The notes under the pieces are model-generated. The model was not told the origin of the DNA and ran no database searches. It was given only the letters and a program-made list of their open reading frames with translations. A stretch of DNA of 64,000 nt from Bacteroidota bacterium. Its GTDB lineage: Bacteria > Bacteroidota > Bacteroidia > NS11-12g > UBA955. Made by a program: the position numbers and the translations under genes. The stretch covers positions 44,816 to 108,815 of the forward strand of contig JAEUUL010000038.1 in the NCBI GenBank assembly GCA_016787485.1, in the 5' to 3' direction. Each line of letters opens with the position of its first letter. Position 1 is the first letter of the stretch. Below, one piece after another: positions 1 to 64,000 of the stretch.

Positions 1-2895
1 GAAGAATTGTTGCCCGTACCAGCCCGAGTTGTAACAGGCGACCATCTGGGCCTTGCAGGCGAAACCATTGCACTGAGTGTAAAACTCATTGATGGTAACG
101 CAGAAGCATTTGGATTTGACGGAACATCAGCATCTGTAACAAAAACCACCACAGGCAGCGGATATATACCGGTTACCAAATTCAACTTTGGAAAGAACCA
201 TGGCAAATTTGAAATCGTTGTAAAATGGAAACGGGCTGAAAATGTAATTGAGGAGAAAAAATTCGAAGCCATTTCTCCCTTGTATCTTCAATTCCTAAAA
301 ACAACAACACCCATAGCTGACCCGGCATGGGATGCCGCAAAAAAAATGATTGAATCCGGCACAGTGGCAACCGATGCGGCACTTGCCTCACCAGCCTGGA
401 AAAATGCAAAATCTTTTCCCCGTTTTGCCTCAGGTTGTTATGACCATGCAAGGAACTACAGAAAAGACATTGACCTGGACATGGCAGCGAAACCAGCTCC
501 ATTAAAAGCGAATCCGCAAAAAGCCAAAACTTCAAAATTTGGAATTGCAGATTCAAAAGTGGAAAAAATGGAAGAAGACGCTGAAGCGGAATTGAGCAGC
601 ACAGCGACGCTTGAAAAACTGCGACCCGTTTGCCGGCCTGAAAAAGTCAGTTCCAATTACAGCAACAGCAAAATCAAGGAATTCAAAATAGGCCATCCTG
701 ACTACCCATTCACAATTGTACCGGAAGAAGAGATTACCCCCGAAGAATCATTCAATGGCAAAGGGAATATCAAGATAAATATAAACGCACTGTCCTTGAG
801 CAAGGTACTTGAAGAACTGGAACTCAACCTTGCAGACATTGTTGTTGAGGAAAAAAATGGGGAATTCTGGGCCTCATCCGGAGTAGTGGCATGGGAAACA
901 GGAATGGAAAAACCATTTACCCGCTTTGGGTTTGAACTGGGACTGTCATCTCTTGGGATAACAGCGAACCAGGGTGCAGAAATCAAAGGCAGTATAAAAC
1001 ACAAAAGCATGTCAGGCCCCGCCCAATTTGAAGCCACAGTAGATCCATCCGCCGAATTTTATGGAACAGTAAGCGACATGCCGGGGTATGAATACAAAGG
1101 GTTCAAACTAAAAGAGGGTGCACAATTCACGCTGGACTTTCACACCGGCAAAAATGCAATACCCTGGGAAGGTGATTTTACAGGAGTAGTCATTCATACC
1201 GCTTCTTTGGAACTGCCGAAAGCATTTACACCGGTAAAAGACGGAGATCCTGCTACCCTTTCAGCCAAAGATTTTTATGTGGGACCCGATGGATTTGGTG
1301 GTGAAATTTCCCTCACTGGCGGACTGGTGAAATTGGGGTATGCCGGATACCAGTTCAGTTGCACAGGGGTGGCTCTTCAATTCGCGAACAGCAAGCTGGA
1401 AGCAGGTACCTTTAGTGGCAGCATGGAGTTGCCTAAACCCATGGAAGGCACATTCGGATTATCCCTGACCGCAAATGCAGACGGTTTCACCGCTTCACTC
1501 AGCACAGACAAGCCGGTTATTTTACCCTCATTGGCCACAACTTTTCTGGTAAGCCAGGCTACTCTTGAATGGAAAGCCGCTGAAAATTCAGCTCAATTGG
1601 GATTAAGTGCACGGATTTCTTCAACCCGTTTTGGTGAAATTGAAATTGAGGGATTTTCAATCAACAGTGACGGTGAGGTTGCCGCCGAAAAAATCAGTAT
1701 CAATAAAGAAATAAAAATCGGTTCAGGATTCCGTATGCATATCCAATCGATTGGGTTTTCTTTTGCAAAAGACCATGTGTATTCGGTTGCCTTTGATGGA
1801 AAGATAAACCTTGCAGGAATGGTGGCGATACAAACCAAAGCCACCATAAGCAACGGACCCACACTGGCCTTTGAAGAATTAAAAGTAGACATTACAACCG
1901 GTCCGGCTGTATTGAAGGGTGGTTTCAGTTACGATGGTAAAGTATTTTCAGGAAATTTTGCAATTCAATTAAAAAGCCTCAACAAAGGAATTGATGGCTT
2001 TATCATAGCGGGTAGTCAGGAAATTTCGAAAGAACAATCATTCGGTTTCTGGTATGGGCAACTCACGGTTTCCGGCTCCATTCCTATAGGCAGCACAGGA
2101 GTAGCGCTGTTGGAATTGGGTGGTGGAATCGGATACAATTATATGCCACCTGCAGGTACACAGAAAGGGGCTCCCATTAACAATGAATCGTTTTCGCTGA
2201 AAGCATTGGTGGCGTTGGGAAGTGTACCCGGTGGAGAAGTGTTGAAAGGACGCATGGAAATGGTCTGGACCAGGGGCATCTTTGCACTGGACGGCAAAGT
2301 ATGGTTACTTACCCGGGAAGAAGCCATATATGGACAGGGAAATATAACTGTGCAATATGCCGATGCCGTAAAAACTACCGGTGATATTTCCATGCTTATC
2401 GGTTTGCCTGATGCAGACGGTGCGTTGTTTAAAGCTGAAGGCCTGGTGCATTTTAGTTATCCACCCAACGATGGCAGATATGTTTGGACTGAAAAATTAC
2501 AGGCCAATGTTTTAAATCTGGCCAGCGCGACGGGTTCAGTGCTCGTTGCCACCAACTTGTTCGCTGTATCGGGTGAAATCTCGTATGGTGGAAGCCGTGA
2601 TATACCGCTGGGTTTCGGCACTCTCCATGCCGGATTTTTACTAAAATATGGTGGTGGACTGCGCATCGCGGCCAACCCGATTGTTCTGAATACCAAAGGC
2701 AATTTTGGCGGAAACTGGAATGTAAACATCACCGCATTTGATACTCATTTTGACATCATTTACGGCAATCTCAATGTGGATTTAAATCTCGCCGCAGATG
2801 CCAGTCATATTCAGGTTTCGGGCAAAGCCAGTGTGGAATATTCGGTATTATTTTACAGTGGTAAAATGGAAGTTGATTTCGGTTATAGTTCATGA
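1..2895 (+). CDS. Large beta-strand-rich hypothetical protein, 5'-truncated by window edge (>=962 aa)
   Basis: Frame is open from the window start. Long run of amphipathic Gly/aromatic beta-strands; stop overlaps next start (ATGA). No recognised catalytic motif. Confidence 0.75.
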   Translation, partial: EELLPVPARVVTGDHLGLAGETIALSVKLIDGNAEAFGFDGTSASVTKTTTGSGYIPVTKFNFGKNHGKFEIVVKWKRAENVIEEKKFEAISPLYLQFLKTTTPIADPAWDAAKKMIESGTVATDAALASPAWKNAKSFPRFASGCYDHARNYRKDIDLDMAAKPAPLKANPQKAKTSKFGIADSKVEKMEEDAEAELSSTATLEKLRPVCRPEKVSSNYSNSKIKEFKIGHPDYPFTIVPEEEITPEESFNGKGNIKININALSLSKVLEELELNLADIVVEEKNGEFWASSGVVAWETGMEKPFTRFGFELGLSSLGITANQGAEIKGSIKHKSMSGPAQFEATVDPSAEFYGTVSDMPGYEYKGFKLKEGAQFTLDFHTGKNAIPWEGDFTGVVIHTASLELPKAFTPVKDGDPATLSAKDFYVGPDGFGGEISLTGGLVKLGYAGYQFSCTGVALQFANSKLEAGTFSGSMELPKPMEGTFGLSLTANADGFTASLSTDKPVILPSLATTFLVSQATLEWKAAENSAQLGLSARISSTRFGEIEIEGFSINSDGEVAAEKISINKEIKIGSGFRMHIQSIGFSFAKDHVYSVAFDGKINLAGMVAIQTKATISNGPTLAFEELKVDITTGPAVLKGGFSYDGKVFSGNFAIQLKSLNKGIDGFIIAGSQEISKEQSFGFWYGQLTVSGSIPIGSTGVALLELGGGIGYNYMPPAGTQKGAPINNESFSLKALVALGSVPGGEVLKGRMEMVWTRGIFALDGKVWLLTREEAIYGQGNITVQYADAVKTTGDISMLIGLPDADGALFKAEGLVHFSYPPNDGRYVWTEKLQANVLNLASATGSVLVATNLFAVSGEISYGGSRDIPLGFGTLHAGFLLKYGGGLRIAANPIVLNTKGNFGGNWNVNITAFDTHFDIIYGNLNVDLNLAADASHIQVSGKASVEYSVLFYSGKMEVDFGYSS

Positions 2896-4841
2896 AAAAG
2901 ACAATTCCATATTTGATGCATATTTTTCTGCTGCTGGCGGGGAACACATATGCCATTGCACAATCAGGAATTTATGCAGTACTGCATGAAGGTAAGATAT
3001 ACCTGCGTTGGAAGGGTGTGCAACAAAAAGGAATTACAGGGTATAAAATCTATCGGTCAGACAATGGCGGTGCATTTGAACCTGCAGGTGAAACACGAAT
3101 TGTAAAAAATGCTGCAGATATAAACCGAATATGCAAATTCAAGGCTCCCTTATTCCGCGAACTGACCGGAATTAAAGAAGAAAATGGCGCACTCACACCG
3201 GAGCTAAGAGACAGTATTATGGCAAACACAGCCCAATGGAACTTTTTAGGGGCAATGGGTATGGTGAATGTCGAAATAGGAAAGGCTTTGGGAGAATGGT
3301 TTGCCGACAGTACGATAGAAAAGGGACATACGTATTTGTATACTATTTCAGGTTTGTTTGAAAGTTCTGAAAGAAAAGAAATATATACATCAGAAAAGAT
3401 TTCAGCAGCGGTGAATTACCTGCTACCCAAACATCCATTGCTGATGGCCTCCCAGTCAGGAAATCAGGTTATGCTGGAATGGTACAGACCTCCGCAATCC
3501 GGCATGATTGCTACTTACCAGGTATACCGTTCGGGAAAAGCAACAGGACCATGGGAAAAAGTAAACCTGAGTGGATATTTCAATGCCGGCAATGTGCAGG
3601 TGTGCCGCATAGCGGATAAACGCACAGAGAAAGACAGCCATCTCTTTTATAAAATTCACAGTGTGGATGTGTTTGGTTTACAGGGCCCGGGTAGTCCGGT
3701 TGTGGAGGTAAGGCTTCTGCAACAATTATCACAATCGCCTGTATTGGAAGCAGATGAATTTGCCCGTATGCTCAGATTGCGATGGACTCCTTCCATGCGG
3801 GAAAATGCGGTGCGTATTTACCGGAAAACAAACGGCAAGTCCGGAGAATTAATCTATCAATCGCCCCCGGGTCTTGCTGAAACAGGCGAATTTTACGACC
3901 GGAATCCACCAGCCGGCATTGTGGTTCAATACTGGCTATGTGAAGTTCCCGGCGATGGTGTCACAACAATATGTTCTGATACGGTAAGAATACAGACTGG
4001 AAACCGTATACCGCCCAGACCGGAAAAACCTGTAGCTACAGTTACAAACGACGGTACAGTGCAATTGAAATGGCAATATGGCAGCCACCCTGTAGAAGGA
4101 TTTATGGTAGAAAGACTTTTCAAATCCGGAGCTGAGCACTTCGTGCTCACTGCCAAGCCAGTGGTGGGCTTAAGTATCACCGACAAACTAAAACCCGATG
4201 GTACCGAATTCTATTATTTCATATACGCCATCGGCAAAGACGGGCAAAAGTCAAAACCCTCAGACACCGTGAAAGTAGTTACCCCGGATAAGACGGCACC
4301 CATAGTTCCGGTATTTACATATGCCGCGGTAGAAGGGAATATTGCCAGATTGAAATGGTCCGGGCCAAAAGACTCCGCAGGAATATCCTATACAGTGCGT
4401 ATCCATACAGGCAGCGGTTGGGTTGAGAAAACGACAATCAGCAATGATTTATCCGATTCTATTGCGAATTCAGCTAAGAAAATTTATTCAGTGCAGGCGA
4501 AAGACGCGCAGGGCAATTCCAGCCCATGGTCACAGCCGGTTACACTAACAGGAAAATACATTGTTTTACCGGTGAACCGGTTCAGCGCGATCACAGACAC
4601 TACCGGGTACTTGGTTTTTGAATGGCAAATTGCGGCGAAACAGGCAACGGGTATGTACTACCTGGAACAATCTGCCGATGGCAAAACCTGGAAACCACTG
4701 GCAGAAATTCCGGGAAATCAGGTAAGTTATCGAATGAAATACCGCGGGGAAATGAAGAAATTTCGTTTCAGAATTACGGTTTACGATACAGAATACAGGC
4801 ACAGCAAACCCATTGAAACGGGCATTGAACCAAAGCCCTGA
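2892..4841 (+). CDS. Secreted fibronectin type III repeat protein
   Basis: N-terminal signal peptide; about six FN3-like modules (LxW...GYxIYRS...YxYxI/V) in 649 aa. Confidence 0.8.
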   Translation: MKKTIPYLMHIFLLLAGNTYAIAQSGIYAVLHEGKIYLRWKGVQQKGITGYKIYRSDNGGAFEPAGETRIVKNAADINRICKFKAPLFRELTGIKEENGALTPELRDSIMANTAQWNFLGAMGMVNVEIGKALGEWFADSTIEKGHTYLYTISGLFESSERKEIYTSEKISAAVNYLLPKHPLLMASQSGNQVMLEWYRPPQSGMIATYQVYRSGKATGPWEKVNLSGYFNAGNVQVCRIADKRTEKDSHLFYKIHSVDVFGLQGPGSPVVEVRLLQQLSQSPVLEADEFARMLRLRWTPSMRENAVRIYRKTNGKSGELIYQSPPGLAETGEFYDRNPPAGIVVQYWLCEVPGDGVTTICSDTVRIQTGNRIPPRPEKPVATVTNDGTVQLKWQYGSHPVEGFMVERLFKSGAEHFVLTAKPVVGLSITDKLKPDGTEFYYFIYAIGKDGQKSKPSDTVKVVTPDKTAPIVPVFTYAAVEGNIARLKWSGPKDSAGISYTVRIHTGSGWVEKTTISNDLSDSIANSAKKIYSVQAKDAQGNSSPWSQPVTLTGKYIVLPVNRFSAITDTTGYLVFEWQIAAKQATGMYYLEQSADGKTWKPLAEIPGNQVSYRMKYRGEMKKFRFRITVYDTEYRHSKPIETGIEPKP

Positions 4842-4843
4842 AA

Positions 4844-6580
4844 TCACTTCAATCCCAGCTCACTCAGCTGAGATGCGTCTATCGCAGACGGGGCATCTAT
4901 CATCACATCCCGTCCGGCATTGTTTTTAGGGAATGCGATAAAATCGCGGATGCTGTCGCTGCCACCAAACAAGCTGCAAAGCCTGTCGAATCCCAGGGCG
5001 ATACCACCATGCGGGGGTGCACCATATTCGAAGGCACTGAGCAGGAATCCGAACTGACTTTTGGCCTGTTCTTCTGTAAAACCCAGCAACTGGAACATAC
5101 GGGACTGCAGAGCACGGTCGTGAATACGAATACTTCCCCCGCCAATCTCCACACCATTGATAACCAGGTCGTATGCATTGGCACGCACAGATCCCGGATC
5201 CGATTCCATAGCGGCCAAATCTGTGGGCAACGGACTGGTAAACGGATGGTGCATGGCATGCCACCGCTGTCCGTTTTCATCAAACTCCAGCAACGGAAAA
5301 TCCACTACCCACATGGGCTTAAACACATTGGGATCGCGCAATCCCAACAAATTGCCCATATGCAGCCGCAGTTCATTCATTTGTTTGCGCGTGCTGTGCA
5401 GGTTACCGGAAAGGACCAGCAGCAGATCGCCGGGTTTTACATTGCAACGTGCACCCCATTCAGCCAGTTGCTCCGGGGTGTAAAATTTATCTACACTGCT
5501 TTTGGGTGGCATACCTTCTTCAAACCGGCAGTAAACCATTCCTTTGGCGCCGATTTGCGGGCGTTTCACATACTCGGTAAGTTCATCCAGTTGCTTGCGC
5601 GAAAAGCCTGCGGCAGACGGTGCGCAAATTCCAATGACTGATTCTGCAGAATCAAATACACCAAAGCCTTTACCCTGAGCCAAATCTGTAAGGTCACAGA
5701 ATTCCATTCCAAAACGCATATCGGGCTTATCGCTGCCAAATCTTCTCATGGCATCCTGATAAGTCATGCGTTCAAAATCACCAAATTCAATCCCTTTTAC
5801 TTCGCGGAACAATTGTTTCATCATGCCCTCGAAAGTTTGCAAAATGTCTTCCTGTTCCACAAAGCTCATTTCGCAATCAATCTGGGTAAACTCCGGCTGC
5901 CGGTCGGCACGCAGGTCTTCATCCCTGAAGCATTTGACGATTTGAAAATACTTGTCAAACCCGCTTACCATAAGCAATTGCTTAAATGTTTGCGGACTTT
6001 GCGGCAGGGCATACCACTGGCCGGGGTTCATGCGACTCGGAACCACAAAATCGCGTGCACCTTCAGGCGTACTTTTGATGAGAACAGGGGTTTCCACTTC
6101 AAGAAATCCTGCATTGCTCAGAAAATTACGGACAGATTGGGCGAGCTTATGCCGCAGAATCAGATTATTGCGGACAGGTTCTCTGCGCAAATCCAGATAC
6201 CGGTATTGCATACGGATATCATCGCCACCGTCGGTTTCGTTCTCAATGGTAAACGGAGGTGTGAGAGACGGATTGAGTACTGTAAATTCTTCAACAATGA
6301 GTTCCACATCTCCGGTAGGCAAGTTGGGATTTCTGGCTGCACGTTCTGCCACTTTCCCTTTCACCTGCAGCACATATTCGCGCCCTACGCCTGCAACCAT
6401 GCTGAGTAAATCCATGCCTACATTTTCATTAAAAGCAATCTGGGTTATACCATATCTGTCGCGCAGATCAATAAAGGCCATACTGCCCAGATTACGGATA
6501 CGGGCAGCCCAGCCGGCCAATGTAACGGTGGAGCCTGCATGGGCTATTCTCAATTCGCCACAGGTGTGGGTTCTGTACAT
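4844..6580 (-). CDS. aspS: Aspartate--tRNA ligase
   Basis: [11 protein letters not shown]-terminus, [49 protein letters not shown]. Confidence 0.98.
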
Positions 6581-6622
6581 GCCGCGAAATTACACGGCAC
6601 ATGGCGTAAGTCCCAACCCTAA

Positions 6623-6660
6623 AAGATGAATCAATCCAAAGATGACTAAAAAGGATGAAT
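6623..6660 (-). promoter_or_regulatory. Imperfect direct repeats, candidate LytTR binding sites
   Basis: aagatgaat (6623-6631), aagatgact (6639-6647) and aggatgaat (6652-6660), between the LytTR gene and aspS. Confidence 0.35.
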
Positions 6661-6686
6661 AATTGTCTGATACCTTGAAATGCCGG

Positions 6687-7451
6687 TCAGGCCTTCAGGT
6701 TCATGATTTTCAGGAACTCATCTACCTTCTCGCCTGAAATGCCGGCCTCAACCTCTCCCTGCAGCACCACCCTGCCACCTTCCGATTTGGTAAATTCTTT
6801 GACATGGTGCGTGTTGATCATATACGATTTATGGCAGCGGAAAAAGAAGGGTATTGGACCCAATAATTCACCAAAATACTTGAGGTTTTTACTAACCATC
6901 AGTTTTTCGCCTGTGGTGATGGTAATTTCAGAATAGGCCCCTTCTCCTTTAATCATCACCAAATCATCCACTTTGTAAAATTTGTAGGACTGACCAACAG
7001 GTATGGCAATTCTCCGGTCACGGTCTGATTCAGGAGCCAGATTCCTGCGCAATACTTCCAGTTGCCGCAATTCCCGTGGATTGGTTTTACTCAGAAAACG
7101 TTCAACGGTTTCACGCAATCTCTGGTACTGAATGGGTTTCAAAATATAATCAAGTGCAGCAAGCCGGAATGCCTGAATGGCATATTCGTTATAGGCAGTT
7201 GTAAATACAATTTCAAAATCCACTTCTTCGGGATTTAATTGTTCCAGTATATCCAAACCACTTTTACCGGGCATTTCGATATCGAGGAATACGATATCGG
7301 GTTTGTGTTTGCGGATTGCAGCTATGGCTGAATCAAGGTCGTCGCACTCTGCGGAAATAAATAGCTCCGGGCAGTACTCTGTAATCAAAGTACGCAACAG
7401 CAACCGGGCTTTGCTTTCATCATCAACGATTAAACATCTGTGCAGATTCAT
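6687..7451 (-). CDS. LytTR-family response regulator
   Basis: Receiver domain (IVDDE, FLDIEMP, TTAY, DYILKP) plus LytTR domain (FFRCHKSYMIN). ATG at 7451 preferred over TTG at 7466. Confidence 0.95.
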   Translation of the reverse strand: MNLHRCLIVDDESKARLLLRTLITEYCPELFISAECDDLDSAIAAIRKHKPDIVFLDIEMPGKSGLDILEQLNPEEVDFEIVFTTAYNEYAIQAFRLAALDYILKPIQYQRLRETVERFLSKTNPRELRQLEVLRRNLAPESDRDRRIAIPVGQSYKFYKVDDLVMIKGEGAYSEITITTGEKLMVSKNLKYFGELLGPIPFFFRCHKSYMINTHHVKEFTKSEGGRVVLQGEVEAGISGEKVDEFLKIMNLKA

Positions 7452-7487
7452 ACCATAAAAAAACAAACTTAATGCACAGAAACTATA

Positions 7488-10421
7488 TCACAAAGGAATA
7501 TTCAATATCACTTTGGTACCCAATGCATTGCCATCTGAATCCACCTTGTCAACAAATTCAACGCCAATAATCTTAGACCGGCCCTGATTCAGCAACTCAA
7601 GCCGTTTTTGATTGGCTCTGGTGGCAAAGCTTTCATGTGTTCTCGGACGCTGAGCCTGCAACTCCGCAGCTTTCTTACGTCCTATGCCATCATCTTCCAC
7701 TGTGGCAATGAGGATATTGTCTTTCAAATTAAAAGAAACCACAATTTTTTTATTGCCTTTCTTGTTGAACAGTCCATGTTTAATGGCATTTTCAACATAC
7801 GGCTGAATCAACATGGGTGGAATCTGAATCATATCCGGTACAATTCCCGGGTCTACATGCACTTCAAATTTGAGACTCTCCTCAAAACGCATATGTTCCA
7901 GTTGTAAATACAACTTCAATGACTTTAACTCCTCGTAAAGGCTCACCTTTTCCCTCGCACTCATATCCAGGATCATCCGCATCAATTCCGAAAACTGGTT
8001 GAGGTACTGGCTCGCATTCTCCCTGTCATTGAGAAATATATAGCTCTGAATTGTATTCATTGCATTGAAAATGAAATGCGGATTCATTTGCACTTTCAGT
8101 GAAGCAAGCATGCTGCTCTGCAACTCTTTTTCCAGAAAATACTTGGATTGCTTCAATTCTGACTTTCTGTGCAAATCTGCAATCCGCCAACGCATATACA
8201 CATAGGTAAGTGCACCCAATAACAATATAAGAAGCAGAATAAACCACCAGCGCTGCCAGAATGGATAGGCTATGGTGAAAGCATAGCTCAGCTCTCCCTT
8301 TGATTCCACCCCATCTTCATTCTGGGCTTTCAGATATACTTTGTATGAACCGGGCGACAAACTCGCGAGATACAAAATCCGGTTTTGACTTTCAGCCTGC
8401 CGCCAGTTTCCGTTGTTGATTTTATAGAAAATCTTTATCTCTGATGCCCCTTTGTAAGACAGTACATTGTAATGGATTTCCACATTGTTTTCTGCCGTTC
8501 CGAATTCATTGTTATCCTTTTGCGAGGCAGCGCGTTGCCCATTGACATAAACCACATCAATCTGCAGCAATGGCAGCGTTTTATTCTTACTTGCCAGTTT
8601 GCGGGGAAATGCAGCCAACCCATCAGAAGTAGCGAGGTATACATTTCTACCGGTAATGCAAAAATCCCTGATTTCTGCCTTGGGCAAACCATCTGAAGCG
8701 GAATAAATGTCATATTCCCCTTTTTCCAGATTTGCCTTCAAAATAAAGTTTTCGTACAACACCCACAGTTCATCTTCAACCATGGTCAGTTTTACAATGG
8801 ATAAGTCTTTGAGGTTGGCAGGTAAATTTACTTTTCGAAGTACTTTGTTGTTAAAAACAACCAACAAATCCCCCTCAAATGTTGCAATATAGGCTTCTCC
8901 GTTCTGAATATAAATGTCGGAGGCGAATACTGGTTTCCCATTGTATTTCAGCGGTCCGTTGTAGGACGAGGAGTACACGAATGTTCCGTCGGCACCGCTG
9001 CCGTACAAAATCCTGTTTTTTGTGTCGTATCCCACACAACGCGCGCGGACAATTCCTTCAGACAACTGAAACAGTGAAGACCGCCATTCGATTTTTCTAT
9101 GGATGATTTTCTGAACTGATTCGGGAATTTTTCCATCTTTGGAAGCATTGTATAAAAACAATCCATTACCCAGTGCCATAAAGTATACCCCATCCTCTAC
9201 ATACTCAATATCCTTTACCGCCAGCTGATCTGTAAATGTAATTTTTTCATCCTGCAATCCGTACAATTTATCACTGCCAATCAGCAAACGGTCATTCGAT
9301 TTATCATCGAAAATGGTGACGACCGCATGCGGATCTGACAACTGTTTTATTTTCCAGAAATAATGACTTTCTTCCAGATACTCCCAGATATAATTATCCC
9401 GTGTGCCGATAAGAATGGATGAATTTTTGGCGTATGGAGTGAGAGCCGTAAATGAATAATTTTCATTTCTGATAAGAGACACATTTAGATTCGGCAGAAA
9501 ATATATACCCTGATTGAGGGTTGTAAACCACAAACTGCCTTCCCTGTCTTTTACTGAATTGCTGATGCTAGCCTCCTTAAAAAACGGCTCCCCATTTTGC
9601 AGTGGTTCCAGATTCTGATTATAGGTATATACCCCCTCTGCAGTTGAGACATAAAGCTGCCCATCCAGAATTTCTGCAGACTGCATAAAGGCGCCTGAGC
9701 CGAAATCCCTGATTTCCAGCCCTTTCCCTTCCTGATAAATGCCAATCTTCTTCGTTCCTGACTTGGAGAACATTAAAATCTTATCGTTGAATTTCAACAA
9801 ACCATAAGGCGAACCCATACTCACCGGAACTGAGCACAGATGCTCAGCTTTTCCTTTCCTAATCCTTATCAATTGAGTGGCTGGCATGGCGAGGCCGTAA
9901 ATATCCTCACCGTCTATGAGCATATTGCTGGCTATGAAACTGGTTTCCCAATTGAACTGGCCGACAATTTTTTTATCCCGGATGTCATATTTCAAACAAT
10001 ACCCATCGCGAACTGTAATGAAATATCTTCCTGCCTGCAACTGAAAGGGAATGTAATTTCCCGGGCCTGAAAGAAACTCTTCCAGCACAAGCTCATCACC
10101 CAATGTATGCATAACCTGACCGGTAAAACTCTGACACCAGATCTGGCCATTGATATCTTCCTGCAAATTGGAAACGGCTTTGCTTTTCTGGTTTTTATTG
10201 AACCAGGTTTTAAAATTGACTCCATCATACCGTGAGAGTCCTTTTTCATGCCCGATCCACATATAGCCGCGCGAATCCTGCAGGATGTCATACACCACAT
10301 TGGTAGGCAAACCGTTTGAATAATCCAGCTTGCGGTATGCGGGCGACTGACCACCGAGAAATGGACACCAACCCAGAACCAGAAAACAGAAAAATACAAG
10401 CCGAAACATTTTGCCTCTCAC
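7488..10421 (-). CDS. LytS-type sensor histidine kinase with periplasmic beta-propeller/YYY domain
   Basis: Reg_prop repeats (QDSRGYMWIG), YYY domain, TM helix, QMNPHFIFN H-box, IPPMLIQPYVENAIKHG, DDGIG. Start may be ATG 10409. Confidence 0.93.
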   Translation of the reverse strand: MRGKMFRLVFFCFLVLGWCPFLGGQSPAYRKLDYSNGLPTNVVYDILQDSRGYMWIGHEKGLSRYDGVNFKTWFNKNQKSKAVSNLQEDINGQIWCQSFTGQVMHTLGDELVLEEFLSGPGNYIPFQLQAGRYFITVRDGYCLKYDIRDKKIVGQFNWETSFIASNMLIDGEDIYGLAMPATQLIRIRKGKAEHLCSVPVSMGSPYGLLKFNDKILMFSKSGTKKIGIYQEGKGLEIRDFGSGAFMQSAEILDGQLYVSTAEGVYTYNQNLEPLQNGEPFFKEASISNSVKDREGSLWFTTLNQGIYFLPNLNVSLIRNENYSFTALTPYAKNSSILIGTRDNYIWEYLEESHYFWKIKQLSDPHAVVTIFDDKSNDRLLIGSDKLYGLQDEKITFTDQLAVKDIEYVEDGVYFMALGNGLFLYNASKDGKIPESVQKIIHRKIEWRSSLFQLSEGIVRARCVGYDTKNRILYGSGADGTFVYSSSYNGPLKYNGKPVFASDIYIQNGEAYIATFEGDLLVVFNNKVLRKVNLPANLKDLSIVKLTMVEDELWVLYENFILKANLEKGEYDIYSASDGLPKAEIRDFCITGRNVYLATSDGLAAFPRKLASKNKTLPLLQIDVVYVNGQRAASQKDNNEFGTAENNVEIHYNVLSYKGASEIKIFYKINNGNWRQAESQNRILYLASLSPGSYKVYLKAQNEDGVESKGELSYAFTIAYPFWQRWWFILLLILLLGALTYVYMRWRIADLHRKSELKQSKYFLEKELQSSMLASLKVQMNPHFIFNAMNTIQSYIFLNDRENASQYLNQFSELMRMILDMSAREKVSLYEELKSLKLYLQLEHMRFEESLKFEVHVDPGIVPDMIQIPPMLIQPYVENAIKHGLFNKKGNKKIVVSFNLKDNILIATVEDDGIGRKKAAELQAQRPRTHESFATRANQKRLELLNQGRSKIIGVEFVDKVDSDGNALGTKVILNIPL

Positions 10422-10457
10422 AGCAAAAATGACCTATTCCGATGGGAATGCCAAGGT

Positions 10458-11498
10458 TTAGCCGCGGAAATGCTCCCAACCCTGCGCTTTCAGGTCGAAA
10501 ACATTGCCTGCTTTGGTAATAAGTCTGTGCTGGCCCTTATTGGCGGTAGCGTGCCCAATCACGGTTAAATCCGGATTGTTTTTTATTTTTTCAAAATCTG
10601 CAGGCTTGATGGTGAAAAGCAATTCATAATCTTCTCCTCCATTAAGACTGGCAATACTCGGGTTCAGACCAAATCCGAGAGCCCGATCCACCGTCATCGG
10701 GTCTATTGGCAGCTTTTCTTCATAGATATCGAAACCGACCCCACTGGCTGCTCCCAGGTGAAATACCTCACTGGCCACGCCGTCACTAACATCAATCATG
10801 CTGCCTGGTTGAACTTTGAGTTCAGCCAACAGCTTAATGATATCCAGCCTGGCTTCCGGACGCAGCTGACGACCAACGATGTAATCATGCGCCTCCAGAT
10901 CAGGTTGCATATCTGGGTGCTCCATAAATACACGTTTTTCGCGTTCAAGGATTTGTAACCCCATATACGCACCACCAATATCGCCGCTAACTACGAGCAG
11001 ATCATTTTCTTCAGCCCCCCGGCGATAGGCAATTTTCTCTTTCTCCACTCTGCCAGCAGCAGTTATACTCAAAACCAAACCGGAACGGCTGCTGAAAGTA
11101 TCACCGCCCACCAAATCCACATTGTACTTTTCGCAGGCAGTGCGCACACCCACATAAATTTCCTCAACAGCTTCCAGTGAAAACCGGTTGCTGAGACCCA
11201 TATTCACCAGAATCTGACCCGGAATACCATTCATGGCGCATATATCGCTTACAGCCACAGCAACTGCCTTATATCCCAAATGCTTCAAAGGATGGAATGA
11301 CAGGTCGAAATGAACCCCTTCCAGCAATGCATCTGAACTCAATAGCCAAAATGCATTGCCAGCTTCGATGACTGCGGCATCATCTCCAGGCCCCATAACC
11401 GTTGTGGGATTTTTCATACCGAGATCTTTGGTCAGATGGTGAATCAATCCAAATTCACCCAGGGATTCCAGTTCGGTTCGGGAATTATTTTCAAACAT
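10458..11498 (-). CDS. thiL: Thiamine-monophosphate kinase
   Basis: GEFGLI, GDDAAV, EGVHF, SDICAMNG, VGGD, IDVSDG, GGEDYELLFT, GWEHF. Confidence 0.97.
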   Translation of the reverse strand: MFENNSRTELESLGEFGLIHHLTKDLGMKNPTTVMGPGDDAAVIEAGNAFWLLSSDALLEGVHFDLSFHPLKHLGYKAVAVAVSDICAMNGIPGQILVNMGLSNRFSLEAVEEIYVGVRTACEKYNVDLVGGDTFSSRSGLVLSITAAGRVEKEKIAYRRGAEENDLLVVSGDIGGAYMGLQILEREKRVFMEHPDMQPDLEAHDYIVGRQLRPEARLDIIKLLAELKVQPGSMIDVSDGVASEVFHLGAASGVGFDIYEEKLPIDPMTVDRALGFGLNPSIASLNGGEDYELLFTIKPADFEKIKNNPDLTVIGHATANKGQHRLITKAGNVFDLKAQGWEHFRG

Positions 11499-11535
11499 GA
11501 TTTTATTTATGATTCAGGACGGAAGATGTGATGAA

Positions 11536-12975
11536 TTAATATGCGATACACACATTTTTGGGTTCCGTAAAAAAGCGCATAGCTTCCCATCCCCCTTCAC
11601 GCCCAACGCCGCTTTGTTTTGTTCCGCCGAAAGGCGTGCGCAAATCGCGCAACAGCCAGCAGTTCACCCATACAATTCCGGTTTGAAGTTTTCCAGCCAA
11701 ACGATGTGCACGACTCAGATTTCCGGTCCACAATGTGGTTGCGAGGCCATATGCGGTGCTGTTTGCCATGGTCAACACTGATTCTTCACTGTCAAAGGGT
11801 ATGAGTGTAATCACCGGGCCGAAAATCTCTTCCTGATTGGTGCGGCAGGCAGCATCCAGTCCCTCTATAATGGTGGGAGCTATAAACCATCCGTTTTCAA
11901 ATCCGGGTGGATGCAATGCCTCTCCTCCACAAAGTATGGTTCCACCCTCATCTTTTGCCAGTTGAATATAGGAAAGCACTTTCTCATAATGTTGCCTGCT
12001 TACGATAGCGCCTACCCTGCTTTCATCCAACTGAGGGTTGCCTGTTTTGAGTTTTTTCACCTCTTCAACAAGGGCATTTTTTACCTTTTCATACACCGGC
12101 CTTTCTATAAAGACTCTGCTGCCGCAAAGACAAATTTCACCCTGATTCTGAAAAGAACTGCGGACAGTGGTAGAAATGGCTTTTTCCAGATCTGCGTCTG
12201 CAAAAATGATGTTGGGATTCTTACCCCCCAGTTCGAGACTCATTTTCTTAAACATGGGAGCTGCCACCGAGGCAATATGCCTGCCAGTAGCTGTTCCACC
12301 CGTAAAAGAGATGGCTTTGATACCGGGATGGCTGATAATGGCCTGACCTGCACTGCCACCCAGACCGTGAACAATATTGAGCACTCCGGCAGGAAGTCCT
12401 GCATCATTGCATATCTGACCGAGAAGGGCTGCTGTGTAAGGAGTGAACTCGCTGGGCTTGGCCACAACACAATTCCCTGCGGCCAGCGCAGGCGCAATTT
12501 TCCAGGTAAACAGATACAATGGCAGATTCCATGGGCTGATACAACCCACAACTCCTATGGGCTGGCGCAAAGTATAGTTGATGGCCCGGTCTTCCATGCT
12601 ATGACTCTCGCTGGCAAACTGAAGTGCCGCTGTGGCAAAGAACCTGAAATTTTGTCCGGCCCGATTGATCTCCGTTCTGGCCAGCCATACCGGTTTTCCC
12701 TGATCCCTGCTTTCGGCCTGTGCCAGTTCCTCTCTTCTGGTATCGATGCCTTCTGCAATCCGGTTCAGAATTTTAAATTTTTCTTCCGCCGCCAAAGTAC
12801 TCCAACCCGGGAATGCCTGCTCTGCTGCAGAATACGCCCGTTCTACATCAGCAGGTGAACTATCCGGCACTTGTGAATACACCTCTCCGGTTGCCGGCTG
12901 GTAATTGTCGAGATACAATCCGGTCTCCGGAGGCGTGTAGGCGCCGTTTATAAAGTTTGAAAGTTTTTCCATCAT
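11536..12975 (-). CDS. Aldehyde dehydrogenase, 2-aminomuconic/2-hydroxymuconic semialdehyde dehydrogenase (ALDH8-like)
   Basis: ISPWNLPLYLFTWKIAPA, SLELGGKNP, NQGEICLCGSR, WVNCWLLRDLRTPFGG.K.SGVGREGG. Confidence 0.88.
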   Translation of the reverse strand: MMEKLSNFINGAYTPPETGLYLDNYQPATGEVYSQVPDSSPADVERAYSAAEQAFPGWSTLAAEEKFKILNRIAEGIDTRREELAQAESRDQGKPVWLARTEINRAGQNFRFFATAALQFASESHSMEDRAINYTLRQPIGVVGCISPWNLPLYLFTWKIAPALAAGNCVVAKPSEFTPYTAALLGQICNDAGLPAGVLNIVHGLGGSAGQAIISHPGIKAISFTGGTATGRHIASVAAPMFKKMSLELGGKNPNIIFADADLEKAISTTVRSSFQNQGEICLCGSRVFIERPVYEKVKNALVEEVKKLKTGNPQLDESRVGAIVSRQHYEKVLSYIQLAKDEGGTILCGGEALHPPGFENGWFIAPTIIEGLDAACRTNQEEIFGPVITLIPFDSEESVLTMANSTAYGLATTLWTGNLSRAHRLAGKLQTGIVWVNCWLLRDLRTPFGGTKQSGVGREGGWEAMRFFTEPKNVCIAY

Positions 12976-13535
12976 TTCTTCAAATGTGCTTCATCCTGAA
13001 TTTCTGCAAATATCTCCATTGTTTGCGGACTACCCCACAATGTATTCTCTGTCTGATGAATTCCATATCCTTTTCCCGGCTGATAACTGAAACGGACCGT
13101 GCGGTCTCTCACCCAGCTTCTGGAAACTGTTTCCAGAACCAGCAACTCTGTCTTCCCATCCCTGCGTGTGATTGCCACATCGCGCAATACCAGATTCGAG
13201 TCTCTGGCTGTGTAGCGGGTTATGGACAGTGAACCGGAGCTGTCCGTAGTCACAAGATACTCTGCTTCGCGGCCGGCACGGTTTAAATTCCATGTAAGAA
13301 AAACGGATAATTCTTTCTGCCAGTTTACTGTGTCTGATTCGAAAGATTGCACTACATCCCCAGTCTGGATGGTTTTCATCAGATGGGGTTTATCTTTTTG
13401 TAGCCGGGCAATTTCGCTACGGAAGAAACCGGGCAAATTAAAATATTCCAATTTGCCGGAAGGTGAAGTTGTTGTGGTGTTGCATGACAGCAGGCAACAG
13501 CAAACGAACAGGAAAGTAAAAACAGGTTTAACCAT
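12972..13535 (-). CDS. Hypothetical lipoprotein
   Basis: Lipobox LLSC; tightly coupled between gpmI and the ALDH gene. Confidence 0.75.
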   Translation of the reverse strand: MVKPVFTFLFVCCCLLSCNTTTTSPSGKLEYFNLPGFFRSEIARLQKDKPHLMKTIQTGDVVQSFESDTVNWQKELSVFLTWNLNRAGREAEYLVTTDSSGSLSITRYTARDSNLVLRDVAITRRDGKTELLVLETVSRSWVRDRTVRFSYQPGKGYGIHQTENTLWGSPQTMEIFAEIQDEAHLKK

Positions 13536-13540
13536 TCGCG

Positions 13541-15052
13541 TTAAAACAAAGGAGAACCCGTCATTTCAAAAGGTTGTTCAAGGCCCATCCATTTAAGCAC
13601 TGTAGGAGCAACATCAGCCAGAATACCACGGCGCAGGTTTCCAGTGAATCCATCTCCCACTACCCAGCACGGAACCGGATTGGTCGTATGTGCGGTGTTG
13701 GGGGTTCCGTCATCATTGATGGCAAAATCCGCATTGCCATGATCGGCAAGAATAAAAAATGTGTATCCCTGTTTCTGGCCAGCATCCACCAGTCTGTGCA
13801 AACAGGAGTCTACCGTTTCCACTGCCCTTACAATGGCATTGTATACCCCGGTATGTCCTACCATGTCAGGATTTGCAAAGTTCAGACAGACAAAATCAGG
13901 GTGTTCTGTATTGAGCAGGGCTATTGCTTTATCTGCAAGTTCTGTGGCACTCATTTCAGGTTGTAAATCATAGGTAGCTACTTTGGGAGAGTTGACCAGC
14001 AGTCGGTTTTCGCGCGGGAAGGGTTCTTCTCTGCCACCGTTGAAGAAAAAGGTAACATGCGGGTATTTTTCTGTTTCTGCAGCGCGTAACTGGGTTAAGC
14101 CGGCATTGGCCAAAACTTCACCCAGCGTCATATTCAGGTTTTGGTTGGCAAACAGGATTCCTTCGATTTCAAATCTGGCGTCGTATTCGGTCATGGTATA
14201 ATACTTCAGCTTCAGTTTATTCATCCCGTGTTCGGGAAAATCCTGCTGACTCAGTGCACTTGTAATTTGTCTGCCTCGGTCTGTGCGGTAATTGAAACAC
14301 AATACAGTGTCATTTTCACGTATCAGTCCTTCGTTTCCGGCCAGCGTGCGCAGAGGTGACATAAATTCATCGGTTATACCCGCGTCGTATTGATTTTGCA
14401 ATTCTGCAGAAATATCAGGCGTAAATGTTCCGGTTCCATTCACCATCAGTTGCCAGGCTTTGGCAACTCTCTCCCAGCGTTTATCTCGGTCCATGGCGAA
14501 GTAGCGGCCTATTACGGTGGACAATTTTGCACCAGACTCCTGTGTTCGGGCCAATACTGTATCCAAATACCCTTTTCCACTTTTGGGGTCAGTATCCCGC
14601 CCATCCATGAAGGCATGGATGTAAACTTTTTGCACGCCTGCTTCTCCTGCAAGTTTGCACAGCTGTATCAGATGATTCTGGTGAGAATGTACACCACCGT
14701 CACTCACCAGTCCCATAAGGTGCAGTGCGGTTCCTGTGCTGATACAATGCTGAAAAAGACCATTCAGGGCGGGGTTGGATTTCACCTCTCCATCGGCAAA
14801 CGCTTTGTTGATCCGCACCAGCATTTGCCACACGATACGGCCAGCTCCCAGATTCATATGCCCTACTTCGCTGTTGCCCATTTGTCCGTCAGGCAACCCT
14901 ACATTTTCACCATCGGTTCTTAACTCAGTATGCGGATATAGATCCCATAAACTGTCTGTAAAAGGCGTTTTTGCATTCCAAACTGCATCGCTTTTGCTTC
15001 TGTCGCCAATCCCCCATCCATCGAGAATTACCAAAGCAGTCTTTTTCACCAT
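13541..15052 (-). CDS. gpmI: 2,3-bisphosphoglycerate-independent phosphoglycerate mutase
   Basis: LVILDGWG, GQMGNSEVGH, SDGGVHSH, DGRD, AETEKYPHVTFFF, NPDMVGHTG, ADHGN. True start is MVKK at 15052; the ORF-track extension overlaps the divergent gdh gene. Confidence 0.97.
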   Translation of the reverse strand: MVKKTALVILDGWGIGDRSKSDAVWNAKTPFTDSLWDLYPHTELRTDGENVGLPDGQMGNSEVGHMNLGAGRIVWQMLVRINKAFADGEVKSNPALNGLFQHCISTGTALHLMGLVSDGGVHSHQNHLIQLCKLAGEAGVQKVYIHAFMDGRDTDPKSGKGYLDTVLARTQESGAKLSTVIGRYFAMDRDKRWERVAKAWQLMVNGTGTFTPDISAELQNQYDAGITDEFMSPLRTLAGNEGLIRENDTVLCFNYRTDRGRQITSALSQQDFPEHGMNKLKLKYYTMTEYDARFEIEGILFANQNLNMTLGEVLANAGLTQLRAAETEKYPHVTFFFNGGREEPFPRENRLLVNSPKVATYDLQPEMSATELADKAIALLNTEHPDFVCLNFANPDMVGHTGVYNAIVRAVETVDSCLHRLVDAGQKQGYTFFILADHGNADFAINDDGTPNTAHTTNPVPCWVVGDGFTGNLRRGILADVAPTVLKWMGLEQPFEMTGSPLF

Positions 15053-15155
15053 TGTGCAAAGGTACAATGACATAGCCCTGAAAGGCCTGATTTTTAAGCA
15101 GGAATTGCCAATGCAAATGAATTTATTGTAGGTTTGCGCCAACAAATACGGATTT

Positions 15156-16586
15156 ATGTCAATAGGAACCAGCAAATACACCTTTTTTGAAACTGTAGGC
15201 CACAATTTCGACAAGGCTTCCAAATTCACCACTTTCGACGCAGGCATACTGGAACAAATCAAGAGCTGCAACAGTGTATACCGCATGAAATTTCCGGTGC
15301 GCACCGGAGAAAAACTGGATAAGATAGAGGTGATTGAAGCTTATCGGGTTCAGCATAGTCACCACAAAGCACCGTGTAAAGGCGGTATCCGATTCAGTCC
15401 GGATGTAAATCAGGATGAAGTGATGGCGCTGGCAGCACTCATGACCTACAAATGTGCCATAGTGAATGTGCCCTTTGGGGGTGGAAAAGGCGGTATAAAA
15501 GTAGATACTCGCAAATACACTGAACTCGAACTTGAAAGAATCACCCGCAGATATGCCGCTGAACTGGTAAAAAAGAACTTTATAGGACCCGGCATAGACG
15601 TACCTGCCCCTGATTACGGAAGCGGTGAACGGGAAATGGGCTGGATTGCCGATACTTATCTTGCGATGAAAAGCGGAGACGTGGATGGTCTGGGTTGTGT
15701 GACCGGCAAACCCATTGCACAAGGTGGAGTCCGCGGCCGCAGAGAGGCAACCGGGCTGGGCGTTTTTTACGGAATCCGCGAACTATGCAGGCAAAAAAGT
15801 GTGATGGACAAGATGGGACTTTCCACCGGAGTAGAAGGTAAAACAGTAGTCGTTCAAGGCCTGGGAAATGTGGGATATCACAGTGCAAAATTTTTCCGTG
15901 AGGGTGGTGCCAAAGTGATAGCCATTGCAGAATACGAAGGTGCTATCACAAACCCTGATGGTTTGAATGAAGAGGAAGTGTTCGCCCACCGCAAAGCCAC
16001 AGGCAGCATTTTGAATTTCCCGGGTGCCACGAACCTGGCCCGCAGTTCAGATGCGCTGGAATTGGCATGTGACATATTGGTACCAGCCGCTTTGGAGAAT
16101 GTAATAACAGAAGAAAATGCCTCGCGCATTCAGGCAAAAATTATCGCAGAAGCGGCCAATGGTCCTGTTACTGTAGAAGCCGATGATATATTGAACAAGA
16201 AGAACATTGTTATTGTTCCTGATATTTATTTGAATGCAGGTGGAGTGACTGTTTCCTATTTTGAATGGTTGAAAAATCTGAGCCATGTTCGCTATGGCCG
16301 CATGGAAAAACGATTTACGGAGAACATGAATACCCAAATCGTAAAACAGATCGAGGAATTGTCCGGAAAAACCATGTCTGAAACCGAGAAAAGCACCATT
16401 CTTCATGGTCCTGATGAGGTAGATTTGATTTACAGTGGTCTGGAAGAGACCATGATTTCTTCACTGCACGATTTATTGAACACCATGGAAGAACATCCTG
16501 AAATTGACAGCATGCGCACAGCTGCATTTGTGCTCGCCATCAAGAAAGTGGGTGTATCTTACAAGGAGTTGGGCATATTCCCCTGA
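15156..16586 (+). CDS. gdhA: Glutamate dehydrogenase (animal-like Glu/Leu/Phe/Val DH)
   Basis: KGGIRF, MTYKCA, PFGGGKGG, GPGIDVPAPD, VTGKP, GLGNVG, EAANGP, NAGGVTVSYFEW. Confidence 0.95.
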   Translation: MSIGTSKYTFFETVGHNFDKASKFTTFDAGILEQIKSCNSVYRMKFPVRTGEKLDKIEVIEAYRVQHSHHKAPCKGGIRFSPDVNQDEVMALAALMTYKCAIVNVPFGGGKGGIKVDTRKYTELELERITRRYAAELVKKNFIGPGIDVPAPDYGSGEREMGWIADTYLAMKSGDVDGLGCVTGKPIAQGGVRGRREATGLGVFYGIRELCRQKSVMDKMGLSTGVEGKTVVVQGLGNVGYHSAKFFREGGAKVIAIAEYEGAITNPDGLNEEEVFAHRKATGSILNFPGATNLARSSDALELACDILVPAALENVITEENASRIQAKIIAEAANGPVTVEADDILNKKNIVIVPDIYLNAGGVTVSYFEWLKNLSHVRYGRMEKRFTENMNTQIVKQIEELSGKTMSETEKSTILHGPDEVDLIYSGLEETMISSLHDLLNTMEEHPEIDSMRTAAFVLAIKKVGVSYKELGIFP

Positions 16587-16618
16587 TTTCTGCACGGTTT
16601 TTGTTTATTGGGTTGGAT

Positions 16619-17020
16619 ATGCGCACGTGGATAGTGATAGGTTTGATGCTGTTTGGAAGGCTGGCTCATGCCCAGCAGTCTGGAAATGTTGAAATCATTG
16701 CTGATCCGGCTATAGACAAAATGGAAAAAGACCGGATTTCCAGGCGCAGCACCCAGGGTTCCATGGTTCCGGGTTACCGCATTATGATTGGTTTTTATTC
16801 CAGCCGCACCGAAGCCAACGCAAAACTGGCAGAAGCCCAAAGATTATTTGGCAGCAAATACGGTGCAGTATTGCAATATGATGAGCCCAATTTCAAAGTT
16901 TATGTGGGTGAATTCCGGAGTGCAACTTCGGCCGATGCAGCCATTGCTGAGGTTAAAAGCCGTTTTCCCGGTGCCCGCAGGGTGCGCGACCTGATAAAAT
17001 CCAGACGGAAAGAAGGATAA
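16619..17020 (+). CDS. SPOR-domain protein
   Basis: Signal peptide; GYRIMI...YDEPNFKVYVGEF SPOR pattern. Confidence 0.8.
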   Translation: MRTWIVIGLMLFGRLAHAQQSGNVEIIADPAIDKMEKDRISRRSTQGSMVPGYRIMIGFYSSRTEANAKLAEAQRLFGSKYGAVLQYDEPNFKVYVGEFRSATSADAAIAEVKSRFPGARRVRDLIKSRRKEG

Positions 17021-17095
17021 AATCCCCCCGGTGGGTTTCTGAATCCCGGCCTTGGCATTTACCTTTGCTCCTTATCATTTTATGCTTCAGGCCAC

Positions 17096-17614
17096 ATGAT
17101 GAAACCAGATGCCAAAATTGCTCAGGTGAAAGAGGAAGTGAGAGAATTGTTTACTGCTTATCTCGAAAAAAACAAGCAACGCAAAACCCCTGAACGGTAT
17201 GCTATCCTGGATGAGATTTACTCCCATAAGGAACATTTCGACGTGGACCAGTTGTATGTAAAAATGAAAAACCGAAATTACCATGTAAGCCGGGCAACTG
17301 TATACAACACGCTTGACTTGCTGGTTGACAGTGGCTTGGTTATCAAGCATCAGTTCGGGCAAAACACCAGCCATTTCGAACAGGCATTCGGTTTTAAACA
17401 GCACGACCATCTGATCTGTGAGAAATGCCGAAGGGTTCTGGAATTCTGTGACCCCAGAGTTCAACAAATCACAAGCACCATGGGAAACCTTCTCAAATTT
17501 TCGGTGACCCACCACGCACTTCACCTGTATGGTCAGCCTGAAACCGATGAAACAAACCACTGTAAACAATGTGGATTGGATGTAACAGAATTTAACAACG
17601 CTACCAATGGTTGA
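17096..17614 (+). CDS. fur: Fur-family transcriptional regulator
   Basis: RKTPERYAIL, HF, VSRATVYNTL, HDHLICEKC; adjacent to purA. Confidence 0.9.
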   Translation: MMKPDAKIAQVKEEVRELFTAYLEKNKQRKTPERYAILDEIYSHKEHFDVDQLYVKMKNRNYHVSRATVYNTLDLLVDSGLVIKHQFGQNTSHFEQAFGFKQHDHLICEKCRRVLEFCDPRVQQITSTMGNLLKFSVTHHALHLYGQPETDETNHCKQCGLDVTEFNNATNG

Positions 17615-18872
17615 TGTAATACTTGGACTTCAGTGGGGCGATGAGGGTAAGGGCAAAATTGCTGATTACCTGACCCCGCGATACGATATAGTGGCAAGGT
17701 TTCAGGGTGGGCCAAATGCCGGCCACTCTCTGGATTTTGAAGGCAAGAAATTCGTATTGAACACGGTTCCATCCGGAATCTTCCACAAAGGCACACTCAA
17801 CATCATTGGCAATGGAGTGGTGATAGATCCGGTGAGGTTGCAGGAAGAACTTGGAAGAATTGAACATGAGTGTCCGGATTACCGGGACCGGTTGCTGGTA
17901 TCACGCAAAGCCCATTTGATCCTGCCCACCCACCGTATTTTGGACGCAGCCTCAGAAGCTTCCAAAGGTGAGCATAAAATTGGCAGCACCCTGCGCGGCA
18001 TTGGCCCTACTTACCGGGACAAAACCGGGCGTTCAGGTATCCGGGTGGGTGACAGCACCGAGCCCGGATTTATGGAATTGTATCAGAAAACCGTGCAGGA
18101 GCATCTGAGACAGATACAAGCATACGGATACACTGCATTTGACCTTGCCGCTGAAGAGGAAAAATTCTTTGCATCTATGGATTTTATTCGCCAGTTGCAA
18201 TTGGTGAATAGCGAATATGTGATCAACGAAGCCATTCATGCTGGGAAGAAAATTCTGGCAGAAGGGGCTCAGGGAAGCATGCTGGATGTGGAGTTCGGTT
18301 CTTATCCGTTTGTTACATCCAGTGTTACTCTTGCCGGTGGTGTTTGCAACGGACTGGGTGTGGCACCCAAACATATAGGTAAGATATATGGAATCTTTAA
18401 AGCATACTGCACCCGTGTAGGCTCAGGGCCATTCCCCACCGAATTGAATGACGACATGGGGGAGTTGCTTAGAAAAAAGGGTCATGAATTTGGTGCTACC
18501 ACCGGAAGACCCCGCAGAACGGGTTGGCTGGATATGGTTGCACTGCAATACACCTGTATGCTGAATGGGGTGGATGAACTCATTATGATGAAAAGTGATG
18601 TGCTGTGTGGAATCGATCAGCTGAAAGTAGCCACCGCGTACAACACCCCTGGCGGTACTACCCGGGAAGTACCCGCCAACCTGTGCAGTGCAGAACTTAA
18701 ACCCATCTATCAGGATTTCCGGGGCTGGCCAAACGAGTTGCCACACGACAAAGGGTATGATGCACTGGATTCCAATTTCCTGACCTATGTTGAATTCATA
18801 GAACAGACCCTGAAAACTCCCGTTCGTGTTATATCTCTGGGTCCTGAAAGGCACAAAACGATAATGCGCTGA
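17607..18872 (+). CDS. purA: Adenylosuccinate synthetase
   Basis: GLQWGDEGKGK, QGGPNAGH, EGAQG, YPFVTSS, GATTGRPRR. Confidence 0.98.
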   Translation: MVDVILGLQWGDEGKGKIADYLTPRYDIVARFQGGPNAGHSLDFEGKKFVLNTVPSGIFHKGTLNIIGNGVVIDPVRLQEELGRIEHECPDYRDRLLVSRKAHLILPTHRILDAASEASKGEHKIGSTLRGIGPTYRDKTGRSGIRVGDSTEPGFMELYQKTVQEHLRQIQAYGYTAFDLAAEEEKFFASMDFIRQLQLVNSEYVINEAIHAGKKILAEGAQGSMLDVEFGSYPFVTSSVTLAGGVCNGLGVAPKHIGKIYGIFKAYCTRVGSGPFPTELNDDMGELLRKKGHEFGATTGRPRRTGWLDMVALQYTCMLNGVDELIMMKSDVLCGIDQLKVATAYNTPGGTTREVPANLCSAELKPIYQDFRGWPNELPHDKGYDALDSNFLTYVEFIEQTLKTPVRVISLGPERHKTIMR

Positions 18873-18874
18873 TT

Positions 18875-19486
18875 GTGAAAATCATCTGTGTGGGTCGGAA
18901 TTACTCCGATCATGTGAAAGAACTGAACAATGCCATTCCGGAAGAGCCGGTCATTTTTATCAAACCAGATTCTGCGGTATTGCGAAACAATTCCCCCTTT
19001 TTTATTCCAGAATTCAGCAATGACGTGCATCACGAAGTGGAACTGGTGGTAAAAATCTGTAAAGCCGGAAAATCTATACCAGAAGCATTTGCGAATGATT
19101 ACTACCAGGAAATAGGGTTGGGAATCGATTTTACAGCGCGTGATTTGCAGACAAACCTAAAACAAAAAGGCTTGCCCTGGGAAAAGGCCAAAGGCTTTGA
19201 CCATTCTGCAGTAATTGGCGCATTTTACCCTAAATCGGACTTGCCGCAGTCAGTCCTTCACTTTGAATTGTACAAAAACGGCGTTGCAGTTCAATCCGGT
19301 AAAAGTTCTGACATGATGAACTCAATCCCGCAAATCATCGCCCATGTCTCTAAGTTTTTTACCCTGAAAATCGGTGATTTGATTTTTACCGGAACCCCAT
19401 CCGGGGTGGGTCCGGTAAAGGAAGGAGATATACTGGAAGGCAAAATAGAAGGTAAAACTTCCTTTAAGTTTTCTGTGAAACAGTGA
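18875..19486 (+). CDS. Fumarylacetoacetate hydrolase family protein
   Basis: KIICVGRNY..H..EL, HHEVEL, DFTARDLQ, WEKAKGFD, GDLIFTGTP.GVG. Confidence 0.93.
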   Translation: MKIICVGRNYSDHVKELNNAIPEEPVIFIKPDSAVLRNNSPFFIPEFSNDVHHEVELVVKICKAGKSIPEAFANDYYQEIGLGIDFTARDLQTNLKQKGLPWEKAKGFDHSAVIGAFYPKSDLPQSVLHFELYKNGVAVQSGKSSDMMNSIPQIIAHVSKFFTLKIGDLIFTGTPSGVGPVKEGDILEGKIEGKTSFKFSVKQ

Positions 19487-19657
19487 TTCCCTGTTTGTTT
19501 GCGAGTATATTTCAAAGGTCTTCCCCCGGAAAAATCAGTAGCATACTTTTTTACAAGTCCTGTTTGAGACCAAACCAAACAACGGATTTTATCTGATAAC
19601 TCCATTTTTTACAATCCAAACCTATGGATTCAGGCTAAAAACAGGTTACTTTGTTGC

Positions 19658-21484
19658 ATGTCAGTGCGGGTGATTGTTTTGGGTATTTTGAGCTTGTTGT
19701 TCCGGCATGTTTTGGCAGCAACTCCATTGCCACCCAACATTTACCATCTGGCACCCCCTCATTGGTTCACAGGGATTACGTCCCAGAAACTCGAGATTAT
19801 CATTCATGCAGAAAACATAGACCTGTATGAGGTTTCACTTGCAGATTATCAAGGGGTTTTGCTACTGGATAAAACCAACAGCGGCAATCGGCACATTGCC
19901 TATCTGCACCTGGAAATAGAACCCAATGTGCAGGCAGGATTGCTTGAGTTCACTGCCAAACCGGCATCCAGGCGAACCCGATATGTAAAGGCTTTCCGGT
20001 TTTCGTATGAGTTAAAAAACCCAACCCGGTACGAAACAAAACCATTGAACCCGGGAGATATTTTTTATGCCGTTGAAACTGACCGTTTTTGCAATGGAAA
20101 CACACTCAATGACAAATTGAACCGTGCGGGTAAAAAAGTGGATAAGGCCAACCCGAATGCCTACCACGGCGGCGATGTGGCAGGCATCCTGTCAAAAATT
20201 CCCTATTTGCAAAAACTGGGCATTACTGCTCTCTGCGTTTCTCCGGTGATTCAGATATCTGACCCACAACCGTCCTACCCTTCCCATATTTCTGACCATT
20301 ATAATATTGATCCCGTTTTTGGTGAGAATTCAACCCTCAGAGATTTGGGTGCTGCATGCGAAACGGCAGGAATGAAACTGGTATTGGACATTTATCTTAA
20401 CCATATCGGCAACCGGCATTGGCTATACCAGAATTTTGACACAGGATGGTTCCATCCCTGGGATTCAGTTATTCAGGCTCAGTCGCGGCAACTGAAAAGT
20501 TACCGCCATCCCCAAAAACAGAATTATTCCGAACAGGAATTAATCCAAAAGTCCTGGATATCTGAAACACTGCCCGATGTCAACCACAGCAATTCGCATA
20601 TGGACGCGTATTACAGACAAATGCTGCTTTGGTGGTCACTGGAAACGGGCATTTCCGGTTTCCGCATGAAGGATGCTGTGCGGGTAGACAGTCTTTGGAT
20701 GGAAAGGGCAAGTCAATATTTGAAAAAGGAAAACAAGAATCTGACTTTGATTCAATTTCCTGAAAACCCCTGGACAGCGGATGAAATTTATCTGAACAAA
20801 AACACCTGTGCGGATTGCCTGCCTTCCATCACGGCCAATCTAGCATTTACTCACAGTCTGGTTCAGGATTTACTCACTGGTTTTCAAGGGGCGCAGCTTT
20901 TTCAACTTATTTCTCTGGATTTTCTCTATCCCAGACCCCAATGGTTACTGTTGTCTGCAGATAAATCTGACACGCAGCGGATTGCAAGTAGCTTTAAGGA
21001 GGATTTCAATGGTTGGAAAGCAGCCATGGCCTTGCTTTTTACCCAGCGTGGAATTCCCTGGATAAATTATGGTACAGAAATATTATTGACAGACACAAAA
21101 CAGGATTTCCCCGGAGGCTGGGAATCTGACAGGTCGGACAAATTCTCTGAAACCGGCCGGAGTGTTGCAGAAAATGAGGCAGTAAACTGGCTGTCTGCCC
21201 TGATTCAGTTGCATAATAATTACCCGGTCATCCGCGAGGGGCAAACGACCCAGTTTTTACCCCTGAATGGTGTATACGTCAATTTTCGCCATATGCAGGA
21301 ACAAACTCTGATGGTGATTGTGAACAGAAATCCAAATATCACAAAACTGGACCTGGCCAGGTTTTATGGCCTCACAGGTGGATATACCCTGGCCCATGAT
21401 ATTCTTTCCGGAACAGATTATTCCATCTCAGGTAGTTGGGACATAAAACCGTTCCAAATCATGGTTCTTGAATTGCTGCCCTGA
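19658..21484 (+). CDS. GH13 cyclomaltodextrinase/neopullulanase (SusA-like) homolog, catalytic motifs degenerate
   Basis: Signal peptide, PPHWFTG N-domain, DRFCNG, YHGGD..GI, D..LNH, TQRGIPWINYGTE, DFPGGW. Regions II-IV are altered. Confidence 0.8.
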   Translation: MSVRVIVLGILSLLFRHVLAATPLPPNIYHLAPPHWFTGITSQKLEIIIHAENIDLYEVSLADYQGVLLLDKTNSGNRHIAYLHLEIEPNVQAGLLEFTAKPASRRTRYVKAFRFSYELKNPTRYETKPLNPGDIFYAVETDRFCNGNTLNDKLNRAGKKVDKANPNAYHGGDVAGILSKIPYLQKLGITALCVSPVIQISDPQPSYPSHISDHYNIDPVFGENSTLRDLGAACETAGMKLVLDIYLNHIGNRHWLYQNFDTGWFHPWDSVIQAQSRQLKSYRHPQKQNYSEQELIQKSWISETLPDVNHSNSHMDAYYRQMLLWWSLETGISGFRMKDAVRVDSLWMERASQYLKKENKNLTLIQFPENPWTADEIYLNKNTCADCLPSITANLAFTHSLVQDLLTGFQGAQLFQLISLDFLYPRPQWLLLSADKSDTQRIASSFKEDFNGWKAAMALLFTQRGIPWINYGTEILLTDTKQDFPGGWESDRSDKFSETGRSVAENEAVNWLSALIQLHNNYPVIREGQTTQFLPLNGVYVNFRHMQEQTLMVIVNRNPNITKLDLARFYGLTGGYTLAHDILSGTDYSISGSWDIKPFQIMVLELLP

Positions 21485-21490
21485 GGGGTA

Positions 21491-22402
21491 TCAATCCAGA
21501 TGTATGAGTTTGTGAAATTCCTTCAATCGGGTATTCACGTCCTCCATTGTGATTCCTGCAATACGTTCAGTTCCAAACTTTTCTACACAGAAACTGGCCA
21601 GACAACTACCAAACAGTATACCTTTTTTCATGGCCTCAAAACTCGTGGATCCGGTAGATGCGATATATCCTGCAAATCCACCGGCAAAAGTATCCCCGGC
21701 ACCCGTGGGGTCAAATACATCTTCCAGAGGCAGAGCCGGACAGAAGAAAATCTGTCCTTCTCCAAAAAGCAGGGCACCATGTTCCCCCTTTTTAATAATC
21801 ACTGTAGAAGGCCCCATCGCCTGAATTATTCTGGCAGCTTTAACCAGGCTGTGCTCACCACTTAGTTGTCGGGCTTCCTCGTCATTGATGGTTAATACAT
21901 CCACCATTTTCAATACCTGCTGCAATTGAGGCAAAGCGATATCCATCCAGAAATTCATGGTATCCATCATCACAAGTTTGGGGCGGTGTTCCAATCGTTC
22001 CAGGGTTTTTATCTGTACTTCGGGTGAAAGGTTACCCAGCATAACATAATCAGGTTTGCGCAGATGTTCCGGGATCAGGGGGTCAAAGGTTCCGAGCACA
22101 TTCAATTCGGTTACCAGCGTATCCCTGCTGTTCATATCCATATGATACTTTCCATGCCAAAAGAAGGATTTTTCGCCCTGCTTTACCTGCAGACCTGAAG
22201 TATCAACCCCGCGGGATTTGAGTGTTTCAATAAATTCAAAATCAAAATCCTCACCCACTACCGCGACAAGACCCACCCTATCATATAAAAGAGATGTCGC
22301 CAAAGCGATGTATGAAGCGGCACCACCCACAATTTTTCCGGTACTGCCAAAAGGGGTATCAATCGCGTCAAACGCTACGGAACCAATAACTAAAAGACTC
22401 AT
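21491..22402 (-). CDS. PfkB-family carbohydrate kinase
   Basis: GSVAFD, GGAA, IKKGEHG, DPTGAGDTFAGG. Confidence 0.95.
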   Translation of the reverse strand: MSLLVIGSVAFDAIDTPFGSTGKIVGGAASYIALATSLLYDRVGLVAVVGEDFDFEFIETLKSRGVDTSGLQVKQGEKSFFWHGKYHMDMNSRDTLVTELNVLGTFDPLIPEHLRKPDYVMLGNLSPEVQIKTLERLEHRPKLVMMDTMNFWMDIALPQLQQVLKMVDVLTINDEEARQLSGEHSLVKAARIIQAMGPSTVIIKKGEHGALLFGEGQIFFCPALPLEDVFDPTGAGDTFAGGFAGYIASTGSTSFEAMKKGILFGSCLASFCVEKFGTERIAGITMEDVNTRLKEFHKLIHLD

Positions 22403-22499
22403 CAGATATTTTTTTGCAAAAAAACCACAAAAAACACTTGAAAAAAAATCGCATTCCGCTATTTTTGCAGTCCCATTCGGGAAACCCCGTCTGGTAAAC

Positions 22500-22573
22500 T
22501 CCTCGATAGCTCAGCTGGTTAGAGCAATTGACTGTTAATCAATAGGTCGCTGGTTCGAGCCCAGCTCGGGGAG
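22500..22573 (+). tRNA. tRNA-Asn (GTT)
   Basis: Acceptor TCCTCGA/TCGGGGA, D arm GCTCAGCTGGTTAGAGC, anticodon arm ATTGA-CTGTTAA-TCAAT, T arm GCTGG-TTCGAGC-CCAGC. Upstream TATTTTTG -7 element at 22460-22467. Confidence 0.97.
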
Positions 22574-22580
22574 CCCAGGT

Positions 22581-22610
22581 AAAGCCATCCAATAGGGTGG
22601 CTTTTTTGTT
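22581..22610 (+). terminator. Rho-independent terminator after tRNA-Asn
   Basis: aaagccatcc-aata-gggtggctttttt hairpin plus U-tract. Confidence 0.8.
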
Positions 22611-22686
22611 GCGACCTGAGATGGGCGAGAAGTTTATCCCGCTGATGCAGCTGTGCGAGCTGCGAGTTAACAGATGCACATGCGGG

Positions 22687-22740
22687 GAGCCCAGCTCGGG
22701 GAGCAACAGAAACCATCCATCAGGATGGCTTTTTTGTTGG
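22687..22740 (+). repeat. Direct repeat of tRNA-Asn 3' end plus terminator copy
   Basis: gagcccagctcggggagc is identical at 22557-22574 and 22687-22704, followed by a similar ccatcc..ggatggctttttt hairpin. Confidence 0.85.
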
Positions 22741-22872
22741 GGCGATGGTTTATATCAAACCTGAAAAGCACAGGCACTGACACAGAAACTTCACTCAGAC
22801 CGCAATGAAGGCTATCCTTCAGTAGTTCCATTCATTCAGGCCCGGACTCATCAGCCATCTGCTGGCAGACTA

Positions 22873-25671
22873 TCAGTTTCCCGACACCAGAAAGTGCTTC
22901 TCACTGTTACCTGAGGAAGCCTGCAATCTGAAGATATATACCCCGGGGGGAAGTGTTCCGGCATCGGCTTTGAATTCGTTCCAGCCCGGATACACAACAG
23001 ATCTTCCACCCATTACCACCCGGCCGCTTGCATCCAGCACTTTGAACTCAACCGTTTCCTGCCTGTCATGCCATTTGCGAATTCCTATTTCTTTCTGTAC
23101 CGGATCAGGATACAGGACAAAGTCATTCTGAATACCTGGCACATGCACTGCATTCACACCCGTTGTGCTAAATGAATGTTCTGCCCAGGTACTGTTGTTG
23201 GTACTGCAGTTGCTCCGAACCCTGCACACATAGGCTGTTCCTAATTTCAGGGATTTCAGGGTATCTTTCAACAACGCAGTCGCTGTTTCCGACACAATCC
23301 ATGTGGTATCCGAAGCGCGCCTGAATTCAACCCGATAACCTTTCGCCTGTTGTGAAGCGGTCCAGCCTATAACCGCGGTAGAATCCGTTTTGCCTGATGA
23401 AACAAGGGCAGATGGAGGGTAACACGGCAATTTCACATTTCGCAAATCACTTTCCCAAACACCCCGTCCATATGTAGCTACCCTCAGTTTGCCTCCGGAT
23501 TTCTGAATCTCCACCTCATTCACCGCCACCAGCGGAAGCCCGGTTGCATGCTGCAGCCACTTGTTACTCACGTTGTCCCGGTAAAACACATCCAGATTCA
23601 TACCGGCATAAATGGTTTCTATGGAGTCTTCATCCACAACCACAGAACGTGCGGCAGTTGAAGGAAGGCCTGCAGAAATATTCTGAAAAGAATCACCTGC
23701 GTTTTCACTTACAAAAATCCGGTTTGAACTGCTGTTGCAGGAAATCCAGATTTTCAGAGGATTCTTCTTACTCACAAATATGCTTGTGATGTTTGACGGG
23801 GCAGTAACTTTTGAAAAAGTATCACCGCCATCTGTAAGTCTGTATAATGTTGTTCCTTTTGCCGCGTAAATATATCTGGGATTTGAGGGAGCAACAGTCA
23901 GTACATCCATGGTTGTGTTGATACTGAAACACAATCTCTTCCACGTATAACCGCCATCTCCGGTGCGGTAAATACCGGTCCAGCCACCCCACCAGGTGTC
24001 CTTGCTGCTCGGGTGCATGGCCAGCGGGGTAACCCAGTTGCCATTTGAGGGCTTGCTAAGGTCTGTATAACTGGCCCCTCCGTTTACTGACCTGTATATT
24101 CCTCCGTTCTGGCTGGTACCATAAATAAAATTTGCATCTGGTGTGCTGATAAGGCAATCCATCCCATCAGCACCCAGCCAGTCTGCCCATTCTTCGTCGG
24201 TGCGGCGCACCGAAGTGCCATTGTCCTGCGCACCTCCGGCAATCACCCGCACATCAGAAGGAGCACAGGCTATTCGGTAAAATTGCCGTATTCCCAGTCC
24301 GGTGCTTAAATCCTGCCAGTCCCCTCCGGCATTGCGGCTGATATATACACCACCGTCACTTCCGGAGAATAAACGGTTTCCTGCATATTCCAGCGCATGA
24401 ATATCTGCGTGGTTATATCCCCTGCCATTTGGCCAGATCCATTCCGATGTTGCATAAAACGAATCGGCCCCGTTCTCTGATTTCCAGGAAATGATTCCTG
24501 CGATATGCACTTCATTGGCATTGGCAGGATTGGCGCAAATGGCCATATCATAGTTTGCCTGTCCCGTTGTGCCTTTTCCGTCTGAATTGTATCCAAAAAA
24601 GTTCTTTCCCTTGCTGGCATCGCCCAATATGGTCACTTTATACGTCTTTCCGGTATCATCGGACCGGTACATCCGACCAAAAATGCTGCCCCTGGCCTGG
24701 GCCACATAAACCCTTGCCGGGTTCGCAGCAGAAACCGCCATCAGTGTGCGGCCCATTTTATACATGCCTGCCGCACTGTCTATGCCTTTCCAGGTTTTAC
24801 CCGTATCTGTGCTGCGCCATACATAGTATTTTCCGGCGGAACCCGCAGCATACATGATGGCAGGTGTTGCCGGATTGAACTCAATGTCTTCCTTGGATTC
24901 TGTTTCTACCTGGGTCCACTTTGCACCGCCATTGACCGATCTCCAGATTCCATTGCCCGCAGCAGCAAATACCATGGAGGTGTTCCATGGGTTGATTTTC
25001 ACTTGCTTTGTACTGCCGGGACCACTTCCGGTAGCACTCCATGTGCTGCCCCCATTGGTGGATTTGATTACTCCACCCCCGTTTACCGAGGCATAGACAA
25101 TATTGTTGTTGGCAGGATCTATCACAATGTGAAAAATGTTCATCCATGAAGAATTCACAAAGTCCACAAGGGAAACCCAGCTCTTGCCGGCATTGGTGGA
25201 TTTCCAGATTCCACCGCCTGGAGAAGATACATATATCAGATTTGTATCGGTTGCAGAAACCGCAACTGAGGTCACCCTGCCCACACCGGGATTCCAACTG
25301 CTCGTAGGCGATTTGCGGTCGGGCCCGAGTTCTTGCCAGGCAAATCCTGCACGGCTTTGCACGCCTGCCTGCCTTAATGCGTCATAGTAAGCCTTGTCTT
25401 CTGATTCGGGCTGCACAAACTCTCCGTTCGCGGTCAGATGAAACTGCCGTTCGTACAGCCAGCGCTGGTATTGCTTGTACCCACTACCCTGTCCGGTCCC
25501 ATGCGCTGAAAACCATGCCGCAGCCCGTTTTTCAACCTCAGGCAACGCCAAATCCCGGCGTTCCATCAGGGTAAAGATGTCTTCGTTCATCTCCGCAGAC
25601 TGCGCTTTGACGAACGATGCAGAGCATACTATACAAAACAGGCAAATCAGCCCCCCCAGGCTTTGCCTCAT
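22873..25671 (-). CDS. T9SS-secreted VPS10/BNR beta-propeller (glycosyl hydrolase-like) protein with FN3 domain
   Basis: Many Asp-box SxDxGxTW repeats, HADIH, GGAQDNGT, ATYGRGVWE, one FN3, C-terminal LYPDP...LPPGVYI sorting domain. ATG 25671 gives a signal peptide. Confidence 0.85.
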   Translation of the reverse strand: MRQSLGGLICLFCIVCSASFVKAQSAEMNEDIFTLMERRDLALPEVEKRAAAWFSAHGTGQGSGYKQYQRWLYERQFHLTANGEFVQPESEDKAYYDALRQAGVQSRAGFAWQELGPDRKSPTSSWNPGVGRVTSVAVSATDTNLIYVSSPGGGIWKSTNAGKSWVSLVDFVNSSWMNIFHIVIDPANNNIVYASVNGGGVIKSTNGGSTWSATGSGPGSTKQVKINPWNTSMVFAAAGNGIWRSVNGGAKWTQVETESKEDIEFNPATPAIMYAAGSAGKYYVWRSTDTGKTWKGIDSAAGMYKMGRTLMAVSAANPARVYVAQARGSIFGRMYRSDDTGKTYKVTILGDASKGKNFFGYNSDGKGTTGQANYDMAICANPANANEVHIAGIISWKSENGADSFYATSEWIWPNGRGYNHADIHALEYAGNRLFSGSDGGVYISRNAGGDWQDLSTGLGIRQFYRIACAPSDVRVIAGGAQDNGTSVRRTDEEWADWLGADGMDCLISTPDANFIYGTSQNGGIYRSVNGGASYTDLSKPSNGNWVTPLAMHPSSKDTWWGGWTGIYRTGDGGYTWKRLCFSINTTMDVLTVAPSNPRYIYAAKGTTLYRLTDGGDTFSKVTAPSNITSIFVSKKNPLKIWISCNSSSNRIFVSENAGDSFQNISAGLPSTAARSVVVDEDSIETIYAGMNLDVFYRDNVSNKWLQHATGLPLVAVNEVEIQKSGGKLRVATYGRGVWESDLRNVKLPCYPPSALVSSGKTDSTAVIGWTASQQAKGYRVEFRRASDTTWIVSETATALLKDTLKSLKLGTAYVCRVRSNCSTNNSTWAEHSFSTTGVNAVHVPGIQNDFVLYPDPVQKEIGIRKWHDRQETVEFKVLDASGRVVMGGRSVVYPGWNEFKADAGTLPPGVYIFRLQASSGNSEKHFLVSGN

Positions 25672-25751
25672 TGTGTTTCCCTCCATTTTATTCTGTGTTA
25701 TTCCTATGGGTTTATTGCTTTGACTGACTAAACGGACATGGGTTGCATTTG

Positions 25752-26654
25752 TTAAAATGCACGGAGCCAACTCAGTACGGGAATGGGCAGTGGAACCAAC
25801 TTAGAATTTGCCACAACGGCGCCAAATCCGAATTGAAATGCCTTCTGTTGGTTGCCATGGAAACGTAGAGCCGGAACTACGACTCCGTTGATTTCACCAT
25901 TTGAGGGGACAAGAAACGAATCGAAAATAAATGAAACCTTTTTTGAAATTCGTGACATACCCGCAACATTAAACAAAGGCTGACTGGTTACCTCTCCGTC
26001 ACTTCCCAGAAAAACAGCCCCGCCACTTAAACTGATGTTGGATTTTCTTCCTCCCAGGGTGATAACACCATATGGCAATGCTCCCCAGGCATTGAGTCTA
26101 ACCCAGCTTGCGGTTCCAACCAAAGCGCCAGCCCCAAAATGCACACGGTCATGCAGTTTAACAGAGTATTTTGCAGAACCTACCAATGGAGCTGCTAACC
26201 ATGTGGTCATAATTCCCAAACTGAATTTTTCAGTAATTCCAAATTCCACATCAGGGCCCCACAAGGTGATATTCGCATAACTCGTGCCTTTTCCCAGAGA
26301 ATGTCCGTTTGTGGTCAATATATGTCTGGTAGAAAAAGGTTCATCACCCACATAGTCCTTTCCCTTCACGTCGGCAGGATTGATTTCGGAAATGCTTTTA
26401 ATCTCATGCTTAGGTATATATATTTTGCCAATGGCTTTTGTCTCAATCAATATCTCCCTTTCATCACTCTTCAGAATTTTTCCTGCATACTCAGTACCAT
26501 CATTCTTAATCACCAGATACGTCTTGGCCGTATCATACGTTTGGCCTTTACAGGCTATACCCGTATATCCGGCTGTCATAACCAACAGGGCAACCGCAAG
26601 CCATTTGCTTGCAAACAGACGGGACAGATTTTGGGTCATGGTTTTGGATTTCAT
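25752..26654 (-). CDS. Hypothetical outer-membrane beta-barrel-like protein
   Basis: Signal peptide, N-terminal small beta domain (KNDGTEYAGKI), alternating beta-strands, terminal Phe. Confidence 0.65.
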   Translation of the reverse strand: MKSKTMTQNLSRLFASKWLAVALLVMTAGYTGIACKGQTYDTAKTYLVIKNDGTEYAGKILKSDEREILIETKAIGKIYIPKHEIKSISEINPADVKGKDYVGDEPFSTRHILTTNGHSLGKGTSYANITLWGPDVEFGITEKFSLGIMTTWLAAPLVGSAKYSVKLHDRVHFGAGALVGTASWVRLNAWGALPYGVITLGGRKSNISLSGGAVFLGSDGEVTSQPLFNVAGMSRISKKVSFIFDSFLVPSNGEINGVVVPALRFHGNQQKAFQFGFGAVVANSKLVPLPIPVLSWLRAF

Positions 26655-26717
26655 AGATTTACAATTGCTACCACGAATTTACAACCTAGTTCTGAATTTT
26701 CTGACACAACAGATTCT

Positions 26718-26758
26718 AAAAAACACAAAGAGCCTGTCTCCTCAGGAAACAGGCTCTT
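26718..26758 (-). terminator. Rho-independent terminator
   Basis: aagagcctgt (26728-26737) pairs with acaggctctt (26749-26758); U-rich tail on the minus strand. Confidence 0.7.
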
Positions 26759-26776
26759 ATAAAATACATTAAATGA

Positions 26777-29700
26777 TCAGCGTTGAATTACAAAGGAACT
26801 GCTGCGGCTTTCACCGGGAAGCAGCAACTGAAGGTAGTAAACACCTGGTTCCAGTGTAGAAATATCCAGACTCAGAGCATTGTCTCCGGTTTGTGGAAGA
26901 ACCCTGCTTCCGAGAACCGCCCTGCCCTGCAGATCGAGTACACGAATTTCTGCAAAAGGCACCTCAGACGTTACTGTGTACCTGACCTGCAGCAGGTTGG
27001 CTGCGGGGTTGGGAAACAAACGCAAAGGCAGTTCTTCTGCCTGTTTCTGTAAGCCGGGTTCAAGGTCTTCCGGCGTTGTGGTGAGGTTTACTCCATAGTC
27101 TTCCACTTCTCCACTGCTGAATGTTCCGCAGTAGGACTGGTAGGCTGTGGTGCTCATCACCACACGCAGTCTTGATGCACCCAATGTTGCGGTCGATGGC
27201 ACAGTGAAGTTGATTGTTGAGTTGGTAATGTTCTTGAAAGTCTTCTGCCCGATTTGTTCACCCGCATCGGCAAAGTCTCCGTCACAATTATAATCGATAT
27301 AACCTCTCCAATAAGTGTTCTTTTTGCTTCCACTGTAACCCGGAGAAAAAGTAAGCGTGTATGCACTTCCGGGCTTCAGACTTACCACACTGCCTGTGCC
27401 ATTGTAATACCCGCCATCATTGCCGGAAGTACGGCTGAAGATGGACACGCCCACATAGTCAATGTATCCGGCTGAGGTACTGCTGCTGTTGGCACTGCAA
27501 TACACTGTAAATCCTGAAGTAAGATATCCGCTGCTTCCACTGCTGCAATTCGACAGTACACGCCAGTCGTATTTCCCGGCAGCCAGCGAATTCAGTGCAA
27601 TCGAATTTGTACTGCTGCCTGCGGTCGATGACCATGTGCCCGAACTACTGAGTTTGTAATCAACACTGTAGGATGTTGCACCTGAAACTGCAGACCAGCT
27701 TAAAGTTACCGAACCATTGTTTACTGTCACCGATGGGCTGGTGGGGGTTCCGCAGGTTGAAAGTGTGGTAAAGCTGCTGGCAGACCATGCGCTGGTTCCT
27801 GATGTGCACTGGGTGCGCACGCGCCAATCATATACTGTGGTTGCACTCAATCCGGTGAGATTCACACTGGTATTGGTGGTTGCGCTGGCGGCAGTTGTCC
27901 AGGATGTGTCGCTGCTCAGTTTATATTGAACTGAATAGCTGGTTGAGCCGGAAACAGCCCCCCAACTCACAGTTGCGGAACTTGAAGTGACTGATGTGGC
28001 TGTCAATGCTGAGGGTGCACCGCATGTGGTTTGTATATTCTGCAGTCCGCTTTCCCAAACACCGCGACCATAGGTAGCCACACGCAGTTTGTTTCCTGAT
28101 TTCTGAATTTCAACTTCATTGATTGCAACCAACGGCAAACCAGTGGCATGTTCAGCCCATGTGAACGTCAGGCTGTCCATATAGTAAACACCAATATTCA
28201 TACCAACATACACAGTACCACTGGCATCTTCATCCACCGCAACACTGCGTGCGGACAGCGCTGGCAAACCCGAACTGATGTTGGTAAAGGTTGCGCCGGC
28301 ATCGGTAGAAACATATACCCTGTTGGTACTGCTGTTGCAGGTCATCCAGATCTTTGCAGGGTTGTATTTGCTCACAAAAATGGAAGTAATTGTGGCAGGG
28401 GCGGTTATGGTTGTCCAGCTGCTGCCACCATTTGTTGTGCGGTATAAGGCAGATCCTTTACCGGCATAGATGTAACGTGTATTGGAAGGTGCTACGGCGA
28501 GTACATCCATTGTTCCTGTGATACTGCCGGAAATCAGAGACCAGGTGCTTCCCCCGTTGTTTGACCGGTACACACCGGTCCAGCCGCCATACACAGTATC
28601 CTGGCTGGTGGGGTGCATTACCAATGGGGTAATCCAGTTGCCGGTAGCAGGACGCGACAGATTTGAATAGCTGGCTCCGCTGTTTGTTGTTTTATAAATG
28701 GAACCATATTGACTGGTGCCTATCGCGACTGCAGCATTGGTGGGACTGATCACACAATCCATTCCGTCTGCTCCGAGCCAGTCTATCCAGTTTCCACCGG
28801 TGCGGCGGAATGATGTCCCATTGTCCTGAGCACCACCACTGATCACGTTTGCATCGGTTTTAGCACATGCAATCCGGTAAAACTGACGGATTCCCAGTCC
28901 TGCAGACCGGTCTATCCAGTCATTGCCATTATTGATACTCTTGTATACACCACCATCCGAACCCGAGTAGATGGTGCCATTCACCCATTCCAGAGCATGC
29001 ACATCGGCATGGTTGTATCCAAAACTATTGGGGTAAGACCAGGCGGTTTCTGCAACAAAAGTGCTTCCCCCATCTGTAGATTTCCAGCAGATAATCCCCG
29101 CTATATGTACTTCATTCTCATTCAACGGATTCACACAGATAGCCATATCATAGGTTGCCTGTCCGCTGGTTCCGGTCCCATTTGTTTCATATCCGAAGAA
29201 GTTCGTACCACTGGAAGGACTTCCGGTGATCAATGTAGAATAGGTGCGGCCTGAATCTGTGGATTTGTACATTTTACCAAACAGACTGCCACTTGCCTGC
29301 ACAGCATAAACCACCGCAGGATTGGCAGGACTTACTGCCAGCAATGTTCTGCCGGTGGCTGTAATACCGCTTGCACTGGTAATGGCCGACCAGCTCAGTC
29401 CGCCATTTGTACTCAGCCAAACACAACTTGTACCGCTGCTGCCAGATGCATACATCGTATAGGGATTTGCAGGATTGAACTCTATGTCTTCCATCACAGA
29501 TGAAGATACCTGTGTCCAGGATGTACCTGCATTGGTACTGCGCCAGATTCCGTTATTGGCAGCAGCAAAAATCAGATTTGAATTTCCCGGAAAAACTTTA
29601 ACCTGTTTGGTGCCGCTGGGTCCGCTGCCTGTAGCACTCCAGGTGCTGCCGGAATTGGTAGATTTAATCACTCCTCCGGATGACAATGAGGCATAGATCA

Positions 29701-30289
29701 CACTCGTATTTCCAGGATCAATACAAAGATGAAACACGTTCATCCAGGATGAATTCACAAAATCAATCAGGGATGTCCAGCTGCCACCGCTGTTGGTACT
29801 TTTCCAGATACCTCCGCCGGGAGAACTGACATACATGGTGGTTGTATCTGAAGGATGAACGGCCACAGAAGTGATGCGACCCACACCTGGATTCCAGCCG
29901 CTTGTATAACTCCAGCTCTGGGGCCCCAATTCAGACCACGTAAAAGAACTTCTGCTCTTTACACCAAAATTTTTACGCGCATCATAATATGCTTTGTCTT
30001 CCAGTGCGGGAGAAATAAGATAACCCTTCTCATCGCTGTGAAACTTCCGTTCGTAAAGCCAGCGCTGATACTGCTTGTACCCGCTGCCCTGACCGGTTCC
30101 GTTTTTCGCAAAATACGCATCGGCCCATTCCTGAACCTGTTTTAAAGTAAGGTCCGTACGTTCCATCATCTGAAAAACGTCTGTCTGTGCCTGCACAGAA
30201 CCGGCTATTGCTGTAAACAGCAAACCAGTGGCCGCATTCCGCATCCACCTGGTTGCGAAATGCCAATTCGATTGTTGTGTTTTTTCCAT
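26777..30289 (-). CDS. T9SS-secreted VPS10/BNR beta-propeller protein with 2 FN3 and GEVED domains
   Basis: Paralog of 22873-25671 with STxGGxSW repeats, two FN3, IDYNCDGDF...GEVEDY, LFPNPA...LEPGVYY C-terminal domain. Confidence 0.88.
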   Translation of the reverse strand: MEKTQQSNWHFATRWMRNAATGLLFTAIAGSVQAQTDVFQMMERTDLTLKQVQEWADAYFAKNGTGQGSGYKQYQRWLYERKFHSDEKGYLISPALEDKAYYDARKNFGVKSRSSFTWSELGPQSWSYTSGWNPGVGRITSVAVHPSDTTTMYVSSPGGGIWKSTNSGGSWTSLIDFVNSSWMNVFHLCIDPGNTSVIYASLSSGGVIKSTNSGSTWSATGSGPSGTKQVKVFPGNSNLIFAAANNGIWRSTNAGTSWTQVSSSVMEDIEFNPANPYTMYASGSSGTSCVWLSTNGGLSWSAITSASGITATGRTLLAVSPANPAVVYAVQASGSLFGKMYKSTDSGRTYSTLITGSPSSGTNFFGYETNGTGTSGQATYDMAICVNPLNENEVHIAGIICWKSTDGGSTFVAETAWSYPNSFGYNHADVHALEWVNGTIYSGSDGGVYKSINNGNDWIDRSAGLGIRQFYRIACAKTDANVISGGAQDNGTSFRRTGGNWIDWLGADGMDCVISPTNAAVAIGTSQYGSIYKTTNSGASYSNLSRPATGNWITPLVMHPTSQDTVYGGWTGVYRSNNGGSTWSLISGSITGTMDVLAVAPSNTRYIYAGKGSALYRTTNGGSSWTTITAPATITSIFVSKYNPAKIWMTCNSSTNRVYVSTDAGATFTNISSGLPALSARSVAVDEDASGTVYVGMNIGVYYMDSLTFTWAEHATGLPLVAINEVEIQKSGNKLRVATYGRGVWESGLQNIQTTCGAPSALTATSVTSSSATVSWGAVSGSTSYSVQYKLSSDTSWTTAASATTNTSVNLTGLSATTVYDWRVRTQCTSGTSAWSASSFTTLSTCGTPTSPSVTVNNGSVTLSWSAVSGATSYSVDYKLSSSGTWSSTAGSSTNSIALNSLAAGKYDWRVLSNCSSGSSGYLTSGFTVYCSANSSSTSAGYIDYVGVSIFSRTSGNDGGYYNGTGSVVSLKPGSAYTLTFSPGYSGSKKNTYWRGYIDYNCDGDFADAGEQIGQKTFKNITNSTINFTVPSTATLGASRLRVVMSTTAYQSYCGTFSSGEVEDYGVNLTTTPEDLEPGLQKQAEELPLRLFPNPAANLLQVRYTVTSEVPFAEIRVLDLQGRAVLGSRVLPQTGDNALSLDISTLEPGVYYLQLLLPGESRSSSFVIQR

Positions 30290-30491
30290 AGTTTCCTCCT
30301 TTGTTTTCCGGGTTAACGGACATCAATGTTCAGATTAAATTCCGATAAAACCAAAAATTTTATTTCATTATTTTTTATTCGGCTATAATTTCAAGATTTT
30401 CGGTATTAAAAATCAACAGTCTCTCATCCGATATTTTAAACGTCCCAACGAACTCTGAAATCAGAACCTCACAGGGAAGTATTTTCGCAGC

Positions 30492-31403
30492 ATGCATACG
30501 CTGGTTGAAATACAGCAGGTTTCAAAAAGTTTTGGCACTGTTCCGGCTGTTTCGGAAATCAGTTTTCAAATCCCCGAAGGAAGCATTTACGGCCTGTTGG
30601 GCCCCAATGGTGCGGGTAAAACCACATTGATCCGGATGATTACCACCATCACCCGTCCGGATTCCGGACAAATCTTATTTCAGGGAGAACCACTCACAGA
30701 AAAAAATGCGCTGAACATGGGTTATATGCCCGAAGAAAGAGGCCTCTATAAAAAGATGACTGTGTGGAACCAACTGCTGTTTTTTGCGGAACTGAAAGGA
30801 TTGAAATCAGCAGAAGCCAAAGAACAGGCAAAATACTGGATGAGGCGGCTTGATATAGAACCATGGGCGGGTAAAAAAATGGAAGAACTGAGCAAGGGAA
30901 TGGCACAAAAGGTACAATTCCTTACCACCATCCTGCATCAGCCCAAACTCATTATCCTCGATGAACCTTTCAGTGGCTTCGACCCCGTAAATGCCGAAAT
31001 GGTAAAGGAACTCATTCTGGAGCTCAATAAAAACGGTTCTACAATTTTGTTCAGTACACACCGTATGGACAATGTGGAAGAGATGTGCAGTCACCTGGCC
31101 ATCATCAACAAAGGGAAACTGGCACTGAACGGAGAAACAGGTGGATTGCGCCGAAAAAAATTCGCACTGGAATATGAAGCAGGATTCAAATCCCCGGTTA
31201 GTTTTTCTGGGCAAGATTTTACACCCGTAAAAGAGACAACTTCTCCCGATGGCAGACAGATGTACACCTTCCGGCTGAACAATGAAGATGAACAACCTGC
31301 ATTGCTGAAAGCTTGTTTAAATGCCGGCAATCTCGTTCACTTTACAGAATTGCTGCCTACCATTCACGACATTTTTGTACAAACCGTAAAAGAACAACAA
31401 TGA
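30492..31403 (+). CDS. ABC transporter ATP-binding protein (NatA-like)
   Basis: GPNGAGKTT, LSKGM signature, ILDEPFSG.DP, STH. Confidence 0.93.
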   Translation: MHTLVEIQQVSKSFGTVPAVSEISFQIPEGSIYGLLGPNGAGKTTLIRMITTITRPDSGQILFQGEPLTEKNALNMGYMPEERGLYKKMTVWNQLLFFAELKGLKSAEAKEQAKYWMRRLDIEPWAGKKMEELSKGMAQKVQFLTTILHQPKLIILDEPFSGFDPVNAEMVKELILELNKNGSTILFSTHRMDNVEEMCSHLAIINKGKLALNGETGGLRRKKFALEYEAGFKSPVSFSGQDFTPVKETTSPDGRQMYTFRLNNEDEQPALLKACLNAGNLVHFTELLPTIHDIFVQTVKEQQ

Positions 31404-32719
31404 ACAAGATCTGGGTTATACTGAAAAGAGAATACCTTACCCGTGTCCGCAATAAAACGTTTATAATCATGACGTTTGCCGGACCATTGATTATAGCGGC
31501 TTTCTATGCAGCCATTGCATTGGTCATCACAAGGGATGCATCGGACAAGGAGAAGAAAACGGTGTTTATCTCAGACGAGTCCGGCGTTTTCAATGCTGCG
31601 CTGGACAGCATGGGAAATTACCGCTTTGTGCAAAAGAAACTGGAAGAAAATGAAGCCCGGAAAGCGGTACAGAATAAATCCGCGCATGCTGTTCTGCTCA
31701 TCCGTGACCTCAACTTATATAAACTGGATTCTGTAACCTGGCTATCGCAAAAAACATTATCAATCAAACAAAGCGAAGAACTGAGAAGCACCCTGTCGGA
31801 AATTGTGTACCGGAAAAACCTGACCCAAATGGGATTGAGGCAAAGTACCATAGATAGTTTGAGGCCAAAAACGCGGTTACAGATGCTTGAGATTGACCAG
31901 GAGGGGAATGCAAAATCTTCCAGTACCGGAATCAAAAGTGGCATTGGATTTGGCCTTGCTTTGCTTATTTATCTCTTCATTTTCCTGTATGGCAACATGG
32001 TCATGCGCAGTGCCCTGGAGGAGAAAACAAACCGGATTGTAGAAGTGATTGTGAGTAGTGTAAAACCTTTCCAGATGATGATGGGCAAGATACTGGGCGT
32101 AGCCCTGGTGGGATTAACCCAATTTACTGCATGGCTTATTCTGGGGGGCATTGCCATTGCCGCAATTGGGTCTGCAGTGGGAATGAAAGGTCCGGCTGGC
32201 ATGCAGCAAACAATGAAAACCATGCCTGCACAAAACACACAGGAAATTCAAAAAATCATGGAACAATCTGAAGGACTGGATGCGCTGTTCAATCTGCCTT
32301 ATACCCAGATTATCGCCGTATTTCTGTTGTTTTTTCTGGGCGGATACCTCCTGTACAGCAGCTTGTTTGCGGCCATCGGTTCTGCAGTTAACCAGGAAAC
32401 AGATGTACAGCAATTTATTTTTCCCGTTTCCATGCCCCTGGTATTTGGATTTGTCATTGCACAAACGGTGGTTTTTCAGGATCCAAATGGCCCGATGGCC
32501 AAATTGTTCTCCTATATTCCGTTCACATCGCCAGTGGTGATGATGGTCAGAAGTCCGTTTGGTGTTAGCTGGGCAGAGATTGCCATTTCTGCATCCATCC
32601 TGTTTCTCACATTTCTGTTCTTTGTATGGATTACCGGTCGCATTTACCGTGTAGGCATTCTCATGTATGGGAAAAAACCCACCTGGAAAGAACTGGGAAA
32701 ATGGATATTTATGAAATAA
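31400..32719 (+). CDS. ABC-2 transporter permease (NatB-like)
   Basis: MNKIWVILKREY start (ATGA overlap), EEKTNRIVE, GKILG, multiple TM helices. Confidence 0.92.
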   Translation: MNKIWVILKREYLTRVRNKTFIIMTFAGPLIIAAFYAAIALVITRDASDKEKKTVFISDESGVFNAALDSMGNYRFVQKKLEENEARKAVQNKSAHAVLLIRDLNLYKLDSVTWLSQKTLSIKQSEELRSTLSEIVYRKNLTQMGLRQSTIDSLRPKTRLQMLEIDQEGNAKSSSTGIKSGIGFGLALLIYLFIFLYGNMVMRSALEEKTNRIVEVIVSSVKPFQMMMGKILGVALVGLTQFTAWLILGGIAIAAIGSAVGMKGPAGMQQTMKTMPAQNTQEIQKIMEQSEGLDALFNLPYTQIIAVFLLFFLGGYLLYSSLFAAIGSAVNQETDVQQFIFPVSMPLVFGFVIAQTVVFQDPNGPMAKLFSYIPFTSPVVMMVRSPFGVSWAEIAISASILFLTFLFFVWITGRIYRVGILMYGKKPTWKELGKWIFMK

Positions 32720-32864
32720 CTACGGATTAAGTCATTCATATTTTTTTTAGTATTTTAATACTAATTTTATCCTTTAGTACTTTCATACTAAATGAATATA
32801 TATTCTGAATATTTTTACTTCAAAATTTGATTTATTCAGAACAACTGCGACATTTGTTTCAGAC

Positions 32865-33839
32865 ATGGAAACCAAAAACGGATTTAATCTGATGACTCCG
32901 GCTGAATTTGAAAGCTGGATTACGGCACAAAATGTAGCACGTACCATCCTGTATGTGCAGCAACACCACACCTATATTCCCAATTACGCCCATTTCAATG
33001 GCAGCAATCATTTTACCCTGCAACAGGGCATGAAAAACTCGCATGTGGCATTGGGCTGGGTGGATGTTGCCCAGCATTTCAGCATCTTCCCGGATGGCAA
33101 AATCTGCACGGGACGCAGTCTGGAATGGAATCCGGCCGGTATTTACGGCTTTAACAGCTATGCCATCTGCATAGAAAACGTAGGATACTTCGACACCGGC
33201 AACGACACCATGAATGCGGCACAGGCCGACAGCATTGTCAGGGTCACTGCTGCCTTGTGCAAAAGGTTTGGCATTCCGGTAAACGAAGACCGCATTGTAT
33301 ATCACCACTGGTTTGATCTGAACAACGGGGCACGTACCAATGGCAGTGGGGTTACCAAAACCTGCCCCGGGACCGGATTCTTTGGCGGAAACACTGTAGC
33401 TGCCGCCAAGGCAAATTTCTATCCGAAAGTTCAGGCGATACTCCAGGGCTCAGGTCCGGCTGCACAGCCCCCTGCGGTTCTGAAATACGGATGTGTAAAC
33501 ACCAATGTGCTGAATGTGCGCACCACAGCATCCTCATCGAGCCCTGTGACAAACACCGTCAGACTCGGTTCTGTAATCCGCATTTATGAGGAGAAGAATG
33601 GCTGGTACCGAATTTCTGCCAGCAGACAGGAATGGGTGTACGCCAGTTATGTAAAAATCGTAAAACGGGCTACGGTAAATGCGGATGTACTGAACGTTCG
33701 TTCGGGTCCGGGAACAAACTTTAACAAAATGGCGGAGGTAAGAAAGAATGAAGAAGTTTTTGTCTATGATGAACAGAATGACTGGTGCAAAATCAGTCTG
33801 GATGAACGCTGGGTGAGCAAGGCTTACCTCACATTCTGA
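32865..33839 (+). CDS. N-acetylmuramoyl-L-alanine amidase (Amidase_2) with two SH3b domains
   Basis: QQHHT, AQHF, ICIENVG, YHHW, KTCPG Zn-amidase motifs; two LNVR..S/GP SH3b repeats; no signal peptide. Confidence 0.88.
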   Translation: METKNGFNLMTPAEFESWITAQNVARTILYVQQHHTYIPNYAHFNGSNHFTLQQGMKNSHVALGWVDVAQHFSIFPDGKICTGRSLEWNPAGIYGFNSYAICIENVGYFDTGNDTMNAAQADSIVRVTAALCKRFGIPVNEDRIVYHHWFDLNNGARTNGSGVTKTCPGTGFFGGNTVAAAKANFYPKVQAILQGSGPAAQPPAVLKYGCVNTNVLNVRTTASSSSPVTNTVRLGSVIRIYEEKNGWYRISASRQEWVYASYVKIVKRATVNADVLNVRSGPGTNFNKMAEVRKNEEVFVYDEQNDWCKISLDERWVSKAYLTF

Positions 33840-33864
33840 AGAGAAACTCAAGACGGATTGGGCA

Positions 33865-34758
33865 TCAGCGCACAAACCGAACAAACGTTCCGGTAGGCAA
33901 ACCCCTGCCCGAACGATCATTCAATATCAGTTCACCACTGTCAAATTTCTGGCCCGGGAAATGATCCTGTATGAGATTCTCTGTGATTAAGGGAGAAAAT
34001 CCCATGCTGTAAAGATTGATCAGGAGAAAAGCATTCTTGCCTTCAAGCAATTGGGCACACAGACCCAGCAACTCATTGATTTGTTTTTCAAGCACCCATT
34101 TTTCCCCGTCAGGCCCGCGGCCATAGGCGGGTGGATCGAGAATGATTCCGTGGTATGTTTTCCCCCGTTTCACTTCGCGTTGTACAAATTTAAAGGCGTC
34201 TTCAACCACCCAACGGATGCCATCCAGGCCGCTGCTTTCCATATTCTCCCGGCTCCAGCTTACCACAGGCTTCACACTGTCTACGTGAGTTACATCAGCC
34301 CCTGCCTGACATGCTGCCAGGGAAGCTCCACCCGTATAGGCGAACAGATTCAGTACTCTGGGTTTCTGCGGTTGCACGGATTGAATTGCAGAAACAGATC
34401 GTGCGATATAATCCCAGTTTTCAGCCTGTTCGGGAAAAATACCCACATGCTTGAACGAGGTGAGTGCAAGCCGCATGCGGAAATGAAGGAGTCCGTTTTT
34501 ATACTGCACCTGCCAGCGATCAGGCATACCGGTTTTCAATTGCCAGTTGCCGGATTCCGCATCTCTGTCATTTTTACGGGTAAACACTGCATGGCACTGC
34601 TTTTCCCATTCTCTTTCAGGCAGCGATTTCGACCAGATGGCCTGTGGTTCCGGACGCCTCAGAATGTATTTCCCGAATCGTTCGAGTTTTTCAAAATCCC
34701 CGGAATCCAGTAATTCATATTCCGGCAAAACAGATGTAACGACCCGATTGAATGACAC
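33865..34758 (-). CDS. Class I SAM-dependent methyltransferase (RlmI-like)
   Basis: YELLDSG..EKLERFG, H.GIFPEQ, LNLFAYTGG, HVD, ILDPP.YG. Confidence 0.88.
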   Translation of the reverse strand: MSFNRVVTSVLPEYELLDSGDFEKLERFGKYILRRPEPQAIWSKSLPEREWEKQCHAVFTRKNDRDAESGNWQLKTGMPDRWQVQYKNGLLHFRMRLALTSFKHVGIFPEQAENWDYIARSVSAIQSVQPQKPRVLNLFAYTGGASLAACQAGADVTHVDSVKPVVSWSRENMESSGLDGIRWVVEDAFKFVQREVKRGKTYHGIILDPPAYGRGPDGEKWVLEKQINELLGLCAQLLEGKNAFLLINLYSMGFSPLITENLIQDHFPGQKFDSGELILNDRSGRGLPTGTFVRFVR

Positions 34759-34865
34759 ATTGCAAAACTACGGATGATTTACCCAATGTTTATTTTATGT
34801 ACAGAAGTGAACAAATCCCAGACTCAGGGAAATCAGATTTTGTATTTAAAGCGAATCACATCCTG

Positions 34866-37481
34866 TCAGAAGAGTGTATTGCCGTTGTTTCCCTTTTCCC
34901 GGGATTCTTCGGCAAATTGCTCCACCACAGATTGGGTGCTGCCTGGCGGTGGTTCACCTACTCTGTTGCCTTTCAGGGTAATTTTTTTCACCTTATCCTG
35001 AGAGAGTTTTGCGCCTACACTCTTCCAGCCTTTTACCTCGGTAAATTCTGCCATTTTAATGAGTGTTTCCTGCTTCACCCCTTTCTTATCCTCAGTTACA
35101 ACCTGGATTTCAGCTTCTTCTGAAGTACTCGCGCACACAAGAGTGGAGCCTTTTTCCTCGCTGATAAAGATGAATTTCTTTCCCATTGTGGTTGTCTCAA
35201 TCTGAAACCGTTTTACAAAATAGTTTTTTGATTTCCCGTCCAGGTAAACAACCTGCAGGTTCTGCGCCGGATAAAATTTCTGCATCAGATATACTTCCTC
35301 CGAATCGAACCGGTTGATGAGTTCGTAATTCGACAACTCATAGGAACCATCATTGTAAATAACCAGAACCCGGTCGTCGCCGTCGAATTCTCCCAGAAAC
35401 TGTCCTCTGCCCTCTCCGTTCAGCCGGCCGGTCATTTCATCGTACCACACTTTCACACCACCCAGGGTGGAAATGCCTTTTTCCCTGAGTTCCACTTTGC
35501 GCACAGGGTAGCGGGTAAGCAGGTTTCCCTGTGCACTTTTTCCCTTAATAGCCAGGGTGGCAAAATCATAATCGAACTGTTTCACCCTTGCGTTCGCCAT
35601 GCTGCTGAGGTGAATGGTAATTTTCTCAGCTTCTCCATTCGGATTGGCTGTAAAATACAGGACATCACTGCCGGGATTACCTGCAGTAAGGTCGTATTCT
35701 TTATCGCGGATGAGTCCTGTGGCATTGAACCGTTTCACCATGGCGCGTTTTGCGGAGCCATCCCAGTAAACCACATTGTAGGTTGTACGTTCATCGTTCT
35801 TGCGCCAAACATCCACATGAACGAGGTCTTTTCCATAAAACACCTTGTCCGACACCTTGCTGATCATATATTTACCATCCTTGCGGAAAGCAATGATGTC
35901 GTCTATATCGCTGCAATCGGTGATGAATTCGTCTTTCTTCAGGCTGGTTCCAATAAATCCCTCCTTTTTATTGGCATACAGTTTCACATTGGCCGCCGCA
36001 ACCACATTGGCCTCAATGGTATCAAACGCCCTTATTTCTGTTTTCCTTTCCTTGCCTTTGCCGAATTTCTTAATGAGATTTTTGAAATAATCCACGGCAA
36101 AATCCACCAGATTTTCCAGATGATGTTTTACACGGGCTATGTCGTCTTCAAGGGCCTGAATATGTTCATCGGCCTTAAAACTGTCGAACTTGGAAATACG
36201 CTTAATGCGGATTTCCGTGAGCCTCACAATGTCTTCCTCAAGCACCGGCCTGCGCAGTCTGGGCTTAAAAGGCTCCAGCCCTTCATCAATGGCAGTAATC
36301 ACCGCTTCCCAGGTCTCTGCTTCTTCTATGTCCCGGTAAATGCGGTTTTCTATGAAGATTTTTTCAAGTGAACTGAAATGCCATTTGTCTTCAAGTTCAC
36401 CCAACTCAATTTCCAACTCTCTGCGAAGGAGATGCAGGGTATTGTTGGTGCATTCTTTGAGTATTTCGTTTACAGAAAGAAACCGGGGTTTGTCATCGCT
36501 GATAACGCAGGCAAGGGGTGAAATAGAAATTTCACAGTCTGTAAACGCATACAGTGCATTGATGGCCATATCCGGGCTCACACCGGGCATCAGCTGAATT
36601 TCAATGTCCACTTCTGCAGCGGTGTTGTCTATCACCTTGCGGATTTTTATCTTTCCACTGTCATTGGCCTTGATGATGCTTTCGATGAGACTGCCGGTGG
36701 TGGTACCAAATGGAATCTCGCGAATGGAGAGTGTGCTTTTATCCCGTTCTTCAATTTTTGCACGCACCCGCACCCGGCTTCCCTTTCGCCCCTGGTTGTA
36801 CATGCTGAAATCGGCATATCCGCCGGTGGGGAAGTCGGGAAGTATCTCCACTTTTTTGCCTTTCAGCAAATCAATACTTGCCTCACACAATTCCAGAAAA
36901 TTGTGGGGCATGATTTTGGTGCTGAGACCCACAGCGATTCCCTCTACCCCCTGAGCAAGAAGAAGGGGAAACTTCATAGGCAATGCCACAGGTTCACGCT
37001 TACGCCCATCGTAACTCAACTGCCATTCTGTGGTTTTCTCGTTGAAAGCCACCTCCAGCGCAAACTGAGAAAGGCGGGCCTCAATATATCGCGGCGCGGC
37101 AGCGCTGTCGCCTGTGCGCACATCCCCCCAGTTACCCTGGGTATCGATGAGCAGGTCTTTCTGTCCCAGATTCACCAGGGCATCGCCAATGGCTGCATCG
37201 CCATGCGGATGATAAGCCATGGTTGCCCCAATGATGTTGGCTACTTTGTTAAAACGACCGTCATCCATTTCGTACATCGCATGCAAAATGCGGCGCTGCA
37301 CGGGCTTCAATCCATCATCCAGCGAAGGCACGGCTCTTTCCAGAATCACATAGGATGCATACTCCAGAAACCAATTCCGATATTGTCCGCTTACCGGAAT
37401 AACTGTTCCCAGATGGTGCTCTTCAGCACTATCCTGCTCTTTGTTCAGGTCTGGGTCCGGATTTTCGGGATCGAATGGCAT
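34866..37481 (-). CDS. parC: DNA topoisomerase IV subunit A
   Basis: YASYVILERAVP..DDGLKPVQRRIL, YHPHGD, AAPRYIE catalytic Tyr; Bacteroidota ParC-type C-terminal domain. Confidence 0.92.
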   Translation of the reverse strand: MPFDPENPDPDLNKEQDSAEEHHLGTVIPVSGQYRNWFLEYASYVILERAVPSLDDGLKPVQRRILHAMYEMDDGRFNKVANIIGATMAYHPHGDAAIGDALVNLGQKDLLIDTQGNWGDVRTGDSAAAPRYIEARLSQFALEVAFNEKTTEWQLSYDGRKREPVALPMKFPLLLAQGVEGIAVGLSTKIMPHNFLELCEASIDLLKGKKVEILPDFPTGGYADFSMYNQGRKGSRVRVRAKIEERDKSTLSIREIPFGTTTGSLIESIIKANDSGKIKIRKVIDNTAAEVDIEIQLMPGVSPDMAINALYAFTDCEISISPLACVISDDKPRFLSVNEILKECTNNTLHLLRRELEIELGELEDKWHFSSLEKIFIENRIYRDIEEAETWEAVITAIDEGLEPFKPRLRRPVLEEDIVRLTEIRIKRISKFDSFKADEHIQALEDDIARVKHHLENLVDFAVDYFKNLIKKFGKGKERKTEIRAFDTIEANVVAAANVKLYANKKEGFIGTSLKKDEFITDCSDIDDIIAFRKDGKYMISKVSDKVFYGKDLVHVDVWRKNDERTTYNVVYWDGSAKRAMVKRFNATGLIRDKEYDLTAGNPGSDVLYFTANPNGEAEKITIHLSSMANARVKQFDYDFATLAIKGKSAQGNLLTRYPVRKVELREKGISTLGGVKVWYDEMTGRLNGEGRGQFLGEFDGDDRVLVIYNDGSYELSNYELINRFDSEEVYLMQKFYPAQNLQVVYLDGKSKNYFVKRFQIETTTMGKKFIFISEEKGSTLVCASTSEEAEIQVVTEDKKGVKQETLIKMAEFTEVKGWKSVGAKLSQDKVKKITLKGNRVGEPPPGSTQSVVEQFAEESREKGNNGNTLF

Positions 37482-37561
37482 TGCGGGGCTTCAAAACAAA
37501 TACAAGCCAGGCAACCGTTCAAACAGGGTTATGCACAAAGAATCCAGCGGAATTGCACATT

Positions 37562-38242
37562 CTACAATTTCCACACCAGTGTGGTTCGCAATCCGGTCCT
37601 TCCGGGCAGTATATCCAGGTCCAGGGTTTGTAACGGGGCTGCCGCAGAAGCATTGCGTGAATATGAATACCTTAGGTCCAGCATGCTCACAGGGACACTC
37701 ATTTCCACCAGAAATCCATGATGGATAACTCTTTGCAACCGGGCAACTCCTTCGAGCCGGATGCTTGCCTGTCGACGGGCAGATACTGCCAATCCGTTTA
37801 CAGGATCCAACGCCCTGTTAAAATCAAATATCGGGTTTGCCGCCGCAGCATATTGCAGTCTCCATTGCCCGTTTCTGCTCTGCCAGGTAGTTCTTCCCCA
37901 CTCCAGCCGCGCCGCCATTCTGAAATAACCCGTTTGCAACGATGCTCCCTGATTCTGATTGTCGGTACTGTCCGGCAGATATAGCATCCCTTTATAGTTG
38001 CCGAAACCCAACTGACTGATTCCGGCTTCGGTAAAAAACCCGTTGCTGTTTTCACGGTTTAGCGCGATGATGGGTCGCACTAAATAACCGGCATTGTCTT
38101 TGGGGCGCACAGAATATTCGGGCACCCATTCCAGGGTTTGCATCAACCCGGCCTTAACAAATCGGGACACTCCCTGCCCTGTTAGATATACAGAATGGGA
38201 CAGCAACAGGAAAAGAGCAGCAGTTTTTGGAACCTTGAACAT
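37562..38242 (-). CDS. Hypothetical outer-membrane protein
   Basis: Signal peptide from MFKVPK; amphipathic strands ending in LVWKL. Confidence 0.6.
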   Translation of the reverse strand: MFKVPKTAALFLLLSHSVYLTGQGVSRFVKAGLMQTLEWVPEYSVRPKDNAGYLVRPIIALNRENSNGFFTEAGISQLGFGNYKGMLYLPDSTDNQNQGASLQTGYFRMAARLEWGRTTWQSRNGQWRLQYAAAANPIFDFNRALDPVNGLAVSARRQASIRLEGVARLQRVIHHGFLVEMSVPVSMLDLRYSYSRNASAAAPLQTLDLDILPGRTGLRTTLVWKL

Positions 38243-38405
38243 AAAACCTCCCGACATTGGATACAAAATTCAGCCTTAACAGCCATTTCGCGGGCACCTG
38301 TGCAGCGGTTTTGACAAACCTGCGACCAATTCCGGACAGAGAAATTACAAAGCCCGGCACTCATCGTTTCAATCCCTGATTTGTCGAATGCAAAGACTCA
38401 AAACC

Positions 38406-38435
38406 TGCCATTTTGTCATATTTTTAGTATATTTG
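38406..38435 (+). promoter_or_regulatory. Palindromic site TGCCA-TTT-TGTCA plus -7 promoter TATATTTG
   Basis: Palindrome at 38406-38418 and TAnnTTTG at 38428-38435, upstream of the Fis-family regulator. Confidence 0.5.
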
Positions 38436-38474
38436 CGCTAAAATTGTTAGTTACGAACGGAGGGGAATTTTTTG

Positions 38475-39731
38475 ATGGAAATACAGAGTATAAAACAACG
38501 ATTCGGGATTATTGGCAATAGTCCATTGCTTAACACGGCTTTGGAAACTGCTGTAAAAGTAGCCCCTACAGATATGAATGTGCTGATTCTGGGAGAAAGT
38601 GGAGTGGGCAAAGAGAGCTTCAGTAAGATTATTCACCAGCTCAGTGGAAGAAAGCATGCTCCTTTTATTGCTGTAAACTGTGGTGCCATTCCCGAAGGTA
38701 CGATAGACAGTGAATTGTTTGGCCATGAAAAAGGTGCCTTTACCGGGGCAACGGATAAGCGCAAAGGTTACTTTGAAACTGTCAATGGCGGTACCATATT
38801 TCTGGATGAGGTGGGCGAACTTCCTTTGGGAACACAAGCCAGACTTCTTCGCATACTGGAAAACGGAGAGTTTATAAAGGTTGGAAGCAGCGCGGTCCAA
38901 AAAACAGATGTACGTGTGGTATGTGCAACCAACCGCGACCTGCTGGAAAGAAGCCGGCAAGGCAAATTCCGTGAGGATTTGTATTATCGTCTGGCTACGG
39001 TTCCCATTCGTGTTCCCAGACTGAGTGAACGAAAAGAGGACATTTATCTGCTGTTTCGCAAGTTTGCCAGTGATTTTGCGGAATCTCACCATAGCCGCCT
39101 GCTTGAACTCACCCCGGAAGCACAGCAATTGCTGAGTCAATACAACTGGCCGGGAAATGTGAGGCAACTGAAGAACGTGACTGAGCAAATTTGTGTATTG
39201 GAAGACGGACCTGTAATCGGCGCTGACGTTTTAGCGCGATATCTGCCTGCAACTGAGCCCAGCCTGCCTATGCTTCTGGGAAAAACCGACAGTTTTGGGG
39301 AAGGAATGAGTGAACGGGATGTGTTTTACAAAGTATTGCTGGATATGCGCAGGGATGTAAATGACCTGAAAAAGGTGGTTTTCGGCATGCTTGAAGGCAG
39401 TTCTATGCCTGCACAGCAGTCGGCTCAGGCGCTGCACACTCCTGCTGATGCGAATACCCAGTCCACCTTGGTAATTGCACCTGCCGCGATACCTTCCGTC
39501 ATCAATGAGCCGGTCATACTGGCAGAACAGACAGAAACGCCGGAACATGAATATGTTGAGGCAGAAAGCCTGATTGATAACAGTGACAACCTGAGCCTGG
39601 AGAGCAAAGAACTGGAACTGATACAGCGTGCGCTGGAAAAAAACAGAGGCAAACGCAAACTGGCGGCTGAAGATCTTGGCATTTCCGAACGTACACTGTA
39701 CCGCAAAATCAAGCAATATGAACTGGACTAA
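38475..39731 (+). CDS. Sigma-54-interaction (AAA+) Fis-family transcriptional regulator, no receiver domain
   Basis: GESGVGKE, ELFGHEKGAFTGA, FLDEVGE, FREDLYYRL, WPGNVRQL, C-terminal HTH LGISERTLYRKI. Confidence 0.95.
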   Translation: MEIQSIKQRFGIIGNSPLLNTALETAVKVAPTDMNVLILGESGVGKESFSKIIHQLSGRKHAPFIAVNCGAIPEGTIDSELFGHEKGAFTGATDKRKGYFETVNGGTIFLDEVGELPLGTQARLLRILENGEFIKVGSSAVQKTDVRVVCATNRDLLERSRQGKFREDLYYRLATVPIRVPRLSERKEDIYLLFRKFASDFAESHHSRLLELTPEAQQLLSQYNWPGNVRQLKNVTEQICVLEDGPVIGADVLARYLPATEPSLPMLLGKTDSFGEGMSERDVFYKVLLDMRRDVNDLKKVVFGMLEGSSMPAQQSAQALHTPADANTQSTLVIAPAAIPSVINEPVILAEQTETPEHEYVEAESLIDNSDNLSLESKELELIQRALEKNRGKRKLAAEDLGISERTLYRKIKQYELD

Positions 39732-40227
39732 AATTCTTATTGCCGGCGCGGCATTGTTGCTTTCTTCCTGTTGTGGAAAATGGTACAATTTCCGGGGAGT
39801 AAACATCCCGGCAGATGTACAAACCTTCTCTGTTGACTTTTTCGGAAACGAGGCGCAACTTGTGAATCCACAGCTCAGCATGAACTTCACAGAAAAACTG
39901 AAAAACAAATTCCAGGGTGAAACGAGACTGGGATTGAGCAGTTCCAGCGGAGATTTCAAACTCAGCGGGGCCATAAAGGATTACCGGGTGGAACCAGCCG
40001 CACTGAACAACACCACTGGTACTTCTCAAAACAAATTCACCATCTCAGTGCGGGTCACATTTGAGTGTCCAAAACACCCGGAAAAGAACTTTACCGACCG
40101 TGAATTCTCATTTTTCCGCACATTTGATGCGACAGAAAACTTTTCCGGTGTGGAAAGCAATTTGTCAGCAGACATTTCAGACAATATCATACAGCAGATA
40201 TTTGCTGCCATAGCACTGGACTGGTGA
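39718..40227 (+). CDS. lptE: LPS-assembly lipoprotein LptE family
   Basis: Lipobox LLSSC after MNWTK; YNFRG..IP, terminal IF..A..DW; conserved position between the Fis regulator and secG. Confidence 0.75.
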   Translation: MNWTKILIAGAALLLSSCCGKWYNFRGVNIPADVQTFSVDFFGNEAQLVNPQLSMNFTEKLKNKFQGETRLGLSSSSGDFKLSGAIKDYRVEPAALNNTTGTSQNKFTISVRVTFECPKHPEKNFTDREFSFFRTFDATENFSGVESNLSADISDNIIQQIFAAIALDW

Positions 40228-41516
40228 ACGCAGAAAAACTCTCACAAATCGGGCTTACCCCGGGGTTGATTACTCCACAGGATGCGCTGGAACTGGAACA
40301 GCTCGCCAGGGATTTCCCTTGGTTCGCCACACCACAGGTATTGTTGTGCCGTTATTACCACGAGCACAATGACTACCGCTATGCAGAAAACCTGACCAGA
40401 ACTGCACTGCGGGTTCCTGACCGGGCATGGTTGAAAGACTGGATACATCACAACCCTGAACCGGAAAATGATGCCGTTGTGGAAGAATTGCCAGCCGCAA
40501 CGGAACCGCATGCAGAAGCCACCAAAGACATTGAAGAAAACGAAACAGTGGCAATCCTGCCCGCAAGTGAAGTGGCAGAGGCAGACACCTCAGTTGACAC
40601 AGCAATTACACACGCAGTAACTGGAACCGGAACTGCGCCGGAGGCTGAAGCACAAATGATGATTGAAAACCCTCCTGAGAAAGAAGAAAAGCTGTCCGAT
40701 CCGTGGCCGGAGGAAGAGGTATTTGAGGAAATAGGCACGTTTGATGAAGCCCTGACTCCCACGACTATCCCGGAAATTGAAGTACAGAACCGGATTGAGG
40801 CACCCGTGCAGGACCAGATTGAGGAGAGATCAGAAATCAGGGAAGTGGAATATACAGGGACTGTGCTCATGCCCGGCGACTCCGGGGCTTTGTCGTTGCT
40901 TGAAGCCAGTGATGAAGACCTGAGAGCCGAAACACCCGGACCTGACCTTTACAATGCCGGGATACGGTTACAGGTGCTGGATGAAACAGAGGGAACCATG
41001 GCTGCCAGCTTAAAGACAGAATCAGCCGAAAAACAGCCGGTTTCAAAACCAGAATCTGAATACGAAGACATTCCCCGGCCCAAACTCGTAAAACGCGCCG
41101 CGGTATACAACATAGAAGACTATTTCAGTGAAGAGCCGGAAATACAGACGGGAGATGACTTTTTTTCCTGGCTCAGCCACCCTCGCAAACCAGAGAACAG
41201 GCAACAGCCGGAAGATGCAACCCTCAGGCAAGACGAGCACAAAACGCACAAGGACGAACTAATAGACCGCTTTATTCGCACCAATCCAGGGGTAAGCAGA
41301 CCCAAGGCAGAGTTTTATCAACCCCAGTTACAGGCTAAAAAAAGTGAAACACTGCCCGATGACCTTGTCACAGAAACACTGGCACGGGTATACGAAAAAC
41401 AGCAGAATTTTCAGGGCGCAATCCGCATTTACGAGAAGTTGCAATTGAAATTTCCGCAGAAAAGTACGTACTTTGCAGCCCTGATCGAAAAAATTAAAGA
41501 AGAACTCAAATCATGA
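40224..41516 (+). CDS. TPR-containing conserved hypothetical protein with acidic linker
   Basis: FPWF N-terminus; LIDRFI...LVTETLARVY..Q...AIRIYEKL.LKFP.KS.YFA C-terminus. Confidence 0.8.
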   Translation: MNAEKLSQIGLTPGLITPQDALELEQLARDFPWFATPQVLLCRYYHEHNDYRYAENLTRTALRVPDRAWLKDWIHHNPEPENDAVVEELPAATEPHAEATKDIEENETVAILPASEVAEADTSVDTAITHAVTGTGTAPEAEAQMMIENPPEKEEKLSDPWPEEEVFEEIGTFDEALTPTTIPEIEVQNRIEAPVQDQIEERSEIREVEYTGTVLMPGDSGALSLLEASDEDLRAETPGPDLYNAGIRLQVLDETEGTMAASLKTESAEKQPVSKPESEYEDIPRPKLVKRAAVYNIEDYFSEEPEIQTGDDFFSWLSHPRKPENRQQPEDATLRQDEHKTHKDELIDRFIRTNPGVSRPKAEFYQPQLQAKKSETLPDDLVTETLARVYEKQQNFQGAIRIYEKLQLKFPQKSTYFAALIEKIKEELKS

Positions 41517-41812
41517 CCTTTATACTCATACTCGGAATCATCGTTTCCATCCTGCTGATGCTAATCATTCTGGTGCAAAACCCCAAAGGTGGAGGGCTCG
41601 CTTCCAACTTCTCACAGGGCAACCAGATTTTTGGCGTGGAACGCACCACAGATATCGTAGAAAAAATCACCTGGGGTGGTGCCATTCTCATAGTAGTTAT
41701 TTCCCTGGTAGCCGCATCTTTTGGCAAACCTGCCACTTCCAAGCGCAACTCAAACAAGCCTGCTACAGAGCAGAAAGCTGACCTTCCGGACGTGAAAGTT
41801 CCGAAGAAATAA
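41513..41812 (+). CDS. secG: Preprotein translocase subunit SecG
   Basis: ILVQNPKGGGL...F...QIFG....DIVEKITW; two TM helices. Confidence 0.93.
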   Translation: MTFILILGIIVSILLMLIILVQNPKGGGLASNFSQGNQIFGVERTTDIVEKITWGGAILIVVISLVAASFGKPATSKRNSNKPATEQKADLPDVKVPKK

Positions 41813-41831
41813 GACACTACCTTGATACACG

Positions 41832-41861
41832 AAAAGGCCGTTCGCAAGACGGCCTTTTTTT
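41832..41861 (+). terminator. Rho-independent terminator
   Basis: aaaaggccgt-tcgcaag-acggcctttttt. Confidence 0.85.
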
Positions 41862-41943
41862 GTGACCGTTGAAAAATTATCTGACCTTTCAGGCAACTTG
41901 CCCTTAAAATATCGTCTTAGTGTTAAAAGCAATTGTTGATGTT

Positions 41944-42918
41944 ATGAAAAAGAACAAGTTAAATTTAATAATCTGCAACCTGCTGGTCATGGTACTGGCA
42001 CTTGTTGCCTGCGGTCGGGAATTGAATTATATCAACCCCTTGCCCAATGCGAAGTTTTCCGCCGGAGCTTTCAGCATAGCTGATCTGCAAGCCCAGAACC
42101 TGCCACCGGTCCAGACATTCACCATCAATATGGCGAACAGCCAACAGTTGACCTGCAGCGGAGGCACCCAGCTTATGATAGAACCCGGCAGCCTGATGGT
42201 TGACGGAAAGCCCGCCACGTCAGGTACGGTTCAAATTCAGGTAAGAGAACTGCAACAACCTTCTAAAATTATTCTGACCGGAATCACCACTCAAACCGAC
42301 AATGGAATGCTGGAAAGCGCAGGTATGATAGAACTGGAAGCCAACATACCTGATGCTCCGGCGAAAAGGGTGGATGTAAATCCGACCCAACCCGTTTATA
42401 TGGCCGTGCCGGCATCTTCAAAACCGGGTGCATCAACCAGTGGTTTCGGTTCATTCTATTTCAATCCATCCAACCAAACATGGACTGCAGGAACAGACAC
42501 AGCAAACAGAATCTGGCGCAACAACCAGTGGATGTTCAATATGCCGGTTCGTAAAAAAGGCTGGATCAACTGCGACCGTTTTTACCATCAAAAGCCATGC
42601 TCAGATATAAGGGTTGTGCTGCCCGATACATTCATGGGTTGCACGGATGTGTTTGTGGTGGTTCATAAACTGCGCAGCGCCATCCGATTATACCTTGATA
42701 CAAGCAAGCGTGAGTTCAATGTAAAAAGCAGAGGTTACGATGGATTTCCGGACACCCTGCTGGTAACAGCCATCTGCCACGGTGTAAAAAATGGGTTGTT
42801 CTATGAATATGACACCACCTTCAATGTGGCACCAGGACTGAAATTCCATATGAAACCCGTGATGAAAAACAGAAAGGAGCATGAAAAATGGCTGGCTACC
42901 ATCTTCGACGAGGAATAA
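41944..42918 (+). CDS. Hypothetical lipoprotein
   Basis: Lipobox LVAC; LESAGM and GWINCDRF motifs. Confidence 0.7.
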   Translation: MKKNKLNLIICNLLVMVLALVACGRELNYINPLPNAKFSAGAFSIADLQAQNLPPVQTFTINMANSQQLTCSGGTQLMIEPGSLMVDGKPATSGTVQIQVRELQQPSKIILTGITTQTDNGMLESAGMIELEANIPDAPAKRVDVNPTQPVYMAVPASSKPGASTSGFGSFYFNPSNQTWTAGTDTANRIWRNNQWMFNMPVRKKGWINCDRFYHQKPCSDIRVVLPDTFMGCTDVFVVVHKLRSAIRLYLDTSKREFNVKSRGYDGFPDTLLVTAICHGVKNGLFYEYDTTFNVAPGLKFHMKPVMKNRKEHEKWLATIFDEE

Positions 42919-43604
42919 TTCTGCACCTCTGTTGCAGTCTGTTTTGCCTGCCATTGACGGCACAAACCTGGTTTTACGGAGCCGGAACACAGGTCACAGG
43001 GAGTACATTTCAGGCGCGAAATGATTTTCGCAGCGGAGCAACCCCTGCCATTGGATTGGGTGCGGCGGCCTACCTCAGACACACCAGTTATCCGCTTCGT
43101 TTGCGTGCAGGACTCGATGCAACATTTGGCTTCCGTGCAGATCAGGACAAGATTGAAAATGCCAGACTCCAATTCTCACAGGTCTGGTACATTTCACCCT
43201 CTTGTGGACTGGAAATACCCATTCACCATGTAAAACAGGAACAATTCACCTATGTTTATCTGGGTTACAAAAAGCCTTTCAAAATGCTGGAGGCCAACTA
43301 TTACGATGTGCAACCAAACAGCGGTTTCCGCCAGCAATTTGTGTATTCACCCGTATTGTATGAACTGGGAATAAGCAGGGAACTGAACAGAAAAAAACAC
43401 AGTATCCGTTATTCCCTGATTGCAGCCGTGGAGCAGATTCAATACACAAATGCTCCCAAACAGTTTGGACTTTATGCGATAAATGCAAGTGTGGGCTGGG
43501 TTCTGAACCGACAGGCAAAAATGACATTCACGCGGGGATGCCACCGCACCATGCAGACAACCGATGCCTTCCCGGCACCGAACAAACATTCTAAAAAGAA
43601 ATAA
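42888..43604 (+). CDS. Hypothetical outer-membrane beta-barrel protein
   Basis: Signal-like N-terminus and alternating aromatic strands; overlaps the upstream gene. Confidence 0.6.
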   Translation: MAGYHLRRGIILHLCCSLFCLPLTAQTWFYGAGTQVTGSTFQARNDFRSGATPAIGLGAAAYLRHTSYPLRLRAGLDATFGFRADQDKIENARLQFSQVWYISPSCGLEIPIHHVKQEQFTYVYLGYKKPFKMLEANYYDVQPNSGFRQQFVYSPVLYELGISRELNRKKHSIRYSLIAAVEQIQYTNAPKQFGLYAINASVGWVLNRQAKMTFTRGCHRTMQTTDAFPAPNKHSKKK

Positions 43605-43613
43605 ACGTTCGGG

Positions 43614-45290
43614 TTACTGATTCAATTTGGCCATCAGATCCAAACCATGCTGCCGTGAAGTTTCTTTAGCAATTTCATAACCGGCATCGGCATGGCGGAT
43701 CACACCCATTCCGGGGTCATTGTACAGCACACGTTTCAGCCGGCGGTCGGCATCTTCAGTCCCGTCTGCCACAATGACCATGCCGGAGTGGATGCTATAG
43801 CCCATACCCACACCACCTCCATGGTGCAGGCTTACCCAACTTGCGCCTCCTGCAGTATTCACCAGTGCATTCAGGATGGGCCAGTCGGCAACTGCATCAC
43901 TTCCATCCAGCATGGCTTCTGTTTCACGGTTTGGCGAGGCAACAGAGCCTGTATCCAGGTGGTCACGTCCAATGACGATGGGTGCTTTAACCTTCCCGGT
44001 GCGCACCAGTTCATTAAACAGCAATCCGGCCTTTTCTCTCTCGCCCTGACCCAACCAGCAAATGCGGGCAGGTAATCCCTGAAAGGCAATTTTATCCTGT
44101 GCCATAGCGATCCAACGGTGCAGGCTTTCGTTTTCCGGAAACAGTTTTAAAATTTCACGGTCTGTGGTATAAATATCTTCCGGATCGCCGCTGAGTGCCA
44201 CCCAGCGGAAAGGGCCTTTACCCTGGCAAAACAAGGGGCGTATAAAGGCAGGCACAAAACCGGGAAAATCAAAAGCATTGGTCAGTCCTTTTTCAAATGC
44301 ACGGCCACGCAGATTGTTCCCGTAATCAAAGGTGACAGATCCGCGGTTTTGTAACTCCAGCATGAGTTTTACATGATGAACCATGGTGGAATAACTCAAT
44401 TCCACATACTTATCCGGATTATCCCTGCGGAGGCGGTCTGCTGCTTCCACATCCATTCCTTCGGGATAATAACCTATCAGCGGGTCATGCGCACTGGTCT
44501 GGTCCGTAAGTGTTTCCGGTGTGATACCGCGCTGCACCATCCGTTCCAACAAATCCACTGCGTTGCACAGAACACCGATGGAAACTGCATCACCCCGTTC
44601 TTTGGCTGTGAGTGCCATATCAATTCCCTGATCCACAGTTCTGGCCATCATATCCAGATAGCGGGTTTCAAGCCTTTTGCGTATGCGCCATTCCTCTACC
44701 TCGGCAATAAGGGCTACCCCCCCGTTCATGGTGATGGCCAAAGGCTGTGCACCACCCATGCCGCCCAATCCGGCTGTGACATTCAGGGTGCCTTTCAGGC
44801 TGCCGCCAAAATGCTGACGGGCACATTCGGCATAAGTCTCATAGGTGCCCTGCACAATGCCTTGTGAACCGATGTAAATCCAGCTTCCGGCGGTCATTTG
44901 TCCATACATCATCAGACCTTTGGCTTCCAATTCACGGAAATGGTCCCAGTTGGCCCAGTTCGGTACCAGTTGGCTGTTGCTTATGAGTACCCGCGGAGCA
45001 TCTTTATGGGTAGGCAGGATAGCGACCGGTTTGCCACTTTGCACGATCAGGGTCTGGTCTTCCTCCAGTTGTGTCAATGCTTTGAGAATATTGTCAAAGG
45101 CCGGCCAGTTTCTGGCCGCTTTGCCGAGTCCTCCATACACAATCAGGTCTTCGGGGCGTTCTGCCACCTCCGGATCCAGATTGTTCTGTATCATGCGGTA
45201 GGCCGCTTCCTGCACCCAACCCTTGCAGGTCAATTGGGTTCCTGTGGGTGCTGTTACTATGCGTTTTCCGGTTTCCACTGCTTCACTCAT
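43614..45290 (-). CDS. hutU: Urocanate hydratase
   Basis: [52 protein letters not shown]. Start MSEAV follows TACCTTTG. Confidence 0.97.
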
Positions 45291-45363
45291 TTTTGATTCT
45301 GCAAAGGTAATACAATGCCCGGTGGACTTGCGGAGAATGGCATCAATCATTTATCATTGCACC

Positions 45364-45792
45364 ATGCACTCCGGTTTTTATTCCATTTTCTTTGTAACAG
45401 CCATATTCCTTTGTGGATGCAGCCATAAAGAAGACAAAACCCTTTACGGCAGTTGGGAACCATTGAAGGAATGGAACACAGAAACAGCAAAATGGGATAC
45501 TGCGGAATTCAACTTCTTCATCACCGTATCCGGTTCCTGTGAAAACATATCCGTTGAAAAAAACCTGTATGGGGATCTGGCCGCACCCGTGGTGAATTTT
45601 CCCAATCCACGCTGCTTTGGCAACCGCATGGAACTCAGTTTCGACGACACCACGTACGGCAGCGGAGATTCACGCGAGAAATACTATTTTAAACTGAGTC
45701 CGGGCCGGGATTCTCTGATAGGAACCCGCACCATTGTCATTGACGATGGCAAGAAACCGTCGGTAAAAAAACTCATATTCCGGCGCATCTGA
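45364..45792 (+). CDS. Hypothetical lipoprotein
   Basis: MHSGFY...FLCGC lipobox, LYGSW; start follows TATCATTG by 4 nt. Confidence 0.65.
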   Translation: MHSGFYSIFFVTAIFLCGCSHKEDKTLYGSWEPLKEWNTETAKWDTAEFNFFITVSGSCENISVEKNLYGDLAAPVVNFPNPRCFGNRMELSFDDTTYGSGDSREKYYFKLSPGRDSLIGTRTIVIDDGKKPSVKKLIFRRI

Positions 45793-45802
45793 CTGCTCAG
45801 AC

Positions 45803-47932
45803 TCAGGAATCAAACTTCATGGTGAGGCTGATTCGCTTTCGGCCGGCATCCACATCCATAACCCGTACCGTTACATGCTGACCCAGACTTACCACTTCCA
45901 AAGGATGCTTCACAAATTTGCGGCTGAGTTGTGAAACATGCACCAGGCCGTCCTGTTTCACACCAATGTCCACAAATGCGCCAAAGTCTGTGATGTTGGT
46001 AATAACCCCCTTTAGTTCAAGCCCCGGTTCCAGGTCGCTGATTTTACGCACGGAATCGCTGAATCCCACTTCCAGCAAATCCCCTCTGGGGTCCAGTCCG
46101 GGCTTTTTCAACTCATGAACAATATCCTTCAATGTGGGGAGTCCTACGCCCTCTGACTCAGATATGTACTGATCGAGTGGAATTTTATCCGCTTTCTCCG
46201 GATCTCTCAACAGTTCCTCCAGAGGCATTTTCATATCTGCCGCCATTTTTTGAACCAAGGGGTAGCGTTCCGGATGCACAGCGCTGTTGTCCAAAGGATT
46301 CCCGGCATTCCGGATTCGCAAAAAACCGGCACATTGCTCAAAGGCTTTGTCTCCCAGTCTTGGCACATCAGCCAATTGCCGGCGGCTGCGGAATGGACCA
46401 TGGACTTGCCGGTATTCCACGATGTTCTTCGCCAGCACCGGGCCCAGACCACTCACCCTTTCCAGCAACCATGCACTGGCCGTATTCAGATTTACCCCCA
46501 CTGCGTTCACCGCCGATTCCACCACTTCATTCAATCTCTTCTTCAATTGCACTTGTGATACATCGTGCTGATACTGGCCCACACCAATGCTTTTGGGGTC
46601 AATCTTCACCAACTCTGCCAGCGGATCCATCAGCCTGCGGCCTATACTCACGGCACCTCTCACGGTAACGTCTTTATCGGGAAATTCCTGACGGGCTACC
46701 TCAGAAGCGCTATACACGGAGGCCCCTGCCTCATTCACCATATATACCGGCAGGTCAAGACCGGAGACAGACTTACAGAAAGTTTCTGTTTCGCGCCCGG
46801 CCGTGCCATTTCCTATTGCAATGGCAGCAGGCTTGTATTTTTCCACCCATTGCCGCAGAAGATTGGCTGCAGCCGTGGTTTGCCTCTGGGGTTCGTGCGG
46901 AAAAATGGTTTCATGTGCCAGTAAATTGCCATTGGCATCAAGGGCCACCAGTTTGCAACCGGTTCTGAAACCCGGGTCTAAGGCCAGCAGGGCTTTTTCT
47001 CCCAGCGGTGGTGCCAGCAACAATTGCTTTACGTTGGCCGCAAACACTGCTATGGCTTCCTCCTCTGCCCTTTTGCGCACCACGTCAAACAATTCAGATT
47101 CCAGTGAGGGATGCAGCAGGCGATCCCATGCGTCTGTCATGGCAAGTTGTATCTGATCCTGGGTATCTCCATACCCCCGCAGGCAGTGCCGCTTCAACAA
47201 CTGTTTTACGGTATACCCATCACATTCAGCCTGCATTTTCAGCCAACCCTCATTCTCGCCGCGGCAGATGGCGAGAAACCGGTGGGATGGACACGCCATT
47301 AGTTTCTCACGATGATCGAAGTAATCGCGGTATTTCTGGGCTTCGGGCACAGTGGCTTTGCCGCGGGTAACCCGGCAATGCAATACAGCGCTATCCTCCA
47401 TCATCCTGCGGCATTTTGCCCGCAGGGCAGCATCTTCACTGATCCACTCGGCCACTATATCCCGTGCATTTTCCAGTGCTTTTGCCTTCCCTACGGCAGG
47501 GTCTGGCACCATTTGTTCCCATTTGTGCAACCAGGCATCTCCCTTTTGGGCAAACATGGCTTGCGCCAGTGACTCATACCCTGCTTCCCTCGCCACATCA
47601 GCACGGGTTCTTCTGCGGGGTTTAAAAGGCAGGTACAAATCTTCCAACTGCTGCAATTCAACAGCTTGTTGCAAAGCCTGTTTGAGTTCGGGAGTCAGTT
47701 TGCCCTGCTCCTGTATCTGCGTCAGTATATAGGTTCTGCGTTTTTCCAGTTCCTGCAGATCTGCGTACAAATCCACCACATTGCGCAGTTCCACCTCATC
47801 CATATTGCCGGTTTTTTCCTTGCGGTATCGCGCAATAAACGGAATGGTGGCTCCCTGGTCCGTGAGGCGCAGCACCTGCTGCACCTGCCATTCTTTCATC
47901 TTTAAGGTATCGGCAATTCGTCTGGCAAACAT
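45803..47932 (-). CDS. tex: Tex-family transcription accessory protein (S1 RNA-binding)
   Basis: TIPFIARYRKE.TG, LEDLYLPFK, DPGFRTGCK, EAGASVYSAS, GVGQYQHD, C-terminal S1 domain. Confidence 0.95.
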   Translation of the reverse strand: MFARRIADTLKMKEWQVQQVLRLTDQGATIPFIARYRKEKTGNMDEVELRNVVDLYADLQELEKRRTYILTQIQEQGKLTPELKQALQQAVELQQLEDLYLPFKPRRRTRADVAREAGYESLAQAMFAQKGDAWLHKWEQMVPDPAVGKAKALENARDIVAEWISEDAALRAKCRRMMEDSAVLHCRVTRGKATVPEAQKYRDYFDHREKLMACPSHRFLAICRGENEGWLKMQAECDGYTVKQLLKRHCLRGYGDTQDQIQLAMTDAWDRLLHPSLESELFDVVRKRAEEEAIAVFAANVKQLLLAPPLGEKALLALDPGFRTGCKLVALDANGNLLAHETIFPHEPQRQTTAAANLLRQWVEKYKPAAIAIGNGTAGRETETFCKSVSGLDLPVYMVNEAGASVYSASEVARQEFPDKDVTVRGAVSIGRRLMDPLAELVKIDPKSIGVGQYQHDVSQVQLKKRLNEVVESAVNAVGVNLNTASAWLLERVSGLGPVLAKNIVEYRQVHGPFRSRRQLADVPRLGDKAFEQCAGFLRIRNAGNPLDNSAVHPERYPLVQKMAADMKMPLEELLRDPEKADKIPLDQYISESEGVGLPTLKDIVHELKKPGLDPRGDLLEVGFSDSVRKISDLEPGLELKGVITNITDFGAFVDIGVKQDGLVHVSQLSRKFVKHPLEVVSLGQHVTVRVMDVDAGRKRISLTMKFDS

Positions 47933-48012
47933 GCAGCCTCGAAAATACCGGACTACCACAGCTTCCTGAAAATCAGTTTTACCAAAACTATCCACGGCAT
48001 ACCTTTGCCGGA

Positions 48013-48501
48013 ATGGCTGCTCCTTCCTTTCAGCTTCTGACTTCCCCCCAAAGATGGATAGCAGGTATTCCCGCCAATTTTGAAAATGTAATGCAGGCCG
48101 ATACCCGCCATTGGCAACAGTTTATGCCACGGTTGCGCGGGATAAAAAACCGGCTGGGCGGGCATCTGGTCTCAGCCAGTGTATATCAGCCATCAGAAAA
48201 CGGCCTTTTCAACCCGTTTGCCCCTGTACAAAAATGGGCTGGCGTTGAAGTGGAAACCGGGGAGGCGCTGCCTGAAGGCATGCACACGCTTCTGATTCCG
48301 GCAGGAGAGTATGCTGTATTCAGATACCAAGGGTTGCCATCGGGTGCTTCTTCTTTTTTCAAGGCTGTATTCTCAGAAAGCCTTCCCCAGGCCGGGCTAC
48401 TTATCGATAGCCGACCCCATTTCGAATTGTTACCCCCCGGCTACAGTGCCACCGATCCCAACGCAGAGGAAGAAGTGTGGGTGCCGGTGATGAGGATGTG
48501 A
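48013..48501 (+). CDS. GyrI-like small-molecule-binding protein
   Basis: KWAGVEV, IPAGEYAVF, RPHFE, EEEVWVPV. Confidence 0.85.
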   Translation: MAAPSFQLLTSPQRWIAGIPANFENVMQADTRHWQQFMPRLRGIKNRLGGHLVSASVYQPSENGLFNPFAPVQKWAGVEVETGEALPEGMHTLLIPAGEYAVFRYQGLPSGASSFFKAVFSESLPQAGLLIDSRPHFELLPPGYSATDPNAEEEVWVPVMRM

Positions 48502-48589
48502 AAAAGTGCCTTAAACACAGCGACCCCACTTGCGTGAGGCCCCTGGAGTAGTTTTCACAACGGAATAATCCTTATTGTGAATTGCTTCA
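48501..48589 (-). ncRNA. tracrRNA
   Basis: Minus strand GAAGCAATTCACAAT (48574-48588) is complementary to repeat nt 1-15. It is followed by AAGGATTATTCC (nexus-like), GTTGTGAAAAC, the GGCCTCAC-GCAA-GTGGGGTC hairpin and a U5 tail. Confidence 0.88.
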
Positions 48590-48593
48590 CTTG

Positions 48594-48624
48594 CAAAATT
48601 AGAAACTATTTACCAATTTGCAAA
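48594..48624 (-). promoter_or_regulatory. tracrRNA promoter (Bacteroidota -33/-7)
   Basis: Minus strand TTTG (48624-48621), 19-nt spacer, TAATTTTG (48601-48594). Confidence 0.75.
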
Positions 48625-48629
48625 TAATT

Positions 48630-51600
48630 ATGAAATCAAAATTAATTGTAGGTTTAGATATTGGAGTCAATTCCGTAGGATTTGCAATTATTAAAGAACC
48701 TGAAAGTGGTGAACCTCAGATTCTAAAAATGGGTGTTCGCATTGTAAATGAAGATCCCAACTTTCATTTGAAATTTTATCAGGGCAATTCCGCCAGCCGC
48801 AATGCTGACAGAAGAACCAACCGCGGAATCAGGCGCGGAACAGACAGATATCAATTGCGCAGAACCCTATTAACCGAAATATTGCAACAATACAACATGA
48901 TGCCAGATGAAGACCTGATGCTTAAAGTATCAGCGTTGGAATTATATGGATTACGGGCTAAAGCAGCGGTTGAAATGGTTACATTGCCAGAATTGGGTAG
49001 GATATTTTTTCACCTGAATCAGAAACGGGGATATAGCAGCATGCGCAAAGGATATAATCCTGAGGAATCAGATTCTGAATATCTGGCCAGGATTCAGGAA
49101 CTGCATGAGGAAGTAGAATTTCAAACGATTGGCCAATATTGCTATAAGAAACTCCAGAAGAACCCGCTATATCGTCTTAGGGAAAGCACATTTCTACGAA
49201 CTGACTACCAACGGGAATTTGATGCGATATGGAATGAGCAAAAAAAGCATTATCCATCTTTACTTACTGGTGGACCCGAAGAAAAAGATAACCGGGGTAC
49301 TTTATACCGTGCAATACGAAACGAAATCATTTATTACCAAAGACCTCTGAAAAGTGCAAAGCATTTGGTTTCCAATTGCACATTTGAACCTTACAAAAAG
49401 GTCATACCCAAATCTCATCCACTGTTTCAAAGTTTCAGAATCTGGCAAGTGATAAATAACCTGGTAGCCAAGGCATACGATGGAGAAGAAGTGCTTCCCA
49501 CTGAAATTCAGAGATTGAAGTTATTTGAAGAATTACATTTAAAGCGCAAAATCTCTGCTACAGGTATATTGAAAATCATGGGGCTAAAAAATGGAGAATA
49601 CACCCTGAATTATGAAGAAATTCCCGGAAATCTCACATGGATTAACTGTTATCTTGCACTGAAAGAGATTGGAGAAGAAACCTTAATGAGGTCCTGGTTG
49701 AGTCAGGGTGTGGAATATTCCGAGCAACATCCTTTCGTCAAATACTGGCATATCACTTATAGTCTGGAAACCGAAAAAGATGTAATTCACGCATTACAAT
49801 CCCAATTGAATTTCACTGAAACGGCCGCAGTTCAAATCGCAAAAAAAATAGGATATACCAATGATTACGGTTCATTGAGTTCTAAAGCTATCCGCAGAAT
49901 TTTGCCACACCTGTTAAAAGGCTTGACCTACGACAAGGCCGTTCTTGAAGCCAAATATGAACACCACAGCAATATATATAACGTAACCAACATTAAAGAC
50001 ATTTTACCTCCAGTATTGCCAAACACATTGAGAAATCCGGTTGTTGAACAGATTCTCAATCAGGTTGTCAATGTAGTTAATACCATTACTGACAGGTATG
50101 GCAAACCCGACGAGTTTCGGATTGAAATGGCAAGGGAGTTAAAAAGCAATGCAAAAAAAAGAAAGCGCGTATTTACTGAAAATAACAACAGAAAAAAACA
50201 AGCTGATGAAATCATCCATGATTTAAAAGAACGATATGGATTCAAAAGGGTAAATATGCGTGATGTGCAAAGATGGCGGCTATGGGAAGAAACGGACCAG
50301 ATGTGTTTGTATTGCACCAGGCATATCAAATTTGAGGATGTATACAAAGGCAATGCAGACATAGAACATATCATACCCAGAAGCCGCATATTCTCTGATG
50401 CGCATACCAACTTTATTCTTGCGCACACCTCCTGCAACCGGAACAAAGGCCAAATGACAGCTTATGATTATATGGCATCAAAGCCCAAAGAAGATTTTGA
50501 GGCCTATTTATCCAGTATAGCTAAGCTTTTCAAATTGAAAAAAATCAGCACACCCAAAAGGGACAATCTCTTAATGAAAGGTGATGAAATCCCTTCAGAC
50601 TTTCTAAACAGGCAGCTAAATGACACACAATACGTAGCAAGAGAAACCATTGCTATGCTCAAACAGGTTTGTAAAAATGTATATACAACCACAGGAAGCG
50701 TGACAGATCTGCTCAAAGAAAAATGGAATTTAAAGCATGTACTTGAAGAGGTGAATATGGAGACATACCGTGAAGCGGGACTTACCAATCCTGTGGAAGT
50801 ACTACCCGGGAAAATAGTGGAGAAAATAACCAACTGGGAAAAGCGCAAAGACCACCGCCACCATGCGCTGGATGCACTCGCCATTGCCTTAACCAAACAA
50901 TCCTATATTCAAAGACTGAATACGCTTTCAGCCAATTATCTCACCTATCAGAATTTAAAAGAATCTCCATACGATTTCCCTGCGCCCATCAAAGATATGC
51001 GCAAACTGGTGACCGAACACCTGAATGGGATTCTGGTCAGCTTTAAAAAACCCAATTCCAAATTGTTGACCAAAAAGACCAACAAAATCAAGCTGGCCAA
51101 TGGGAAAACCGCAACACAGGAAACCTGGGTACCCAGAGGCAGTTTGCACAACGACACCATAATGGGAAGAATAAAAAGATACAAAAAGACAGACTGGAAG
51201 GAGGCGTTAGAGAATCCCGGCAATTTGGTATCGGTTGAAGTAAAAACTGCATTGCTTGAATTTGTAAAATCATCCGGTGATGCCAAAAAAGCTTTGACCA
51301 CATTGAAAAAAGAAGGATTAAATGTGAATGGAGCTATCATAACTCAACCATTGATTTGGGACTATGTATTTACAAAAAGGGTAAAGTTATCTGAACAACT
51401 GACGACTGCCCAAATAACCAAAATAGCGGACACCAGAATCAAACGCCTGGTTGAGCAAAGGGTAAAAGAAGCTGGAAGTATTAAAGCCGCATTCAAAGAT
51501 TATGCAAGCAATCCGATTTATTTAAATGAGAACAAACGAATCCCGATAAAAACGGTAACCGTTGAGGATAGGAGTTCACTTGTACCTGTAAGAACTGGCT

Positions 51601-52032
51601 ACGCCGTATTGGGAAACAACCACCATGCTATTATTTATAAGGATGCGACTGGTAAGTTTACTGAAAAAATTGTTTCGTTTTGGGAGGTCGTTGAAAGTGC
51701 TTTACAAAATTGGCGAACCACAGGGAAAATTTATCCGGTGATCAATACAAATCCTGACCCGGAAAAGGGTGAAGTCTATATGACTCTTCAAATCAACGAC
51801 TTGTTTCTAATAGAATTACCTGAGGAACTAAAACACAGCCATGAGACAAATCAACTCACACCTTATATATATCGTTTGCAAAAATTGAGTGCGGGTGATT
51901 ATGTTTTCAGACATCAATACCAAACCAATTTAGAACTCGAACTCCCCTTTGCGATGAAAAGAATACAATCATTGTCGAAATTTACCACGATTCAAAAGGT
52001 GCAAATCAATGCTTTGGGTGAAATTATAAGAA

Positions 52033-52040
<8 letters not shown>
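48630..52040 (+). CDS. cas9: Type II-C CRISPR endonuclease Cas9 (~1136 aa)
   Basis: RuvC-I GLDIGVNSVG, Arg-rich bridge helix, RuvC-II IEMARE, HNH DIEHIIP...CNRNKG, QLNDTQY, RuvC-III DHRHHALDA; ATG at 48630. Confidence 0.98.
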
Positions 52041-53285
<1,245 letters not shown>

Positions 53286-53346
53286 CAGAATGCAAAAAAA
53301 GGAAGTTTCACTGCAAACTGGCCGTCACATTCCACACAATCTCAAT

Positions 53347-53391
53347 CCTAAAACAAAGGATAAAGCCCGCCCATGGCGAACTTTATCCTTT
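53347..53391 (-). terminator. Hairpin at the cas2-proximal end of the array, probable terminator of minus-strand pre-crRNA
   Basis: aaaggataaag (53355-53365) and ctttatccttt (53381-53391) form a perfect 11-bp stem; GTTTT follows on the minus strand. Confidence 0.7.
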
Positions 53392-53395
53392 TACG

Positions 53396-55937
53396 GTTGA
53401 AGCAAATTTAAGTCTGAAAGCAATTCACAACTCAGTCGTGATTACACAGCAACCGGAACTAGTTGAAGCAAATTTAAGTCTGAAAGCAATTCACAACCTA
53501 TTGCCATACATGGTTTGTACCTTACCGGTTGAAGCAAATTTAAGTCTGAAAGCAATTCACAACTTTAACAGATGTTGCAAGTGCTATGGGAACGTTGAAG
53601 CAAATTTAAGTCTGAAAGCAATTCACAACGAAAGAGTTGGAAGGATTGCGCGATACGTTGTTGAAGCAAATTTAAGTCTGAAAGCAATTCACAACAGTGC
53701 CTATAAGGTTGCTACTTCCAGTTATGTTGAAGCAAATTTAAGTCTGAAAGCAATTCACAACAAAGAAATGTTTGCCGTTATTGTATTTGAGGTTGAAGCA
53801 AATTTAAGTCTGAAAGCAATTCACAACAGCCTGCAAGTGTGGAAACTGCGGATAAACGTTGAAGCAAATTTAAGTCTGAAAGCAATTCACAACCCAGGTC
53901 CACAACGGTATCCCAGTCCAGAGGTTGAAGCAAATTTAAGTCTGAAAGCAATTCACAACGCGAACTGTACGATAAGGGAAAAGTGCTGTGTTGAAGCAAA
54001 TTTAAGTCTGAAAGCAATTCACAACGGAAAGGGAAAAAAGCCAGTGCATGCGGGAGTTGAAGCAAATTTAAGTCTGAAAGCAATTCACAACTACCCGCTG
54101 TAATTGCATCATGTGTGGCAGGTTGAAGCAAATTTAAGTCTGAAAGCAATTCACAACCGGCAGGAATAGCATAGTTGCCACCTGCGGGTTGAAGCAAATT
54201 TAAGTCTGAAAGCAATTCACAACAAATGTGGAATCGGTACTGGCGGCACTTAAGTTGAAGCAAATTTAAGTCTGAAAGCAATTCACAACTGCAAGCCCTA
54301 CAGAAGTAACTACTGTGATGTTGAAGCAAATTTAAGTCTGAAAGCAATTCACAACTAACAGGGCAAAGTATTCATCCGAAGTCATGTTGAAGCAAATTTA
54401 AGTCTGAAAGCAATTCACAACCAAAATGCCAAAGCATCTGACCAACAGATAGTTGAAGCAAATTTAAGTCTGAAAGCAATTCACAACATTGATGTAACGC
54501 ATGATGATATTGTTGCAGTTGAAGCAAATTTAAGTCTGAAAGCAATTCACAACTAGGCGAGGCATACCACTACCAGGAGTGGGGTTGAAGCAAATTTAAG
54601 TCTGAAAGCAATTCACAACCAGACGTTGCAAGAAACTTGACACCCGAATGTTGAAGCAAATTTAAGTCTGAAAGCAATTCACAACCGCATCCGGTTCATC
54701 CAGCCCACACCGTACGTTGAAGCAAATTTAAGTCTGAAAGCAATTCACAACAACGGGGTTTTGTTAATCAGCGCATTTTTCGTTGAAGCAAATTTAAGTC
54801 TGAAAGCAATTCACAACTGTACTTAATCGGTAATTTGTGCCGGGGTGTTGAAGCAAATTTAAGTCTGAAAGCAATTCACAACATAGGCAATATATATTCA
54901 TTTTCAGCGGAAGTTGAAGCAAATTTAAGTCTGAAAGCAATTCACAACATATATTGGGGATACCATACGGCAAAAAAAGTTGAAGCAAATTTAAGTCTGA
55001 AAGCAATTCACAACTTGCCATTGCCGTTAAGGAAAACCCGTTTAGTTGAAGCAAATTTAAGTCTGAAAGCAATTCACAACAGTGTACCTGTTGTACAGGT
55101 CAGCACATAGGTTGAAGCAAATTTAAGTCTGAAAGCAATTCACAACCCGCGCTTTGCATATAGCGCAAGTTTAGCCGTTGAAGCAAATTTAAGTCTGAAA
55201 GCAATTCACAACAGTTCGTGCGCCTTGCTGTTTGCGGCTTCAGTTGAAGCAAATTTAAGTCTGAAAGCAATTCACAACCTATATTCTGTATGCCGCGCAG
55301 GTATGCTGGTTGAAGCAAATTTAAGTCTGAAAGCAATTCACAACTTGGGGTTTTGGGTGGCATGCCACTGCTGGGTTGAAGCAAATTTAAGTCTGAAAGC
55401 AATTCACAACGTGTTTCCAGCGCGCTAAAACTTTCGCGGGGTTGAAGCAAATTTAAGTCTGAAAGCAATTCACAACGCGCAAAAATCACAATAACGCCAT
55501 ATAAACGTTGAAGCAAATTTAAGTCTGAAAGCAATTCACAACTGCCAGCATGTACTTCAGCACCTGGGCTATGTTGAAGCAAATTTAAGTCTGAAAGCAA
55601 TTCACAACGCAGTAGGTCTGCATCTGTGGCGCGGTTGTGTTGAAGCAAATTTAAGTCTGAAAGCAATTCACAACAAGGAAATGTTTGCCGTTATTGCATT
55701 TGAGGTTGAAGCAAATTTAAGTCTGAAAGCAATTCACAACTATATGAAGATGTTGGGGTATTGGTTAAAAGTTGAAGCAAATTTAAGTCTGAAAGCAATT
55801 CACAACGTTTGAATTCTTGGCAAATGACAAAAATGGTTGAAGCAAATTTAAGTCTGAAAGCAATTCACAACGTGGGAAACCGTCTGGGCTGATTCTGTGG
55901 CGTTGAAGCAAATTTAAGTCTGAAAGCAATTCACATT
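53396..55937 (-). CRISPR. Type II-C CRISPR array, 39 x 36-nt repeats, 38 spacers
   Basis: Plus-strand repeat GTTGAAGCAAATTTAAGTCTGAAAGCAATTCACAAC; spacers 30 nt (two of 29 nt); last repeat 55902-55937 ends ...CACATT. crRNA strand assigned as minus from tracrRNA complementarity. Confidence 0.99.
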
Positions 55938-55993
55938 AAGTCTGCGAATTGAACAGCATTTAAAGCGTATACTTCTTTTGAAAAAACAAGAAC

Positions 55994-57565
55994 TCACATC
56001 TTCTGAACCGGTACCACCTGCCTGTATTGCAGATCCTGATATACCAGCAGGTATTTGCCCGCCGGAATATGCGCCAGAGACATTTCCAGACGGTGGCTGC
56101 CTGCAGGCATTTGGGTGTCAACCAGTGTTTCCACCATCCGTCCGGCATAATCCATCAGAGAAATCTGCACCCTTTGGCCACTGCTGATGTATTGCAAGAC
56201 CGCACTATCGGTAAACGGATTGGGATTGCAACTGAGCAGCAGCCTGCCTTTGCCGGCCAGACTCCGCACTGCGTTTCCGTTGCATCCCTGTGCAATCAGT
56301 GGCAGGTAATTGAATTTTTTGAGCAATATGTTTTCCACCTGGGTATCATTCAGGCAAAACCAGTCGTTGAGCAGGGTGGCATAAATCTGTCTGAAGTCGT
56401 ACTGCATGGGCAGGTTATCGTCCACCTTTACCGTTGTGGGGATGGTGGGGTTTACTCCGGTCATTTTGCCCCCATTCACAGCGTTACCAAAGATGAAGAC
56501 AGGGGCTGCGGCACCATGGTCAGTTCCCATACTGTCATTGCTGCGGATTCTGCGGCCAAACTCGCTGAGGGTAGCACCCACCACACGGTCTGCAATGCCC
56601 AGAAATTCACAATCGGCCTGAAACGCCACGATGGCATCGTTCAGGGTTTTCATCAGGTTGGCATGGATGCCTTTGGTGGGATCTGTTTTGTCCGATTGTG
56701 AACTGTGTGTATCAAATCCGCCAATGCTCACCATATACACCCTGGTTTGCAAACCACCTGCCACAAGGCGGGCCACCGTTTTCAGCTGATTGGCAAGGTC
56801 GGTATCCGGATAGGGTTTCTGCGATGTGACTTTAGCAGCCGCATTCTTTATGGTTTTGCTGTAAGCACTGGTTTGCTCGGCTATGGTGCGCACATAGGTC
56901 AGTTGTTCGCCGGCATGGGTAGAAGGTGCCGTATCCGGAATCCCGATGGTGCTGTTGAATACATTGTTCGGATCGGTGATAGCCATACCCAGATTGGTGG
57001 CCGGGCCCTGAAACATGAGGGTGAGCAGACTGCCCACCTGTATGCCAAGCGGGTCAGGATTGGCGGTGCTGGGGTAACCCACCGGAAAACCGGGGTATTC
57101 CATGTTCAGGTAGCGGCCTGCCATGCCCGATGCCACGTACTGGTCGCTGTCGCTGGCGCTGAACCATATATCCTGACTGCGGAAATGCGAATAATTCTGA
57201 TTGGGGTACCCTACAGACTGCACGATATGCAATTTGCCGTTGTTGTACATCTGCTGCAACCCCTGCAGGGATGGATGCAGTCCGGTTGCAGTTGTCCCGT
57301 TCAATCCCAATACTTTGTTGGATGGAATCAGTATATTGCTTCGTGCAGTGGACAAATTGCTGTATTGGTCCAGCGGGATGACGGTATTCAATCCGTCGTT
57401 TCCTCCTGCAAGGTCTATCAACACCAACACATGGTCGGTTTGTGTAGCCATTGCTGCCAGTCTGGACAGCAACGAATCGGGCCGCATGGCTGCCAGGGCA
57501 TTGTTATTCACAGTTACCGGAAGCAGGGCAGCACCGGTGGTTTTTAAAAATGTGCTTCTTTTCAT
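55994..57565 (-). CDS. DUF1501 family protein with Tat-like signal and T9SS C-terminal domain
   Basis: MKRSTFLK, L.GGNDGLN, SHFRS, GGFDTH, SEFGRR, GTDHG, DFRQIYA, C-terminal NPNPF...PAGKYL. Confidence 0.9.
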   Translation of the reverse strand: MKRSTFLKTTGAALLPVTVNNNALAAMRPDSLLSRLAAMATQTDHVLVLIDLAGGNDGLNTVIPLDQYSNLSTARSNILIPSNKVLGLNGTTATGLHPSLQGLQQMYNNGKLHIVQSVGYPNQNYSHFRSQDIWFSASDSDQYVASGMAGRYLNMEYPGFPVGYPSTANPDPLGIQVGSLLTLMFQGPATNLGMAITDPNNVFNSTIGIPDTAPSTHAGEQLTYVRTIAEQTSAYSKTIKNAAAKVTSQKPYPDTDLANQLKTVARLVAGGLQTRVYMVSIGGFDTHSSQSDKTDPTKGIHANLMKTLNDAIVAFQADCEFLGIADRVVGATLSEFGRRIRSNDSMGTDHGAAAPVFIFGNAVNGGKMTGVNPTIPTTVKVDDNLPMQYDFRQIYATLLNDWFCLNDTQVENILLKKFNYLPLIAQGCNGNAVRSLAGKGRLLLSCNPNPFTDSAVLQYISSGQRVQISLMDYAGRMVETLVDTQMPAGSHRLEMSLAHIPAGKYLLVYQDLQYRQVVPVQKM

Positions 57566-57575
57566 GTTCCGGCTC

Positions 57576-59156
57576 TTAGAAAATCTGATAATGGGGGGAT
57601 TGGGTAAGGTACACATACAGATTTTGCAGGCGCGTACTCACCACTTGTTTTTTCGTAGTATCTCCGGGGTTGTTGATATAGTCATTCCACGCATCCGACC
57701 AGTAACTGTCTGAGCTTTGTCCGCTGAGTAATATTTGTTTTTTAATAAGAAAAACGGTGGTACTCAGAATGTCAATCAAATACATGTCACCCAGCAAATC
57801 GGACAGAAACTGATTGGGGTCTGCCACATTGCTGAACTGCGCTGCTGCTTTTACCGGATCGAAGGAATTGTTGTACCCGCCATACAGCATATAATTGGTA
57901 TAATTGATGCGTTTGGGAAGGGTATCGCTGTTGATCCAGATCTGATAATACTGAGGCCCCTGATAAAAAGCAGGCCATCCCGCCACATTTGGCGGATCTC
58001 CCAGAGCCTGGGCCTGAATATAGGCGGTATAATACAGGTCAAGATAAAACCTGTAGACTGTTTCCAACGGAGCCGATGGCGGGGTTATGCTGTTTTCGCG
58101 GGCAAATCCAACCACCAGATCCAACGGTGTTTTTATTTGTGCACCCACTACAGACGCATCATAAAAATGCTCGCTTTTGAGCAATTTATCCAGTACCGGT
58201 TTGAGATTGTAACTATTGTTTCTGTAGATTGTGGCAAGCGGTTCAATGATATTTGTCTCTACCGTTGCATCAATTTCATGGTATACAAAATAGCGATAGA
58301 TTTTGCGGCAAATAAATTTCGCACATTCATCGGTGGCCAGTATCATATCCACCAGTTCATCCAGCTCTCCTGCACCTGCTGAGCCTGATTTTCCGGTGAT
58401 CACCTTATTTCCGTAAAATGCACTGAACGTTTTGTCTCCGGTGTCGTGCAGGGTGTCGAAAAATTTATAGGTTTGTGCATTCCAGTCCAAACTGTGACCG
58501 GTAAGAATACGGGCAGCTTCCTTCACATCATTTTCGGTATACTGGCTTCCACTGCCCTTTCCCACCCCAAAAAGCTCCTGCAATTCCCTTCCGTAATTTT
58601 CATCGGGCGAAAATTTGGTATTCAGGTAGCCGTTGAGATAATGCAGCATCTGCGGATTTTTGCTCACTTCTATCATGAGTGTACGCAGGGGTGAAAAAGT
58701 GTGGGTGCGGAACAATTCGATCAAACGGTAGGCCGCAGTGGCCCCGCCCCCTGCTTTCAATTCTGTTACAAAATGATCACTCCAGAACACCATCATCTTT
58801 TCCTGAATGCTTCGGCCCTGATTCACCAGATTCGAAATCCACCAGGCTTTCAGTGATTCACCACGAAAGAAATTGGTGGTTCCATCCCCATAGGTTCCGT
58901 TTACCCAGGTGCTGCCTTTGGGCACATTGTCGGCATCTTTCATGGGCGTGCCGCTGTTGTCCAGACCTTCGTAATAGTTGAGTGGTGGCGCGGGGGCAGA
59001 ACCGGGCAATGTAAGCAACTCATCTACAGACTGGGTAATCGTTTTACCCAGGAAATACTCTACGTCTGCAGGTTTTGCACCGTACAGGGTTCTTTTGAGC
59101 AAATGCACCACCTGTCTTCGTCCCCAGGTACCGGTATATGGATTTAATCCTGACAT
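57576..59156 (-). CDS. DUF1800 family protein
   Basis: HLLKRT.YG, EKM..FWSDHF, P.ML.YL, DENYGRELQELF, PPNVAGW; canonical DUF1501 partner. Confidence 0.9.
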   Translation of the reverse strand: MSGLNPYTGTWGRRQVVHLLKRTLYGAKPADVEYFLGKTITQSVDELLTLPGSAPAPPLNYYEGLDNSGTPMKDADNVPKGSTWVNGTYGDGTTNFFRGESLKAWWISNLVNQGRSIQEKMMVFWSDHFVTELKAGGGATAAYRLIELFRTHTFSPLRTLMIEVSKNPQMLHYLNGYLNTKFSPDENYGRELQELFGVGKGSGSQYTENDVKEAARILTGHSLDWNAQTYKFFDTLHDTGDKTFSAFYGNKVITGKSGSAGAGELDELVDMILATDECAKFICRKIYRYFVYHEIDATVETNIIEPLATIYRNNSYNLKPVLDKLLKSEHFYDASVVGAQIKTPLDLVVGFARENSITPPSAPLETVYRFYLDLYYTAYIQAQALGDPPNVAGWPAFYQGPQYYQIWINSDTLPKRINYTNYMLYGGYNNSFDPVKAAAQFSNVADPNQFLSDLLGDMYLIDILSTTVFLIKKQILLSGQSSDSYWSDAWNDYINNPGDTTKKQVVSTRLQNLYVYLTQSPHYQIF

Positions 59157-59373
59157 TGGTTGATTGGTTGTACAATTTTACAAAATATTCGCATCATGCC
59201 CTCATCCAATCAACTGTCTTTTGAAAAATTTAATATTCAGACAGAACCCGGATACGCTGTCGGCTGATTGCAGGTTTCACGATTTTTCAGCCGGAGCAGA
59301 CCTTCCCCGCCGGATTTCGGCACATTATAGTTGCCGGGATCAAAGGGTTACGCATAGCGGGAGCCCGGGCTAT

Positions 59374-60267
59374 TTACCGCAACCTTTGGTCCTGCCGGGC
59401 AATGTCAAGCAGGCCGGCCAAGCCACCGTGTGATTCAAAATCTGTATAACCCCACCAATTGGCAAATCCCTGAAACAGAGATGAGGCATCATGGGACTGA
59501 AGCAAAGAAACGGATTGTGAACCGGCACTCTTGCTCAGTTTCCGGCCTTGCTCCAGCAACAAATCATGGTGCAGAAATACCGTGTTGTGAAAATTCGGGA
59601 GCCCAAGTGTCTCTGACAGATACAACTGCATGCCTGTAGCGGGCAGCAAATCCATGCCCCTGGCAATATGTGATATACCATATTGCATGTCATCTGCCAG
59701 CGAGGCCAACTGGTAGGCGGCCAACCCATCCCTGCGTTTTACCACAAATGAGCCAAAGGCTTCGGCGGGATTCAAAGCCACCTCTCCCAGCAACCGGTCT
59801 TGAAAACGAATATCCTCAGTATGTGTTATGCGCAGGCGCCAGCTGCAATCCGGCGAATCCAAATCCAGTCCCAGGCGTTCACAATATCCGGGGTAAAGCC
59901 CGCCAGTCCCTTCCAACTGTGAACGGCTGCACGTGCAGGCAAAAACACAGTCCTTCTCCCGCAGCCGGCAGAGCAGTGATTCATATGCATCAAGGCGCAA
60001 TTGCTGAGACCAGTTCTGTGCAAAATCATCCGGTCCTGTGGGACCCAGGTCCCAGTCCAGTCCAAGGAAATCCAGCACCCGGAAAATGTCTTCCACATAT
60101 TGGGACCGAATCCTTCCGGCATCCAGGTCGTCAAGCCGCAGAAAGACTCCACCGCCATTTGCCCGGGCCCAGAGCCAGTTCAGCAGCAGATTGTACACAT
60201 TCCCTATGTGCAAATATCCGCTGGGCGTAGGTGCCAGCCTCCAGCGCTGTTTACCTTGCTCACTCAC
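59374..60267 (-). CDS. gluQ: Glutamyl-Q tRNA(Asp) synthetase-like GluRS paralog
   Basis: RLAPTPSGYLHIGN, CTCSR..YPGYC, AYQLA..DD, RG.DL, KLSKS; no anticodon-binding domain. Confidence 0.8.
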   Translation of the reverse strand: MSEQGKQRWRLAPTPSGYLHIGNVYNLLLNWLWARANGGGVFLRLDDLDAGRIRSQYVEDIFRVLDFLGLDWDLGPTGPDDFAQNWSQQLRLDAYESLLCRLREKDCVFACTCSRSQLEGTGGLYPGYCERLGLDLDSPDCSWRLRITHTEDIRFQDRLLGEVALNPAEAFGSFVVKRRDGLAAYQLASLADDMQYGISHIARGMDLLPATGMQLYLSETLGLPNFHNTVFLHHDLLLEQGRKLSKSAGSQSVSLLQSHDASSLFQGFANWWGYTDFESHGGLAGLLDIARQDQRLR

Positions 60268-62425
60268 TCTGGTTTATTTTCACTCTTTTCAGGAAGTTCT
60301 GAACATAACGAATCTGACCGAATGAATATTCGGGTGGCAGATGCGTTTTTGCCACAGTAAGTGGTTCATCAGGATATTTTTCCAGCACACTTTGTATTTC
60401 AGATATATGTGCTTCCGGCAGCAACTGTTCCAGTTCAATCATCCCCATCAGCAGTGCACGGGCCAGGTGCCCCTCTACGGTAGACACGGCCAGTCCTCTC
60501 GCTTCGGCGATTCCGGCGGCATCCATGCCTTCTTGAAAAAACTTCACGGTGGTTTCAAGCGTGGACCCCGCTTCTCTTTCAGGCTTATCCGATACTTCCG
60601 GCACTGTTGGCTCAATCCCGGTATATAATTTTTCTCCGTTAAGAGAAACGGTGCGCATGGCGACCGGCTTGGTTTCCAGCAGAAGCTGCATATCTGAACA
60701 ACACTGATAAAACTTACCCGCTTTGGATTTCCCCTGATGGGGTTTGGCCCAGACCTGAAACGGCCGTGTAAGTTCCTTATCCAGTTCAGCACTGAAATAA
60801 TCTATCGCCCTGGTTACCCTTTCCTTCAACCAGATCATGCTTTCCTGCTCGTTCTGCGATTGCTGCAAATATTCTTTGATCTGCAGATGAAAACGGTCTG
60901 CCACTTCCTGCAGTTTCCGCAACGCCTTATCCATCAGCAAGCCTTGCCGGCGAACTTCGGTTTCCTTTTTCTTTGAAATGCGGATGGCTTTCTTCTCCCA
61001 ATCCTCTACTGCCGACATGAGACCCTGAAAAGAAAGCAGTTGCATAAGCCGCGTGTACTCAAATGTGCGGCGATCGGCTTCCAGCCGGTTTTCCAGGGCA
61101 CCTTCCTTCATATTTCTTTCAGAAAACCGCACAATGCGCGGATCGCAGATAATGTTGCGGTTGGAAACCATACTGTGCAGGACCATTCCTTCCATAGACG
61201 TACACCTGCTGAGGGCAACATAGACCTGCCCCGGAGCAAATGACTCTCCAGCATCTATGATGGCCTTCTGAAAAGTAAGTCCCTGCGATTTGTGAATGGT
61301 GATAGCCCAGGCCAGTCTCACAGGATACTGAATGAAACTGCCAACGCTGTTCTGTTCAATTTTCTGTTCTGCATCGTTTACCGAGTAGCGGATATTCTCC
61401 CATGTCTCTTTCTGCACGGTAATGGTTTCATCTGTATCCGGAAAGCGGATGGTGAGACCTTCGTCCCGGTCTATTTTCTCCACCAGTCCGATTTTACCAT
61501 TAAAGAATTTTCGTTCACCACTTGTATCATTCTTCACAAACATGACCTGGGCACCGGTTTTTAACCGCAACGTTTGTTCGGTTGGAAACATATTTTCGCC
61601 AAAATCCCCTTTAATTTCTGCACTCAACTGATGTTCTCTGCCTTCCAGTTTCTGCAATTCCCTTTCATTGATTGCATCGGCTTTTTTGTTGTGGGTAGTG
61701 AGGGTAATAAACCCGGGCTCATCGGGTACAAAGTCTTTGTTATAGCACTGTTTCAGGTCTTCATAGTCTTCTTCCTGCAAATCCTGATGCCGTATATTAT
61801 TCAGAATACGGATAAAATTCCTGTCACTTTGCCGGTATATTTTTTTCAGTTCCACATACACCGGATCCAGCTGTTTAAATGCCAGTGAATCGAAAAAATA
61901 GGGGCTGTCGTAATATCTGCCCAGCAAAGCCCACTCATCGTCTTTTACAACCGGTGGCAACTGATACATGTCACCAATACACAGCAGTTGCACTCCCCCA
62001 TAAGGCAATTGACTGCGCCGCACATACCGCAGGGCGAGATCCACTTCATCCATGAGATCGGCGCGCACCATACTCACTTCATCCAGCACCAGCAATTCCA
62101 TTTCGCGCAGCAGTTTCACCTTTTCACTCCGGTAATGAAAATGGGTGACAAGATGGGAAGGGTTATTCGCCATGTTGGGATCCACAGGGTCATTTACCGG
62201 AATATATGCCCTGGTAGGCAATCCGAACATGGAATGAATGGTCATTCCGCCTGCATGGATGGCAGCGACTCCGGTAGGTGCAACCACTACATATTTTTTA
62301 CCGCAATCCGGCAAAACGGTTTTTAAAAAGGTTGTTTTTCCAGTTCCTGCCTTACCTGTAAGATAGATGGCAGTAGAAGTATTCCTGATAAAATCCCGAG
62401 CCAGTTCCCATTCAAAATTTTCCAT
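60260..62425 (-). CDS. PIF1/RecD-like SF1 helicase with C-terminal HTH
   Basis: GKAGTGKTT, APTGVAA, DEVSM, GD.YQLPPV, YRQ, AWAITIHKSQG.TF, YVALSR; C-terminal RGLAVSTVEGHL. Confidence 0.92.
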   Translation of the reverse strand: MENFEWELARDFIRNTSTAIYLTGKAGTGKTTFLKTVLPDCGKKYVVVAPTGVAAIHAGGMTIHSMFGLPTRAYIPVNDPVDPNMANNPSHLVTHFHYRSEKVKLLREMELLVLDEVSMVRADLMDEVDLALRYVRRSQLPYGGVQLLCIGDMYQLPPVVKDDEWALLGRYYDSPYFFDSLAFKQLDPVYVELKKIYRQSDRNFIRILNNIRHQDLQEEDYEDLKQCYNKDFVPDEPGFITLTTHNKKADAINERELQKLEGREHQLSAEIKGDFGENMFPTEQTLRLKTGAQVMFVKNDTSGERKFFNGKIGLVEKIDRDEGLTIRFPDTDETITVQKETWENIRYSVNDAEQKIEQNSVGSFIQYPVRLAWAITIHKSQGLTFQKAIIDAGESFAPGQVYVALSRCTSMEGMVLHSMVSNRNIICDPRIVRFSERNMKEGALENRLEADRRTFEYTRLMQLLSFQGLMSAVEDWEKKAIRISKKKETEVRRQGLLMDKALRKLQEVADRFHLQIKEYLQQSQNEQESMIWLKERVTRAIDYFSAELDKELTRPFQVWAKPHQGKSKAGKFYQCCSDMQLLLETKPVAMRTVSLNGEKLYTGIEPTVPEVSDKPEREAGSTLETTVKFFQEGMDAAGIAEARGLAVSTVEGHLARALLMGMIELEQLLPEAHISEIQSVLEKYPDEPLTVAKTHLPPEYSFGQIRYVQNFLKRVKINQSE

Positions 62426-62532
62426 AAGCTGCGATAAAAAACAAATCCGTACTAAAAGGACGAATATAATTCAATGAGGCCGATTTCTTACATTTGCCCT
62501 GCGCATCAGAGCTGTATGCCCTTCTACAACAG

Positions 62533-62931
62533 ATGAAATTCATGCGGTTTTTCCTGATATTCCTGCTCATTTTTACGGGATTGAATGCATGTGTGGCCGG
62601 ATGCATGTTTATGCTCAGACCCGGAGGGGAATTGCTGGGAATGGATACATCATACCTTAAACACTCCCCCTTTGATCATTATTTTCTGCCAGGCCTTGTA
62701 TTGTTTCTGGTTATTGGAATTTTCAGCCTTTACACAGGGTATGCAGTTATCCGTAAAAGAAGTTATTCACTGGGCTTTGCCCGGTTGCAGGGGGTATTGC
62801 TTTGTGGCTGGATTGCAATACAAGTAACTCTGGTGCGTGAAATCAATTTTCTGCACATTACCATGTTCTCTGTTGGAGTTGCCACAGGTCTGATATCCCG
62901 GGCAATCCAAAAGAACGTTAACAGAACTTAA
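62533..62931 (+). CDS. Small four-TM membrane protein
   Basis: Hydrophobic helices; SPF..Y.LPGLVL and GWI.IQ motifs. Confidence 0.7.
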   Translation: MKFMRFFLIFLLIFTGLNACVAGCMFMLRPGGELLGMDTSYLKHSPFDHYFLPGLVLFLVIGIFSLYTGYAVIRKRSYSLGFARLQGVLLCGWIAIQVTLVREINFLHITMFSVGVATGLISRAIQKNVNRT

Positions 62932-62940
62932 GGACCTGCA

Positions 62941-63999
62941 TTAAACGTTGCGGCGGTACTGCCCACCCACCTGAAACAGGGCTTCGGTTACCTGTCCGAG
63001 TGTGCATACTTTACAGGCTTCCATCAGCAGTTCAAACACATTGTGGTTCTGTATTGCTGCTTCCTGTACCTTACGCAGTGCAGCCTGAGCCGCCTCTTTG
63101 TTTCCGGTATGCAGGTTGTGCACAGTGTTGATCTGAAATTCCTTTTCATCGGTGGTACTGCGAATGACTTCCTGCGGCTGTGTGGTAGGTGAACCTTTGC
63201 TGCTGAGGAATGTATTCACACCTATGATAGGCAATTCACCACTGTGTTTCATGGTTTCATAATAAAGACTTTCTTCCTGTATTTTTCCGCGCTGGTACAT
63301 GGTTTCCATGGCTCCCAGCACCCCGCCGCGTTCTGTAATGCGGTCAAATTCCGAAAGAACCGCCTCTTCCACAAGCCGGGTCAATTCTTCAATGATGAAA
63401 GAGCCCTGCAACGGATTTTCATTTTTAGCCAGTCCCAGTTCTCGGTTGATGATCAACTGAATAGCCATTGCACGGCGTACGCTTTCCTCGGTAGGTGTGG
63501 TTATGGCCTCATCATAGGCATTGGTATGCAGGCTGTTGCAGTTGTCGTAAATGGCATAGAGTGCCTGAAGTGTGGTACGGATATCGTTAAAATCAATTTC
63601 CTGCGCATGCAAACTGCGCCCGCTGGTCTGAATATGGTATTTCAGCATCTGGCTGCGGGCATTGCCACCATATTTCAGCTTCATGGCTTTTGCCCATATA
63701 CGGCGCGCAACCCTGCCTATCACAGCATACTCCGGATCGGTGCCATTGCTGAAGAAAAAGCTGAGGTTGGGCGCAAAATCATCGATATGCATACCCCGGC
63801 TGAGGTAATACTCTACAAACGTAAATCCGTTGGCCAGGGTAAAGGCGAGTTGGGAAATGGGGTTGGCACCTGCTTCTGCAATGTGGTATCCACTGATAGA
63901 GACACTATAGAAATTCCGTACCTTTTTGTCAATAAAATATTGCTGAACATCTCCCATAAGACGCAGGGCAAATTCGGTACTGAAAATGCAGGTGTTCTG
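62941..63999 (-). CDS. icmF: Methylmalonyl-CoA mutase family, fused IcmF-type C-terminal part (5'-truncated)
   Basis: [54 protein letters not shown]; frame is open to the window edge. Confidence 0.88.
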
Positions 64000-64000
64000 C

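Follow-up and report, generated by a model that had tools for sequence, protein, structure and literature searches.

A -7 promoter box of the Bacteroidota type in every repeat of a type II-C CRISPR array, and the probable transcription of guide RNAs from their own start sites

The window, a stretch of 64,000 nucleotides from a Bacteroidota genome, carries what is, judged by its genes and repeats, a complete type II-C CRISPR-Cas9 locus with a tracrRNA gene, cas9, cas1, cas2 and an array that is read towards cas2. The cas genes are cas9, cas1 and cas2 only (48630..53285), with neither csn2 nor cas4, as in type II-C; a GyrI-like gene lies upstream of them and the array directly downstream. The features of the locus are the following, with positions counted within the window.

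48501..48589, minus strand: tracrRNA candidate with anti-repeat GAAGCAATTCACAAT, hairpins, then GGCAC and a U5 terminator-like end (both ends predicted)
48594..48601, minus strand: -7 box TAATTTTG belonging to the tracrRNA gene and lying 4-6 nt before the anti-repeat
48630..52040, plus strand: cas9, 1136 aa counted from the ATG
52033..52941, plus strand: cas1 (PF01867, E 8.7e-29)
52884..53285 (ORF as listed), plus strand: cas2 (PF09827, E 1.9e-18)
53355..53391, no strand assigned: hairpin of 17 bp separating cas2 from the array, with U-rich tails on either strand
53396..55937, minus strand (crRNA sense): type II-C CRISPR array made up of 39 repeats (36 nt each) with 38 spacers
53403..53410, minus strand: -7 box TAAATTTG of the last (cas2-proximal) repeat
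55902..55937, minus strand: first ('extra', cas2-distal) repeat, nt 1-2 AA for GT, nt 3-36 intact
55904, minus strand: predicted +1 (A34) of the first unit, from the box-to-leaderless-ATG spacing of the genome
55909..55916, minus strand: -7 box TAAATTTG in the degenerate first repeat
55938..55957, minus strand: putative partial relic of an older repeat, adjoining the first repeat
55994..57616, minus strand (crRNA strand): DUF1501 gene, ORF stop 56 nt ahead of the first repeat

The cas9 product exceeds the Pfam cut-offs for RuvC_III, HNH_4 and HNH and reaches 20.6 bits for Cas9_a, under the cut-off of 26.9 bits; its full-length homologues named Cas9 come from Chitinophagaceae, Bacteroidales, Chryseobacterium and others. 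The start of cas2 probably lies later than listed, because the Pfam match begins only at residue 33. The hairpin between cas2 and the array folds at -28.6 kcal/mol on the minus strand (z -4.9) and at -22.1 kcal/mol on the plus strand (z -5.5), and from this folding appears terminator-like for the transcripts of the cas operon and of the array alike. A gene for RNase III is encoded in the genome, and an Rfam scan of the window at the gathering threshold returned nothing beyond one tRNA.

The tracrRNA candidate folds at -33.6 kcal/mol (z -3.2). Its anti-repeat pairs with crRNA nt 2-14 (blastn-short) in a perfect match of 13 nt, or about 15 pairs counting G-U, so this predicted RNA is by its sequence complementary to the repeat as in type II-C systems. 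The strand of this gene and the end of the repeat that pairs with the anti-repeat fix the minus strand as the crRNA strand. Since the anti-repeat covers nt 2-14 in the window, and typically nt 2-25 in the related loci surveyed below, the box inside the repeat lies outside the tracrRNA duplex.

Read on this strand, the array runs towards the cas genes and has its degenerate repeat at the far end, as is characteristic of type II-C. The consensus GTTGTGAATTGCTTTCAGACTTAAATTTGCTTCAAC is identical in 38 of the 39 copies, and the spacers measure 30 nt in 36 cases and 29 nt in two. A first-pass annotation of this DNA had stated that every repeat carries TAnnTTTG at nt 22-29, and this holds without exception: TAAATTTG, an exact match, is found there on the minus strand in 39/39 repeats (at e-21 to e-28 for a repeat with nt 1 at e), placing a promoter element of the host in the 3' part of every repeat and in crRNA sense. 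The same annotation was also right that the first repeat (55902-55937) has lost two tracrRNA-pairing bases, AA standing for GT, and has kept its box. Directly beyond it, 55938..55957 resembles repeat nt 1-22, with CAGACTT exact, and may be what is left of an older partial repeat, judging by eye. In contigs assembled from four DNA runs over 52800-56300 the array was collapsed or fragmentary, and one contig joined 53395 to 55902. A protospacer search with the whole array gave no match in a phage collection, and the 19-nt core of a spacer no exact match among viral contigs.

The housekeeping sigma factor of Bacteroidota is described to recognise a -7 element TAnnTTTG and a -33 element TTTG (PMC7366714), the first of which the repeat contains exactly. 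TAnnTTTG is clearly a working -7 promoter box in this genome, as it starts 20-11 nt before the first ATG of 221 out of 1937 long ORFs in sense and of only 8 in antisense orientation. The gap between the G of the box and the ATG has a sharp floor, measuring 4 nt in 52 genes but 3 nt in just 7 and less than that in 3, and leaderless ATGs lie 4-7 nt past the G in 156 of 2301 ORFs; this floor therefore calibrates the +1 to G+5 to G+8. The first-pass annotation had also seen the motif ahead of the tracrRNA gene and of other genes, which we find again at 48601-48594, at 48000 (GyrI-like ORF) and at 22460 (tRNA). The box of the tracrRNA gene reaches a flank-context score of 9.2, which is over the 90th percentile of the promoter set of the genome.

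The box by itself is insufficient proof of a promoter, given that its 2197 genomic copies, or 0.32 per kb per strand, are close to the roughly 0.30 per kb predicted from base frequencies, and 1221 of them fall within ORFs. Promoter and genic copies are separated by the flank-context score with an AUC of 0.87, and by this measure the context of the repeat box is only middling. The repeat units have a median of -0.74, which ranks at the 15th percentile among promoters and at the 76th among genic copies, and the repeat-encoded flank alone falls on the 17th and the 80th. The box is followed directly by C, as at 54% of 409 promoter sites, and the segment +8 to +12 of the repeat is promoter-like (0.97 vs a promoter median of 0.94). 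The TTG (-33) peak of the genome is weak and lies 22-23 nt before the T of the box; at this usual spacing the repeat has no -33 element, its GTTG giving a TTG at 20 nt, a distance that is not enriched in the genome. A sigma-70 scan found 3 sites against 5.6 expected, none of them borne by the repeats.

The position of TAnnTTTG across Bacteroidota II-C repeats, which the first-pass annotation had suggested to survey, was followed in 160 loci retrieved with Cas9 alignments, the collection scans reaching a best Cas9 identity of 43%. Arrays were present in 99 of 161 sources and numbered 104, of which 4 with a consensus below 34 nt were dropped, and 92 distinct oriented repeats remained. The exact box occurs in sense orientation in 45/92 and in antisense orientation in 1/92 of these, against 4.5 of 92 on average and at most 11 of 92 in 1000 rounds of shuffling. 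In a single repeat the box is only mildly unlikely, because about 5% of shuffled repeats carry it; with 45 sense matches and one antisense match it is more than chance, and by this comparison it is conserved in the type II-C repeats of Bacteroidota and specific to one strand. The 45 repeats are related by descent and thus do not count as 45 independent events. Clustering at a ratio of 0.80 gave 17 clusters, 4 of them with a sense box, figures that do not serve as a count of independent lineages. By source, the sense box was found in 28 of 46 repeats from named Bacteroidota genomes and in 16 of 45 from metagenomes.

No pattern of the form XXnnXXXX located 3' of nt 16 is as common as TAnnTTTG (45 repeats), and the next one (31) is a shifted overlap of it. 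The repeat alignment shows TA and TTTG as conserved, and as variable both the pair between them, for which 9 different values occur, and the roughly 12 nt that follow. The start of the box ranges from nt 22 to nt 32 and its distance to the 3' end of the repeat from 5 to 17 nt. Repeats of 46-47 nt mostly have the box start at nt 23-26 and its end 14-17 nt, oftenest 16 nt, before the spacer, and five repeats of 35-36 nt keep the box 5-7 nt from the end despite having lost about 11 nt compared to the 47-nt form. Some consensus repeats, L042, L053, L135 and L067 among them, show decay at the usual site and have a new box elsewhere. The exact box is absent from 47 of the 92 repeats, including 8/8 of the Flavobacterium-type repeats of 36-37 nt, and also from the nearest Cas9 relative with an array (L174, 52% identity, found in a search within the same order). 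Terminators on the crRNA strand past the last repeat were detected in 15 of 49 box-bearing and 18 of 44 other arrays by a crude finder that missed the main hairpin of the window. A search of 14 cross-phylum control genomes yielded no Cas9.

Degenerate first repeats allow a closer look at which part of the repeat is kept. In 26 of them from box-bearing arrays, 178 of 605 positions in the 5' part are mismatched, compared with 7 of 156 for the six positions of the box and 30 of 396 in the 3' part, and the box is intact in 22/26. Internal variant repeats (13 of 809) have 0 of 78 box positions hit and 24 of 533 elsewhere, a weak signal. The 'extra' first repeat of type II-C arrays is described to be mutated mostly in its first 15 nt, and Feussner et al. 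2025 argue that it must stay a promoter (PMC12080349). The first repeat of the window is likewise mutated in its first bases. The text of that paper, supplements apart, does not mention Bacteroidota or Flavobacteria and does not identify the promoter element.

Promoters inside repeats are already established for Neisseria and Campylobacter, a precedent on which the first-pass annotation drew and which the literature bears out (PMC3656092, PMC5965381); what is new is probably the Bacteroidota version with a box of its own. The repeats of Campylobacter jejuni end in an extended -10-like box and primary 5' ends lie at spacer position 5, as Dugar et al. 2013 report from dRNA-seq, northern blots and primer extension (PMC3656092). 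Both loci have the minimal cas9-cas1-cas2 set and a promoter, predicted in the window, in the 3' part of the repeat that serves the next spacer, and in both the 3' end is set by tracrRNA and RNase III, which is our proposal for the window. In contrast, the C. jejuni element is of the sigma-70 type and sits at the very end of the repeat, whereas the window has the Bacteroidota -7 box at nt 22-29; the start at spacer position 5 shortens the guide, whereas the +1 predicted here would leave the full 30-nt spacer; and the C. jejuni promoters were demonstrated experimentally, whereas promoter activity in the window is deduced from sequence. For Neisseria meningitidis, Zhang et al. 2013 (via PMC5965381) are credited with processing-independent crRNAs with 5'-PPP ends from repeat-embedded promoters. 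This array is also read towards the cas genes and shares with the window the repeat-embedded promoter, here a predicted one, but it uses a sigma-70-type element, its transcripts start inside the spacers and RNase III was shown to be dispensable (PMC5965381). A further comparison is with the type II-C arrays of Flavobacterium columnare and F. psychrophilum, for which repeat-encoded promoters have been proposed on the basis of a TTG located some 33-35 bp ahead of every spacer, a putative -33 element backed in F. columnare by 8 mapped reads (PMC8092290, PMC10309648). Phylum and the idea of transcription within the array towards its variable end are the same, but these proposals, as described there, name only the -33-type TTG, and none of the 8 Flavobacterium-type repeats of our survey contains TAnnTTTG. 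A study on Riemerella found no promoters in its 47-nt repeats (PMC5006608). Our literature search, which reached few subscription journals and no supplements, retrieved no report of TAnnTTTG inside Cas9 or Bacteroidota repeats.

Taken as a whole, the data make it fairly probable that the 36-nt repeat doubles as the promoter of the next spacer, each guide RNA probably being transcribed from its own start site. The housekeeping sigma factor would recognise TAAATTTG at repeat nt 22-29, and RNA polymerase would start 5-8 nt past the G of the box, with a +1 predicted in every unit at e-33 to e-36, that is at A34, A35, C36 or the first base of the spacer. The primary transcript would consist of 0-3 repeat bases, then the complete spacer of 30 nt and then the next repeat, the first ~15 nt of which would pair with the tracrRNA to form the duplex bound by Cas9. 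RNase III or trimming would then set the 3' end, and transcripts running on would stop at the hairpin adjoining cas2. The oldest repeat, which lacks two tracrRNA-pairing bases, should be disabled for a spacer-less 'extraneous' crRNA and would still retain the promoter part required for the oldest spacer. That the box fires inside the array, and at which exact +1, we infer from the spacing and conservation described above. A start near nt 34, just before each spacer, had been suggested in the first-pass annotation; it agrees with the spacing rule of the genome for repeats of 36 nt but does not extend to the commoner ones of 46-47 nt.

An unlikely alternative is that the array is expressed mainly as one long pre-crRNA that enters from upstream, either by read-through from the DUF1800-DUF1501 operon or from a start in the 56-nt gap, and is cut by tracrRNA, Cas9 and RNase III, the boxes being silent or minor. 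The absence of a long leader, claimed in the first-pass annotation, is right as far as the gap of 56 nt to the DUF1501 stop is concerned, but overlooks that DUF1501, like DUF1800, lies on the crRNA strand and that no hairpin or terminator-like site (z +0.8) separates its stop from the first repeat, so that read-through is possible and internal promoters are not strictly needed. The genome also has the RNase III that such processing would use, most genomic copies of the box lie within genes (the 1221 mentioned above), and the flank context of the repeat is an intermediate one. Nevertheless, a long precursor leaves unexplained why the box is the best-conserved island in an untranslated and unpaired 3' half, and why decayed first repeats lose the tracrRNA-pairing half yet keep the 3' half, which in the first repeat would be left without any job. 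Read-through and internal starts can coexist.

We regard it as improbable that the box is conserved for a role other than transcription, be it recognition or a ruler for integration by Cas1-Cas2 or the binding of another protein to DNA, and that its match to a promoter is incidental. Repeat-internal motifs guide integration in other CRISPR types, and the start of the box at nt 23-26 in most 46-47-nt repeats is fairly constant from the 5' end. However, conservation falls on exactly TA and TTTG and leaves the pair between them free, matching the pattern of the sigma factor, the shift from nt 22 to nt 32 and from 5 to 17 nt off the 3' end makes a poor ruler, and the strand specificity is strict (45 sense vs 1 antisense). 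Moreover, the first repeat of Riemerella is described as not used for integration (PMC6008519), yet first repeats retain the box. Very improbable is a reading of the array on the plus strand, away from cas2, with the box on the irrelevant strand. Classical leader logic would put the leader beside cas2, and direction predictors are reported to have made the same call for such arrays (PMC4911918). Against this, the crRNA strand is fixed as minus by the anti-repeat gene, which carries on that strand a box and a terminator-like end of its own. Moreover, the GTTGTG end, with which the anti-repeat pairs, must come after the spacer, and a strong hairpin parts cas2 from the array. In eight metatranscriptomes, in addition, transcription of the type II-C array of the relative Bacteroides fragilis 638R was found to run towards the cas genes (PMC4911918). 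Together with the cas2-distal position of the degenerate end and the report that new spacers enter at the cas2 end in Riemerella anatipestifer, likewise a type II-C system of the Bacteroidota (PMC6008519), this suggests that a leader promoter would not serve these arrays.

Beyond the window, transcription from repeat-borne boxes might belong to a wider scheme, which we put forward tentatively and with somewhat less than even confidence. The -7 box would be a selected, phylum-wide module of Bacteroidota Cas9 arrays, in which the unusually long repeats of 46-48 nt combine a tracrRNA-pairing half with a promoter half, whereas those of 36 nt have been trimmed without losing either. The crRNAs of the phylum would then be primary transcripts that carry 0-12 nt of the repeat as a 5' tag, and because every transcript runs on towards cas2, the newest spacers would receive the summed output of all upstream promoters, giving an expression gradient that favours recent memories without a leader promoter.

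If the boxes fire, the repeat-promoter strategy would be no quirk of two proteobacterial lineages but a general design of type II-C systems, recast for a sigma factor of a very different kind. The 3' half of the long Bacteroidota repeats, which is poorly understood, would gain a function, and it would become clear why promoters were missed in the arrays of Riemerella and Flavobacterium, where the predictors had been trained on sigma-70. With this knowledge, the origin of crRNA 5' ends would be known for the expression of Bacteroidota Cas9 arrays and for the engineering of gut Bacteroides.

The CRISPR-Cas9 locus in the window is a complete type II-C locus, with its cas genes arranged as follows:

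48630-52040, plus strand, cas9
52033-52941, plus strand, cas1
ending at 53285, plus strand, cas2

Annotation assigns full-length relatives of this Cas9 to Chitinophagaceae, Bacteroidales, Chryseobacterium and other Bacteroidota. Downstream of cas2 follows the array with 39 repeats (36 nt each) and 38 spacers, of which 36 measure 30 nt and two 29 nt. The minus-strand repeat sequence is GTTGTGAATTGCTTTCAGACTTAAATTTGCTTCAAC in 38 of the 39 copies, and the one at the cas2-distal end (55902-55937) departs from the others at nt 1-2 only. Nt 22-29 are TAAATTTG in 39/39 copies, so that the first-pass annotation was right in placing the Bacteroidota promoter element TAnnTTTG (-7 box) there in every repeat and in describing the 5'-most repeat as altered in its first two bases with the box kept. 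The DUF1501 gene lies on the same strand as the crRNA and its stop is 56 nt ahead of the array, agreeing with the ~56 nt proposed. The 20 nt preceding the first repeat (55938-55957, minus strand) resemble repeat nt 1-22, and a run CAGACTTAA within them extends into the two changed opening bases; a deletion seems to have joined an older repeat to nt 3-36 of the first one. Further upstream, DUF1501 forms a gene pair with DUF1800 (55994-59156, minus strand), and the C-terminus of its protein shows a weak, below-cut-off match to a type IX secretion sorting domain. At the other end, a hairpin of 17 bp, flanked by U-rich tails on either strand, lies between cas2 and the last repeat. Two spacers, one near the old end (55675-55704) and one near the new (53762-53791, both minus strand), mismatch at only 2/30 positions, suggesting that variants of a single target were sampled more than once. 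No protospacers were found when the whole array was compared with a phage collection and a 19-nt spacer core with viral contigs by exact match. The assembly (G000) also contains a second CRISPR-like array outside the window (contig C8, ~21980-22565) with nine copies of a ~36-nt repeat and ~36-nt spacers, and TAnnTTTG is absent from both strands of it.

Just upstream of cas9 the minus strand carries a TAATTTTG box, followed after 4-6 nt by GAAGCAATTCACAAT, which is complementary to repeat nt 1-15, and then by hairpins and a GGCAC plus U5 end. By these features the element is the predicted tracrRNA gene, and as it lies on the minus strand, minus is also the crRNA strand. Across the comparison loci the best anti-repeat match typically spans crRNA nt 2-25, at the GTTGTG end of the repeat, and is likewise located just upstream of cas9. 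In published work on this phylum, eight metatranscriptomes show the type II-C array of B. fragilis 638R to be transcribed towards the cas genes (PMC4911918), and Riemerella anatipestifer inserts its new spacers on the cas2 side (PMC6008519). Together with the tracrRNA strand, these data indicate that transcription of the array starts at the old end and runs towards the side on which it grows, and a leader on the cas2 side cannot be the array promoter.

In this genome TAnnTTTG does work as a promoter element. Using the 3.41-Mb assembly, long ORFs and the first ATG as start, we found a box starting 20-11 nt before the ATG in sense orientation in 221 of 1937 long ORFs vs 8 in antisense; with TAATTTTG ahead of the tracrRNA, this bears out the earlier statement that the same motif precedes tracrRNA and genes. 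Among 2301 ORFs, 52, 32, 33 and 39 have 4, 5, 6 and 7 nt, respectively, between the box G and the start-codon A; a gap of 3 nt occurs in just 7 genes and a shorter one in 3. We read this distribution as many leaderless mRNAs with the A of ATG as +1, which places +1 5-8 nt past the box G. Such leaderless-looking genes (gap 4-7 nt) amount to 156/2301, with examples in the window at 48000 (plus strand) and 15064 (minus strand). By the same spacing, transcription in the window repeat would start at A34, A35, C36 or spacer nt 1, matching the +1 near nt 34 predicted before. The C following the box in the repeat is shared with 54% of 409 promoter sites.

For a comparative survey, 80 named-genome and 80 metagenome loci were fetched with Cas9 alignments, and arrays were detected in 99/161 sources (104 arrays in total). 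Four arrays with a consensus below 34 nt were excluded and the repeats oriented by their tracrRNA-pairing end, which left 92 distinct ones; the exact box occurs in 45 of them in crRNA sense and in one in antisense, although the repeats share ancestry and the counts overstate the number of independent cases. Shuffling (1000 rounds) yielded 4.5 box-bearing repeats on average and never more than 11. With one mismatch tolerated, 75/93 sense and 38/93 antisense repeats scored in the set before final orientation correction. Among all XXnnXXXX patterns 3' of nt 16, TAnnTTTG ranks top (45), the runner-up (31) being a shifted overlap of it. When the 45-48-nt repeats are aligned, TA and TTTG are prominent, and the two middle positions, which take nine values across the survey, and the next dozen are almost unconstrained. 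The box starts at nt 22-32 and ends 5-17 nt from the spacer (16 nt in 24 repeats, 5-7 nt in short ones), and in some consensus repeats the site has decayed where it normally lies and a new box stands elsewhere. Box-bearing repeats carry the genome labels Bacteroidales, Chitinophagales, Sphingobacteriales and Flavobacteriales. The exact box is missing in half of the surveyed repeats, including all Flavobacterium-type ones, and in the nearest Cas9 relative with an array; in seven arrays from the source organism's order it occurs in 2/7, and a one-mismatch form in 3/7. Short repeats without TAnnTTTG (loci L145, L154, L078 and L080 and the Flavobacterium-type L076, L144, L146, L148, L150, L151 and L157) end either in sigma-70-like -10 shapes, namely …TGCTACAAT, …TAGTTACAAT, …GTATAAAAT and …TTATAAATT, or in …ACGATATT. 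As L078 comes from a Pontibacter genome, the -7 box is not universal in Bacteroidota arrays.

A long transcript entering from upstream and then being processed is a live alternative, or an addition, to internal promoters: read-through from DUF1501 is possible with no terminator in between, and RNase III is encoded in the genome. If the array were expressed purely as pre-crRNA, nothing would be left for the first repeat's 3' half to do; on the promoter model it is the sole promoter of the oldest spacer. Of the first repeats in 45 box-bearing arrays whose contig includes the old end, 26 are degenerate, with mismatches at 178/605 positions of the tracrRNA-pairing 5' part, 7/156 of the six box positions, 6/52 of the middle pair and 30/396 of the 3' remainder, and the box is intact in 22/26. 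That first-repeat mutations cluster within the first 15 nt of type II-C arrays in general is already published, and the authors argue that the extra repeat has to remain a promoter (PMC12080349). The few internal variant repeats (13/809) weakly favour box conservation, with mismatches at 0/78 box positions vs 24/533 elsewhere. The box by itself is a common sequence: the genome holds 2197 copies of TAnnTTTG, about the base-composition expectation, 1221 of them within ORFs. In a flank-context score separating promoter from genic copies (AUC 0.87) the tracrRNA promoter scores very high and the repeat units are intermediate; part of that shortfall is to be expected, given that nt 1-15 of the repeat are needed for tracrRNA pairing. 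In the window repeat the weak -33 TTG stands off its preferred spacing, 20 nt ahead of the box T, the genomic peak being at 22-23 nt. Where the box sits at nt 24, as in most 47-nt repeats and in loci L002 and L153, the TTG of the opening GTTGTG stands 22 nt ahead of the box T, right at the genomic peak, and the repeat start could double as -33 element there.

A promoter embedded in the repeat is the best available interpretation of the box as judged from sequence, backed by the genome's own promoter grammar and by conservation across the phylum that is strand-specific and motif-shaped. Promoters within type II-C repeats are established for N. meningitidis (PMC5965381) and for C. jejuni, where the repeat end is extended -10-like and primary transcripts begin at spacer position 5 (PMC3656092), and recent work regards repeat-borne promoters as a general type II-C property (PMC12080349). 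For Flavobacterium, two papers propose no more than a TTG ~33-35 bp upstream of the spacer (PMC8092290; PMC10309648), and a study of Riemerella reports that its repeats yielded no promoter (PMC5006608). Our full-text literature search, covering the main texts of accessible papers, returned no report of a -7 box inside Cas9 repeats. Compared with C. jejuni and N. meningitidis, the window array would use the same strategy in the language of another sigma factor, with a predicted +1 before the spacer whereas it lies inside the spacer in the known type II-C cases.
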